29,930 nt of DNA from NCBI GenBank assembly GCA_964451595.1, contig CAYVIQ010000001.1, positions 1 to 29,930 of the forward strand, read 5' to 3'. The position numbers were made by a program, and so were the translations under genes. The notes under the pieces were generated by a model that was not told the DNA's origin, did no database searches, and was given only the letters and a program-made list of their open reading frames with translations. Source of the DNA: Candidatus Woesearchaeota archaeon (GTDB lineage: Archaea > Nanobdellota > Nanobdellia > Pacearchaeales > GW2011-AR1). Positions 1 to 29,930 of this stretch are shown one piece after another; position 1 is the first letter of the stretch; each line of letters starts with the position of its first letter.

Positions 1-1
1 A

Positions 2-100
2 ATAAAAGATAATTTTAAACCTGATTTGAAAGAAAAAGGAATTATTTTTGGAGTTCCTTTATATGGGAATTATTTTCCAAAAAACTACCAAAAAATTTAA
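2..100 (+). CDS. 3' end of an unidentified ORF truncated by the window edge (...IKDNFKPDLKEKGIIFGVPLYGNYFPKNYQKI*)
   Basis: Open frame from position 2 to TAA at 98-100; protein-like composition; too short to assign. Confidence 0.5.
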   Translation: MKDNFKPDLKEKGIIFGVPLYGNYFPKNYQKI

Positions 101-124
101 ATATGAAAGTTTTTTCATGTAGAC

Positions 125-739
125 ATGACAAATGAATTTTTAGATTTACCTTATGCGTATAATTCTTTAGAACCATTTATTGATGAAGAAACAATGAAGA
201 TTCACCACGATAAACATCACAAAGCTTATTTTGATAAATTTGTTGCAGCAATAAAAGATTATCCTGAATTGCAGGATAAGCCGGTTAGGGAAATTCTTTC
301 CGATTTGGATAATATTTCAGAACAAATAAAACAAGCAGTGATTAATAATGGAGGGGGATTTTATAATCATTCTTTATTCTGGGATATTCTGTCAAAAGAT
401 AAACCATTTAATGAGACTTCTGAAATTGGTCAGGAAGTTCTGAAGAAATTTGGGAGTTTTGAGAATTTTAAAGAGCAATTATCAAATGCTGCAGCGACGC
501 AGTTTGGAAGTGGTTGGGCTTGGTTAGTTTATGATAAAACTTTGAGACAGGTTGAAATTATGAAAACTTCAAATCAAGATTCTCCTTTATCTCTAGGAAA
601 AATTCCTTTACTTGGGATTGATGTTTGGGAACACGCTTATTATTTGAAATATCAAAACCAAAGATTGAAATATATTGAGGCTTTTTTTAATGTGATTAAT
701 TGGGATAAAGTTGAAGAAAATTTTGTTCAACAACGATAA
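125..739 (+). CDS. sodA: Fe/Mn superoxide dismutase with Mn-type signature residues
   Basis: IHHDKHH, NNGGGFYNHSLFW, FGSGWAWL, TSNQDSP and DVWEHAYY motifs; TTTAAATA at 96-103 upstream. Confidence 0.97.
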   Translation: MTNEFLDLPYAYNSLEPFIDEETMKIHHDKHHKAYFDKFVAAIKDYPELQDKPVREILSDLDNISEQIKQAVINNGGGFYNHSLFWDILSKDKPFNETSEIGQEVLKKFGSFENFKEQLSNAAATQFGSGWAWLVYDKTLRQVEIMKTSNQDSPLSLGKIPLLGIDVWEHAYYLKYQNQRLKYIEAFFNVINWDKVEENFVQQR

Positions 740-769
740 ATATTTAAATTCATTTCTCTTAAATGCTTT

Positions 770-1090
770 ATGAATTCAAAAACAAAAAAGAGATTAAATC
801 TTTCTGCAAAAATTATAGCAGTTTTTTATTTAGTTTTAATAACAATGTTTGCATTTGATGAATCTTTATTCAGCATTGTTTTTTTGATTCATTTACTTCC
901 TACAGTAATTTTTTTAAGTTGTCTAATTGTGGCTTGGTTTAAACCGTGTATTGGAGGAATTTTATTTTCTATGGCAGGGGTAGGCACAATAATCGTATTT
1001 AATACTTACAAAGAGTTTATGCCCTTTTTTGGAATATCTTTAGTTCCAATTTTGGTGGGAATTTTGTTTTGGCTTTCAAAAAAACAATAA
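770..1090 (+). CDS. Small multi-pass membrane protein, function unknown
   Basis: 106 aa with about four hydrophobic segments; TATA-like TTTAAATT at 743-750. Confidence 0.8.
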   Translation: MNSKTKKRLNLSAKIIAVFYLVLITMFAFDESLFSIVFLIHLLPTVIFLSCLIVAWFKPCIGGILFSMAGVGTIIVFNTYKEFMPFFGISLVPILVGILFWLSKKQ

Positions 1091-1118
1091 CTTTTTATTC
1101 TTTTTAATCTTCTTTATT

Positions 1119-1245
1119 TTGGTGGCGTGCTGAATACCTGAGTTGTGCTAGGGATTAACAAAACTCGTGAGGTTCTATCCTAGCTAATGAACTGGCAAAC
1201 AGCATACGGGAAATAAAGGTGTCATAATACTCGCTTGGCTGCCAA
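1119..1245 (+). ncRNA. Candidate structured non-coding RNA, family not recognised
   Basis: 57/127 nt G+C in an AT-rich intergenic gap. Terminal helix 1119-1126/1238-1245 (two G-U pairs, so + strand); helix 1127-1132/1200-1205; helix 1147-1155/1177-1184; apical GUGA (GNRA) loop 1167-1170. Confidence 0.6.
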
Positions 1246-1278
1246 TAAAATTAAAAACCCTTTTCCCTTTTTCGCTGT

Positions 1279-1524
1279 ATGATAAAGAGTGTGATTGGGA
1301 TAGTTGGTTTAGTATTAATTATCATAGGGAATTTGACAATTTACAAATCGAAATCAATTAGAAAGAAATGGACTTATCCGCTTTTGATTCTTGGAGGGAT
1401 TTGCATGACTATTTATAGTGTTTTTCTTAATGATGTTATTTTTATAATTTTACAAGTCTTTTTTGTTTTAGTTTCAGTTTATGGTTTAATTAAAATTCAC
1501 CAAAAGGTAAAAAGGAAAAGATAA
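1279..1524 (+). CDS. Small 3-TM membrane protein, SemiSWEET/PQ-loop or LAB_N-like
   Basis: 81 aa, three hydrophobic helices, DVIFIILQ segment near helix 3; TTAAAAAC at 1251-1258; TAA-A-ATG coupling to the ligase gene. The family call is inference. Confidence 0.7.
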   Translation: MIKSVIGIVGLVLIIIGNLTIYKSKSIRKKWTYPLLILGGICMTIYSVFLNDVIFIILQVFFVLVSVYGLIKIHQKVKRKR

Positions 1525-1525
1525 A

Positions 1526-3244
1526 ATGCTTTATAAAAAACTTGCCGAACTTTATGAGAATTTGAATAGTACTACAAAGCGACTAGAAAAGATTGATATT
1601 CTTGCAGAGTTTTTGAGAGAGCTTTCTGAAAAAGATAAAGATGTAATGTATCTTTTACTTGGAGATATTTATCCGGAGTATGATGAGAGAAGAATTGGTG
1701 TTTCGAATCAGCTTGCGATGAAGGCAATTTCTAAATCCACTGGCACAGATGAGAAGAAAGTTTTACAAGAGTGGAAGCAAATAGGAGATATAGGAAAAGT
1801 TGCAGAGATTCTTACAAAAAAGAAAAAGCAATCCACTCTTCATTCGCATATTTTGAAGACAGAGAAAGTAATTGAAAATTTTCGGAAACTTCCAGAGTTG
1901 GAAGGGCATGGAACAGTTAATAAAAAATTATCTTTAATAACAGAACTTTTGACTTCTGCAAGTCCTGTTGAAGCTTTGTATCTTGTGAGAACGTTAATTG
2001 GAGATTTAAGAATTGGAATTAAAGAATCAACTATTAGAGAAAGTTTTGCTAAAGCATTTTTTCCGAAGAAAGATAAGAAAGAAATTTCCGATAAAATTCA
2101 GAGTGCAATTGATAAAACTAATGATGTTTCTTTGGTTTTTGAGATTTGTAAAAAAAAGAAATTCGAAGATTTGGATAAAACTGTTCTTGAAGTAGGTAAA
2201 CCAATAAAAGCTATGCTTGCGCAGAAGGCACCGACAATTGAAGCTGCATTTAAGGCCGTGGGTAAACCTTGTGCTGTTGAATATAAGTATGATGGGTTCA
2301 GATTAATTATTCATAAAAAAGGTAATGAGGTTATGTTGTTTACAAGACGTTTGGAAAATGTAACTAAACAATTTCCAGAAGTTAAAGAGTTTATTTTGAA
2401 ATATGTTAAAGGTAAATCTTTTATTCTTGATTCTGAAGCGGTGGGATACAATAAAAAAACAAAAGAATATACTCCTTTTCAAGCTATTTCACAAAGAATT
2501 AGAAGAAAGCATGGAATTGAGAAAATGCAAAAAGAACTTCCTGTCGAGATAAATGTTTTTGATGTTCTTTACTATGATGGAAAATCTATGCTTGATGAAC
2601 CTTTTAAAAAACGGTCTGAATTGGTTAGAAAAATTATTAATAAAAAACCTTATAAAATAATTTATTCAAAACAGATTATAACTTCTGACGAGAAAAAAGC
2701 TAAGGAGTTTTATAAGAAAGCTTTACATGATAATCAGGAAGGAGTTATGTTTAAGAATCTTGAAACTAGATATCAACCTGGTTCAAGAGTAGGCCATATG
2801 CTGAAGTTGAAACCTTCTGAAAGGGATTTAGATTTGGTTATAACTGGAGCAGAATATGGTACTGGAAAACGTTCTGGTTGGTTGAGTAGTTTTATACTTT
2901 CATGTAGAGGAAAAAAGGCTGAAGAATATTTAGAAATTGGAAAAGTTGGTACGGGAATTAAGGAGAAGAAAGAAGAGGGAGAAGTTAATTTTGAGAGATT
3001 GAATGAACTTTTGAAACCGTTAATAATTTCAGAGAAAGGAAAAGTGGCTAAGATAAAACCTAAAGTAATTGTTGCTGTTACATATCAAGAGATTCAGCAT
3101 TCGCCAAATTATAATTCAGGTTGGGCTTTAAGATTTCCAAGAATAACTGCTCTAAGAAATGATAAGCCTCTTTCAGAAACTGCGGACCTGAAAGAAGTTG
3201 AAAAAGATTTTGAAAATCAGAAAAGAAATTGGAGATATGGTTGA
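1526..3244 (+). CDS. lig: ATP-dependent DNA ligase (archaeal type)
   Basis: EYKYDG adenylation motif, EGVMFK, LKLKP..DLDLV, ALRFPRI OB-fold motif, N-terminal DNA-binding domain. Confidence 0.98.
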   Translation: MLYKKLAELYENLNSTTKRLEKIDILAEFLRELSEKDKDVMYLLLGDIYPEYDERRIGVSNQLAMKAISKSTGTDEKKVLQEWKQIGDIGKVAEILTKKKKQSTLHSHILKTEKVIENFRKLPELEGHGTVNKKLSLITELLTSASPVEALYLVRTLIGDLRIGIKESTIRESFAKAFFPKKDKKEISDKIQSAIDKTNDVSLVFEICKKKKFEDLDKTVLEVGKPIKAMLAQKAPTIEAAFKAVGKPCAVEYKYDGFRLIIHKKGNEVMLFTRRLENVTKQFPEVKEFILKYVKGKSFILDSEAVGYNKKTKEYTPFQAISQRIRRKHGIEKMQKELPVEINVFDVLYYDGKSMLDEPFKKRSELVRKIINKKPYKIIYSKQIITSDEKKAKEFYKKALHDNQEGVMFKNLETRYQPGSRVGHMLKLKPSERDLDLVITGAEYGTGKRSGWLSSFILSCRGKKAEEYLEIGKVGTGIKEKKEEGEVNFERLNELLKPLIISEKGKVAKIKPKVIVAVTYQEIQHSPNYNSGWALRFPRITALRNDKPLSETADLKEVEKDFENQKRNWRYG

Positions 3245-3347
3245 ATCTTCTTAGAAAAATTAATAAAATCCTTTTTTTTGAATAATTGTTTTTTCTCTTA
3301 TCGACAATACCTTTATAAATAAAAAATTTCTATATTTGTAAAGGAAA

Positions 3348-3929
3348 ATGGTAACAAAAAAGGCTACTCCGGCAAAGAAAAAGGAATCTTCTTATAAAAT
3401 TCAGAATATTGTGGCGACCGCTTCTCTGGGGAAACCTGTTCCTTTGACTAAACTTGCTCGAACTCAACCAAATACAGAATATAATCCTGAGACTTTTCCA
3501 GGACTTGTTTTAAGAATTAAAGAACCAAAATCTGCCGTTTTAGTTTTCTCTTCTGGAAATCTTGTTTGTACGGGAACTAAGTCTACTGCCCAAGTTAAAC
3601 AAGTTATAGAAGCTGTGATTAAACAATTAAAGAAGATAAATGTAAATATAACAACTGTCCCCAAAATAACTGTTCAGAATATTGTTGCTTCTGGAACTAT
3701 TGATCTGAAACTTAATTTGAATTTCCTTGCTTTGGAAATGGAGAATACAGAATATGAGCCTGAACAATTTCCGGGTTTGGTTTACAAGTTGATTGATCCT
3801 ACTGCTACTTTTTTATTGTTTAGTAATGGAAAACTTGTTTGTACTGGAACTAAGAACAGACAGCAACTTGAAGATTCTATGAAACAGCTTTTGAAGAATG
3901 TTAAGGATGCTTTGAAAAATTATAAATAA
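3348..3929 (+). CDS. tbp: TATA-box binding protein
   Basis: Two repeats: IQNIVAT..YNPETFPGLV..FSSGNLVCTG and VQNIVAS..YEPEQFPGLV..FSNGKLVCTG. Confidence 0.99.
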   Translation: MVTKKATPAKKKESSYKIQNIVATASLGKPVPLTKLARTQPNTEYNPETFPGLVLRIKEPKSAVLVFSSGNLVCTGTKSTAQVKQVIEAVIKQLKKINVNITTVPKITVQNIVASGTIDLKLNLNFLALEMENTEYEPEQFPGLVYKLIDPTATFLLFSNGKLVCTGTKNRQQLEDSMKQLLKNVKDALKNYK

Positions 3930-3966
3930 TCAAAAACTATTTAACTTCAAGTCTTTTTTTTAAAAT

Positions 3967-4476
3967 ATGATAAAAATAATTGTGGATAAAATTGCTAGAA
4001 TTATTAAAAGTAAGAAAAAACTTGAAAGCTTACTTGAAATTAAAATAACAAATCGAGGTAAGGAGGTTTATATAGAAGGTGATGCTGAGAATGAATTTAT
4101 TGCGGAGAAAGTTCTTGAGGCTTTAGATTTTGGGTTTCCGTTTTCAGTTGCAATTGAAATAAAAACCGACGATTTAGTTTTTGAAGTTTTGAATGTGAAA
4201 GAGTATACAAAACAGAAAAATCTTGAACGTGTTCGTGGGAGGATTATCGGAACCGGAGGTAAGACTTTGAAGGTACTCTCGGATTTGACTAATTGTTATT
4301 TAGAATTGAAGGAAAATGAATTAGGGATCATTGGAGGACCCGAGTTTATAAAAATCGCACAGGATGCAGTAATTTCCTTAATTAGAGGTTCTAAGACTGG
4401 AAATGTTTATTCTTACTTGGAAAAGCATAGACCTCAGCCTTTGATTGATTTGGGGTTGAAAAAGGAAAAAGAATAA
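3967..4476 (+). CDS. KH-domain pre-rRNA processing protein (Dim2/Pno1-like)
   Basis: Tandem KH folds with GRIIGTGGKT and terminal GSKTGNVYSYLE; TATTTAAC at 3938-3945. Confidence 0.9.
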   Translation: MIKIIVDKIARIIKSKKKLESLLEIKITNRGKEVYIEGDAENEFIAEKVLEALDFGFPFSVAIEIKTDDLVFEVLNVKEYTKQKNLERVRGRIIGTGGKTLKVLSDLTNCYLELKENELGIIGGPEFIKIAQDAVISLIRGSKTGNVYSYLEKHRPQPLIDLGLKKEKE

Positions 4477-4478
4477 AC

Positions 4479-4486
4479 TTTAAATA
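4479..4486 (+). promoter_or_regulatory. TATA box for tRNA-Asn
   Basis: TTTAAATA preceded by A-rich BRE-like AATAAAC, ending 24 nt before the mature tRNA 5' end. Confidence 0.7.
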
Positions 4487-4509
4487 ACAAATTTCTCTAA
4501 AATTCTCAT

Positions 4510-4624
4510 GACCCGATAGCTCAGTTGGTTAGAGCGAACGGCTGTTAAGTGCGAAATCGTCGAATGGGCGATTGACAAAATCACTGGAACCGTTAGGTCG
4601 CAGGTTCAAGTCCTGCTCGGGTCG
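4510..4624 (+). tRNA. tRNA-Asn(GUU) with a 41-nt intron at position 37/38 (intron 4548-4588); CCA not encoded
   Basis: Acceptor GACCCGA/TCGGGTC, discriminator G, D-stem GCTC/GAGC, anticodon stem AACGG/CCGTT, anticodon GTT 4544-4546, T-arm GCAGG-TTCAAGT-CCTGC. Confidence 0.97.
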
Positions 4625-4658
4625 TTTATTTTTTAAACAATTTTATTCAATATATTTC

Positions 4659-5786
4659 ATGGAGAAACAAAAAGTTTTGCTGGCTTTGTCTGGAGGAGTG
4701 GACTCGAGTGTAGCTGCGCTTCTTTTGAAAAAGCAGGGTTATGATGTAATTGGAGCTTTTATGAAAAACTGGAGTGATACAAAAGATCCTTTGACTGGAA
4801 GATGTGCGTGGCGCGGTGAGAGAAAATTTGCTATGCGGATTGCTGCCAAATTAAATATCCCTTTGATAACTTTAGATTTTGAGAAAATATATCGTGAAGA
4901 TGTTATAGAAAAGATGTTTGATAAATATAAGAAAGGGATAACTCCAAACCCAGATATTGATTGCAATCAAAAGATAAAATTTCCTTTATTGTTAAAAGAA
5001 GCGAAAAGACGGGGGATAAACTTGATTTCGACAGGACATTATGCTAGAGTAAAACAAAATAAAAAAACTAAGAAATATGAATTATTTAGAGGAAAGGATG
5101 AATTAAAAGATCAGTCTTATTTTCTTTACCGAACAAAAGAATCTGAGTTGAAGCATACTTTGTTTCCAATTGGAGATCTGACAAAAAAAGAAATTCGTGA
5201 GATTGCTAAGAAAAACCATTTTCCTAATGCAGATAAAAAGGGAACTGTGGGGATTTGTTTTATTGGGAAGATTAATTTCAAAGATTTTTTAAGGAAAAAA
5301 ATTCCTGCAAAGCAGGGGAAAATTCTTGATCCGGAAGGAAATATTATCGGAGAACATGATGGAGTTTTTTATTATACTATTGGTGAAAGACTTGGTCCGA
5401 GGTATGGCTTTGAGATTTCTCGAGAAAGTTTAAATGTTTCAAATAAACCAAATGAAAAATTTCAGAAATGGTATGTTGCAAGAAAAGATATTAAAAATAA
5501 TATTTTGATTGCTGCACCAAAAGATCACCCAATAAATTTAAGACAGGATATAGTTCTGAAAAATTTTTATTTGATTTCAGATTCTAAAGAAAATTTTAAT
5601 AAAAATAAAATAAAAGTTTTCTCTCGGATAAGGCATGTTGGAGAACTTTTACAAAGTAAATTATTTTATGAAAATGGTAAATGGAAAGTTGTTTTAGATA
5701 AAGCAATTACAGGAGTTTCTGAAGGTCAGGCAATTGTTTTGTATCGAGGAGAAAAATGTTTGGGGGGTGGAGAAATTAGTTTTTAA
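4659..5786 (+). CDS. mnmA: tRNA U34 2-thiouridylase MnmA (bacterial type)
   Basis: LSGGVDS PP-loop, FMKNW, PNPDIDCN, TGHYAR, KDQSYFL, GICFIG, EGQAIVLY. Start moved from 4572 (inside the tRNA) to ATG 4659, which has TTTAAACA at 4632-4639. Confidence 0.96.
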   Translation: MEKQKVLLALSGGVDSSVAALLLKKQGYDVIGAFMKNWSDTKDPLTGRCAWRGERKFAMRIAAKLNIPLITLDFEKIYREDVIEKMFDKYKKGITPNPDIDCNQKIKFPLLLKEAKRRGINLISTGHYARVKQNKKTKKYELFRGKDELKDQSYFLYRTKESELKHTLFPIGDLTKKEIREIAKKNHFPNADKKGTVGICFIGKINFKDFLRKKIPAKQGKILDPEGNIIGEHDGVFYYTIGERLGPRYGFEISRESLNVSNKPNEKFQKWYVARKDIKNNILIAAPKDHPINLRQDIVLKNFYLISDSKENFNKNKIKVFSRIRHVGELLQSKLFYENGKWKVVLDKAITGVSEGQAIVLYRGEKCLGGGEISF

Positions 5787-5822
5787 CACAAACAATTTAA
5801 ACCCTCGAATGTTTATTTGAAA

Positions 5823-6374
5823 ATGTTAGACAAGATAATACAATCTCGTAGAAGTATAAAGAAATTTAAATCGAAAAAGCCAGATTGGAGAGTTATAATA
5901 GAATGTATCGATTCAATGAAATATGCTCCGATGGCTGGAAATAATTTTTCTTTAAAATTTATCTTGGTTGATGATTTTGAAATAATACAGAAACTTTCAG
6001 AATTTGCGGAACAAGATTTCTTTTCTAATTCTCAGTATGTTGTTGTTGTTATTTCTGACGAAAATAGAATAAGAAGTCTTTTTGAAAATCGTGCTGAAAA
6101 ATATTTGAGGCAACAAGCAGGGGCAGCTATCCAAAATTTTTTATTAAAGATTACTGAAACAGGTTTATCCTCTTGTTGGATAGGCCATTTTTACGACGAT
6201 AAAATAAAACGTCTTTTGAAAATTCCTGAAAATTTTGAAATTGAGGCTTTATTTCCTATAGGATATGCTAATGAAAAGCCAAAACCGAAGTTGAAGAAAG
6301 ATTTAGATAATTTTCTTTATTTTAATGAATACGGGAATAATAAAATGGCTTCAAAAGATAGAATCGATGCCTGA
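5823..6374 (+). CDS. Nitroreductase-family flavoprotein
   Basis: SRRSIKKF FMN motif, APMAGN, GLSSCWIG, LFPIGY. ATG 5823 preferred over TTG 5817 on promoter spacing (TTTAAACC 5796-5803). Confidence 0.92.
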   Translation: MLDKIIQSRRSIKKFKSKKPDWRVIIECIDSMKYAPMAGNNFSLKFILVDDFEIIQKLSEFAEQDFFSNSQYVVVVISDENRIRSLFENRAEKYLRQQAGAAIQNFLLKITETGLSSCWIGHFYDDKIKRLLKIPENFEIEALFPIGYANEKPKPKLKKDLDNFLYFNEYGNNKMASKDRIDA

Positions 6375-6674
6375 TTTTCTTTTTCTAGAGATATAATTCT
6401 CGAATTGGTTTCTTGTAAGATATAATTTTCCGCTTTTTATTTTTTCTTTGTATTCAGAATTATTCTCTCCTGTCACATTAAAATAATCTTTTATTAGCTT
6501 TGCTTTTTTGAAGATTATTCTTGGAGATATTGAATCAAAGACTATTTCAAAATGTTTTGGGTTTGAATATATCAAAAAAGATATTGCTTGGTTTGAGAAA
6601 TTTTCTAAGGATATTTCATCCATAAAAAATTTATTTGCAAGAGTTTTTCTACGGGATTTATCTCTAACATTCAT
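6351..6674 (-). CDS. Hypothetical protein (107 aa)
   Basis: ATG start with TTATAAAG box (6695-6702) at the same spacing as for housekeeping genes; no recognisable motif. Confidence 0.65.
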   Translation of the reverse strand: MNVRDKSRRKTLANKFFMDEISLENFSNQAISFLIYSNPKHFEIVFDSISPRIIFKKAKLIKDYFNVTGENNSEYKEKIKSGKLYLTRNQFENYISRKRKSGIDSIF

Positions 6675-6717
6675 TTCTTATTTAAGAAAACTTTCTTTAT
6701 AAAAATTTAGAAAAATG

Positions 6718-6741
6718 TTTCCCTCAAGAAATTGAGGGAAA
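6718..6741 (-). terminator. Perfect 10-bp hairpin downstream of ftsZ, candidate terminator or 3' stability element
   Basis: TTTCCCTCAA-GAAA-TTGAGGGAAA; on the minus strand it is flanked by U-rich tracts. Confidence 0.6.
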
Positions 6742-6770
6742 ATAAAAATAAAAATAAAAAATTAGGAAGT

Positions 6771-7850
6771 TTACTTCCAGACTTCAATACCTAAATCAGA
6801 TATTTCTTTTCCAACAGGTTGGGAGTAATCATCAACATCCTTTCCAAGAACATAAGGTGATCTAACACCAGTCATAATTGTAATTACTCTTACTTTTCCA
6901 GTGAATTCCTTGCTAATTCTTGCACCGATAATTACATTGGCTTCAGGACCAAGATTTTCTGAAACAGTTCTACCGATAACGTCGAACTCTTCAAGCTTCA
7001 AATCAGGACCACAAGTTACATGAATTAAAGCTCCGCTTGCACCTTTATAATCCACATCAAGTAGAGGATTTGTTAGTGCTTGCTGAACTGCTTCCATAAC
7101 TTTGTTCTGAGTATCAGCTTCTCCAATTCCTATAACAGAAACTCCGCCGTTCTTCATAATTGAAGAAACATCAGCATAATCTAAGTTGATTAAACTAGGC
7201 AAAGTAATTGTTTCGACAATTCCCTTTATCATAGTGGATACAAGTTCATTTGCAACAGCAAATGCTTGCTCTATAGGTAATTGTCCGGCAATATCAACTA
7301 ATTTATTATTGTCTAATACGATACATGTATCTGTAACTTCTCTAAGCTCTTGTAAACCAAATTCAGCCTTGTCAATTCTAGCTTTCTCTGATTCAAAAGG
7401 CATTGTAACAACACCAATGACAACAGCTCCTGATTCTTTAGCAATTTGTGCAACAACTGGCGCAGAACCAGTTCCGGAGCCACCACCTAAACCAGCGATA
7501 ACGAAAACCATGTCAGCACCGCCAACAGCTTTTTTCAATTCGACTAAAGCTTCTTTTGCAGCTTCACGTCCAATTTGAGGTTTTCCACCAGCTCCTAAAC
7601 CCCGAGTTAATTCTTTCCCTATTAAAATTTTTTCGTCAGCTTTAGTAACACTCAAATGTAAAGCATCAGTATTTGCTCCGTAAATTGTTGCTCCATTTAT
7701 ACCTTTATTGAAAAGCCAAGTTACAGCGTTACATCCCATTCCCCCGCATCCAACAACTTTAATGTTAGCTTTTCCAGCTCTAAGTTCATCAAAATTAATA
7801 CTGTGTGTGGAAGAATTTTGTACCGCTTCTTTAGCAAAATCTAATACCAT
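6771..7850 (-). CDS. ftsZ: Cell division GTPase FtsZ
   Basis: IKVVGCGGMG, NTD, GLGAGG.P, GLGGGSGTG tubulin signature, NLDYADV T7 loop, C-terminal DLGIEV. Confidence 0.98.
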   Translation of the reverse strand: MVLDFAKEAVQNSSTHSINFDELRAGKANIKVVGCGGMGCNAVTWLFNKGINGATIYGANTDALHLSVTKADEKILIGKELTRGLGAGGKPQIGREAAKEALVELKKAVGGADMVFVIAGLGGGSGTGSAPVVAQIAKESGAVVIGVVTMPFESEKARIDKAEFGLQELREVTDTCIVLDNNKLVDIAGQLPIEQAFAVANELVSTMIKGIVETITLPSLINLDYADVSSIMKNGGVSVIGIGEADTQNKVMEAVQQALTNPLLDVDYKGASGALIHVTCGPDLKLEEFDVIGRTVSENLGPEANVIIGARISKEFTGKVRVITIMTGVRSPYVLGKDVDDYSQPVGKEISDLGIEVWK

Positions 7851-7903
7851 CTCTTTTTACCTCCTTCTATTTGTATAACTCTATCTACTAAGCAGATTTT
7901 CAT
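7841..7903 (-). CDS. Putative leaderless 20-aa uORF overlapping the ftsZ start (MKICLVDRVIQIEGGKKRWY*)
   Basis: ATG 7903 lies 21 nt after TTATAAAG (7924-7931); frame open to TAG 7843-7841, inside ftsZ. Confidence 0.4.
   Translation of the reverse strand: MKICLVDRVIQIEGGKKRWY
7859..7864 (-). promoter_or_regulatory. Shine-Dalgarno GGAGGT of ftsZ
   Basis: GGAGGT 8 nt upstream of ATG 7850. Confidence 0.85.
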
Positions 7904-7958
7904 AAAAAAAATAACGCATCCTTCTTTATAAGAATTATGTCGTTGGAGAATAGAATTT

Positions 7959-8990
7959 CTATAATTCTCTTAAAATTCTTTCCTTGAATTCTGGAAGGTA
8001 TTCTTTAGGGAAACTTCCTGCAGCAGCTTGGGCGTGTCCTCCTGCTGAAGCATATTCAAATCCCTCAACACACTTCTTCAAAATTTTTCCTAAATTAACT
8101 TCTCCTGACTGAGCACGAGCAGAAATTTTAATAAAATTCTTTTGAGAAGAATCTGCTGCCATAATGAAAATCTTATCTGGATTATCGTGGGAGATCTTTG
8201 AGATAACTTTTGAAACCATTCCAAATTTTGGATTTAAATAATCAAAAAATAAATTTTTGTCTGAATAAAATTCTGCTTCTTTCAAGAATTTATTTTCTGC
8301 TTCAATTGCAGCGTTTTCAACTTCGTTGCTAACTTTTTCCAATTCCTCAAAATTCTTTTCCAAAACAAAATCATAAACTTTCTTACAATCCGGTTTGTAG
8401 TAAATCAGAGCATTATCAATCTTTTGTGCAGTTTTTCCTGGAATTGATTCAAATATTTTTTCTTTATTAATCTCAGGGTAAATTGATTTTAAGAATTTGA
8501 GAGTTTCATCTTCTGTAAACGTATAATCTGCTATTATTGCTGAGCAAACTAACCATTCCAAGTTTTTTGTATAAAAATAGTTCTTTGCTAAATCAAAAAG
8601 TGCGTGTGAAGAACAATACTTTGATTCTGTTTTTATGATTCCTTCTTTATTTTCCAAGTTTTCATTTAATGGGTGGTGATCAAAAACTAAAACTTCTCCT
8701 TTATTTCTTAATAATTCTAAATCTTCTTTAGAGCCATCTGCATTCCAGTCTGTAAAGAATAATTTATCATAATCTCTTCTTTCTGCGAATTCTTTTAAAA
8801 CTCCTGCGCCATAGTTTAGGAATTCCATAAACTCTAGTTTTATGTTTCTTGATTTCAAAATTTTCTGCAAAAAAATTCCAGAAGTTATTCCATCGACGTC
8901 TGTATGAGTTACAATCCCCACTCTATCTTCTTCAGAAATAGAATTAACAAAATCATGAAAATGTTTTGGTGAGCCTAACAAATATTTCAT
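7959..8990 (-). CDS. DHH/DHHA1-family phosphoesterase (RecJ/NrnA-like)
   Basis: HTDVDG motif I, DHH motif III, C-terminal SAGGHAQAAAG. Start reassigned to ATG 8990, coupled by TAA-A-ATG to the upstream MBL gene. Confidence 0.9.
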   Translation of the reverse strand: MKYLLGSPKHFHDFVNSISEEDRVGIVTHTDVDGITSGIFLQKILKSRNIKLEFMEFLNYGAGVLKEFAERRDYDKLFFTDWNADGSKEDLELLRNKGEVLVFDHHPLNENLENKEGIIKTESKYCSSHALFDLAKNYFYTKNLEWLVCSAIIADYTFTEDETLKFLKSIYPEINKEKIFESIPGKTAQKIDNALIYYKPDCKKVYDFVLEKNFEELEKVSNEVENAAIEAENKFLKEAEFYSDKNLFFDYLNPKFGMVSKVISKISHDNPDKIFIMAADSSQKNFIKISARAQSGEVNLGKILKKCVEGFEYASAGGHAQAAAGSFPKEYLPEFKERILREL

Positions 8991-8991
8991 T

Positions 8992-9657
8992 TTATTCTTT
9001 CTCCAAAATCTCACATTTGATTTTATTTTCTTCGCAAAGTTCTTTAAATTCTTTTGCATCTTCTTCCGAACCGATTATGCTTCCCCAGTGCATTGGTATC
9101 GCGAGAGTAGGTTTTATTAATTTTGCAGTTTCTGCTGCTTCTTCAGGATTCATTGTGAATCTTCCACCTACTGGTAAAAGGGCAATGAATTCTTTTCCAG
9201 GTTGTTTGTGACCTGTAAGTTTTTGCATTTCGGGAATTAGGTCTGTGTCCCCCGAGTGATAGATTATTGTATTATGCATTTTAATTAGATATCCTAACCA
9301 TCCTTCTTCTTTAGGATGAAAATGCTTGTCTATATTATATGCAGGAACTGTAGATATTTGAATGTCACCCAAATTTATTTCTTGCATTGGTTCTATGATC
9401 TCCATTTTTATTTGAGTATTGAATCTTGCGATTTTACTTTGACAATCAGCAGGCATTATTATCCTTGTTCCATCTTGGATAATTTTTTCCATATCTGCCA
9501 CACTGCAATGGTCATAGTGGCTGTGAGTAATTAAAATTAAATCCGCTTTAGGCAGATTTTCTCTTATTTTGTAAGGATCAATGTAAACAATTTTTGAGTT
9601 TTTTATTAGAAATCCTGAATGGCCGAGCCATTTTAATTCTATATTTCCTATGTTCAT
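8992..9657 (-). CDS. Metallo-beta-lactamase-fold hydrolase
   Basis: WLGHSGF, THSHYDH, YHSGDT, LPVGG..TM, IPMHW. Confidence 0.93.
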   Translation of the reverse strand: MNIGNIELKWLGHSGFLIKNSKIVYIDPYKIRENLPKADLILITHSHYDHCSVADMEKIIQDGTRIIMPADCQSKIARFNTQIKMEIIEPMQEINLGDIQISTVPAYNIDKHFHPKEEGWLGYLIKMHNTIIYHSGDTDLIPEMQKLTGHKQPGKEFIALLPVGGRFTMNPEEAAETAKLIKPTLAIPMHWGSIIGSEEDAKEFKELCEENKIKCEILEKE

Positions 9658-9733
9658 GTTTTCAAAAATTGTTTGTAGTTTTTAAGGATTTTGTAATAAT
9701 AATTCATAAAAAATAAAATTTGGATGAAACGAA

Positions 9734-9811
9734 CTATTCGTCGTCTTCACCAGACATGTCTTCTTCATCCATGTCTTCTTCTTCGTCTTCAAAGTCTTCA
9801 TCGTATGCCAT
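9734..9811 (-). CDS. 25-aa hyperacidic microprotein MAYDEDFEDEEEDMDEEDMSGEDDE (not in ORF track)
   Basis: GGAGGT SD (9819-9824) 7 nt upstream, TTTAAAAG box (9856-9863), downstream U-tract; 17 of 25 residues are D/E. Confidence 0.8.
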   Translation of the reverse strand: MAYDEDFEDEEEDMDEEDMSGEDDE

Positions 9812-9923
9812 ATAGAAAACCTCCAGTTTTAATTAAAAACTTGTTTTTTCAATTGCTTTTAAATATTACGTTACACTGAAAAATAGATAAAAACTAGAGA
9901 AAAATTTAAAAGGGATTATTTAA

Positions 9924-11240
9924 CTACGGCGACATTCGTTTCATGGTTCTTGGGAAAGGGATAGCATCTTTTATCGTCGATAAACCGCAAATCCAAGAAA
10001 TCACTCGTTCAACACCCATGCCAAATCCTCCATGAGGGATTGAACCATATCTTCTTGAATCAAAGTAAAATTCATAATTATTCAAATCTTCTCCTTCTCT
10101 AATCAAGTTCTCTTTTATAACCTCAATATTCTCTTCTCTCTGTGAAGCTCCAAAAAGTTCTCCGTAACCTTCAGGGCCAATAACATCAAAGCCTTGAACG
10201 GTTTTTTTATTTTCTGGCTTGTCTAAAGTCTCTGGAGATTCTTTCATATAAAATGCTTTAACAGATTTAGGATAATCAGTTACAATTACAGGGGTGTCGA
10301 AAAGTTCTGAGAGTTTGTCTTCTTCAATTGTCCTTAAATCCTTGCCCCATGGAATTTTAAAATCAAATTTTTCCTTTAATAATTTTAATACTTCAGTGTA
10401 AGTCATTTTTGGGAATCTTTTCTTTACAGTGGCTTCAAGAGTTTTTATGTCACGTTCTAAAATATCTAGTTCGGGTTTGTTAATTTCTAAAACTTTCTTA
10501 ACAATATGTTTCATCAAATCTTCTGCGTGGTTTTGGAGTTTTTCAAAAGTCGTCCAAGCCTCTTCCATTTCGGCATGCCAATATTCAGTCAAATGTCTTG
10601 ATGTATTTGATTTTTCTGCACGGAATGATGGCGCTATGCAATATATTTTCTCTAGTGCGAAAATTGCAGTTTCTGCATGAAGTTGCCATGTTTGTGCGAG
10701 GTACATTTTTTTCCCGAAATAATTTACTTCAAAAACACTTGAACCTGATTCTCCTGCTGCACCAAGTAATTCTGGTGATTGAAATTCGTAAAAGCCTTTA
10801 CTTCTAAAATATTCATGGATTGCTCCAAAAACTGTCGATCTAATCTTTAAAATTGCAATCATTTTTCTTGAACGAAGCCATAGATGTCTTCTATCTCCGA
10901 GAAGTTCTTCATTCAGATCTTTGTTTATTGGAAAATCTTCTGCAATATGAATTACATTTATTTTTGAAACAGCAATTTCATAACCGCTAGGCGCACGTTC
11001 ATCTTTTTTAATTTCACCCTCAAGTTCAATGGAACTTTCAATTTTTAATTTGTCAATTTTTTCCCAAATTTCTTCAGAAAAATTTTCTTTTTTTAGAACA
11101 CATTGTATTATATTTGAAGAATCTCTAAGAACAATGAATTTCATTTTATTACTTCCACGTTCTCTATAAACCCAACCATGAACAGAAACTTTACCTTTCC
11201 CTTTTTTCATGGCATCACTAATTGAGATATAATTTGTCAT
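9924..11240 (-). CDS. asnS: Asparaginyl-tRNA synthetase
   Basis: OB-fold GWVYR..FIVLRD and RAPSG, motif 2 FRAEKSNTSRHLTEYW, motif 3 PHGGFGMGVER. Confidence 0.93.
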   Translation of the reverse strand: MTNYISISDAMKKGKGKVSVHGWVYRERGSNKMKFIVLRDSSNIIQCVLKKENFSEEIWEKIDKLKIESSIELEGEIKKDERAPSGYEIAVSKINVIHIAEDFPINKDLNEELLGDRRHLWLRSRKMIAILKIRSTVFGAIHEYFRSKGFYEFQSPELLGAAGESGSSVFEVNYFGKKMYLAQTWQLHAETAIFALEKIYCIAPSFRAEKSNTSRHLTEYWHAEMEEAWTTFEKLQNHAEDLMKHIVKKVLEINKPELDILERDIKTLEATVKKRFPKMTYTEVLKLLKEKFDFKIPWGKDLRTIEEDKLSELFDTPVIVTDYPKSVKAFYMKESPETLDKPENKKTVQGFDVIGPEGYGELFGASQREENIEVIKENLIREGEDLNNYEFYFDSRRYGSIPHGGFGMGVERVISWICGLSTIKDAIPFPRTMKRMSP

Positions 11241-11283
11241 TCAAATATTTGGTAAAAGAGTTTAATAAAATTTGTGTTTTTAA

Positions 11284-11403
11284 TTATGTGGTCAAGATTT
11301 TTGCAAGATCAAAGAGATACTCTGAGAAAGCTATTGGTGCAATAATCAATGCTAAAGAAAATTGCAATAAAAGTTTTAATTTTTTAGATTTCTTTTTTTT
11401 CAT
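11284..11403 (-). CDS. Putative 39-aa single-TM small protein MKKKKSKKLKLLLQFSLALIIAPIAFSEYLFDLAKILTT (not in ORF track)
   Basis: Fills the aspS-asnS gap on the same strand; basic N-terminus followed by a hydrophobic helix. Confidence 0.5.
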   Translation of the reverse strand: MKKKKSKKLKLLLQFSLALIIAPIAFSEYLFDLAKILTT

Positions 11404-11422
11404 TTTATTTCTTAAATTTTTT

Positions 11423-12697
11423 TTAAGGAGTTAGTCTAGTTCTATCTCTTGGAAATAAAACAGCCTCTCGAATATTTTCTAAACCTAAAATTAACATTGT
11501 CAATCTTTCTAGTCCGAGTCCCCAGCCTGCGTGAGGCGGAGCTCCATAGCGGAAACTGTCAATATACTCTTTGAAATCTTTTGGGTCGAGTCCTTTAACT
11601 TTTAATCTCTCCTCAAGAATTTCTGGGATGTGGACTCTTTGTCCTCCTGAAGAAATTTCCATTCCCTTGTAAATAGCATCGAAACCTCCAGAAAGACTTT
11701 CTCCTTTGGGCATTATGTAAAAAGGTTTTCCTGCGATAGGCCAATCATGAACAAATACAATTGTATCTGGAAACAACTCTCCTAATTTTTTCTCGCCTTC
11801 GCCAGTCAAATCCAACTTCTCAGTATTGATTTTATTTTTCTTTAACAACTCATTTGTTTCATCAAAAGTCATATACTTGACACCTGGGACTTTCAAATCA
11901 ACTTTCAAAATGCCCAATTCTTTCTTATTAACTTCTAAAACTTTCTTAACAATATGCTGAACACATCTCGCTAAAACATCCATTACAACAAATTCATCGG
12001 CGAAACCTTGTTCATAATCTAATTGTCTTGATTCATTAAGATGTCTTGGAGTGTTGTGTTTTTCTGCACGCCAGACAGTAAATATTGTGAAAACTTTCTC
12101 AATAGCACAAGCAATCATTTGTTTGTATAATTGACAACTCTGACTTAAATATGCATCTTTTTCGAAATATTTTAACTTGTATAATTCTGTTCCTCCTTCC
12201 GAACTAGCACCAATTATAGAGGGGAAAACTGCTTCTAAAGCTCCTTCTTCATCCATAAATTCCCTGTAAGCTTTCATGATTGTAGACTGAACCCCAAAAA
12301 TCGCTTGAATATTTGGCTTTCGAATATCTAAAAATCTGTAGTCTAATCTATTTTGAAATGAAGCAGGAGTCTCATTTTTCTCATTAACATGTATTGGTAA
12401 TTTTCCAGCATTTGAAATAATCTCTAAATCTTCTAATTCAATTTCAATATCCTCTCGCACAAATTCCGCCTTAACATTCGCAGATTTAACTTTACCTTTA
12501 ATTTCAATTGCACTCTCTAAAGAAAGTCCAGCAACTTTTGCCATAATTTCATCCGCTTTTGCAATACACTGAACAATACCTGTTCTATCTCTCAAAAGAA
12601 GAAATTTCAATTTAGCAAGATTCCTAATTTCATAAACCCAACCTTGAAGAGTAACTTCCTTTCCAGGTTTTATATCTTTTATGTATGTTTTTTCCAT
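11423..12697 (-). CDS. aspS: Aspartyl-tRNA synthetase, archaeal/eukaryal short type
   Basis: GWVYE..FLLLRDRTG, RLDYRFLDIR, LSQSCQLYKQ, RAEKHNTPRHLNE, EISSGGQR, PPHAGWGLGLER. Confidence 0.95.
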   Translation of the reverse strand: MEKTYIKDIKPGKEVTLQGWVYEIRNLAKLKFLLLRDRTGIVQCIAKADEIMAKVAGLSLESAIEIKGKVKSANVKAEFVREDIEIELEDLEIISNAGKLPIHVNEKNETPASFQNRLDYRFLDIRKPNIQAIFGVQSTIMKAYREFMDEEGALEAVFPSIIGASSEGGTELYKLKYFEKDAYLSQSCQLYKQMIACAIEKVFTIFTVWRAEKHNTPRHLNESRQLDYEQGFADEFVVMDVLARCVQHIVKKVLEVNKKELGILKVDLKVPGVKYMTFDETNELLKKNKINTEKLDLTGEGEKKLGELFPDTIVFVHDWPIAGKPFYIMPKGESLSGGFDAIYKGMEISSGGQRVHIPEILEERLKVKGLDPKDFKEYIDSFRYGAPPHAGWGLGLERLTMLILGLENIREAVLFPRDRTRLTP

Positions 12698-12899
12698 GTT
12701 TTTAGAAAAGAGAAGTAGTTTATTAAGATTTTGATTATAAATAAATTATTTTATGTCCAACAACACCCAGATTATAAACTTCAGATTTCCAAATTTTTGT
12801 TTTTCCTCCTCCTTCATGAATGTGTATACAAAAAACATATTTTGTCTTTTTTACTTTAACTAATTTTAAGAATTCTATTATCTAATAATTAATATAAAA

Positions 12900-14360
12900 T
12901 TACTTCAATAACTTCTCAATTATTTCCATAACTTCCTTGCCTGAAACTTGTCCCTTAAATTCTTTCATGACCAACCCCATGTAAGCATTTGCGTTTAGAT
13001 TCGGTTTTTCTTTTATTATCTTTATTATTTTTTCTTCAACCTCTGAATTGTCAATTTTTTCTATTTTTATTGCATCCTCTAATTTTTCTCCTTCAATCAA
13101 CTTAATTAAAACATCTCTCATGTCACTCTCATCAATTTTTCTTTTTTCAACGGCTTGTAAAATATCTCCTGCATTATCCAAAATAATTTCGTCTACTTCT
13201 TCAAGATCTTTGTTCAATTTTTTAGAAATTTCTTTAGGAAAAAGTAAAATTACTTTTGCAATAAAATTAACATCTCTATAAAATCCAGTAAGATTTACAA
13301 AATCATCAACTTTGTTTTGCTTAAACAAAAGTTTAATCATTTCTTCGGATAAACCTTTCTTTTTCAAATCTTTTTCAATTTCACTTCTTAGTTTAGGTAA
13401 ATCTTTTTTGCAAGCATTAATAAAATCACGCGAAATTTTCAACAGAGGCAAATCTGTTTCGGGATACATTCCATCTGCTCCGGGCATTGGTCTAAGAAAT
13501 TCCGTTTTACAATCTTTGTCATTTAAAGCATTTCTGACTTCAGGTTTTACTGGAGTTTTTTTGTCGGATAACTCCTTTTGTCTGTTAATTTCATTATTAA
13601 TCGTTCTCAAAAAAGTTTTCATATCTTGCATACCTTTTAGTTCAACACGGTTTTCATTTCTTATTGAAATATTTACGTCTTGTCTAATTGTTCCAATTCC
13701 ACGACGAACTTTACAACTTCTCAAAACATCACCGATTTTCAAAGCACATTCTTTAGCTTGTTCAGGAGTTTTAATGTCAGGAGCAGTAGCAATTTCGATT
13801 AAGGGGATTCCTAATCTATCTAAACTCCAATAAATATTATTATTTTCCGTTTTAGTTTTCCTAGCTGAATCTTCTTCTAAACAGATACTATCAATTTTTA
13901 CTATGCCTTCAGAAGTTTCAACGTGACCATCCCGTGCAATCAAAACTGTTCTCTGGAATCCAGAAGTATTACTCCCATCAACGACAGTCTTTCTCATTAT
14001 TTGAGTAATCGGCTGAATTTTACAATTCAAAAGTAAAGCAATTTGCACTACGATTTTCAAAGCTTCAGAATTAATTTCATGGGGAGGTTCTTCGTCTAAT
14101 TCTATTAAACAAGAGTTTTCTTTGTGTCCTTGATAAAAGAATTTTTTATTTAACGTTGCTTGATATTTTGCGGCTACATCTATTTCTCCAGATTCTCCAG
14201 CTACAGCATGAAGTTTTCTTTCTACTTCAAAATCGGATTTATCTGTTCGTAAAATTGCGGGGCAATCACAAAATAATTTTTTTCCGTTTGCATCAAGCTG
14301 TTGATGAACTTCTAAACCTGATTTAAATTTTAATTCTTTATAGTCTAATTCGTTTGACAT
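12900..14360 (-). CDS. gatE: Glu-tRNA(Gln) amidotransferase subunit E, lacking the AspRS-like insertion domain
   Basis: GLEVHQQL, DGSNTSGFQRT, CLEEDSAR, LDRLGIPLIEIAT, RGIGTIRQDVN, MYPETD; only 486 aa. Confidence 0.96.
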   Translation of the reverse strand: MSNELDYKELKFKSGLEVHQQLDANGKKLFCDCPAILRTDKSDFEVERKLHAVAGESGEIDVAAKYQATLNKKFFYQGHKENSCLIELDEEPPHEINSEALKIVVQIALLLNCKIQPITQIMRKTVVDGSNTSGFQRTVLIARDGHVETSEGIVKIDSICLEEDSARKTKTENNNIYWSLDRLGIPLIEIATAPDIKTPEQAKECALKIGDVLRSCKVRRGIGTIRQDVNISIRNENRVELKGMQDMKTFLRTINNEINRQKELSDKKTPVKPEVRNALNDKDCKTEFLRPMPGADGMYPETDLPLLKISRDFINACKKDLPKLRSEIEKDLKKKGLSEEMIKLLFKQNKVDDFVNLTGFYRDVNFIAKVILLFPKEISKKLNKDLEEVDEIILDNAGDILQAVEKRKIDESDMRDVLIKLIEGEKLEDAIKIEKIDNSEVEEKIIKIIKEKPNLNANAYMGLVMKEFKGQVSGKEVMEIIEKLLK

Positions 14361-14401
14361 GAGGAAATTAATTATAAGAATTATTTAAAGTTTGGGGATT
14401 A

Positions 14402-14725
14402 TTACCATTTGAATTTTTTTATTTTTTCATAGGTTAAATCATTAAATGATGAAATTCCCTGTCTCTGAAAATGATTAGCCACAAGTTTTATTTCGTTCAG
14501 ATGGTAGTCTGGAATATTTTGTTTAATATCTGCTAAGATAAATTTATACCCTCTTTCATTTAGATAAAAAATTCCATTGTTCCCATTGACAACAATTTTT
14601 CTTTTTCCGTCACAGAAGATTTTTGGAATTTCATTTATTCCCCAAGCTTGTATCTTTCTTTGAGATTCTTCTCTTGGAAAATCTAATGGTTGCAGTTCAG
14701 ATATTTTTATTAATTTTAGCGTCAT
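14402..14725 (-). CDS. Hypothetical protein, possibly a degenerate ParB/Srx-like fold
   Basis: 107-aa ORF; LIKISELQP...KIVVNGNNG...GYKFILA pattern resembles ParB N-terminal domains (inference). Confidence 0.6.
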   Translation of the reverse strand: MTLKLIKISELQPLDFPREESQRKIQAWGINEIPKIFCDGKRKIVVNGNNGIFYLNERGYKFILADIKQNIPDYHLNEIKLVANHFQRQGISSFNDLTYEKIKKFKW

Positions 14726-14873
14726 TTGTAATCTTTTAATTTGTTTGGAATCTTGTAAATTGGTTTAAGTCTGATAAATTTCTAAATTATTTAAATCTTT
14801 TTATTTGTAATCACTGTGAAGTTATTATCAATGGAACCAACAAATTTATAACTAAAATTTTCTAAGGAGTATT

Positions 14874-15317
14874 ATGAAAAAAGATGTGAAAAAAAATGAT
14901 TCAAAGAAATCTCTGAAAAACAATAAAAGAGGGGTTATAGAAATGGTGACTCATCCGAATATTTTGCCTAGAACGTTTGGTCAAAAAGCCTCGGACAAGC
15001 TTACTCAAGTTGCAGGTAGTTGGGGATTTATTTTAGGTTTTATTATGGTTATGATTTTTTGGATTATTGCAAATGGCTCGTGGATTATCTTTGGAAAAAG
15101 ATGGGATCCTTATCCGTTTATTCTTTTGAATCTTGCACTTTCTTGTCTTGCTGCAATTCAAGCACCGATAATTTTGATGTCACAAAATCGGGAAGCTCAG
15201 AAAGATAGGCAGAGAGCTGAATATGATTATGCTGTAAATAGAAAGGCTGAAAGGGAAATCCAAGAATTAAAAAAAGTTTTGGATAAGATTGATAGAAAAA
15301 TTGGTGGAAAGAAATAA
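14874..15317 (+). CDS. DUF1003-family membrane protein
   Basis: TFGQKASDKL..AGSW.FI, WDPYPFILLNLALSCLAAIQAPIILMSQNR, D......DY.VN.KAE.EI. Confidence 0.92.
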   Translation: MKKDVKKNDSKKSLKNNKRGVIEMVTHPNILPRTFGQKASDKLTQVAGSWGFILGFIMVMIFWIIANGSWIIFGKRWDPYPFILLNLALSCLAAIQAPIILMSQNREAQKDRQRAEYDYAVNRKAEREIQELKKVLDKIDRKIGGKK

Positions 15318-16604
15318 TTATTCTTCAAAACCCAACCTATTGTTAAATTCCTCTGAAATGTTTTCTAACATTTTTTCTTTTATTTTTACTTTGTCTTTTG
15401 CCCAATCTTTGTGTCCTAGAATCCAACCTAGTTTTGTGAATGCGGTTTCGGAAAGCATATCTTCCAAATAAATGACGCCTGCATCTTTTAGTTCACGTCC
15501 GGCAGAATAAATGAAAGGATCAACACGCCCGTTAATGCACTGAGATGTCCCACAAATTGTCATTCCTTTTTGAATTAATTCTTTGATTTTTTTTGTCCAA
15601 GGATTTCTAGAGCCAGATGTTGCCCCCTGACCGATTCCTGCAAATTCTATTACGATTCCTTGATACCCTTCTTTTTCATAAAAATCTAGAATTTCAGCTG
15701 GCTGTCCTGGATAGAATTTGACCAGTGCAACTTTTTCTTCGAATTTATTATCTAGCTTGACTTTTTCTTTATTTCTTTTATGGTATTTCTTTAGAATCTC
15801 AATTTTGTTGGAAGAAACTCTTGCTATTGGATTGTCGTTTATTGTCTTGAATGCATCTCTTCTTGAAGTGTGAAGTTTTCGGACTTTTGTCCCAGACATC
15901 ACATTGCAAAAATTATCATTAGAGTTTGCGTGTCCGACGAGAACGACTTCCGCAATATCACTTAGTCCAGCAATTTCTGCAGAACAAATTAAATTCAAAT
16001 TTGCATCGGATGAAGCACGATCAATGCTTCTTTGAGAGTAAGTTAATACTACTGGCTTATTTAAATTTCTTAACATAAAGCTCAATGCGGATGAAGTGTA
16101 ATGTAAAAAATCTGTTCCGTGCGTTATTATTACTCCTTGGATATTTGAATCATTCAAAAGCATTTCGCAAACTTTTGCAATCTCTTTCCAATCTTTGTAA
16201 TCCATATTTTCCGACCATTTCATAAAAGGTATTTCTACTCTTGAAATATTTACTTTCTCAAAAAGTTCGGGGTAGAATTTAAATAAACTTTCGGGGGTGT
16301 CTAAAGGATGAACTCCACCAGTTTTAGAATCATAACGCGAAGCGATTGTACCCCCTGTAATAATCATTGCAACATTTGGTTTTTTTGGATTTTTTTTAAT
16401 TTCTAATTTTTCTTCAGAAGGTCTTGATTTTTTTAGAGTTTTAATTTTTAAAATATCTTTTTTGTTAAATCCAATGTTATATCCAGTACCTAATTTAAGT
16501 AAAACGGTTTCAGTTTCTGGACTTTCCAAAAGTGTTCCTTCATAAATTGTTTTCATCAAATGAATTTCTACTAAATCTCCTAATTGAGAGTTTGTTTTTT
16601 CCAT
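15318..16604 (-). CDS. gatD: Glu-tRNA(Gln) amidotransferase subunit D (asparaginase-like)
   Basis: N-terminal LKLGTGYNIG, TGGTIASR, HGTD, SQRSIDR.SSD, KLHTSRRDAF, TSQC..GRV, MLSETA..KL.W.LG. Confidence 0.96.
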   Translation of the reverse strand: MEKTNSQLGDLVEIHLMKTIYEGTLLESPETETVLLKLGTGYNIGFNKKDILKIKTLKKSRPSEEKLEIKKNPKKPNVAMIITGGTIASRYDSKTGGVHPLDTPESLFKFYPELFEKVNISRVEIPFMKWSENMDYKDWKEIAKVCEMLLNDSNIQGVIITHGTDFLHYTSSALSFMLRNLNKPVVLTYSQRSIDRASSDANLNLICSAEIAGLSDIAEVVLVGHANSNDNFCNVMSGTKVRKLHTSRRDAFKTINDNPIARVSSNKIEILKKYHKRNKEKVKLDNKFEEKVALVKFYPGQPAEILDFYEKEGYQGIVIEFAGIGQGATSGSRNPWTKKIKELIQKGMTICGTSQCINGRVDPFIYSAGRELKDAGVIYLEDMLSETAFTKLGWILGHKDWAKDKVKIKEKMLENISEEFNNRLGFEE

Positions 16605-16641
16605 GATTAATCGAACTCAATTAGAATTAAAAAGTTTTGGA

Positions 16642-17547
16642 TTATTCTTCTTCAGATAGTTCTGATATGGGGATAGTAATTTTTATGGAAAAATCTCCAT
16701 AATTATCTTTTACTTCCTTTGAATTATATTGGTTTCCAAATTTTTGAGAGACTTGATAAGTTTTGTCTATTATTTGTTTATCGTATTTTTCTATCCGTCC
16801 ACCCAATTCTTTAATAATTTCTTTTACAAATTTAAATCCATAACCTTTTCCGAGACCTTCTAGTTTTCTCTTTTCGTTTCCATCAGTTTTGTTTTCCATT
16901 ATTATCTCAAGATTTCCCGAATTGTTTAATCGTATTCCTTGTTTTATTCTTGTATTTTCTGGGGCATAGTTTAGACTATTTCCTGATAACGTAGACCAGA
17001 TAGTGAAGAATGCATCTTTATTTGAATATATTTGGATTGGTTTTTCATAATTTTGATTGTATTTTAAATTCAATATCAGATTGTTTTCAGATAAATCTTT
17101 TGTAACTGATGAAGCGTTTTCTTTGGCTATTTCTTCTAGAGAAAAATATTCTCTATTTTTTTTTAGATCAACTTTTTTTAGATTGCTAAGATTTATGATG
17201 TTTGCAATGTTTAAACTTCGTCTTGAATTTTTTTCAATTTGTTCGTGAAGCCAGTTTTTCTCTTCTTCTGAAGAATATAATTTATTTTCTAAGAGTTCAT
17301 TTGCTTGAGTTATTCTTCCTAAAGGTCCTCTCAGATCATGTAAAACCATACCCTTGATTAGATTATGATTTTCAATTGTCTTCTGGTATTCTTTTTCTTT
17401 TTTTAAATATTCAATTTCATTTTTTGTATTTTCTTCTTTTAATAAATTCATCTGGTCTTGATAATTTTTTATAGCTTCGACTAATTCTAAAGGTATTTCT
17501 TCTTCATATTTTTTTATTAGATTGTCTAAATTACTCTTCTTTTTCAT
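16642..17547 (-). CDS. Soluble histidine-kinase-like protein (HisKA + HATPase)
   Basis: H-box HDLRGPL, N-box LSGNSLNYA, G2-like GLGKGYGF..VKEI...LGG; N-terminal coiled coil, no TM segment. Confidence 0.82.
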   Translation of the reverse strand: MKKKSNLDNLIKKYEEEIPLELVEAIKNYQDQMNLLKEENTKNEIEYLKKEKEYQKTIENHNLIKGMVLHDLRGPLGRITQANELLENKLYSSEEEKNWLHEQIEKNSRRSLNIANIINLSNLKKVDLKKNREYFSLEEIAKENASSVTKDLSENNLILNLKYNQNYEKPIQIYSNKDAFFTIWSTLSGNSLNYAPENTRIKQGIRLNNSGNLEIIMENKTDGNEKRKLEGLGKGYGFKFVKEIIKELGGRIEKYDKQIIDKTYQVSQKFGNQYNSKEVKDNYGDFSIKITIPISELSEEE

Positions 17548-17584
17548 GTTATTACTATATAATAGTATTATTTAAAGGTTTTGG

Positions 17585-20056
17585 TTAGAAATCTGCTAGA
17601 GATGTTTGCTTTTTTTTATTGATTAAATCTTTGACATTGACATCTAAAACTTGGAGAATATTTTCCACTGCAGGAAGAATTTGCTTTTCAAGATAGTATT
17701 TAATATTATATTCTCCTGTTTCAAGAGGTAATTTTACTTTGTCTCTTACTAGTTTTGAAGAAGCTTTCCCTGATTCGGGTTCTGCAAGATAATACTCAAT
17801 TAGATTTCCCTCCGAAACAGGAATTCCCAAAGATTTCATTTTTTTTGCAGCTACAACATGTGGAGATATTGCTTTATATTCGGATAAAGGTTTTTTCAGT
17901 TGTGTTCTTATTATTAGTTCTTTTTTATTTGCTTCTCGATTTTTTACTTTTTTGATTATCTTTTTTAGATATTCTACTGCGGATTTTTCGTTTCCTTCTT
18001 TAAGTACAAGTTCTATTATTCTGTTTTGAACTTCTCTTGCTAGATTACACCAATCTCTTCTTACTGTTTCAAATCCCCTAATTTTTATTTTGTTATCTTC
18101 AGATAAAAGTGCATATTTTTTTTTTGCTCCGTATTCACCTGAACGTTTTGTTACCCAGAGACCTCGTTTGAAAAATCCTTCTAAATCTAATTCCATTATT
18201 CCGGGAAGATTCAAATTTATTTTCTTTAATAGTTCCAGTGCCTGCTTTTTTGTTTTTTTATCTAATAAAACTGCGATAGAGTCTGTGTCTGAATATACTG
18301 GTTGGAAATTATCTTTTTCGAATATTTTTATCGCTTTTTTTATGTTCTCTCTCGCGAAATATGCTGTTGATGCAGCGGCTTCGAGCGAGTAATATCTTGC
18401 TCCGAAAAACCCTTGATAACCGTAAGCAGCGTTTGCAATTAGTTTGAATGCATTACTTCTTGCTTTGAATAGGGGGTTTGGGTTTTTGCTATATTCCTCT
18501 TTGAATTTTCTTCTCTTCAAAATTATTTCTTCAAGTAATTCTGATATGAAGCCTCTATCTTTTGAGAAAAAGAAGTCTTTTTCTCCGAGGACTGCTTTGT
18601 ATGAATTTTTTTTATTTTCAGTTAATGTTGATTTGGATAAATTGTATGTCACAATTACACTTCCATACATACTTGAAAAATCAAAGAAACCAATATTTTC
18701 ATAGAGTCCGGGTTTTGGTTGAAATACAAAAGCTCCTTCGTATTTTTCTCTTTGTCTTCTTTCTAGAACTTCAGGGTTGTGAGGTTTTCTTTCAGGAATT
18801 TCATTAAATCTTTCCAAATTATGGATTATAAAATCTTCAAAATTTCCTGCCATTGTCGTTCTTGAAACGTTGAACAATGGTTCTTTTGTTAGGGATGTTA
18901 TTTCTTCAATATCTGGCCAAACTCTTTCAAGAAGTTTGAAAGTTAGTGCCGAATCTTGTAAATTATATTCATAAAATAAATCCCAGTCTTTTTCTTTTTT
19001 CTTAAGTTCTTCAGCTAAATTAAATTCTACTTTTTTTTCGCCTAAAAGTTCTGACGAAATTTCATTTAAGGAGAGTGTTTCAGATTGTAAATATTGAGAG
19101 TATGCATTCTTTATGAATTTTAGTAAATCTAAATGTACAATTCCTTTTGTTCTTGCGGTTCCCATTCCAGATCCAGCAGGTCCGCGGGAGAATTTTGGCT
19201 GTGATTCATCAAGACTTAAATTTAATTTTATTTTGTATTTTTCTGCTCGAGATTTTATGTAAGGCATATCGAAACCGTCGGAAAAATATCCCGTAAGTAT
19301 GTCTGGAGAAAATTTTCTCACTTCTTTTATGAATGTTTCAATTAGTTCTTTTTCATCTTTAAGTTTTTGCACAAAGGATTTTTCTGAAGGGTTTTTGCAT
19401 GTTAAAACTTTTTTGTAATTTTTCCCTACAAGAGAAATCATTAGTATTTCTCCTTTTCCAATTTCAAATTCGGTTGTTTCTATATCGTATGCTAGAATTT
19501 TTGGATTGAATAATCCATGTTTTACAATTTTTTTTGAACTGTTTAGTTTTATGCAAAAATCGACGTCTAGAATATTATCAATGCCTCCGAATTCTTTGGA
19601 ATTGTTTAGCATTTCTCCTTCGATTTCATACCATTCTAAAGGATTTATTTTCTTTTCGATTATATAATGCGAGATGAATCCTAAATCTGTGCCACGAATT
19701 TTGTCTACTTTTTTTCTATCAATTTTGCTCGCTATCTCCAAGAAATCTTTGTAGTTTGTTGCAAATATTTTTAGTGCCTTGACTTTTTTACCAAGAAATT
19801 TCTTTTCATGGATTTCAATCTTTTCTATTTTTGTTTTTCTACCTTTAGAGTCAAGTTGTATTTTTTCAGTTTTTTTTATTAGTTCTCCTATTTCTTTTTT
19901 ATTTGCATTTGAATTAAGAATTGCCCAAAAGTAAATTGGACAAGAATCAATTAGACAAATCTTTTTTTCTTCTGAATTTCTACCGAATATTTTTATATAA
20001 TTTTTTCCCTCGAAATCAAAGTAATCATAGTCTATTGGGATGAAGTCAGTTTTCAT
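17585..20056 (-). CDS. polB: Family B DNA polymerase with 3'-5' exonuclease domain
   Basis: YDIET (ExoI), DGFD (ExoII), YNLQD (ExoIII), DFSSMY (A), KLIAN..YGY (B), YSDTDS (C), C-terminal PIP box QTSLADF. Confidence 0.98.
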   Translation of the reverse strand: MKTDFIPIDYDYFDFEGKNYIKIFGRNSEEKKICLIDSCPIYFWAILNSNANKKEIGELIKKTEKIQLDSKGRKTKIEKIEIHEKKFLGKKVKALKIFATNYKDFLEIASKIDRKKVDKIRGTDLGFISHYIIEKKINPLEWYEIEGEMLNNSKEFGGIDNILDVDFCIKLNSSKKIVKHGLFNPKILAYDIETTEFEIGKGEILMISLVGKNYKKVLTCKNPSEKSFVQKLKDEKELIETFIKEVRKFSPDILTGYFSDGFDMPYIKSRAEKYKIKLNLSLDESQPKFSRGPAGSGMGTARTKGIVHLDLLKFIKNAYSQYLQSETLSLNEISSELLGEKKVEFNLAEELKKKEKDWDLFYEYNLQDSALTFKLLERVWPDIEEITSLTKEPLFNVSRTTMAGNFEDFIIHNLERFNEIPERKPHNPEVLERRQREKYEGAFVFQPKPGLYENIGFFDFSSMYGSVIVTYNLSKSTLTENKKNSYKAVLGEKDFFFSKDRGFISELLEEIILKRRKFKEEYSKNPNPLFKARSNAFKLIANAAYGYQGFFGARYYSLEAAASTAYFARENIKKAIKIFEKDNFQPVYSDTDSIAVLLDKKTKKQALELLKKINLNLPGIMELDLEGFFKRGLWVTKRSGEYGAKKKYALLSEDNKIKIRGFETVRRDWCNLAREVQNRIIELVLKEGNEKSAVEYLKKIIKKVKNREANKKELIIRTQLKKPLSEYKAISPHVVAAKKMKSLGIPVSEGNLIEYYLAEPESGKASSKLVRDKVKLPLETGEYNIKYYLEKQILPAVENILQVLDVNVKDLINKKKQTSLADF

Positions 20057-20139
20057 GTTTTAATTAATTTAATTTAGTTTTTATAATTTGGGAATTTGAA
20101 CATAGAAAAGTTTATATATAATTTTAGAGTAGTTAATTT

Positions 20140-20463
20140 ATGAAAAGAAACTTAAGAAAAGAGCGAAATTATGTTGATAAATTGCATTCGTTGGAAGGCG
20201 CAAGACAAAAAGCTTTGTTAAATGGAAATATACGAAAATATTTTGTGTTAAGCTCTGAAGCAGGTTTTGAAATTGAAGATGAGCTTAAAAAAACATATCC
20301 TGTTGAATATATTGATGTTTTTTATGGTAACAAAAGATCTAAATCGGTGATTATTAATGAGGTTAGACAGGAATATCTTGGAATAATTAGGGATAAGGAT
20401 TATTGTTTAAAAAAAATATATGAACGACTTGACGATATAATCGAAAATGATTCTCGTAGATAG
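20140..20463 (+). CDS. Hypothetical protein (107 aa)
   Basis: ATG with TTTATATA (20111-20118) at canonical spacing; no motif recognised. Confidence 0.7.
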   Translation: MKRNLRKERNYVDKLHSLEGARQKALLNGNIRKYFVLSSEAGFEIEDELKKTYPVEYIDVFYGNKRSKSVIINEVRQEYLGIIRDKDYCLKKIYERLDDIIENDSRR

Positions 20464-20493
20464 TTATTTATATTTATTTTATTTTGATTTATT

Positions 20494-21534
20494 ATGGGAT
20501 TAAACATTCGAGAGATTATTCCTCGGAAAGAAATCGAGATAGAAGATTTGTCTGGAAAAATTCTTTGTGTTGATGCATTTAATGCATTGTACCAATTTTT
20601 AAGTACGATTCGTCAGCCAGATGGAACGCCTCTTATGGATTCGCAGGAAAGAATCACTTCTCATTTATCAGGGATTTTTTATAGAAATATTAGTCTTATG
20701 AATTTGGGTGTTAAACTTGTTTATGTTTTTGATGGTAAACCTCCTGATTTAAAGAGGAAGATACATGCAAAGAGAGGTAGTGCGAGAGATTTGGCTAAAG
20801 AGAGATATGAAGAAGCAAAGTCAGAAGAGAATCTTGACCGAATGAAAAGTTATAGTTCTCAGATGGTTAGATTGAATGACGAAATGATTTCAGAAAGTAA
20901 AGAACTTTTAGAAGCCATGGGAATTGGGGTTATTCAGGCTCCTGGCGAAGGTGAGGCAGAAGCAGCTTATTTGTGCCATGTTAAGAAATCTGTTTATGCA
21001 TCTGCATCGCAAGATTATGATAGTTTGCTTTTTGGTGCAGACAAACTTGTTAGAAATTTGACATTGTCAAGGAGAAGAAAAACTTTTAATGGTTATGTTG
21101 AAGTTAAACCTGAGATTATCGAACTTGAAAAAGTTTTGAATTATCATGAAATAAATTTGGATCAGTTAATTTGTTTAGGAATTCTGGTAGGGACTGATTA
21201 TAATCCTAAAGGCATTCCGAGGATCGGTCAAAAAAAGGCTTTAGATATTGTCAAGAAATATAAATATCCATTTGAGATTTTTAAAAGTGTTGAAGATAAA
21301 TTAAATGATTTATCTGAAGAAGATAAATTTGATTGGAAAGAAATTTATGAATTGTTTCACAAGGCAGATGTTAGAGATTATGAAATTGATTTTCCAAAAG
21401 TTGATGAAGAAAAGCTTAAAGAGATTTTAGTTGAGAGACATGAATTTTCTGATGAGCGTATTGAAAAACAACTTGAGAAATTAAGAGAAATTAAAAAGAA
21501 ACAATCTCAAAAGAGTTTGGGTAAGTGGTTTTAG
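20494..21534 (+). CDS. fen: Flap endonuclease 1
   Basis: MGLNI, DAFNALYQFL.TIRQPDG, VFDG.PP, APGEGEAEA, SQDYD, GTDYN, C-terminal PIP box QKSLGKWF. Confidence 0.99.
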   Translation: MGLNIREIIPRKEIEIEDLSGKILCVDAFNALYQFLSTIRQPDGTPLMDSQERITSHLSGIFYRNISLMNLGVKLVYVFDGKPPDLKRKIHAKRGSARDLAKERYEEAKSEENLDRMKSYSSQMVRLNDEMISESKELLEAMGIGVIQAPGEGEAEAAYLCHVKKSVYASASQDYDSLLFGADKLVRNLTLSRRRKTFNGYVEVKPEIIELEKVLNYHEINLDQLICLGILVGTDYNPKGIPRIGQKKALDIVKKYKYPFEIFKSVEDKLNDLSEEDKFDWKEIYELFHKADVRDYEIDFPKVDEEKLKEILVERHEFSDERIEKQLEKLREIKKKQSQKSLGKWF

Positions 21535-22544
21535 ATTTTATTTAGTTTGTTAACAATCCTTTCCATTTCTTTTTGTAATCGAATGTATTTTTCTTTCGCT
21601 CCTGGGACCCCTTTTGCTGTAAAATTTGCTTGTTTAATTGCTTCTTGATATTTTTGATTATAAAGTGATTTTAAATTTTGGATGGATCTTTCTCTTAATC
21701 TTTCGTTTTTTATGTATTTTTTTTGTTCGTGAGGGGGTAAAGCTAATTGTTGTTTTGCATAAGGTAGGGCAAGTTGAGATTTTTGTTGTTGACGCATTTT
21801 TCTTGCAATTTCTTCTTGTTCTTGTGCAACCCTCTTTCTTTGCATTTCGTTTTCTCTATTCTGAAGTTTTTCGAGATTTTCTTTTTCTATTTTAGCTTGT
21901 CTGATTTGTGCAATTCTTGCAGCCCTTTTTCTTTTCTTAACTTCATGTCTCATTTGTTTAATTTGATCTTTTGTATATCCTGTTGCTTGACCGATTCCCT
22001 TTCCAGTTGCAGCTAGTTCTTTTCCAGCATATCTTCCAACTTGTCCAATTCCTCTTCCAGTTGTAGTCAAAATTCTTTTCCCTTGTTTTTTACTTATTAT
22101 CATCCCTACTACAACCAATCCCGCACCTAAGCCAATCATGAATGCTTTTTGGTAGATGAAAGGCATTAAACCTAAAAGAAGCATTAATCCTCCTAGGATT
22201 GTTAAGAATCTCCCGAATGAAAATCTCTTTGTTTCTGTTTCAGGGTTTGTCTTTCTTGATAAAAAGAAAAGAAAAATTATCGTTAATATGGGCATTGCTA
22301 TGTAGAGACTATCCTCAGGAATTCCTAGTTTGTAAAATTGGATTGTTAAATCAAAGTTTGTTCTGTTTAGACCGTACATAGCCATGAAGGATATTGCAAG
22401 TGAGATTACTGTTGCTATTGAGTTATTCTTTCCGAAGGCAGTTTTTCTAAGAATGAACATTAACATTGCGAAAACAATTATGAAAAATGTTACTAGAAGT
22501 ACTGTGTTGAAATCTATACCATAAAGTAAGCCACTCAAACTCAT
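21531..22544 (-). CDS. Membrane protein with N-terminal TM bundle and long basic coiled-coil tail
   Basis: About five hydrophobic segments in the first 150 aa, then repeats TG(R/K)GIGQ x2 and QLALP x2 flanking a K/R/E/Q-rich helix; TTTAAAAC box at 22565-22572. Confidence 0.85.
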   Translation of the reverse strand: MSLSGLLYGIDFNTVLLVTFFIIVFAMLMFILRKTAFGKNNSIATVISLAISFMAMYGLNRTNFDLTIQFYKLGIPEDSLYIAMPILTIIFLFFLSRKTNPETETKRFSFGRFLTILGGLMLLLGLMPFIYQKAFMIGLGAGLVVVGMIISKKQGKRILTTTGRGIGQVGRYAGKELAATGKGIGQATGYTKDQIKQMRHEVKKRKRAARIAQIRQAKIEKENLEKLQNRENEMQRKRVAQEQEEIARKMRQQQKSQLALPYAKQQLALPPHEQKKYIKNERLRERSIQNLKSLYNQKYQEAIKQANFTAKGVPGAKEKYIRLQKEMERIVNKLNKI

Positions 22545-22620
22545 TTCTTTCTAAACAAATCGCTGGTTTTAAATTTTAGCTTTTCGGAAAACTTTAATAT
22601 GTTGAAAATTATGTTTTTTT

Positions 22621-23409
22621 ATGGTAATTCAAAAGTCATTTAATGTTTTGGGAAATATTGCGATTGTTAATTTTAATGATGGTATCCGTGCTAGAGATAA
22701 GAAAAAATTTGCTGAAGACATCTTGAAAAAACATTTGAGCATAAAAACGGTTCTTGAAAAATCTGGAAATTTTAAAGGTCGTTTGAGAAAAATGGAAACT
22801 CGTTATTTGGCTGGTGAAAAAAATAAAGAAGTTTTGTATCGAGAGAATGGTTGTGTTTTTAGATTCAATGTTGATACAACTTATTTTTCTCCGAGATTGA
22901 GCAATGAACGAAAAGAAATTGCAGAGATGACAAAAAAGGGTGATGAAGTTTTTGTTATGTTTGCTGGTGTTGCACCTTTTAGTATAGTTATAGCTAAAAA
23001 TTCTTCTGTTAAGAAGGTTTATTCTAATGAGATTAATCGTGAGGCTAATAAGTATGCTAAGTTAAATTTGGATTTGAATAAAGTTAAAGATAGAATCGAA
23101 TTAGTTAATGGCGATGCAAAAAGAATTTGTGAAAAGTTTCGTAAGGAAAACAAAAATTTTGATTTTATTGTTATGGCTCGGCCAAATTTGAAAGATACTT
23201 TTTTAGAGGATGCATTTAAAGTTTCAAAAAAAGGAACACGAATTTCTTATTATGGTTTTTGTAAAATTGAAGATATTGGAAAAATTGTTGAACAAATAAA
23301 ATTTGAAGCTAAGAATGCAAAGAAAAAAATTAAAATTCTAGAAATAAAACATGCAGGAGAAATAGCTCCTTATAAAATTAGAGTTAGGATCGATTTTAAG
23401 ATTTTGTAG
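22621..23409 (+). CDS. trm5: Trm5/Tyw2 (Met-10+) family tRNA G37 methyltransferase lacking the N-terminal D1 domain
   Basis: SFNVLGNIAIV, YRENGC.FRFNV..TYFSPRLSNER, MFAGVAPF, NEIN..A; only 262 aa. Confidence 0.88.
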   Translation: MVIQKSFNVLGNIAIVNFNDGIRARDKKKFAEDILKKHLSIKTVLEKSGNFKGRLRKMETRYLAGEKNKEVLYRENGCVFRFNVDTTYFSPRLSNERKEIAEMTKKGDEVFVMFAGVAPFSIVIAKNSSVKKVYSNEINREANKYAKLNLDLNKVKDRIELVNGDAKRICEKFRKENKNFDFIVMARPNLKDTFLEDAFKVSKKGTRISYYGFCKIEDIGKIVEQIKFEAKNAKKKIKILEIKHAGEIAPYKIRVRIDFKIL

Positions 23410-23653
23410 GATAAAGATTATTATAAGTGTTTTCTACTTCAAATGCAAGATCTTTTTCTACTTCGCTATTGATTGTAAAATACTCGTTTATTTTTTCTTT
23501 TAATGTTTTTTTGGTTGTAATGTTTTCTAATTTTTCAATTGGTATCCCAAAAGTATAATTTATTTTTGATTTGTTTATCCCAGTTAGATAACCTTTTTGC
23601 AATACATTGAATGTTCTACAAAATTCGCTTAGATATTCTTGATTTACTTTCAT
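23396..23653 (-). CDS. Hypothetical protein (85 aa)
   Basis: ATG with TTAAAAAC (23674-23681) at canonical spacing. Confidence 0.65.
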   Translation of the reverse strand: MKVNQEYLSEFCRTFNVLQKGYLTGINKSKINYTFGIPIEKLENITTKKTLKEKINEYFTINSEVEKDLAFEVENTYNNLYPTKS

Positions 23654-23711
23654 TTTATTCGAAAAGTTTAGCGGTTTTTAAGAATTTGTATGTTGTATTT
23701 TTTGGACTTGA

Positions 23712-25022
23712 TTAGAGTTCTTTTTCTTTTTCTATTGCTGTTGGAGCTTCGCCTCCGTGCCATGTAAATCTGGGCCGTATCCTCATAGGATAAATTCTCT
23801 CTGAATTGTCATCAAGAATTATTGCTGAACCTTTTAGCGTAGGGAGGTCATCCATGTTCTCTTTTATTCCTTTTAGTAAATAACTTTGCATAATTTGGTT
23901 TAGAGCTTCTAAGTCTGGAGCGGAAGTTACTCTGTGGGAGATTACAATATCTGATTGAGTCATAACATCTCGATGAATCTTTCCAGGCTGTTGAGTTGCA
24001 AGAATTAAAGAAATTCCAGGTTGTCTTCCTTCACGAAGTAATTGTATTAGTGCATCGCTTGCTAAAGATTTTCCTTCAAGAGGCAAAAATTCATGGGCTT
24101 CATCTATGAATATCCATGTCAAGGGTGTTTCTTTTTTTGTTTCATTAATTCCGTAACTTAATCCTCTTGAGATTGCTTTTATTTCTTCAAGTTTTCTTGC
24201 GGCCATTCTTTCATTAAACATTTTTCTTGATAGAAGGCTTATAACTAAAGCTCGAATGTTGAAACTTCCCACAGAATTATACACGCTTAAATCTAGGACG
24301 GTTGTTTTTCCTGCATTGATTAAATCTTTTATTTTTGTTGGTTTTACTGAACTGTTTGAAAAAATTCCCCAAGTTTCGGCAGCTTCAAATAATCCTATTG
24401 CTGCATTTTTGTTTTCTTGAGTGTTTTTTTTGTCTGCTTCTATTTCTTCAATTATATCTTTTATGGAATATTCTCCTTTTTGTTTTATTTTATTTATTGT
24501 CCTCTCTATTAGGACAGCGATAGGATTTATTATATCAAGACCAAAAGTTAAAATCCAATCTTCTGCGTTCATTTCTGCAATATCTAAAGCAAACTTCTCG
24601 TCAATGGGCATACCTTTCTCAACATACGACTGATAATACCCAAATGGCACAAACACTTTTACCGCAGTAGTTTGAGGTTTCAAATCCCACTCTTGTAAAA
24701 GTTCTTTGTCTTTTTCGTTTTGAAATTTCATTGTCCAATAAATTCCCATTGTGTCGAATATTAATGAAGCAATATTTTCTGAAACTTCTTTTGGTAATTT
24801 TGAGAGTTCTTCTGCTAGAACCCCCAGAGTATACGATTTTCCTGAACCTCTTTTACCTGCTACAAGTATGACATGGGATCTTGCAATATCCATATAAATT
24901 TTGTTGCTTAATGAAGTATATTGACCCATTTTCACATATCCTTTTCCGAGATAAATTAATCCTCTTTCTTTGAAATTTTTCTTGTCTGAAGAATTTCTTC
25001 CCACGATTATATCATAAGCCAT
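23712..25022 (-). CDS. HerA/FtsK-superfamily (DUF87-like) P-loop ATPase
   Basis: Walker A GKRGSGKS, IFDTMG, Walker B IFIDEAH, REGRQPG arginine finger, ATQQP; GGAGA SD at 25029-25033. Confidence 0.92.
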   Translation of the reverse strand: MAYDIIVGRNSSDKKNFKERGLIYLGKGYVKMGQYTSLSNKIYMDIARSHVILVAGKRGSGKSYTLGVLAEELSKLPKEVSENIASLIFDTMGIYWTMKFQNEKDKELLQEWDLKPQTTAVKVFVPFGYYQSYVEKGMPIDEKFALDIAEMNAEDWILTFGLDIINPIAVLIERTINKIKQKGEYSIKDIIEEIEADKKNTQENKNAAIGLFEAAETWGIFSNSSVKPTKIKDLINAGKTTVLDLSVYNSVGSFNIRALVISLLSRKMFNERMAARKLEEIKAISRGLSYGINETKKETPLTWIFIDEAHEFLPLEGKSLASDALIQLLREGRQPGISLILATQQPGKIHRDVMTQSDIVISHRVTSAPDLEALNQIMQSYLLKGIKENMDDLPTLKGSAIILDDNSERIYPMRIRPRFTWHGGEAPTAIEKEKEL

Positions 25023-25074
25023 TGAAAATCTCCAGCGGGTTTTTCACACCTCTAGCAATTAATTTTTTTGACAT
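25012..25074 (-). CDS. Putative leaderless 20-aa uORF overlapping the ATPase start (MSKKLIARGVKNPLEIFNGL*)
   Basis: ATG 25074 lies 22 nt after ATTAAAAG (25096-25103); frame open to TGA 25014-25012, inside the ATPase gene. Confidence 0.4.
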   Translation of the reverse strand: MSKKLIARGVKNPLEIFNGL

Positions 25075-25177
25075 AATTCTCTTTGGTTAACAATACTTTT
25101 AATTCTTTTGATGTTTTTTGGGATTTGAAATTCCTTTTTACCAAAATGTTTTTAAAGGAAAATTTCATAGTTGTGTG

Positions 25178-26230
25178 ATGGAAGAAGAGAAGCACGAATC
25201 ACACCCGGTGCATCATGCACATCATAGAAAAAAATCTTCCGTTACTAAAATAGTTCGTGATAATCCTTGGATAATTTCTTCTATTGTTTTAGGTATCCTT
25301 GTTTTGATTATGGTTTTTTCGGGTTTTTCTGGAGGTACTGGAAAAGTTATTTCTGAATCGAAAATTGGGTCAAAAGCAGTTGATTTTGTTAATTTAGAAC
25401 TGTTACAAGGTCAAGGAAGTGTAACTTTAGTTTCTGTTTCTCAAGAAGAAGGATTCTATAAGGTTATTGTTGATTACAGTGGACAGGAAGTTCCAATTTA
25501 TTTTACTAAAGATGGTTATTATATGGGAAGTGTTTTAGCTTCTGTTGGTTCTATTGAAGATGCTCCGAGTTCGACGGAAAGTGTTGACCAGAATATTCCT
25601 AAGTCAGGTAAACCTTCCGTTGAATTGTTTGTTATGAGTTATTGTCCGTATGGTACCCAGGCTGAGAAAGGTCTATTGCCTGTTTTGAATTTACTTGGAG
25701 ATAAAATTGATTTCCACTTGAGATTTGTTTATTATGCTATGCATCCTTCGTATGGTGAAGTTGAGGAAAACTTGAGACAGTATTGTATACAGAAAGAACA
25801 GGAAAACGTATTTAATGATTATTTGGAATGTTTCCTTGAAGAAGGAGATAGTCCAAGTTGTTTGGTTGAGACAGGTGTTGATCAAGATGCTTTAGAAAGT
25901 TGTTTCATAGTTGCTGATGAAGAGTTTAGTGTATCTGCAAACAAGGATGATACTTCAAGTTGGTTAAGTGGAAAATATCCTTTGTTTGATGTTGATAAAG
26001 AGCTTAATGAAAAATATGGTGTTGGCGGAAGTCCTACTTTAGTTATCAATGGAGTTAAAGTTTCAAGTGGTAGAAGTCCTGCAGCTATGTTAGATGCGGT
26101 TTGTCAATCTTTCACAGAAGGTAGTGCTCCAGAAGTGTGTGATACAGAATTGCCCTCGGATAGTTATTCACCTGGATTTGGTTGGACATTGTCTACTGGT
26201 CAAAGTACTGAGGGTGCTCAGTGTTATTAA
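25178..26230 (+). CDS. Membrane-anchored DsbC/DsbA-like thioredoxin-fold protein with a CPYG active site
   Basis: One N-terminal TM, GFYKV...YFTKDGYY dimerisation-like domain, VELFVMSYCPYG, cis-Pro loop GVGGSPTLVING. Start reassigned to ATG 25178 (TTTAAAGG 25151-25158). Confidence 0.85.
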   Translation: MEEEKHESHPVHHAHHRKKSSVTKIVRDNPWIISSIVLGILVLIMVFSGFSGGTGKVISESKIGSKAVDFVNLELLQGQGSVTLVSVSQEEGFYKVIVDYSGQEVPIYFTKDGYYMGSVLASVGSIEDAPSSTESVDQNIPKSGKPSVELFVMSYCPYGTQAEKGLLPVLNLLGDKIDFHLRFVYYAMHPSYGEVEENLRQYCIQKEQENVFNDYLECFLEEGDSPSCLVETGVDQDALESCFIVADEEFSVSANKDDTSSWLSGKYPLFDVDKELNEKYGVGGSPTLVINGVKVSSGRSPAAMLDAVCQSFTEGSAPEVCDTELPSDSYSPGFGWTLSTGQSTEGAQCY

Positions 26231-26285
26231 TTTATATATTCCTTGGTTAGATAATACTTATAAACTTTGATTTTGTTTTTTTATT

Positions 26286-26666
26286 ATGGAAGAAAATGAA
26301 TATGGTGTTTATGATGTTCTTTTAGGAATTTTTAATAATCTTCCTAAGGGGGTTGTAAAGTATAATCATGATTGGACAGATTTCAATAAATTTTTCTTTG
26401 ATAGGCGTGATAAGTATTCCGTTCTTGATAAATTGGCTTTTGATACAGAGGAGAATTTTCCCGAAAGCAAAGAACTTTATTCTTCCATGGATACCTTAGA
26501 TAAATCTTGGATATCATATTATAATGGAGAAGATCCTTTTAGAAATGTTCTTAATCGAGATGCGATAAAAATCACTTTCGATAGATTTTCTAAAAAAAAG
26601 TTTGATGAAAAAGAGTTGGGAGAGCTTGAAATTCTATCTGAAGATTTTGGAGAAATGTTTTGCTGA
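26286..26666 (+). CDS. Hypothetical acidic protein (126 aa), possibly winged-helix/Panacea-like
   Basis: ATG with TTATAAAC (26258-26265) at canonical spacing; the fold call is inference only. Confidence 0.75.
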   Translation: MEENEYGVYDVLLGIFNNLPKGVVKYNHDWTDFNKFFFDRRDKYSVLDKLAFDTEENFPESKELYSSMDTLDKSWISYYNGEDPFRNVLNRDAIKITFDRFSKKKFDEKELGELEILSEDFGEMFC

Positions 26667-26667
26667 T

Positions 26668-26878
26668 TTAATAATTTCTTTCAGATAAGTGCATAAAGTA
26701 TTTATCTGATATTGTAAAATATCTCTTTATTCTCTGAAAATTTTCGCCTGTTAATTTTATTTTTCCTTTTTCGATTCCCTCAAGAATTCCTACGTCTATT
26801 TTTGTATTCTCAGCTAATTCTTCAATAGAACATTTCTTCTAATTTCTTAGTTCCTTTTATCGCTTTTCCACAATTCAT
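26668..26878 (-). pseudogene. XRE/Cro-C1 helix-turn-helix regulator pseudogene (one extra base plus an in-frame TAG)
   Basis: Removing one base in the A-run at 26855-26858 gives MNCGKAIKELRN*KKCSIEELAENTKIDVGILEGIEKGKIKLTGENFQRIKRYF...; length 211 nt = 70 codons + 1; TAG at 26841-26839; promoter TTTAAAGG 26898-26905 intact. Confidence 0.8.
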
Positions 26879-26911
26879 CCTTTGTTTTGGATATTTACCT
26901 TTAAAAAGTTT

Positions 26912-28114
26912 TTAGTTTTTCAGATATTGTATTTCATCTTCGGATAATTTTAGTTCTTTTGCGATTTTAACATTTGAATTTATAATTTGTTTTATTATTG
27001 GGAATTCATACATTGCACGTTTTAATCCTACATGTGTGACTTTCGAATACTTTTCAGCTATAGATTTTTTCTTTGCTGTTCGCTGATTGTTCATCCAGAT
27101 TTTTAAAATTCTTGTTGGGTTTTTGTATTTTGTAAATCCATATTTATTTTCTTTTTTTGCTGCTGCGATTCCGTAGCTTAAAAAAATATTTTCGTAAACC
27201 ATGAATCTCCAGTATTGTTGTTTGTAAATTCTTCCTTTGAAAACATCTGCTCGGCTTAATTTATCATATGCAATTGCAAGTTCTTTTCCTGAATATTCTG
27301 CTGGAATATTTTCTTCAATCCATAAAAATATCTCGTCTAAGGGCATATTTACTTTATCATAAATTCCGAGGATTTCTTCGGTTGGTTTTTGTTGAAATAC
27401 TCTTTTTAGTGCGTTAAAAATATCTAGTTCTTTGTTTCTTTGATCAAAGTCGATTTGGTTTGAATCAGAATTCACTAAATTCGAAATTGTTTGTAAATCA
27501 TTTATTGCTGCACGTAAATCTCCTGCAGATTTTACCGATATTTTTGTTAAGGAATCTTGTTCTATTTCTTTTCCTTCTCTTCTTATTATTTCCGCTAAAA
27601 CTTCACGGATTATTTTGTAATCTATTTCTTTTAATTCTAAAATATCGCAATATTTTCTTATTGCCGAAAGTTTTTTTGACCATGCGTCATTTGCTGTTAA
27701 AATTACTGGGAACTTAGATTCTTCAATTAGTGAAATTAATTCTTGTATTCCTCCTCTGTCTTGATATCCTGAAATTCCGTCAACTTCGTCAACAAGAATT
27801 AATTTTGTTTTTTTAGTTAAAGACATTTGTTCCATTGCAGGTTTAAGAATTTCTCTCATTTTGTCTTTATTTCTTAAATCCGAAGCATTAAGTTCAAATA
27901 TTTCTGCGTTGTACTCTTTTGCTGCAACATGTGCTAATGTTGTCTTTCCTGTTCCAGGAGTTCCGTGTAATAGTAAAGCTTGTTTTTGTTTTCTTGTTAA
28001 TTCTCCAATACTGAAATCGCTTAAAAATTTTTTTATTTTTACTATTGCTTCTTCTTGTCCTTTGATTTCTTCAAATGTTCTTGGACGGTATTTCTCTACC
28101 CAAGGTCTTGTCAT
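26912..28114 (-). CDS. rfcL: Replication factor C large subunit
   Basis: PWVEKYRP, GTPGTGKT, ELNASD, LVDEVDG, GDLRAAINDLQ, WIEEN, LSRAD.F.GR. Confidence 0.97.
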   Translation of the reverse strand: MTRPWVEKYRPRTFEEIKGQEEAIVKIKKFLSDFSIGELTRKQKQALLLHGTPGTGKTTLAHVAAKEYNAEIFELNASDLRNKDKMREILKPAMEQMSLTKKTKLILVDEVDGISGYQDRGGIQELISLIEESKFPVILTANDAWSKKLSAIRKYCDILELKEIDYKIIREVLAEIIRREGKEIEQDSLTKISVKSAGDLRAAINDLQTISNLVNSDSNQIDFDQRNKELDIFNALKRVFQQKPTEEILGIYDKVNMPLDEIFLWIEENIPAEYSGKELAIAYDKLSRADVFKGRIYKQQYWRFMVYENIFLSYGIAAAKKENKYGFTKYKNPTRILKIWMNNQRTAKKKSIAEKYSKVTHVGLKRAMYEFPIIKQIINSNVKIAKELKLSEDEIQYLKN

Positions 28115-28476
28115 TTATTTGTTCCCCCATCTTGGAAATTTAATTTTAGTTGTACTAAACTGGATCTGTGTTTTCCTCTTTTTGGAAAAATATACTTCCC
28201 TGAATTTAATTCTTGGGAACCAATATTTCCTAAGAGGTAATTGTCTAAATAATTTATTGAACGTCCATTTTCGGATAAGTCTTTTGTATTATGCTTTACA
28301 ACACAGGCCTTCGGTCCTTTTTCTCTTTCGACCAAATATTTGAATACCAAACCATTTCCACAAAGTTTTGTTTCATCAAAGTCTCTGTAAAATTCACAAC
28401 TAGAACAATCTTTTGTAAAATAATTTAATCCCCCGTCGAATCTTTGCCTACTTCTTTTAGGAATTGGTTTTCTCAT
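28111..28476 (-). CDS. Cys-rich hypothetical protein (121 aa) inside the RFC operon
   Basis: C24-x2-C27-x11-C39-x18-C58; TAA-A-ATG coupling to rfcS and ATGA overlap with rfcL. Confidence 0.75.
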   Translation of the reverse strand: MRKPIPKRSRQRFDGGLNYFTKDCSSCEFYRDFDETKLCGNGLVFKYLVEREKGPKACVVKHNTKDLSENGRSINYLDNYLLGNIGSQELNSGKYIFPKRGKHRSSLVQLKLNFQDGGTNK

Positions 28477-28477
28477 T

Positions 28478-29440
28478 TTATTCCTTTCCTAAACCTGCAA
28501 GAACGAAACTTGCAAGTAGAGCTTGAAGTTGGATAAATGGATCTGAACCTTCGACAATTCGAAATTCTGCTTCGCCTGTTTTTTCTGTAAGTTTTACTTT
28601 AATTTCAGGTTCTATTGGAAGATTCCAGATTTCTTTTTGTATAGATTTTATAACATCTTGCCCTGAAATAGATTCTTTTAACATTACATCTAAGAGTTTT
28701 TCCCTTGAGTTTTGAAAATCTCCTGCAAGAGCATAATCTAGAACTAATTTGATGTCTTTGGGTTTTGCATTAGATATTATTGTTGATGCTAATTCGGAAG
28801 TGATGCTTGGAGATATTGAAGCAGTTGATTGTAATAAGTTTGTTGCCCTTCTGCAATCTCCTTCTGAACCTTCGTAAAGTGTTTCTATTGCTTCAGGACT
28901 TATTGTTAGCTTCTCAAATTCTGAAATTCTATTTATATATTTTTCAATATCCTTTTTTTCTAAGAGTTTGAATCTAAATATTGCACAACGTGATTGTATT
29001 GGATCAATTATTTTTGAGGAATAATTACAAGATAGTACGAAACGACAAGTTGAAGAATAATTTTCCATGGTTCTTCTTAGAGCTTGTTGAGCTTCTGGGG
29101 TTAAAGCGTCGGCTTCGTCTAGGAAGATTACTTTGAAAGGCACATTACCAATTGATTTTGTTCTTGCGAAATTTTTTACTTTTTCTCTAACAATATTAAT
29201 TCCTCTTTCGTCAGAAGCGTTTAGTTCAAGATAATTTTCACGCCAATTGCTTCCATAAAGTTGTTTTACGATTATTAATGCAAGGGTAGATTTTCCTGTT
29301 CCAGCAGGTCCTGCAAAAAGGAGATGAGGGATGTTTAATGAGTTTGTTAGAGACTCAACACGTTTTATGATATCTTCCTGTCCGACGACTTCAGAGAATT
29401 TTGAAGGACGATATTTTTCTGTCCAAATTTCGCTCACCAT
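28478..29440 (-). CDS. rfcS: Replication factor C small subunit
   Basis: WTEKYRP, GPAGTGKS, ELNASDERGI, FLDEAD, ALRRTME, SRC motif, GDCRR; no intein. Confidence 0.99.
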   Translation of the reverse strand: MVSEIWTEKYRPSKFSEVVGQEDIIKRVESLTNSLNIPHLLFAGPAGTGKSTLALIIVKQLYGSNWRENYLELNASDERGINIVREKVKNFARTKSIGNVPFKVIFLDEADALTPEAQQALRRTMENYSSTCRFVLSCNYSSKIIDPIQSRCAIFRFKLLEKKDIEKYINRISEFEKLTISPEAIETLYEGSEGDCRRATNLLQSTASISPSITSELASTIISNAKPKDIKLVLDYALAGDFQNSREKLLDVMLKESISGQDVIKSIQKEIWNLPIEPEIKVKLTEKTGEAEFRIVEGSDPFIQLQALLASFVLAGLGKE

Positions 29441-29493
29441 AGTTAGAATATTAGATTTTAGTTAATAAAGGTTATTGTGATGAAATGGATGTT

Positions 29494-29766
29494 TTAAGAA
29501 TGTTCGTCCAATATTGATCTTAATTTATCTGCAATTGATCCTTCTTTTTGATCAACAACTTTTCTTATATCTTCTATAAGACGAGTATAACTGCTTTCTA
29601 TATCAAATTCTAAAAGTCTCATTGATTCAACCAAATCTTCTCCATCTAGAATCATATTTGATAATTTTGCTTCGGCAAATTTCGAATTATAATTAATATA
29701 ATTGTCTAGAAGTTCACTTAATTTTTTCACTTCATGTCTTCCAGAAGGTCTATACAAATTTACCAT
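29494..29766 (-). CDS. Hypothetical helical protein (90 aa)
   Basis: GGAGA upstream of the ATG and TTAAAAAC at 29786-29793. Confidence 0.7.
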   Translation of the reverse strand: MVNLYRPSGRHEVKKLSELLDNYINYNSKFAEAKLSNMILDGEDLVESMRLLEFDIESSYTRLIEDIRKVVDQKEGSIADKLRSILDEHS

Positions 29767-29822
29767 AAAATTTAATCTCCTTTTTGTTTTTAAGAATTGT
29801 TGTTTTAGAATTCTATTTAGAA

Positions 29823-29930
29823 CTACTTACTTCTAGAACGTCTTACCTTACGTTTGTGCTTTTCTTTTCTAAGTCTTTTACGTTGCCATTTCCAACGCAT
29901 TTGTCCTTTCTTTTTCCAACGTCTTGAACT
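29823..29930 (-). CDS. rpl41e: Ribosomal protein eL41 (archaeal L41e/eS32), 5' end outside the window (not in ORF track)
   Basis: Translates as SSRRWKKKGQMRWKWQRKRLRKEKHKRKVRRSRSK*, containing the WKKKG.MRWKW signature of archaeal L41e. Confidence 0.9.
   Translation of the reverse strand, partial: SSRRWKKKGQMRWKWQRKRLRKEKHKRKVRRSRSK

What the first reader, a model, noticed from the sequence alone, without database searches (positions are those of the whole stretch)
1119..1245. Unassigned ~127-nt structured RNA standing alone in an intergenic gap
Seen: the gap between two membrane-protein genes is 45% G+C (57/127) against very AT-rich flanks. It folds into a junction closed by UUGGUGGC/GCUGCCAA, with a long irregular arm (GUGCUG/CAGCAU, CC..AGUU/AACUGG, GCUAGGGAU/AUCCUAGC) capped by a GUGA tetraloop, then a weaker 3' arm. 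The G-U pairs work only on the + strand, and a T-rich TATA-like element at 1092-1099 matches a 5' end near 1120. Alternative pairings exist (1131-1138 with 1218-1224; UGAGU with ACUCG), which allows a switch or pseudoknot. Inference: its size and terminal helix recall 5S rRNA and parts recall SAM-I P3, but the diagnostic cores are missing. It may be a highly diverged core RNA or a new DPANN ncRNA family.
Basis: partly seen in the sequence, partly recalled or inferred. Interest (0 to 1): 0.75.

Follow-up and report, generated by a model that had tools for sequence, protein, structure and literature searches.

The report
New small RNA shared with phages
The 127-nt gap holds a real, evolutionarily conserved folded RNA that matches no catalogued RNA family; shorter versions sit inside bacteriophage tRNA gene arrays, so it is neither a diverged 5S rRNA nor specific to DPANN archaea, and its function is unknown.

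Summary
Window 1119-1245 (+) is a G+C island (44.9% against 31% for the window, top 0.7% of 127-nt windows) and encodes a structured RNA. Thermodynamics alone does not show this (MFE z = -0.16); comparative data do.

I found five more distinct homologues:
- one in a related DPANN MAG (L035);
- one in a T4-like phage contig (L065);
- three compact ~80-nt copies inside phage tRNA arrays (L042, L043/L048, L049).

About 43-46 positions are invariant while the helices change by compensatory substitutions. On a hand-anchored alignment, 98.4% of cells pair, 19 pairs change on both sides, 0/500 shuffles reach this, and slid controls give 3 or fewer.

The architecture is:
- P0, an optional closing helix;
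- P1, enclosing a junction with P2 (UGAG/CUCG) and a variable P2b;
- P3, with an invariant 19-nt loop that may pair with J1/2.
In the archaeal copies the enlarged P2 and P2b loops kiss.

No Rfam 15 family matches, even at E<=10. It is not 5S, SAM-I, HDV-like or T4 rnaC/rnaD. It is present in only 2 of 9 close archaeal relatives at this slot.

Best reading: an accessory, stand-alone stable small RNA of a new family that is shared horizontally between phages and DPANN. Its molecular function is not determined.

The parts
1091..1101 (+). TATA-like box CTTTTTATTCT (putative archaeal promoter of the RNA)
   Evidence: Conserved in L035 (CTTTTATTCT) with the same 21-nt spacing to the GG that starts the paired part of P0. 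It would place the transcription start at about 1121-1122. Function as a promoter is inferred, not shown.
1119..1126 (+). P0 5' strand (closing helix) UUGGUGGC
   Evidence: Pairs with 1238-1245. In L035 it is GGCAAU/AUUGCC and in L065 AACUUAAGUA/UACUUAAGUU; 7 of 10 pairs change on both sides. Absent in the tRNA-array copies.
1127..1132 (+). P1 5' strand GUGCUG
   Evidence: Pairs with 1200-1205. The C-G pair of the phage copies is G-C in both archaeal copies, and the outer G-U becomes G-C in L035.
1133..1138 (+). J1/2 AAUACC, invariant; candidate pseudoknot strand (AUACC, 1134-1138)
   Evidence: Invariant in all six members. It can pair with GGUGU at 1218-1222, but there is no variation, so the pairing is untested (helix 3).
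1139..1144 (+). P2 5' strand UGAGUU
   Evidence: UGAG/CUCG is invariant in all six; the UU/AA extension is found only in the archaeal copies.
1145..1161 (+). L2, 17-nt loop (AAA triloop in phage copies); 1147-1153 GCUAGGG kisses L2b
   Evidence: Lineage-specific expansion. Kissing with 1178-1184 is 7 bp in the window and 6 bp in L035, with one G-C to U-A compensatory change (helix 5).
1162..1167 (+). P2 3' strand AACUCG
   Evidence: See P2 5' strand; AAACUCGU is invariant.
1168..1171 (+). J2/2b UGAG (first U invariant)
   Evidence: UGAG, UGAA or UAUU in the other members.
1172..1192 (+). P2b hairpin GUUC / 13-nt loop / GAAC; loop 1178-1184 UCCUAGC kisses L2
   Evidence: The stem is AUCC/GGAU in L035, CGC/GCG in L042, CAC/GUG in L043 and UUUAAAA/UUUUAAA in L065; it is absent in L049. 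Four pairs change on both sides (helix 6).
1193..1199 (+). J2b/1 UGGCAAA (the AA before P1 is invariant)
   Evidence: UGGCAAG in L042, L043 and L065; CAGCAAG in L035; AGAUAAG in L049.
1200..1205 (+). P1 3' strand CAGCAU
   Evidence: See P1 5' strand.
1207..1233 (+). P3 hairpin: CGGG / invariant 19-nt loop AAAUAAAGGUGUCAUAAUA (1211-1229) / CUCG
   Evidence: All 6 stem pairs change on both sides across members, with 100% of cells paired (helix 7). The loop is identical in 5 of 6 members; L065 has one substitution and one extra A.
1234..1237 (+). J3/0 CUUG
   Evidence: CUCG in L035; absent in L065.
1238..1245 (+). P0 3' strand GCUGCCAA
   Evidence: See P0 5' strand.
1246..1273 (+). 3' flank: conserved AAUAAAAUUAAAAAC, then oligo-T runs (1261-1264, 1268-1272), a possible archaeal terminator and/or promoter of the next gene
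   Evidence: The block is conserved in L035. AAAAAC(C/T) is the spacer that follows the stop codon in element-less relatives. A terminator role is inferred from general knowledge that archaeal RNAP terminates at oligo-T; it was not tested.

Best explanation
Window 1119-1245 (+) is a gene for a stable, stand-alone small RNA of about 125 nt. It belongs to a conserved structured-RNA family that is not in Rfam 15.

Core of the family (about 72-80 nt):
- helix P1 closes a junction that carries the invariant strand AAUACC;
- a short hairpin P2 (UGAG/CUCG);
- an optional variable hairpin P2b;
- a second hairpin P3, whose invariant 19-nt loop AAAUAAAGGUGUCAUAAUA can pair through GGUGU with AUACC to give a compact pseudoknotted fold.

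Where it occurs:
- In bacteriophages this core sits between tRNA genes, so it would be released by tRNA processing.
- Where it stands alone (this archaeon, a second DPANN MAG, a T4-like phage) an extra closing helix P0 ties the 5' and 3' ends together.
- In the two archaeal copies the P2 and P2b loops are enlarged and kiss each other.
- The archaeal copy has its own TATA-like box and lies in a hypervariable slot. It is present in only 2 of 9 close relatives, so it is an accessory, probably horizontally acquired, RNA and not a core RNA.

Shown: homology, conservation pattern, helices, strand, patchy distribution, genomic contexts.

Inferred: that it is transcribed as a discrete stable RNA; that the J1/2-L3 pseudoknot forms; and that the invariant unpaired nucleotides form a binding or active surface acting in trans on something common to bacteria and archaea (most plausibly the translation or tRNA-processing machinery, or a small molecule). 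The actual molecular function is not determined.
For: Homologues:
- L035, 81% identical over 141 nt at the same slot in a DPANN MAG.
- Compact copies L042, L043/L048 and L049, from a metagenome scan with the invariant loop.
- L065 in an IMG/VR phage contig.
- CM R1 scores the seven copies 74.6-99.1 bits, against 21 bits or less for everything else in 660 kb.

Structure:
- 43-46 invariant columns.
- 98.4% of 184 cells paired; 19 pairs with changes on both sides; 0/500 shuffles reach this on any measure; slid controls give 1-3.
- Per helix, pairs changing on both sides: P0 7/10, P1 1/6, P2b 4/7, P3 6/6, kissing 1/7.
- In L042 and L043 the comparative fold is the MFE fold.
- G-U pairs fix the strand.

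Context:
- Compact copies start 3-4 nt after a tRNA (Gly, Thr or Ala), inside arrays of up to 17 tRNAs.
- The carriers are phage-like: HNH, exonuclease, DUF1508; primase, PhoH, NrdAB, Hsp20, tail tube, GIY-YIG.
- P0 occurs only in copies not flanked by tRNAs.
- The TATA-like box is conserved at equal spacing in both archaeal copies.
- The downstream gene differs between them: a CBU_0592-like gene in the window, the ligase in L035.
- The slot lacks the element in L033, L034, L036-L039 and L095: it is empty or filled only by protein genes.
- L071, a phage very close to L065, lacks the RNA together with the homing-endonuclease gene.
Against: - Only six distinct sequences support the model, and the alignment used for pair counts was fitted by hand, although the helices are anchored between invariant blocks.
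- No expression data are available.
- The MFE z-score of the window copy is not significant.
- The J1/2-L3 pseudoknot has no covariation because both strands are invariant.
- The family is rare. Only three distinct sequences among 241 M JGI records share the 20-nt loop word. There is one copy in IMG/VR and none in 50,697 GenBank phages. Some of the sequence invariance could therefore reflect recent transfer and not constraint.
- The partner or activity is unknown. No complementary target was found in the window.
Confidence: 0.65

Rival explanations
1. It is a self-cleaving or otherwise catalytic RNA. In phage tRNA arrays it would cut next to the upstream tRNA and help 3'-trailer processing, as proposed for theta (HDV-like) ribozymes. 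The archaeal copy would be a domesticated or stand-alone version.
For: - Compact copies begin 3-4 nt after the tRNA 3' end. This is the context reported for theta ribozymes, which lie within +/-5 nt of tRNAs (PMC10879173).
- The pattern of many invariant unpaired nucleotides in junctions and loops with freely covarying helices, plus a possible pseudoknot, is typical of ribozymes and aptamers (general knowledge).
Against: - No match to any ribozyme family in Rfam, even at E<=10 on 101 nt.
- The HDV-like topology is not met: no 3'-terminal strand complementary to J1/2 follows P3.
- There is no CUGANGA...GAAA hammerhead core.
- In stand-alone copies a covarying helix P0 encloses the 5' end, which is hard to reconcile with cleavage just 5' of P1.
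- The upstream tRNA identity is not fixed.
Confidence: 0.12
2. It is a cis-acting leader (riboswitch or other 5'-UTR regulator) of the downstream CBU_0592-like membrane protein / DNA ligase operon.
For: - It lies 33 nt upstream of the 81-aa ORF, on the same strand.
- It has a junction fold with invariant joining strands.
- In L035 it lies directly upstream of the ligase.
Against: - Homologues sit between tRNA genes or next to hsp20 in phages, with no downstream ORF in common.
- The downstream gene differs between the two archaeal copies.
- Seven close relatives keep the same downstream genes without the element.
- Oligo-T runs and a second A/T box lie between the element and the ATG.
- A closing helix ties both ends together, so there is no expression platform.
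Confidence: 0.06
3. It is a highly diverged core RNA of the archaeon, in particular 5S rRNA.
For: - Its size (127 nt), terminal helix and three-way-junction topology resemble 5S.
- No 5S gene is detected elsewhere in the 30-kb window.
- There is a weak sequence echo: ACCUGA...AAACUCGUGA against E. coli 5S helix III/loop C. This is recalled from memory and is a lead only.
Against: - No RF00001 hit even at E<=10 with 271 nt searched.
- The arms are about 79 and 28 nt, and the 3' arm is a 4-bp stem with a 19-nt loop instead of helix IV/V with loop E.
- The same core exists without the terminal helix inside phage tRNA arrays.
- It is absent from the syntenic slot in 7 of 8 distinct close relatives.
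- I could not check whole genomes for a canonical 5S; 140 kb of related loci held only tRNAs, which is uninformative.
Confidence: 0.02
4. It is not a functional RNA: either a decaying remnant of a protein gene that occupied this variable slot, or a chance G+C-rich spacer or mobile-element scar.
For: - The slot holds different protein genes in relatives.
- The MFE z-score is not significant.
- CAATAA/ATTAA-like short repeats lie at the borders, a weak hint.
Against: - No similarity to the 131-aa or DUF2165 slot proteins in any frame; the best E-value is 0.13, on a 241-nt database.
- All six frames have stop codons.
- Conservation across archaeal and phage contigs, with compensatory changes in four helices, cannot be explained by decay.
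- The P0 pairing includes G-U pairs, so it is RNA-level pairing and not a DNA inverted repeat.
Confidence: 0.03

Closest known systems
Phage T4 rnaC / rnaD (species 1 and 2 stable RNAs of the T4 tRNA cluster)
   Same: They are small stable non-tRNA RNAs of unknown function, encoded inside a phage tRNA gene cluster next to a GIY-YIG homing endonuclease (segB) (annotation). That is the same genomic setting as L042, L043 and L049, and similar to L065 (GIY-YIG neighbour).
   Different: There is no homology. CM R1 with filters off gives nothing over rnaC/rnaD; the best score in the 8-kb region is 15.9 bits, inside a CDS, and the sequences show none of the invariant blocks. The T4 RNAs have no known archaeal counterpart (own knowledge).
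Theta (minimal HDV-like) ribozymes next to phage tRNAs (PMC10879173)
   Same: Both are short structured RNAs placed within a few nucleotides of phage tRNA genes. Theta ribozymes are postulated to act in tRNA 3'-trailer processing. Both have a pseudoknotted fold with conserved junction nucleotides.
   Different: The HDV-like nested double pseudoknot is not met, because there is no P2 strand 3' of the last hairpin. No Rfam HDV-type hit appears. The stand-alone copies are closed by helix P0. Catalysis is untested.
ROOL and GOLLD RNAs
   Same: They are orphan structured RNAs of phages and prophages, 'often near tRNA islands', with unknown function (PMC12286853).
   Different: They are about 600-800+ nt and form multimeric cages, whereas this family is 72-163 nt. 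There is no Rfam match to either. This family also occurs in DPANN archaeal chromosomes.
5S rRNA (RF00001)
   Same: About 120-nt size, a terminal helix closing a three-way junction, and a stand-alone gene with its own promoter in an AT-rich genome.
   Different: There is no CM match. The arm lengths and loop motifs differ. Distribution is patchy, and the family occurs in phage tRNA arrays without the terminal helix.
Purine-riboswitch-type three-way junctions with kissing loops
   Same: Only the archaeal copies resemble this design: P1 closes a junction from which two hairpins (P2, P2b) emerge, and their loops pair with each other (helix 5). This is an architectural resemblance from general knowledge.
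   Different: There is no sequence or CM match. The kissing is absent in the phage copies, and L049 has no P2b at all. There is an extra hairpin P3 with an invariant loop, and the element is not in a 5' UTR.

Membership tests
5S rRNA (RF00001) | Scores against the Rfam covariance model | tested here: not met
   No hit at the gathering score in the window, and none at E<=10 when only 1050-1320 is searched.
5S rRNA (RF00001) | Helix II-III arm with loop C, and helix V-IV arm with loop E/loop D | tested here: not met
   The comparative structure has a ~79-nt 5' domain containing a junction of its own. The 3' arm is a 4-6 bp stem with an invariant 19-nt loop.
5S rRNA (RF00001) | Universal core gene, one per genome, and no other 5S present | tested here: inconclusive
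   It is absent from the syntenic slot in 7 of 8 distinct close relatives, but whole genomes could not be searched. 140 kb of related loci held only tRNAs.
SAM-I riboswitch (RF00162) | CM match; four-way junction with a K-turn; location in the 5' UTR of sulfur/methionine genes | tested here: not met
   No hit. The junction topology differs. The neighbours are membrane proteins, a ligase or tRNAs.
HDV-like / theta ribozymes | Nested double pseudoknot: P1 at the 5' end, P2 formed with a strand 3' of P4, P3/P1.1, and a catalytic C in J4/2 | tested here: not met
   The only complement of J1/2 is inside the P3 loop, not 3' of it. The sequences after P3 (UACC.., AACUU.., ACCUU.., CUUG) cannot pair with AAUACC. 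No Rfam HDV-type hit.
HDV-like / theta ribozymes | Located within about 5 nt of a phage tRNA gene | tested here: met
   P1 of L042, L043/L048 and L049 starts 3-4 nt after the tRNA 3' end. This is not true of the window, L035 or L065.
HDV-like / theta ribozymes | Self-cleavage | not testable with these tools
   This needs in vitro transcription and gel analysis.
Hammerhead ribozyme | Core CUGANGA ... GAAA around three stems | tested here: not met
   The CUGA occurrences are CUGAAUA and CUGAGAA (or CUGAGUU in the window), and neither fits CUGANGA. No Rfam hit.
Archaeal C/D-box or H/ACA guide sRNA | C (RUGAUGA) and D (CUGA) boxes at the ends, or an ACA box 3' of a hairpin with a pocket and a K-turn | tested here: not met
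   There is no RUGAUGA. The triplet after P1 is ACG in the window and UCC in L035, so no conserved ANA. The same RNA occurs in bacteriophages, which lack these RNPs (own knowledge).
T4 rnaC/rnaD | Sequence/structure homology | tested here: not met
   CM R1 with filters off gives no hit over the annotated RNAs.
New family defined here (tRNA-array-associated AAUACC / GGUGUCAUAAUA RNA) | P1 (YCUG/CAGR) + J1/2 AAUACC + P2 UGAG-loop-CUCG + AA before P1' + P3 with loop AAUAAAGGUGUCAUAAUA | tested here: met
   The window copy has every block and scores 74.6 bits, E = 2e-12, with CM R1. It was one of the six training sequences, so this score is not independent.

The most novel reading that the evidence does not exclude
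This may be the founding set of a new class of self-contained functional RNA: a new ribozyme, or a ligand- or ribosome-binding RNA. Its ~72-nt pseudoknotted core would be conserved almost base-for-base between bacteriophage tRNA arrays and DPANN archaeal chromosomes. That would make it a small RNA exchanged across the bacterial-virus/archaeal divide, acting on a target common to both domains.
Probability: 0.2. Interest if true: 0.85.

Novelty: categorically new. Interest (0 to 1): 0.68.

Why it matters
If the family holds up, it adds a compact, highly constrained RNA fold with no assigned class, and with an unusual host range. It is embedded in tRNA arrays of tailed bacteriophages, and it also occurs as a promoter-equipped, helix-capped gene in reduced DPANN archaea.

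RNAs with this signature (dozens of invariant unpaired nucleotides, freely covarying stems) have often turned out to be ribozymes, riboswitch-like sensors or ligands of the translation apparatus. That observation is general knowledge.

The ~72-nt minimal form (L049) is small enough for immediate biochemical and structural work. The finding also documents RNA-gene exchange between phage-like elements and DPANN genomes. Finally, it shows that an MFE z-score alone would have dismissed a genuine structured RNA.

Tried and rejected
- Rfam 15 at gathering score on the window; at E<=10 on 1050-1320; at E<=1 on the four compact-copy contigs; at gathering score on L065; at E<=10 on 101 nt of L042. Only tRNAs and noise (AfaR, mir-81, v-snoRNA-1 at 11-13 bits).
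- ARAGORN found no tRNA or tmRNA at the site.
- Thermodynamic significance: z = -0.16 on +, -1.93 on -. Rejected as a criterion.
- Gene-remnant idea: tblastn of the proteins that fill the slot in L033 and L036 against the gap gave nothing.
- Synteny search in 32 GTDB loci (ligase 56-77% identical): no homologue by blastn or nhmmer. The L011 and L016 matches are coding-sequence coincidences.
- Exact look-up of the two flanking small proteins: not on record.
- Pattern scans: 5 of 9 metagenome hits, and all IMG/VR hits except L065, are chance matches in coding DNA.
- Relatives of L065 and L043 found through neighbouring proteins (24 loci) lack the RNA.
- GenBank phages: no match.
- T4 rnaC/rnaD: not homologous.
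- Literature search for the invariant words: only unrelated primers.
- Antisense-target search for the L3 loop in the window: only the element itself.
- Search for a canonical 5S in related loci: none present in 140 kb, which is uninformative (one search failed on size).
- Small-peptide idea: the short ORF from ATG 1188 is not conserved in L035 because an indel shifts the frame (read).
- CC/GG (1137-1138 / 1194-1195) and CC..AGUU/AACUGG pairings: not conserved in L035 or L049, so dropped.

Full report
**1. The observation**

The window comes from an AT-rich (31.1% G+C) DPANN archaeon of the Pacearchaeota/Woesearchaeota type. It encodes TBP, an ATP-dependent DNA ligase, Fe/Mn-SOD, a KH protein and an intron-bearing tRNA, and the closest ligases come from MAGs with those names.

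Positions 1119-1245 lie between a DUF7670 membrane protein (770-1090) and an 81-aa CBU_0592-like membrane protein (1279-1524). The segment is 44.9% G+C, against 24% and 28% in the flanks. Only 0.7% of 127-nt windows reach that value.

However, the minimum-free-energy fold is no better than shuffled sequence (z = -0.16). Folding energy alone therefore does not show that the feature is real.

**2. Known families**

Rfam 15 gives nothing at the site. This holds at gathering thresholds and at E<=10 with only 271 nt searched. ARAGORN finds nothing there.

The gap is not a decayed copy of the protein genes that occupy the same slot in relatives.

**3. Homologues**

Thirty-two related GTDB loci (ligase 56-77% identical) have no counterpart. 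I then fetched closer relatives, with ligases 80-86% identical, from the large protein collection. Among these, one NCBI MAG (L035, GCA_050303855.1) carries an 81%-identical copy in the same place. In L035 the downstream gene is the ligase itself, because the 81-aa gene is missing.

The other seven distinct relatives lack the element: the slot is empty or holds only protein genes. These are L033, L034, L036, L037, L038, L039 and L095 (L096 is a second contig carrying the same locus).

In the element-less genomes the upstream stop codon is followed directly by AAAAC(C/T)..TTC. In the window and L035 that same spacer lies 3' of the element. The RNA plus its TATA-like box therefore behaves as a ~155-nt presence/absence polymorphism.

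I scanned the JGI metagenomes with a 20-nt word taken from the block that is invariant between the two archaeal copies. This returned nine hits, four of which are true homologues: L042, L043 = L048, and L049. An IMG/VR scan with the 5' block gave L065.

A covariance model of the core scores the seven copies (six distinct sequences) at 74.6-99.1 bits. Nothing else in 660 kb of fetched sequence exceeds 21 bits.

**4. Structure**

The six distinct sequences share 43-46 invariant columns:
- U.CUGAAUACCUGAG
- AAACUCGU
- AA.CAG
- AAUAAAGGUGUCAUAAUA

The sequence between these blocks changes while keeping its ability to pair. I segmented each sequence by hand and checked that the segmentation reproduces every sequence exactly. 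I then registered it as an N-padded alignment (A2) and counted pairs.

Whole-structure results:
- 98.4% of 184 cells form standard pairs.
- 19 of 47 pairs change on both sides.
- 0 of 500 shuffles reach any of the five measures.
- Sliding the 3' partners by 1-3 columns drops pairing to 36-44% and double changes to 1-3.

| Helix | Pairs changing on both sides | Notes |
|---|---|---|
| P0 (closing) | 7/10 | three unrelated sequences |
| P1 | 1/6 | C-G to G-C |
| P2 | 0/6 | invariant, so uninformative |
| P2b | 4/7 | |
| P3 | 6/6 | |
| L2-L2b kissing (archaeal) | 1/7 | |
| J1/2-L3 (AUACC/GGUGU) | 0/5 | invariant, so uninformative |

Caveats: there are only six sequences, the alignment was fitted by hand, and the tool's shuffle control is not a probability. 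On the other hand, each helix is anchored between invariant blocks. In L042 and L043 the comparative fold is identical to the unconstrained MFE fold.

The window's MFE fold differs from the comparative fold because a pseudoknot-free algorithm must use the strong kissing helix as a nested stem.

Eighteen G-U cells fix the functional strand as +.

- P0, P1 and the GCUAGGG/UCCUAGC pairing are right.
- The 3' arm is real but is paired differently.
- The 'alternative' UGAGU/ACUCG pairing is the universally conserved P2.
- The 1131-1138/1218-1224 alternative is the candidate pseudoknot.
- The CC..AGUU/AACUGG pairing and the GUGA tetraloop are not supported.

**5. Context**

*Compact copies.* They lie inside dense tRNA arrays (17 tRNAs in L048). 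They start 3-4 nt after tRNA-Gly, tRNA-Thr or tRNA-Ala, and in L049 the copy ends 5 nt before the next tRNA. L043/L048 also encode an HNH endonuclease inside the array, a phage-type exonuclease and DUF1508.

*L065.* This is a T4-like phage fragment with primase, PhoH, NrdA/B, Hsp20 and tail tube. The RNA lies immediately after a GIY-YIG homing endonuclease gene. L071, whose tail tube is 97% identical, lacks the endonuclease and the RNA together.

*Closing helix.* P0 exists only where the RNA is not flanked by tRNAs: the window, L035 and L065. This fits a need to define and protect the ends of a free-standing stable RNA. That reading is an inference.

*Promoter.* Both archaeal copies have CTTTT(T)ATTCT 21 nt upstream of the first G-C pair of P0. 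With the usual archaeal TATA-to-start distance (general knowledge), this places the start at about 1121.

**6. What it is and how it may work**

The shown facts are homology, helices, strand, contexts and patchy distribution. They support a trans-acting, stable small RNA that is an accessory gene exchanged horizontally between phage-like elements and DPANN archaea.

- It is not a cis-leader. The downstream genes differ, phage copies have no downstream ORF in common, and relatives keep the operon without the element.
- It is not 5S. There is no CM match, the arms are wrong, it occurs in phage arrays without the terminal helix, and it is absent from the slot in most relatives.
- The function is unknown. 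The conservation pattern points to a compact tertiary fold whose invariant loop and junction nucleotides form a binding or catalytic surface. Because carriers infect bacteria or are archaea, the partner is either common to both domains (ribosome, tRNA-processing machinery, a metabolite) or the activity is intrinsic to the RNA.
- A tRNA-3'-processing ribozyme, by analogy with theta ribozymes (PMC10879173), is a live but less likely rival. The HDV-like topology is not met, and P0 encloses the putative cleavage site in stand-alone copies.

**7. Comparison with known systems**

- The nearest analogues by setting are T4 rnaC/rnaD. Their annotation is, and they are not homologous.
- ROOL and GOLLD RNAs are phage RNAs 'often near tRNA islands' with unknown function (PMC12286853). 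They are far larger and are not matched here.
- Neither GenBank phages nor a text search for the invariant words gave a prior description.

As an RNA family it is new relative to Rfam 15. The family looks rare: three distinct sequences in 241 M JGI records share the 20-nt word, one copy is in IMG/VR, and none is in 50,697 GenBank phages.

**8. Verdict**

The element is a new structured-RNA family, but it is neither 5S-like nor DPANN-specific.

Interest is 0.68. The structure and cross-domain distribution are well supported and unusual. However, the sample is small, expression is unverified and the function is open.

Noticed in passing
window 4510-4624 (+): A tRNA gene with a 42-nt intron (Rfam 60.7 bits). 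ARAGORN in its bacterial setting reports no tRNA anywhere in the window. The listed ORF 4572-5786 (TTG start) overlaps the tRNA's 3' half, so its true start is probably further downstream.
   Followed up: partly
window 770-1524 and loci L033-L039, L095: The slot between the DUF7670 gene and the ligase is hypervariable among close relatives. It is empty in some, and in others holds a 131-aa TM protein, DUF2165, or the RNA. The CBU_0592-like gene is itself present or absent. Upstream, oxidative-stress genes (SOD, rubrerythrin, peroxiredoxin, desulfoferrodoxin, rhodanese) vary in the same way.
   Followed up: partly
window 1244-1259; L035 ~3953-3968: The 3' flank AAUAAAAUUAAAAAC is conserved between the two archaeal copies although the downstream genes differ. 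Its AAAAAC(C/T) part is the spacer that follows the stop codon in element-less relatives. Short repeats (CAATAA in the window, ATTAA in L035) lie at both borders of the inserted segment. This is a possible insertion signature but was not tested statistically.
   Followed up: partly
L065 7316-7390: The 59-nt insertion in P2b of the T4-like phage copy contains a second copy of the L3-like motif (AAAGGUGUCAUAC) and a UGGCAAAA motif. It looks like a partial internal duplication of the element.
   Followed up: no
L048 2430-2548: A 120-nt AT-rich stretch without any tRNA or Rfam hit lies directly after the element, inside an otherwise tightly packed 17-tRNA array. It may hold an internal promoter or another unrecognised RNA.
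   Followed up: no
L071 4097-6628 versus L065 5830-7930: In a phage with a 97%-identical tail tube, the MazG-like gene, the GIY-YIG homing endonuclease and the RNA are all absent, and a 152-aa ORF sits there instead. The RNA may move together with the free-standing endonuclease.
   Followed up: partly
L035 3482-3790 and L039 2423-2745; L095 2755-3000: Several small membrane-protein genes are not called in the public gene sets: DUF7670 in L035 and L039, and a GTG-start CBU_0592-like gene in L095. Apparent 'gaps' upstream of the ligase in those records are therefore coding.
   Followed up: yes

What the first reader, a model, noticed from the sequence alone, without database searches (positions are those of the whole stretch)
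7841..7931. Leaderless 20-codon uORF reading through the SD and start codon of ftsZ
Seen: most genes here start 20-22 nt after a TATA-like box. For ftsZ the ATG at that position (7903) is not the ftsZ start but opens a 20-codon ORF. It crosses the GGAGGT SD and the ftsZ ATG (7850, 53 nt downstream) out of frame and stops just inside ftsZ. Established: leaderless initiation and termination-reinitiation at short gene overlaps occur in archaea. Inference: a ribosome loaded at the 5' AUG could occlude or deliver ribosomes to ftsZ, giving translational control of division. The same geometry recurs at the HerA-like ATPase.
Basis: partly seen in the sequence, partly recalled or inferred. Interest (0 to 1): 0.62.

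Follow-up and report, generated by a model that had tools for sequence, protein, structure and literature searches.

The report
Conserved RNA hairpin leading ftsZ mRNA
The small reading frame in front of the cell-division gene ftsZ is real and sits where a transcript should begin, but the feature evolution has kept across about 145 related ultra-small archaea is a short RNA hairpin at the start of the ftsZ message, with the mini-frame a lineage-restricted and probably incidental addition.

Summary
A 20-codon ORF lies on the minus strand (7903..7841). Its ATG sits 21 nt after a TATA box (7931-7925). It crosses the GGAGGT SD (7864-7859) and the ftsZ ATG (7850), and stops at +10. Most genes in this 581-kb DPANN (Pace-/Woesearchaeota) genome are leaderless with exactly this TATA-to-ATG spacing, so a 5'-terminal AUG is plausible.

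I compared 145 distinct ftsZ1 leaders. What is conserved is a 6-8 bp stem-loop, usually with a UUA loop (7897-7883). It starts within about 10 nt of the predicted transcription start and ends 12-20 nt before the SD. All eight stem pairs show compensatory changes, and the G.U pairs fit only the ftsZ sense strand. It matches no Rfam family and occurs once per genome.

The uAUG is found only in two clades of one genus (18 leaders, lost in one). The peptide is not conserved. Evidence for frame conservation is equivocal. The HerA "recurrence" is unique to this genome, and ATGs at the TSS position are not enriched genome-wide.

Verdict: this is a new cis-acting 5'-leader hairpin of ftsZ1, probably serving mRNA stability or protein binding. 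A regulatory uORF remains a minority possibility, about 0.2.

The parts
7925..7931 (-). TATA box TTATAAA of the ftsZ1 promoter
   Evidence: Sequence. The hexamer start lies at -28/-27 from the uATG, the same spacing as the genome-wide leaderless peak at -29..-27. It is conserved as (C)CATAATTCTTATAAA in genus relatives.
7904..7911 (-). T8 tract between the TATA box and the predicted start. It is an AT-rich melting region and a likely oligo-T terminator for the upstream DHH/DHHA1 gene.
   Evidence: Sequence. Relatives keep the T-richness but not the sequence (conservation line). The terminator role is inferred from established oligo-T termination in archaea.
7901..7903 (-). uATG, at the predicted transcription start (A7903)
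   Evidence: The geometry is identical to about 180 leaderless genes of this genome. It is conserved in 18 of 19 leaders of two clades and lost by a 1-nt deletion in L054. The TSS itself was not measured.
7841..7903 (-). 20-codon uORF (MKICLVDRVIQIEGGKKRWY*) that crosses the SD and the ftsZ ATG
   Evidence: Its length, frame and stop vary among relatives.
7883..7897 (-). Conserved 5'-leader RNA stem-loop AUCUGC-UUA-GUAGAU (uORF codons 3-7)
   Evidence: It is the MFE structure of the leader (-4.2 kcal/mol). A hairpin of score >=14 occurs at this place in 88 of 145 distinct leaders, against 9 (max 17) in shuffles. On 53 leaders picked for having such a hairpin, 8 of 8 pairs show double changes and 87% of cells are paired, against 37-44% when the partners are slid. 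There are 74 sense G.U pairs against 14 A.C pairs. It is the top CM hit in the window's own genome.
7859..7867 (-). Extended Shine-Dalgarno sequence GAAGGAGGT, with 9 nt between GGAGG and the ATG
   Evidence: (T)GAAAGGAGGT is the shared SD context of the few SD-led genes in this genome and of nearly all ftsZ1 leaders.
6771..7850 (-). ftsZ1 coding sequence (359 aa)
   Evidence: The N-terminus MVLDFAKE aligns from residue 1 in more than 180 relatives.
6718..6741 (-). GC-rich 10-bp 3' stem-loop about 30 nt after the ftsZ1 stop codon
   Evidence: Fold. A strong hairpin is present in 98 of 141 distinct downstream regions, against 3.5 in shuffles, and the stem sequences differ between relatives.

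Best explanation
ftsZ1 is one of the few genes in this leaderless-dominated DPANN archaeon that has a real leader (about 53 nt) and a strong Shine-Dalgarno sequence. The selected element in that leader is a short RNA stem-loop, 6-8 bp and usually with a UUA loop, at window positions 7897-7883. It forms at the very 5' end of the mRNA, 12-20 nt upstream of the SD. It does not sequester the SD or the AUG. Its most likely role is to protect or mark the 5' end of this long-leader message. That could mean resistance to 5'-end-dependent decay, matched by a conserved 3' hairpin, and/or a protein-binding site that sets ftsZ1 output. The 20-codon uORF arises because, in two clades of this one genus, the first three transcribed bases happen to be AUG. 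In an organism that initiates mainly on 5'-terminal AUGs it may well be translated. Even so, its peptide, length and stop are not conserved, so it is best read as an incidental or at most lineage-specific modifier. Shown: the ORF, the promoter geometry, and the conservation, covariation and strand of the hairpin. Inferred: the TSS position, translation of the uORF, and the stabilising or protein-binding function.
For: Leaderless genome:
- TATA hexamers peak at -29..-27, and GGAGG precedes only about 20 of about 500 ORFs.
- The paralogue ftsZ2 is itself leaderless.

Hairpin conservation:
- A score >=14 hairpin occurs in 88 of 145 distinct ftsZ1 leaders, against a mean of 9 (max 17) in 200 shuffles.
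- On 53 aligned leaders, 8 of 8 pairs show changes on both sides, with 103 double-change cells against 35 when shuffled. 87% of cells are paired, against 37-44% when the partners are slid by 1-3 columns. The middle loop base is invariant.

RNA rather than DNA:
- Allowing sense-strand G.U raises the hit count from 56 to 88, with 74 wobble pairs. Allowing the antisense equivalent (A.C) raises it only to 61, with 14.

Position:
- The hairpin's 5' end lies within -6..+12 nt of the predicted TSS in 70 of 74 leaders. Its 3' end lies 12-20 nt before the SD in 71 of 74.

Specificity:
- The CM's best hit in the window's own genome is this site.
- 13 of 14 hits at E<=0.5 in genus genomes are ftsZ1 leaders.
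- No Rfam family matches.

3' hairpin:
- It is present in 98 of 141 downstream regions, against 3.5 expected.

uORF not generally conserved.
Against: - In the window itself the hairpin is weak (-4.2 kcal/mol, z = 0.25 against shuffles). Its reality rests on comparative data.
- The aligned set was chosen for having a hairpin, and the CM was trained on the same leaders, so lean towards the structure. The unbiased tests are.
- The shuffles preserved mononucleotide composition only, and the sequences are phylogenetically related.
- Within the two uATG clades the block ATGAAAAT is nearly invariant, the uORF frame has far fewer stops than the other two frames (4 against 19 and 25), and insertions of +3, +3 and +9 nt keep the frame. 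A purely incidental uORF does not predict any of this.
- No TSS, stability or binding data exist.
Confidence: 0.6

Rival explanations
1. The mRNA starts at A7903, and ribosomes load on the 5'-terminal AUG by the leaderless route. They melt the weak hairpin, translate across the SD and the ftsZ AUG, and terminate 7 nt inside ftsZ. In doing so they either occlude the start of ftsZ1 or hand ribosomes to it, so the uORF is a selected translational regulator of division.
For: - The spacing is exactly that of leaderless genes.
- The uATG is kept in 18 of 19 leaders of two clades, while the preceding spacer is scrambled.
- The uORF frame is open to the ftsZ ATG in 14 of 18 leaders, with stops per frame of 4, 19 and 25. 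Leader lengths of 53, 56 and 62 nt preserve the frame.
- Every uORF ends between -19 and +50 of the ftsZ ATG.
- Hairpins are weaker in uATG-bearing leaders (-4.2 against -6.8 kcal/mol).
- One unrelated lineage (L083) shows the same geometry.
- Leaderless short ORFs that regulate downstream genes are known in mycobacteria (bioRxiv 10.1101/834739; PMC4633059), and uORFs have been seen by Ribo-seq in Haloferax (PMC7261190).
Against: - The uATG is absent from the sister clades of the same genus and from about 110 other leaders that keep the hairpin.
- There is no conserved peptide and no sensory codon run.
- 4 of 18 uORFs stop before the ftsZ ATG and 2 of 18 use another frame. About 4 frame-breaking length changes stand against about 3 frame-keeping ones.
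- The stop at +10 is dictated by ftsZ codons.
- Much of the 'open frame' follows from the fixed extended SD, TAG-N-TGAAAGGAGG, which leaves only one frame open in uATG-less leaders as well (read by hand from the leader sequences listed; not computed).
- There is no genome-wide enrichment.
- The HerA twin is not conserved.
- The hairpin-strength difference is not corrected for phylogeny.
Confidence: 0.22
2. The inverted repeat is a DNA operator. A dimeric transcription factor binds the palindrome that overlaps the start site and represses ftsZ1 transcription. The uORF is irrelevant.
For: The palindrome overlaps the predicted TSS (-6..+12), which is the classic position of archaeal repressors. 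In a few lineages the predicted start falls inside the 5' arm.
Against: - The arms change sequence freely while staying complementary, and the centre (loop) is the conserved part. This is the opposite of a protein-read palindrome.
- There is a strong excess of G.T over A.C mismatches on the sense strand, 74 against 14.
- The spacing to the SD is tightly kept.
Confidence: 0.06
3. The 52-53 nt leaders of ftsZ and HerA are copies of a mobile 'start-codon cassette' that inserts at leaderless ATGs and carries its own ATG and mini-ORF.
For: - The two leaders are nearly the same length (53 and 52 nt) and each carries a 20-codon uORF.
- The HerA orthologues are leaderless in relatives, so the HerA start was displaced in this genome.
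Against: - Both leaders are single-copy in the genome, with only self-hits above 16 nt.
- The two leaders share no similarity.
- An SD-led ftsZ1 leader is present in nearly all of the about 145 distinct leaders compared, down to about 75% FtsZ identity, and so is ancient.
Confidence: 0.02

Closest known systems
5'-terminal stabilising stem-loops of bacterial mRNAs (E. coli ompA leader, B. subtilis aprE/ermC leaders)
   Same: A short hairpin lies within a few nt of the 5' end of an abundant, long-leader, SD-dependent mRNA. It does not occlude the RBS. It is paired with a 3' stem-loop.
   Different: The host is an archaeon, and the nucleases involved (aCPSF2 or aRNase J type) are inferred. No half-life data exist. 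The conserved UUA loop and the fixed distance to the SD suggest a specific binding partner, not a generic block.
Leaderless short ORFs that regulate downstream genes in Actinobacteria (mycobacterial LL-sORFs, polycysteine attenuators; PMC4633059, bioRxiv 10.1101/834739)
   Same: The 5'-terminal AUG opens a short ORF as the first cistron, upstream of an SD-led gene, in an organism rich in leaderless mRNAs.
   Different: There is no sensory codon run, and no alternative RNA pairing that hides the downstream RBS. The peptide and stop are not conserved. The uAUG is confined to two clades.
Archaeal uORFs and translational coupling at overlapping genes (Haloferax Ribo-seq, PMC7261190; termination-reinitiation at short overlaps)
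   Same: The uORF stop lies 7 nt past the downstream AUG, and an SD lies inside the uORF. That geometry is compatible with reinitiation.
   Different: The overlap is larger than the usual AUGA/UAAUG form. No translation evidence exists. The geometry holds in 12 of 18 leaders only.
Rfam cis-regulatory leader motifs
   Same: It is a small, covarying hairpin tied to a single gene.
   Different: No Rfam 15 family matches, even at E<=10. At 25 nt the motif carries too little information (0.75 bit per position) for database-scale detection.

Membership tests
Leaderless regulatory uORF / leader peptide | The transcript begins at, or within about 5 nt of, the uAUG | not testable with these tools
The TATA-to-ATG spacing equals the genome's leaderless mode, which is consistent but is not a measurement.
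Leaderless regulatory uORF / leader peptide | The uAUG, frame and stop are conserved among relatives | tested here: inconclusive
   The uAUG is kept in 18 of 19 leaders of two clades but is absent in at least 14 other genus leaders and about 110 others. Leader lengths are 53 nt in 8 leaders, 56 in 4, 62 in 1, 52 in 4 and 51 in 1. Fourteen of 18 frames are open to the ftsZ ATG.
Leaderless regulatory uORF / leader peptide | A conserved peptide or a sensory codon run | tested here: not met
   Peptides diverge after codon 7, for example DRVIQIE, NKKYNLK, DYNIVER and GLYRVER. Codons 3-7 are the hairpin.
Leaderless regulatory uORF / leader peptide | uORF translation toggles an RNA structure that controls the downstream RBS or a terminator | tested here: not met
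   The only predicted structure is the 5' hairpin. The SD and AUG are unpaired.
Conserved cis-acting 5'-UTR RNA stem-loop | The structure is present far more often than chance at a fixed position | tested here: met
   88 of 145 leaders against 9 in shuffles. The hairpin ends 12-20 nt before the SD in 71 of 74 leaders.
Conserved cis-acting 5'-UTR RNA stem-loop | Compensatory base changes maintain the pairing | tested here: met
   8 of 8 pairs show changes on both sides. The covariation score is 0.72, against 0.32 when shuffled and at most 0.19 when slid. The caveat is that the alignment members were chosen for having a hairpin.
Conserved cis-acting 5'-UTR RNA stem-loop | Strand asymmetry (G.U tolerated on the transcribed sense strand only) | tested here: met
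   74 G.U pairs against 14 A.C pairs.
5'-terminal mRNA-stabilising hairpin | The hairpin lies within a few nt of the real 5' end and lengthens mRNA half-life | not testable with these tools
   The predicted TSS lies a median of 4 nt before the hairpin. There are no 5'-end or decay data.
Palindromic transcription-factor operator | Half-site sequences conserved and spacer free | tested here: not met
   The arms covary and the centre is conserved. G.T asymmetry is seen as well.
Mobile start-codon cassette / MITE-like element | Multiple similar copies in the genome at other start codons | tested here: not met
   blastn-short found only self-matches for both leaders, and the two leaders are not similar to each other.
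Any Rfam family | A match to a curated covariance model | tested here: not met
   Two chance hits at E = 2.8 and 6.4, both far below their gathering scores and neither on the hairpin.

The most novel reading that the evidence does not exclude
In one genus of Pacearchaeota, whose ribosomes initiate mostly on 5'-terminal AUGs, a leaderless mini-ORF has been recruited in front of ftsZ1 as a ribosome-delivery or gating device. Ribosomes captured at the 5' AUG open a weakened 5' hairpin, run over the SD, and terminate just inside ftsZ. FtsZ synthesis, and hence division, would then be coupled to the cell's capacity for leaderless initiation.
Probability: 0.17. Interest if true: 0.65.

Novelty: new member of a known kind. 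Interest (0 to 1): 0.36.

Why it matters
DPANN archaea have tiny genomes and few recognisable regulators, and nothing is known about how they control cell division. A gene-specific RNA element at the 5' end of ftsZ1 mRNA gives a concrete handle on post-transcriptional control of FtsZ in these organisms. It is conserved with covariation across many uncultured lineages and is paired with a conserved 3' hairpin. The locus also offers a natural experiment, because some relatives carry a 5'-terminal AUG on the same leader and others do not. This shows what happens when a leaderless-type start lands on an SD-led mRNA. The mini-ORF itself is not shown to be functional, and on present evidence it is ordinary.

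Tried and rejected
2. Rfam: no family matches the leader.
3. Regulon search: the hairpin CM finds no other credible 5'-leader copy in the window's own genome. The weaker hits lie inside coding regions.
4. Generality of 'TATA + 21 nt + uATG': it is not enriched among leadered genes.
5. HerA recurrence: the uORF is present only in this genome.
7. SD sequestration or a two-state fold of the leader: none is predicted.
8. Sigma-70 promoter and intrinsic-terminator scan: uninformative for an archaeon.
9. Search for the 16S rRNA 3' end in the MAG, to check the anti-SD: not found with the patterns used.
10. Literature: I found no description of an ftsZ leader element or uORF in DPANN.
11. The first MAFFT alignment (A1) misplaced four sequences. 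I dropped them and rebuilt it as A2.

Full report
**1. The observation**

On the minus strand the window reads TTATAAA (7931-7925), then 21 nt ending in a T8 run (7911-7904), then ATG (7903). The ATG opens MKICLVDRVIQIEGGKKRWY* and stops at 7843-7841. This ORF crosses GGAGGT (7864-7859) and the ftsZ ATG (7850) out of frame.

The gene behind it is an FtsZ of 359 aa, and a second paralogue lies on another contig. The host genome is a 581-kb MAG in 107 contigs, 89% complete. Its closest public relatives are labelled Pacearchaeota, Woesearchaeota or Nanoarchaeota.

**2. Is the geometry meaningful in this genome?**

A crude gene set gave 544 ORFs of at least 100 aa, 511 of them with 80 nt of upstream sequence. 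TATA-like hexamers start at -29, -28 and -27 from the ATG 85, 70 and 97 times, against about 5 at other positions. GGAGG at -17..-8 precedes only about 20 ORFs. ftsZ2 is itself leaderless.

The geometry is not enriched, however. Among ORFs without a leaderless-type box, ATG at TATA+27..29 occurs 6, 3 and 2 times, against a background of about 4 per offset. One such uORF per genome is about what chance gives.

**3. The HerA 'recurrence'**

The HerA-like ATPase (23712-25022, minus strand; DUF87/HerA) does have a 20-codon uORF (25074-25012) that starts about 22 nt after an ATTAAAAG box. In the 19 genus relatives whose upstream region could be read, no such uORF is present. In most of them the HerA ATG itself sits about 21 nt after the conserved AATTAAAAAT box, so the gene is leaderless, and a few have a short leader. 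The uORF is confined to this genome.

The two leaders share no similarity, and neither is repeated elsewhere in the genome.

**4. Comparative data for ftsZ1**

I collected ftsZ1 loci from 40 relatives, 80 GTDB-species contigs and 80 metagenome contigs. Together they give 145-147 distinct 100-nt leaders.

Reading them shows a hairpin at the place of uORF codons 3-7. Its arms differ between lineages but stay complementary. Examples are AUCUGC/GUAGAU, AUUUGC/GCAAAU, AAUUCUG/CAGAAUU, AAUCCUG/CAGGAUU, AAUUCCG/CGGAAUU, CCCCGC/GCGGGG and CAUCACUU/AGGUGAUG. The loop is mostly UUA.

The quantitative results are these:
- **Frequency.** A hairpin of score at least 14 lies in the 35 nt before the SD in 88 of 145 leaders, against a mean of 9 (max 17) in 200 shuffles.
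- **Covariation.** On a gap-free alignment of 53 distinct members, all 8 pairs show changes on both sides. 87% of cells are paired, against 37-44% when the partners are slid. The covariation score is 0.72, against 0.32 when shuffled. These members were selected for having a hairpin, so one search is the unbiased test.
- **Strand.** Allowing G.U on the ftsZ sense strand raises the hit count from 56 to 88, with 74 wobble pairs. Allowing the antisense equivalent raises it only to 61, with 14. The structure is therefore RNA, on the mRNA strand, and not a protein-read DNA palindrome.
- **Position.** The hairpin starts within -6..+12 nt of the predicted TSS in 70 of 74 leaders (median +4). It ends 12-20 nt before the SD in 71 of 74.
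- **Specificity.** No Rfam family matches. A covariance model built from the alignment has this site as its best hit in the window's own genome. The weaker hits lie in coding sequence. In genus genomes, 13 of 14 hits at E<=0.5 are the ftsZ1 leader, although those leaders were part of the training set.

In the window itself the hairpin is weak (-4.2 kcal/mol) and unremarkable against shuffles. The case for it is comparative.

**5. The uORF in relatives**

An ATG with leaderless spacing occurs in two clades of the genus. These comprise 18 distinct leaders that all begin ATGA(A/G)AAT(C/T)T(G/A)C. One further member, L054, has lost the G by a 1-nt deletion.

The remaining genus leaders start the hairpin (AAUUCUG...) at the predicted +1 and have no AUG. 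Among about 110 leaders of other genera, only five lineages have an ATG at that spacing, and their uORFs are 1, 1, 7, 18 and 23 codons long. That is chance level.

Within the 18 leaders:
- The ATGAAAAT block is nearly invariant, while the 21-nt spacer upstream is scrambled.
- The distance from uATG to the ftsZ ATG is 53 nt in 8 leaders, 56 in 4, 62 in 1, 52 in 4 and 51 in 1.
- Fourteen frames are open to the ftsZ ATG. Twelve of them end at the +10 TAG, which is fixed by ftsZ codons 3-4.
- Four stop 6-16 nt before the ftsZ ATG.
- From the hairpin to the ftsZ ATG, stops per frame are 4, 19 and 25.

This last point is suggestive. My reading, from inspecting the leader sequences and not from a computed test, is that much of it follows from the fixed extended SD. 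The motif ...TAG-N-TGAAAGGAGG... closes two frames in every lineage, including those without a uATG. The same motif is the general SD context of this genome.

Counting events and not sequences gives about 3 frame-keeping length changes (+3, +3, +9) against about 4 frame-breaking ones (-1, -1, -1, -2). That is not significant. Peptides are unrelated after codon 7. Hairpins are weaker in the uATG-bearing leaders (-4.2 against -6.8 kcal/mol), a correlation that is not corrected for phylogeny.

**6. Interpretation**

The selected feature is a 5'-terminal stem-loop of the ftsZ1 mRNA. The SD and AUG are not paired, so it is not an RBS-sequestering switch.

A conserved GC-rich stem-loop also follows the ftsZ1 stop codon (6741-6718). 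It is present in 98 of 141 downstream regions, against 3.5 in shuffles. A message bracketed by structured ends fits protection against end-dependent decay. That role is known for 5' hairpins in bacteria (my own knowledge) and is only inferred for archaeal 5'-3' exonucleases.

The conserved UUA loop and the fixed spacing to the SD fit a specific binding protein equally well. I put the hairpin being the functional element at about 0.85, and the stabiliser/protein-site mechanism as worded at about 0.6 overall.

The uORF is probably translated if the TSS is at A7903. Selection for it as a regulator is not demonstrated, and I put that at about 0.2. Leaderless regulatory short ORFs are known in mycobacteria (PMC4633059; bioRxiv 10.1101/834739), and uORFs have been seen by Ribo-seq in Haloferax (PMC7261190). 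I found no report of either an ftsZ leader element or a uORF in DPANN.

**7. Limits**

- No transcript-level data could be obtained.
- Gene calls were home-made.
- Shuffles preserved mononucleotide composition only.
- The sequences are related by descent.

Noticed in passing
window 6718-6741 (minus strand): A GC-rich 10-bp stem-loop lies about 30 nt after the ftsZ1 stop codon. It is conserved in position in 98 of 141 distinct relatives, against 3.5 in shuffles, and the stem sequences differ between relatives. ftsZ1 mRNA is therefore bracketed by 5' and 3' hairpins.
   Followed up: yes
window 25012-25110 (minus strand): The HerA-like ATPase has a 52-nt leader with a 20-codon uORF only in this genome. 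In the genus relatives read, no such uORF is present, and in most of them the gene's own ATG sits about 21 nt after the AATTAAAAAT box. The start was therefore displaced recently, and the old leaderless ATG survives as a uORF start.
   Followed up: partly
L116, L044, L047, L056, L100, L071 and others, -95..-45 before the ftsZ1 ATG: In other genera a roughly 10-nt inverted repeat (GGAAATGTAT ... ATACATTTCC, with covarying variants such as GGAAATGTG/CACATTTCC and GGAAGTGTGTC/GACACACTTC) flanks the BRE/TATA region of the ftsZ1 promoter. It could be a long-range RNA pairing from an upstream start or a bipartite DNA site.
   Followed up: no
L024-L031 and many L1xx loci, ftsZ1 promoter: The order-level promoter consensus is CGAAA-TATTTAAAC-(A/T)TTTCG: a BRE-like CGAAA, a TATA box, and the reverse complement of the BRE. 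This symmetric arrangement may allow TFB to bind in either orientation.
   Followed up: no
genome contigs C40, C68, C90, C20 (upstream of ORF starts): The few SD-led genes of this genome share an extended SD context, (T)GAAAGGAGGT. C40 also has a hairpin (UUCUUAA-AACC-UUAAGAA) about 10 nt before it, the same architecture as ftsZ1.
   Followed up: no
genome contig C53:1225-2313: The second FtsZ paralogue (46% identical) is leaderless, with TTTTTAAAAA about 21 nt before its ATG. The two division paralogues therefore use different initiation modes.
   Followed up: partly
L034/L005 (G010), -59..-37 before the ftsZ1 ATG: This relative has a 10-bp hairpin whose 3' arm is GGAGGUGAUG, a perfect SD-like sequence. 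It is followed by an ATG in frame with ftsZ (a possible 13-codon N-terminal extension or a decoy start).
   Followed up: no
L007/L118 (G012), -68..-40 before the ftsZ1 ATG: This leader carries an extra insertion of about 25 nt, with a second hairpin (GGAAAU-GUAAAA-AUUUCC), between the conserved hairpin and the SD.
   Followed up: no

Follow-up and report, generated by a model that had tools for sequence, protein, structure and literature searches.

DSS1/Sem1 is a small acidic protein of eukaryotes that serves as a partner of BRCA2, the proteasome lid, and TREX-2. It is rich in Asp and Glu with interspersed aromatic residues, is disordered when free, binds basic grooves, and can mimic DNA. In the prothymosin-α/H1 system, an abundant disordered eukaryotic polyanion of ~110 aa, devoid of aromatic residues, relies on charge density rather than on a fold and competes basic proteins off nucleic acid. 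Acidic runs with an aromatic residue at or near the end also occur as tails of folded OB-fold or helicase proteins, such as the DDDIPF tip of SSB and the tails of T7 gp2.5 and gp4. T7 Ocr and ArdA are folded anti-restriction proteins that exceed 100 aa and are carried by phages or plasmids; their charges are precisely arranged, and their high density of Asp and Glu imitates the phosphate backbone (PMC3439906, PMC2731889). Finally, in mgtL-type leaders and other cases of intrinsic ribosome destabilization, short ORFs with acidic N-terminal residues destabilize the ribosome that is translating them (PMC9718836).

The micro-gene analyzed here lies in a 29,930-nt stretch of DNA from a Candidatus Woesearchaeota archaeon, hereafter called the window, between asnS and a gene for an MBL protein, and its predicted product is a free-standing polyanionic microprotein of 25 aa. 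The functionally nearest known proteins are DSS1/Sem1, prothymosin-α, and the acidic tails with a terminal aromatic residue of SSB and T7 gp2.5; no homology to them was found. The micro-peptides share with DSS1/Sem1 their small size, their richness in Asp and Glu, and their interspersed aromatic residues; however, DSS1/Sem1 is a eukaryotic protein of 70-90 aa with conserved Trp-containing motifs, whereas the micro-peptide is far more acidic, and there was no sequence match between them, the Pfam search of the micro-peptides being empty. We know of no PCI-domain or BRCA2 partners of DSS1/Sem1 in these archaea. A parallel to prothymosin-α and H1 is offered by a poly-Lys ORF that is also encoded in the genome of the micro-gene, a candidate partnership; prothymosin-α differs in its length, its eukaryotic origin, its lack of aromatic residues, and its lack of homology to the micro-peptide. 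Many micro-peptides resemble the SSB and T7 tails in being an acidic run that ends in F, Y, or W (..DDDEF, ..SDEDY, ..DDEW), but they would be free-standing, and the copy in the window ends in ..GEDDE, with no terminal aromatic residue. A high density of Asp and Glu is common to Ocr, ArdA, and the micro-peptide; in contrast to those two proteins, the micro-gene is chromosomal and sits in a core neighborhood. The micro-ORF and mgtL are both short and have an acidic N-terminus; mgtL, however, is part of the 5′ leader upstream of its target gene, whereas the micro-gene ends in a terminator of its own and is followed by a gene with a separate promoter, and its geometry relative to the neighbors varies among genera.

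By direct reading of the sequence, all of the elements that the original prediction had named were found on the minus strand (Table 1). Its description of a complete monocistronic expression unit held up, with promoter box, Shine-Dalgarno (SD) sequence, ORF, and T-run all present and a separate promoter for the MBL gene, and translation of the ORF confirmed that 17 of the 25 residues (68%) are Asp or Glu while none is Lys, Arg, or His, for a net charge of about −17. Acidic residues occupy seven of the ten positions that follow Met. Logan contigs of two DNA runs reproduced the micro-ORF. At window position 9761, the Logan contig of run X1 has G for T (plus strand), which changes codon 17 from GAA to GAC; this variant, seen in one of the two DNA runs, is a conservative E17D polymorphism inside the micro-ORF. 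Overlapping ORFs at 9720-9815 and 9724-9879 on the plus strand and at 9682-9801 on the minus strand were rejected as by-products of the GAN repeat that lack the arrangement of SD and promoter.

Table 1. Features of the micro-gene and its borders, in window coordinates
Feature	Position	Strand	Remarks
End of asnS	9924	-	Upstream of the micro-gene
T-runs and genus-conserved block (TTTATCTATTTTTnAGTGTAnCG..)	9893-9864	-	Directly 5′ of the TATA-like box; 20 genus loci compared, anchored on the ATG
TATA-like promoter box TTTAAAAG	9863-9856	-	Starts 52 nt before the ATG
Inferred 5′ UTR, ~22-26 nt	9835-9812	-	Transcription start inferred from the box-to-start spacing in leaderless genes
Shine-Dalgarno sequence GGAGGT	9824-9819	-	7 nt before the ATG
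ORF, 25 codons plus TAG, MAYDEDFEDEEEDMDEEDMSGEDDE	9811-9734	-	ATG at 9811; stop TAG at 9736-9734
T-run TTTT-A-TTTTTT (T4-A-T6)	9718-9708	-	Begins 16 nt past the stop; likely archaeal oligo-T terminator
MBL promoter box CTTAAAA	9686-9680	-	29 nt before the MBL ATG at 9657; marks the end of the micro-gene unit

The signals of the micro-gene were set against those of its genome, for which we surveyed an incomplete assembly of 581 kb in 107 contigs (~31% GC). A TATA-like box (TTTAAAA and variants) occurs at −30 to −26 in 63 of 284 long ORFs; since the box peaks at this position genome-wide, we take it to be the general promoter element, and most genes with their own promoter are leaderless in this genome. 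With its box at −52 and its SD, the micro-ORF would belong to a minority class of genes with a leader, the 5′ UTR being the one estimated in Table 1. Any SD-like 4-mer precedes only 38 of the 284 long ORFs, and GGAGG(T) followed by ATG marks only ~27 other plausible genes in the 581 kb; the genes with a full SD include FtsZ and two large surface proteins. The window holds nine copies of GGAGGT on its two strands, against 4.75 expected, and only those ahead of ftsZ (7850) and of the micro-ORF stand before a credible start codon, in agreement with the earlier statement that the window contains two perfect SDs; the other seven copies precede no credible start. The micro-ORF is also the only ORF of such acidity in the whole 581-kb assembly, and it was indeed missed by gene callers, as had been anticipated. 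At 3803 on the plus strand of contig C23 there is another short acidic ORF, 27 aa long (MDEFDEFDQKKFDDNLEEEIDGLGLDE), with 48% Asp and Glu and GAGGT ahead of it; its end, GLGLDE, is faintly reminiscent of ribosomal-stalk tails. Contig C26 (612-1076) encodes an Spt5/NusG protein whose acidic tail has a terminal Tyr (..ESEGDSDEEY), and another genome (L058) carries a hyperacidic micro-ORF in antisense orientation between spt5 and rpl11.

Relatives of the locus were found by searching with the neighboring MBL protein, and the loci were then oriented. In 20 of 22 loci of the genus, an ATG-started ORF of 25-38 aa with 50-73% Asp and Glu lies 50-180 nt upstream of MBL, and in 19 of the 22 GGAGG(T) stands 6-8 nt before the ATG; the remaining two loci have a longer acidic ORF, rich in Glu, Pro, and Ala, at the same place. 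Start codon, SD spacing, promoter, and terminator were kept in 19-20 of the 22 genus genomes, at an MBL protein identity of 70-80%. The typical genus peptide reads MPK(Y/L/H)xEEE.., with scattered F, Y, M, and L and often a terminal F or Y; in the subclade of the window (L001-L003) it starts with MA or MV and ends in ..DDE, and the window's copy is without the C-terminal aromatic residue seen in many relatives.

The DNA around the ORF was similarly conserved. When the genus loci were anchored on the ATG, the promoter box appeared as (G)ATTTAAAAAT in 19 of 20, and the 95 nt upstream were strongly conserved, as TTTATCTATTTTTnAGTGTAnCGATAGATTTAAAAAT, a gap of ~30 nt, and AAATTTGGAGGT. In most relatives, the block directly 5′ of the promoter box contains an ATCTAT..ATAGAT inverted repeat, the right half of which is degenerate in this genome. 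The leaders of relatives, in the genus and in other genera, have the common form (T/A)CTAAA(T)nGGAGG. On the 3′ side of the micro-ORF, T-runs, sometimes with a hairpin, are followed by a separately conserved MBL promoter; every genus locus has AATCTTTAAAAA at a distance of ~25-30 nt upstream of the MBL ATG. This spacing equals that of the leaderless class, and because the MBL gene has its own leaderless promoter the micro-gene unit is monocistronic. The absence of a conserved frame or SD from relatives had been named beforehand as the result that would speak against the gene; the frame, the SD, and the promoter are all kept, and this conservation, together with that of the start codon, excludes chance.

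Several other elements were observed at these loci. In many members of the genus (L011-L015, L018-L021, and L023), the stretch from the stop of the micro-ORF to the MBL promoter contains a conserved hairpin-like element (GGAGCTTC .. GAAGTTCC, then T-runs), which is absent from the window. Most members also encode a conserved, divergently transcribed protein of 126-134 aa, with a charged tail at the C-terminus and two CxxC pairs (MANSYVDALR..RCYMCEK..RAICSSCFF..), located between asnS and the micro-gene (L005, L006, L011, L013, L016-L018, L020, and L021, at ~700-1190). An obligatory partnership of the micro-peptide with this divergent 128-aa CxxC..CxxC protein was ruled out, the protein being absent from the assembly of this genome. 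Tiny Cys-rich ORFs adjoin the position of the acidic micro-ORF in L004 (~1380-1450) and L037 (1206-1298), with the sequences MCDKCGCKDKEKQGNCNNENCDCK and, preceded by an SD, MCEKCGDDECTGCGEDEKCEECEEKSEDSE. In two loci of family f4 (L024 and L027), a small zinc-ribbon ORF (..YRCESCGFKFQ..CPNC..) with an acidic C-terminus occupies the place upstream of MBL that the acidic micro-ORF has in this genus.

Comparison of the closest relatives indicated that the sequence of the peptide itself is under selection. One close pair (L013 and L015) has five synonymous and no non-synonymous codon differences, and another (L014 and L019) has four synonymous and two non-synonymous ones; the pooled nine against two, a small sample, give p ~1e-4 against an expectation of 25% synonymous changes, which points to purifying selection on the peptide in close relatives. 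Codon usage had the frame-specific bias of a protein-coding gene. In 71 micro-ORFs of the order, the share of GAC among the Asp codons was 41% and that of TAC among the Tyr codons was 53%, compared with 19% GAC (p = 5e-33) and 21% TAC in the genes that flank them; in the window's ORF, GAC serves for six of eight Asp codons, compared with a genome mean of 20%. The probable highly expressed genes of this genome lean toward GAC and TAC in the same way, less strongly. The rare full SD, the canonical promoter, and the preference for GAC and TAC thus bear out the earlier suggestion of high expression as far as such signals predict it, and they fit efficient translation of the micro-ORF. A known RNA family or structured small RNA was ruled out, as Rfam gave no significant match for the micro-gene and its RNA fold was ordinary compared with shuffled sequences (minimum-free-energy z = −1.33). 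The available RNA runs matched neither the micro-gene nor 6 kb of neighboring housekeeping genes, the organism itself being absent from them. We conclude that the micro-gene is very probably a real, independently transcribed protein gene with its own promoter, SD leader, and oligo-T terminator.

Outside the genus, similar genes could be recognized only through their DNA. A profile HMM of 19 genus peptides matched in 2 of 201 genomes and missed the window itself, and is thus too insensitive for such a composition; instead we used the DNA pattern GGAGG-N4-9-ATG-N0-30-(GAN)5, which has a single match locus in the genome of the window, the micro-ORF, and recovers 14 of 23 MBL loci. In a sample of 401 genomes of the order, this pattern matched in 87, compared with ~14 for the reversed control, and in a phylum-level draw of 401 genomes, all of which are listed in the same class, it matched in 104, compared with ~25. 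The strict pattern was found in 44 of 153 genera. Most of the places fetched were SD-led micro-ORFs: 51 of 70 within the order (16-73 aa, 54-90% Asp and Glu) and 37 of 40 in other orders, where many end in W or Y. A TTTAAAA(A) box lies 40-52 nt upstream in nearly all of the 51 loci from other genera, and a run of at least five Ts follows within 60 nt of the stop in 80 of 88 related micro-ORFs. Altogether there are 108 examples of 15-73 aa, with a median length of 27-31 aa and a median net charge of −14 to −18; 99 of them have one or more aromatic residues, commonly close to the N-terminus or in the final position (W, Y, or F). Charge and composition are conserved, with frequent exchange of Asp and Glu, while length and exact sequence drift; aromatic and Met residues are retained, and the N-terminal motifs MPK.. 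and MPEDEY.. recur. The sharing of leaders and of N-termini such as MPEDEY.. across genera and types of locus suggests one homologous cassette that has been moved and lost.

Searches for described relatives of the family were negative. There was no match in Pfam for four members and none in NCBIfam for 10, apart from a non-significant DUF3134 (E = 7.6) across these scans; one member gave nothing in a PDB sequence search or in a homology search of 5.8 billion clusters, 10 members looked up exactly in a collection of 15 billion proteins were all absent, and literature searches returned no description of such an archaeal hyperacidic micro-gene family. Judged from these genomes, the micro-gene is strongly retained in its own genus, with a patchy distribution outside it; for example, only 5 of 40 genera have a hyperacidic ORF in the 3.5 kb that follow aspS, and its presence varies even within a genus, which indicates that the gene is dispensable in many lineages. 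This patchiness, the fast turnover of length and sequence, and the empty protein databases are what one would expect if the ORF were non-functional, a GA-rich low-complexity open stretch carried between asnS and MBL. Such an explanation was already disfavoured and is hardly credible, given the signals kept in the genus, the excess of synonymous changes, the frame-specific codon bias, and the recurrence of the SD-led pattern far above its reversed control. Two related arrangements were noted in other genomes. In L077, L080, and L082 (genera g34 and g22), GyrA has an SD-led hyperacidic N-terminal extension (MTEDEEDESFEEESEEEEEENEEG..) that resembles the micro-protein fused to the enzyme and is absent from the GyrA of this genome (C25). 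In L122 (G047, family f4), the SD of the polyacidic micro-ORF (MTYEDDEEEESDDDNEDSNEDD) follows directly on the end of a 9-codon polybasic ORF (MAKKKKGKKK), which is itself SD-led.

We then compared the gene neighborhoods; the neighbors within the order were mapped to the genome of the window and identified by reading signature motifs by eye rather than by profile search. Besides the loci of the genus itself, micro-genes lie directly downstream of aspS in 10 loci and of asnS in five, upstream of ileS in three, divergent from lysS in two, beside serS in one or two, and convergent with gltX in five, with aspS in one, and with cysS in one; one more lies between a gatB/E-like gene and aspS. Loci of genus g17 are among those in which the micro-gene adjoins aspS. 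The other neighbors in the order include aEF2, eS19, uS10, Spt5/L11, DnaG/aEF1A, Dph2, and Cbf5. Either aspS or asnS adjoins about half of the sampled copies, and genes for aminoacyl-tRNA synthetases (aaRSs) adjoin ~29 of the 51 loci; when independent types of locus were counted, 6 of ~21 touched an aaRS gene, against ~7% expected (p ~0.002). Among 37 loci outside the order, aaRS genes made up only 3 of 73 immediate neighbors, with no enrichment (p = 0.46). A universal aaRS neighborhood was therefore rejected, as it was not reproduced outside the order and as few genera have the gene downstream of aspS; within the order, a link to aaRS genes is suggestive, not established. The 37 outside loci also include ScpA (a condensin subunit) as a neighbor in three cases, CorA in two, and methyltransferases in five. 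The proposal that the peptide regulates the neighboring DHH/MBL nucleases found no support, since MBL has its own conserved leaderless promoter and the position next to MBL is kept mainly within one genus and related blocks, the cassette elsewhere adjoining aspS, asnS, gltX, ileS, lysS, serS, cysS, aEF2, or still other genes. A functional link to MBL or DHH as a general rule was rejected on the same grounds.

The surroundings of the micro-gene raise the question of whether it acts through its translation. In such a device, translating the N-terminal run of Asp and Glu would be what matters and the peptide a by-product; ribosome destabilization sensitive to Mg2+ or to the supply of Asp- and Glu-tRNA, as in mgtL, would be read out as read-through or termination at the T-run just past the stop, or as an altered fate of the mRNA. 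Acidic runs of this kind abort translation in Escherichia coli, yeast, and human systems, and Mg2+ relieves the effect (PMC9718836). The acidic start of the micro-peptide, a chain of 25 aa that is shorter than the ribosomal exit tunnel, and the closeness of the T-run to the stop codon would suit this mechanism, as would neighbors in the order that supply Asp- and Glu-tRNA (aspS, asnS, gltX, and gatB/E-like) and the CorA genes that adjoin two loci outside it. However, the micro-ORF does not lie in the 5′ leader of a regulated gene, its own T-run and the MBL promoter at −29 intervening, and there is no architecture of alternative hairpins, in keeping with the ordinary fold. Nor is there a consistent target in cis: the arrangements (downstream, upstream, convergent, and divergent) are so varied that they favor a product that acts in trans over a leader that acts in cis. 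The Asp/Glu-rich peptides are often found beside aspS, asnS, and gltX, and the same peptides also stand beside ileS, lysS, serS, and cysS with no enrichment in Ile, Lys, Ser, or Cys. Finally, non-acidic residues are conserved, and the selection seen in close pairs acts on the whole peptide. We consider a device of this type, the chief rival of a peptide that acts in trans, rather unlikely. The more specific idea of a CorA leader was rejected, as CorA adjoins no more than two loci, and one or both of these are convergent.

The best reading of the data, to which we assign a probability of roughly 40%, is that a polyanionic peptide is made from the micro-gene in abundance and acts in trans, as a ligand of basic proteins that bind nucleic acids. 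The peptide would act without a globular fold, its dense negative charge and few aromatic and Met residues allowing it to bind basic nucleic-acid-binding surfaces and to compete for them, so that it would serve as an electrostatic chaperone or a nucleic-acid mimic; of the functions suggested originally, nucleic-acid mimic and basic-protein chaperone stay preferred on this best reading. At 25 aa and with so high a share of Asp and Glu, its composition is that of a disordered polyanion and incompatible with a hydrophobic core. A single-sequence AF2 model of a 43-aa homologue gave one helix and a floppy tail with no tertiary contacts (pTM 0.41). The tendency within the order to adjoin aaRS genes makes proteins that handle tRNA or act in translation candidate targets, and very basic chromatin-like proteins may be targets as well. 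Among the latter, the same genome offers as candidate partners a protein with a weak histone-fold match (19.9 bits; contig C19, 1575-1739) and a 66-aa poly-Lys/Ala/Val ORF with an SD; no Alba was found in the incomplete assembly. This Lys/Ala/Val-repeat ORF (MALKKKAAKKPVKKK..KKKAVKKKAV..), on the plus strand of contig C29 from 5065 with GAGGTGA ahead of it, may encode a polycationic H1-like protein. N-terminal runs of Asp and Glu abort translation in bacteria and eukaryotes (PMC9718836), and a high output of the full peptide can therefore not be assumed. A detached ribosomal-stalk tail was also considered and rejected, as the peptide has no GLxxLF-type motif; no canonical aP1 was found in this assembly, which is incomplete.

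Two further roles for a trans-acting product were weighed against binding to basic proteins in general. The peptide might have a bulk physicochemical role that needs no partner, as a polyanionic counter-ion or buffer for Mg2+, K+, or polyamines or as a Hero-like solubility shield, and its net charge, its strong expression signals, the conservation of composition more than of sequence, and the origin of the organism from salt-marsh metagenomes are what such a role would predict. We regard it as quite unlikely, for a short peptide contributes little charge relative to rRNA, a pure charge buffer has no need of conserved aromatic and Met residues or of the MPK.. and MPEDEY.. motifs, relatives come from groundwater, freshwater, and other habitats according to their sequence records, and the gene is patchy among close relatives of similar lifestyle. 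The peptides might, more specifically, be tRNA or nucleic-acid mimics that dock on the tRNA-binding surfaces of aaRSs and tune tRNA charging or hand-over. The docking would be expected especially on the OB-fold anticodon-binding domains of the class IIb enzymes AspRS, AsnRS, and LysRS, an emphasis that follows from the frequency with which micro-genes adjoin their genes; we hold this narrower version to be very doubtful.

Ultra-small DPANN archaea have ~600 genes, and a conserved gene with a promoter and a full SD is therefore unlikely to be idle in them. Genes of this type escape both gene callers and homology searches, yet they recur in at least a quarter of the genomes of one archaeal class. 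Should the peptide be made, it would rank as an extreme among the sequences that bacterial and eukaryotic ribosomes translate poorly, and these archaea would either put up with such sequences or make use of the defect. Chemical synthesis of so short a peptide is feasible, and binding and enzyme assays are thus directly possible. If it docks on aaRSs as a mimic, it would represent a trans-acting layer of translational regulation not described in archaea and may belong to a broader group of hyperacidic archaeal microproteins linked to the translation machinery. If it binds a synthetase or a chromatin-like protein, it would be a prokaryotic counterpart of the acidic disordered regulators of the DSS1 and prothymosin-α type.
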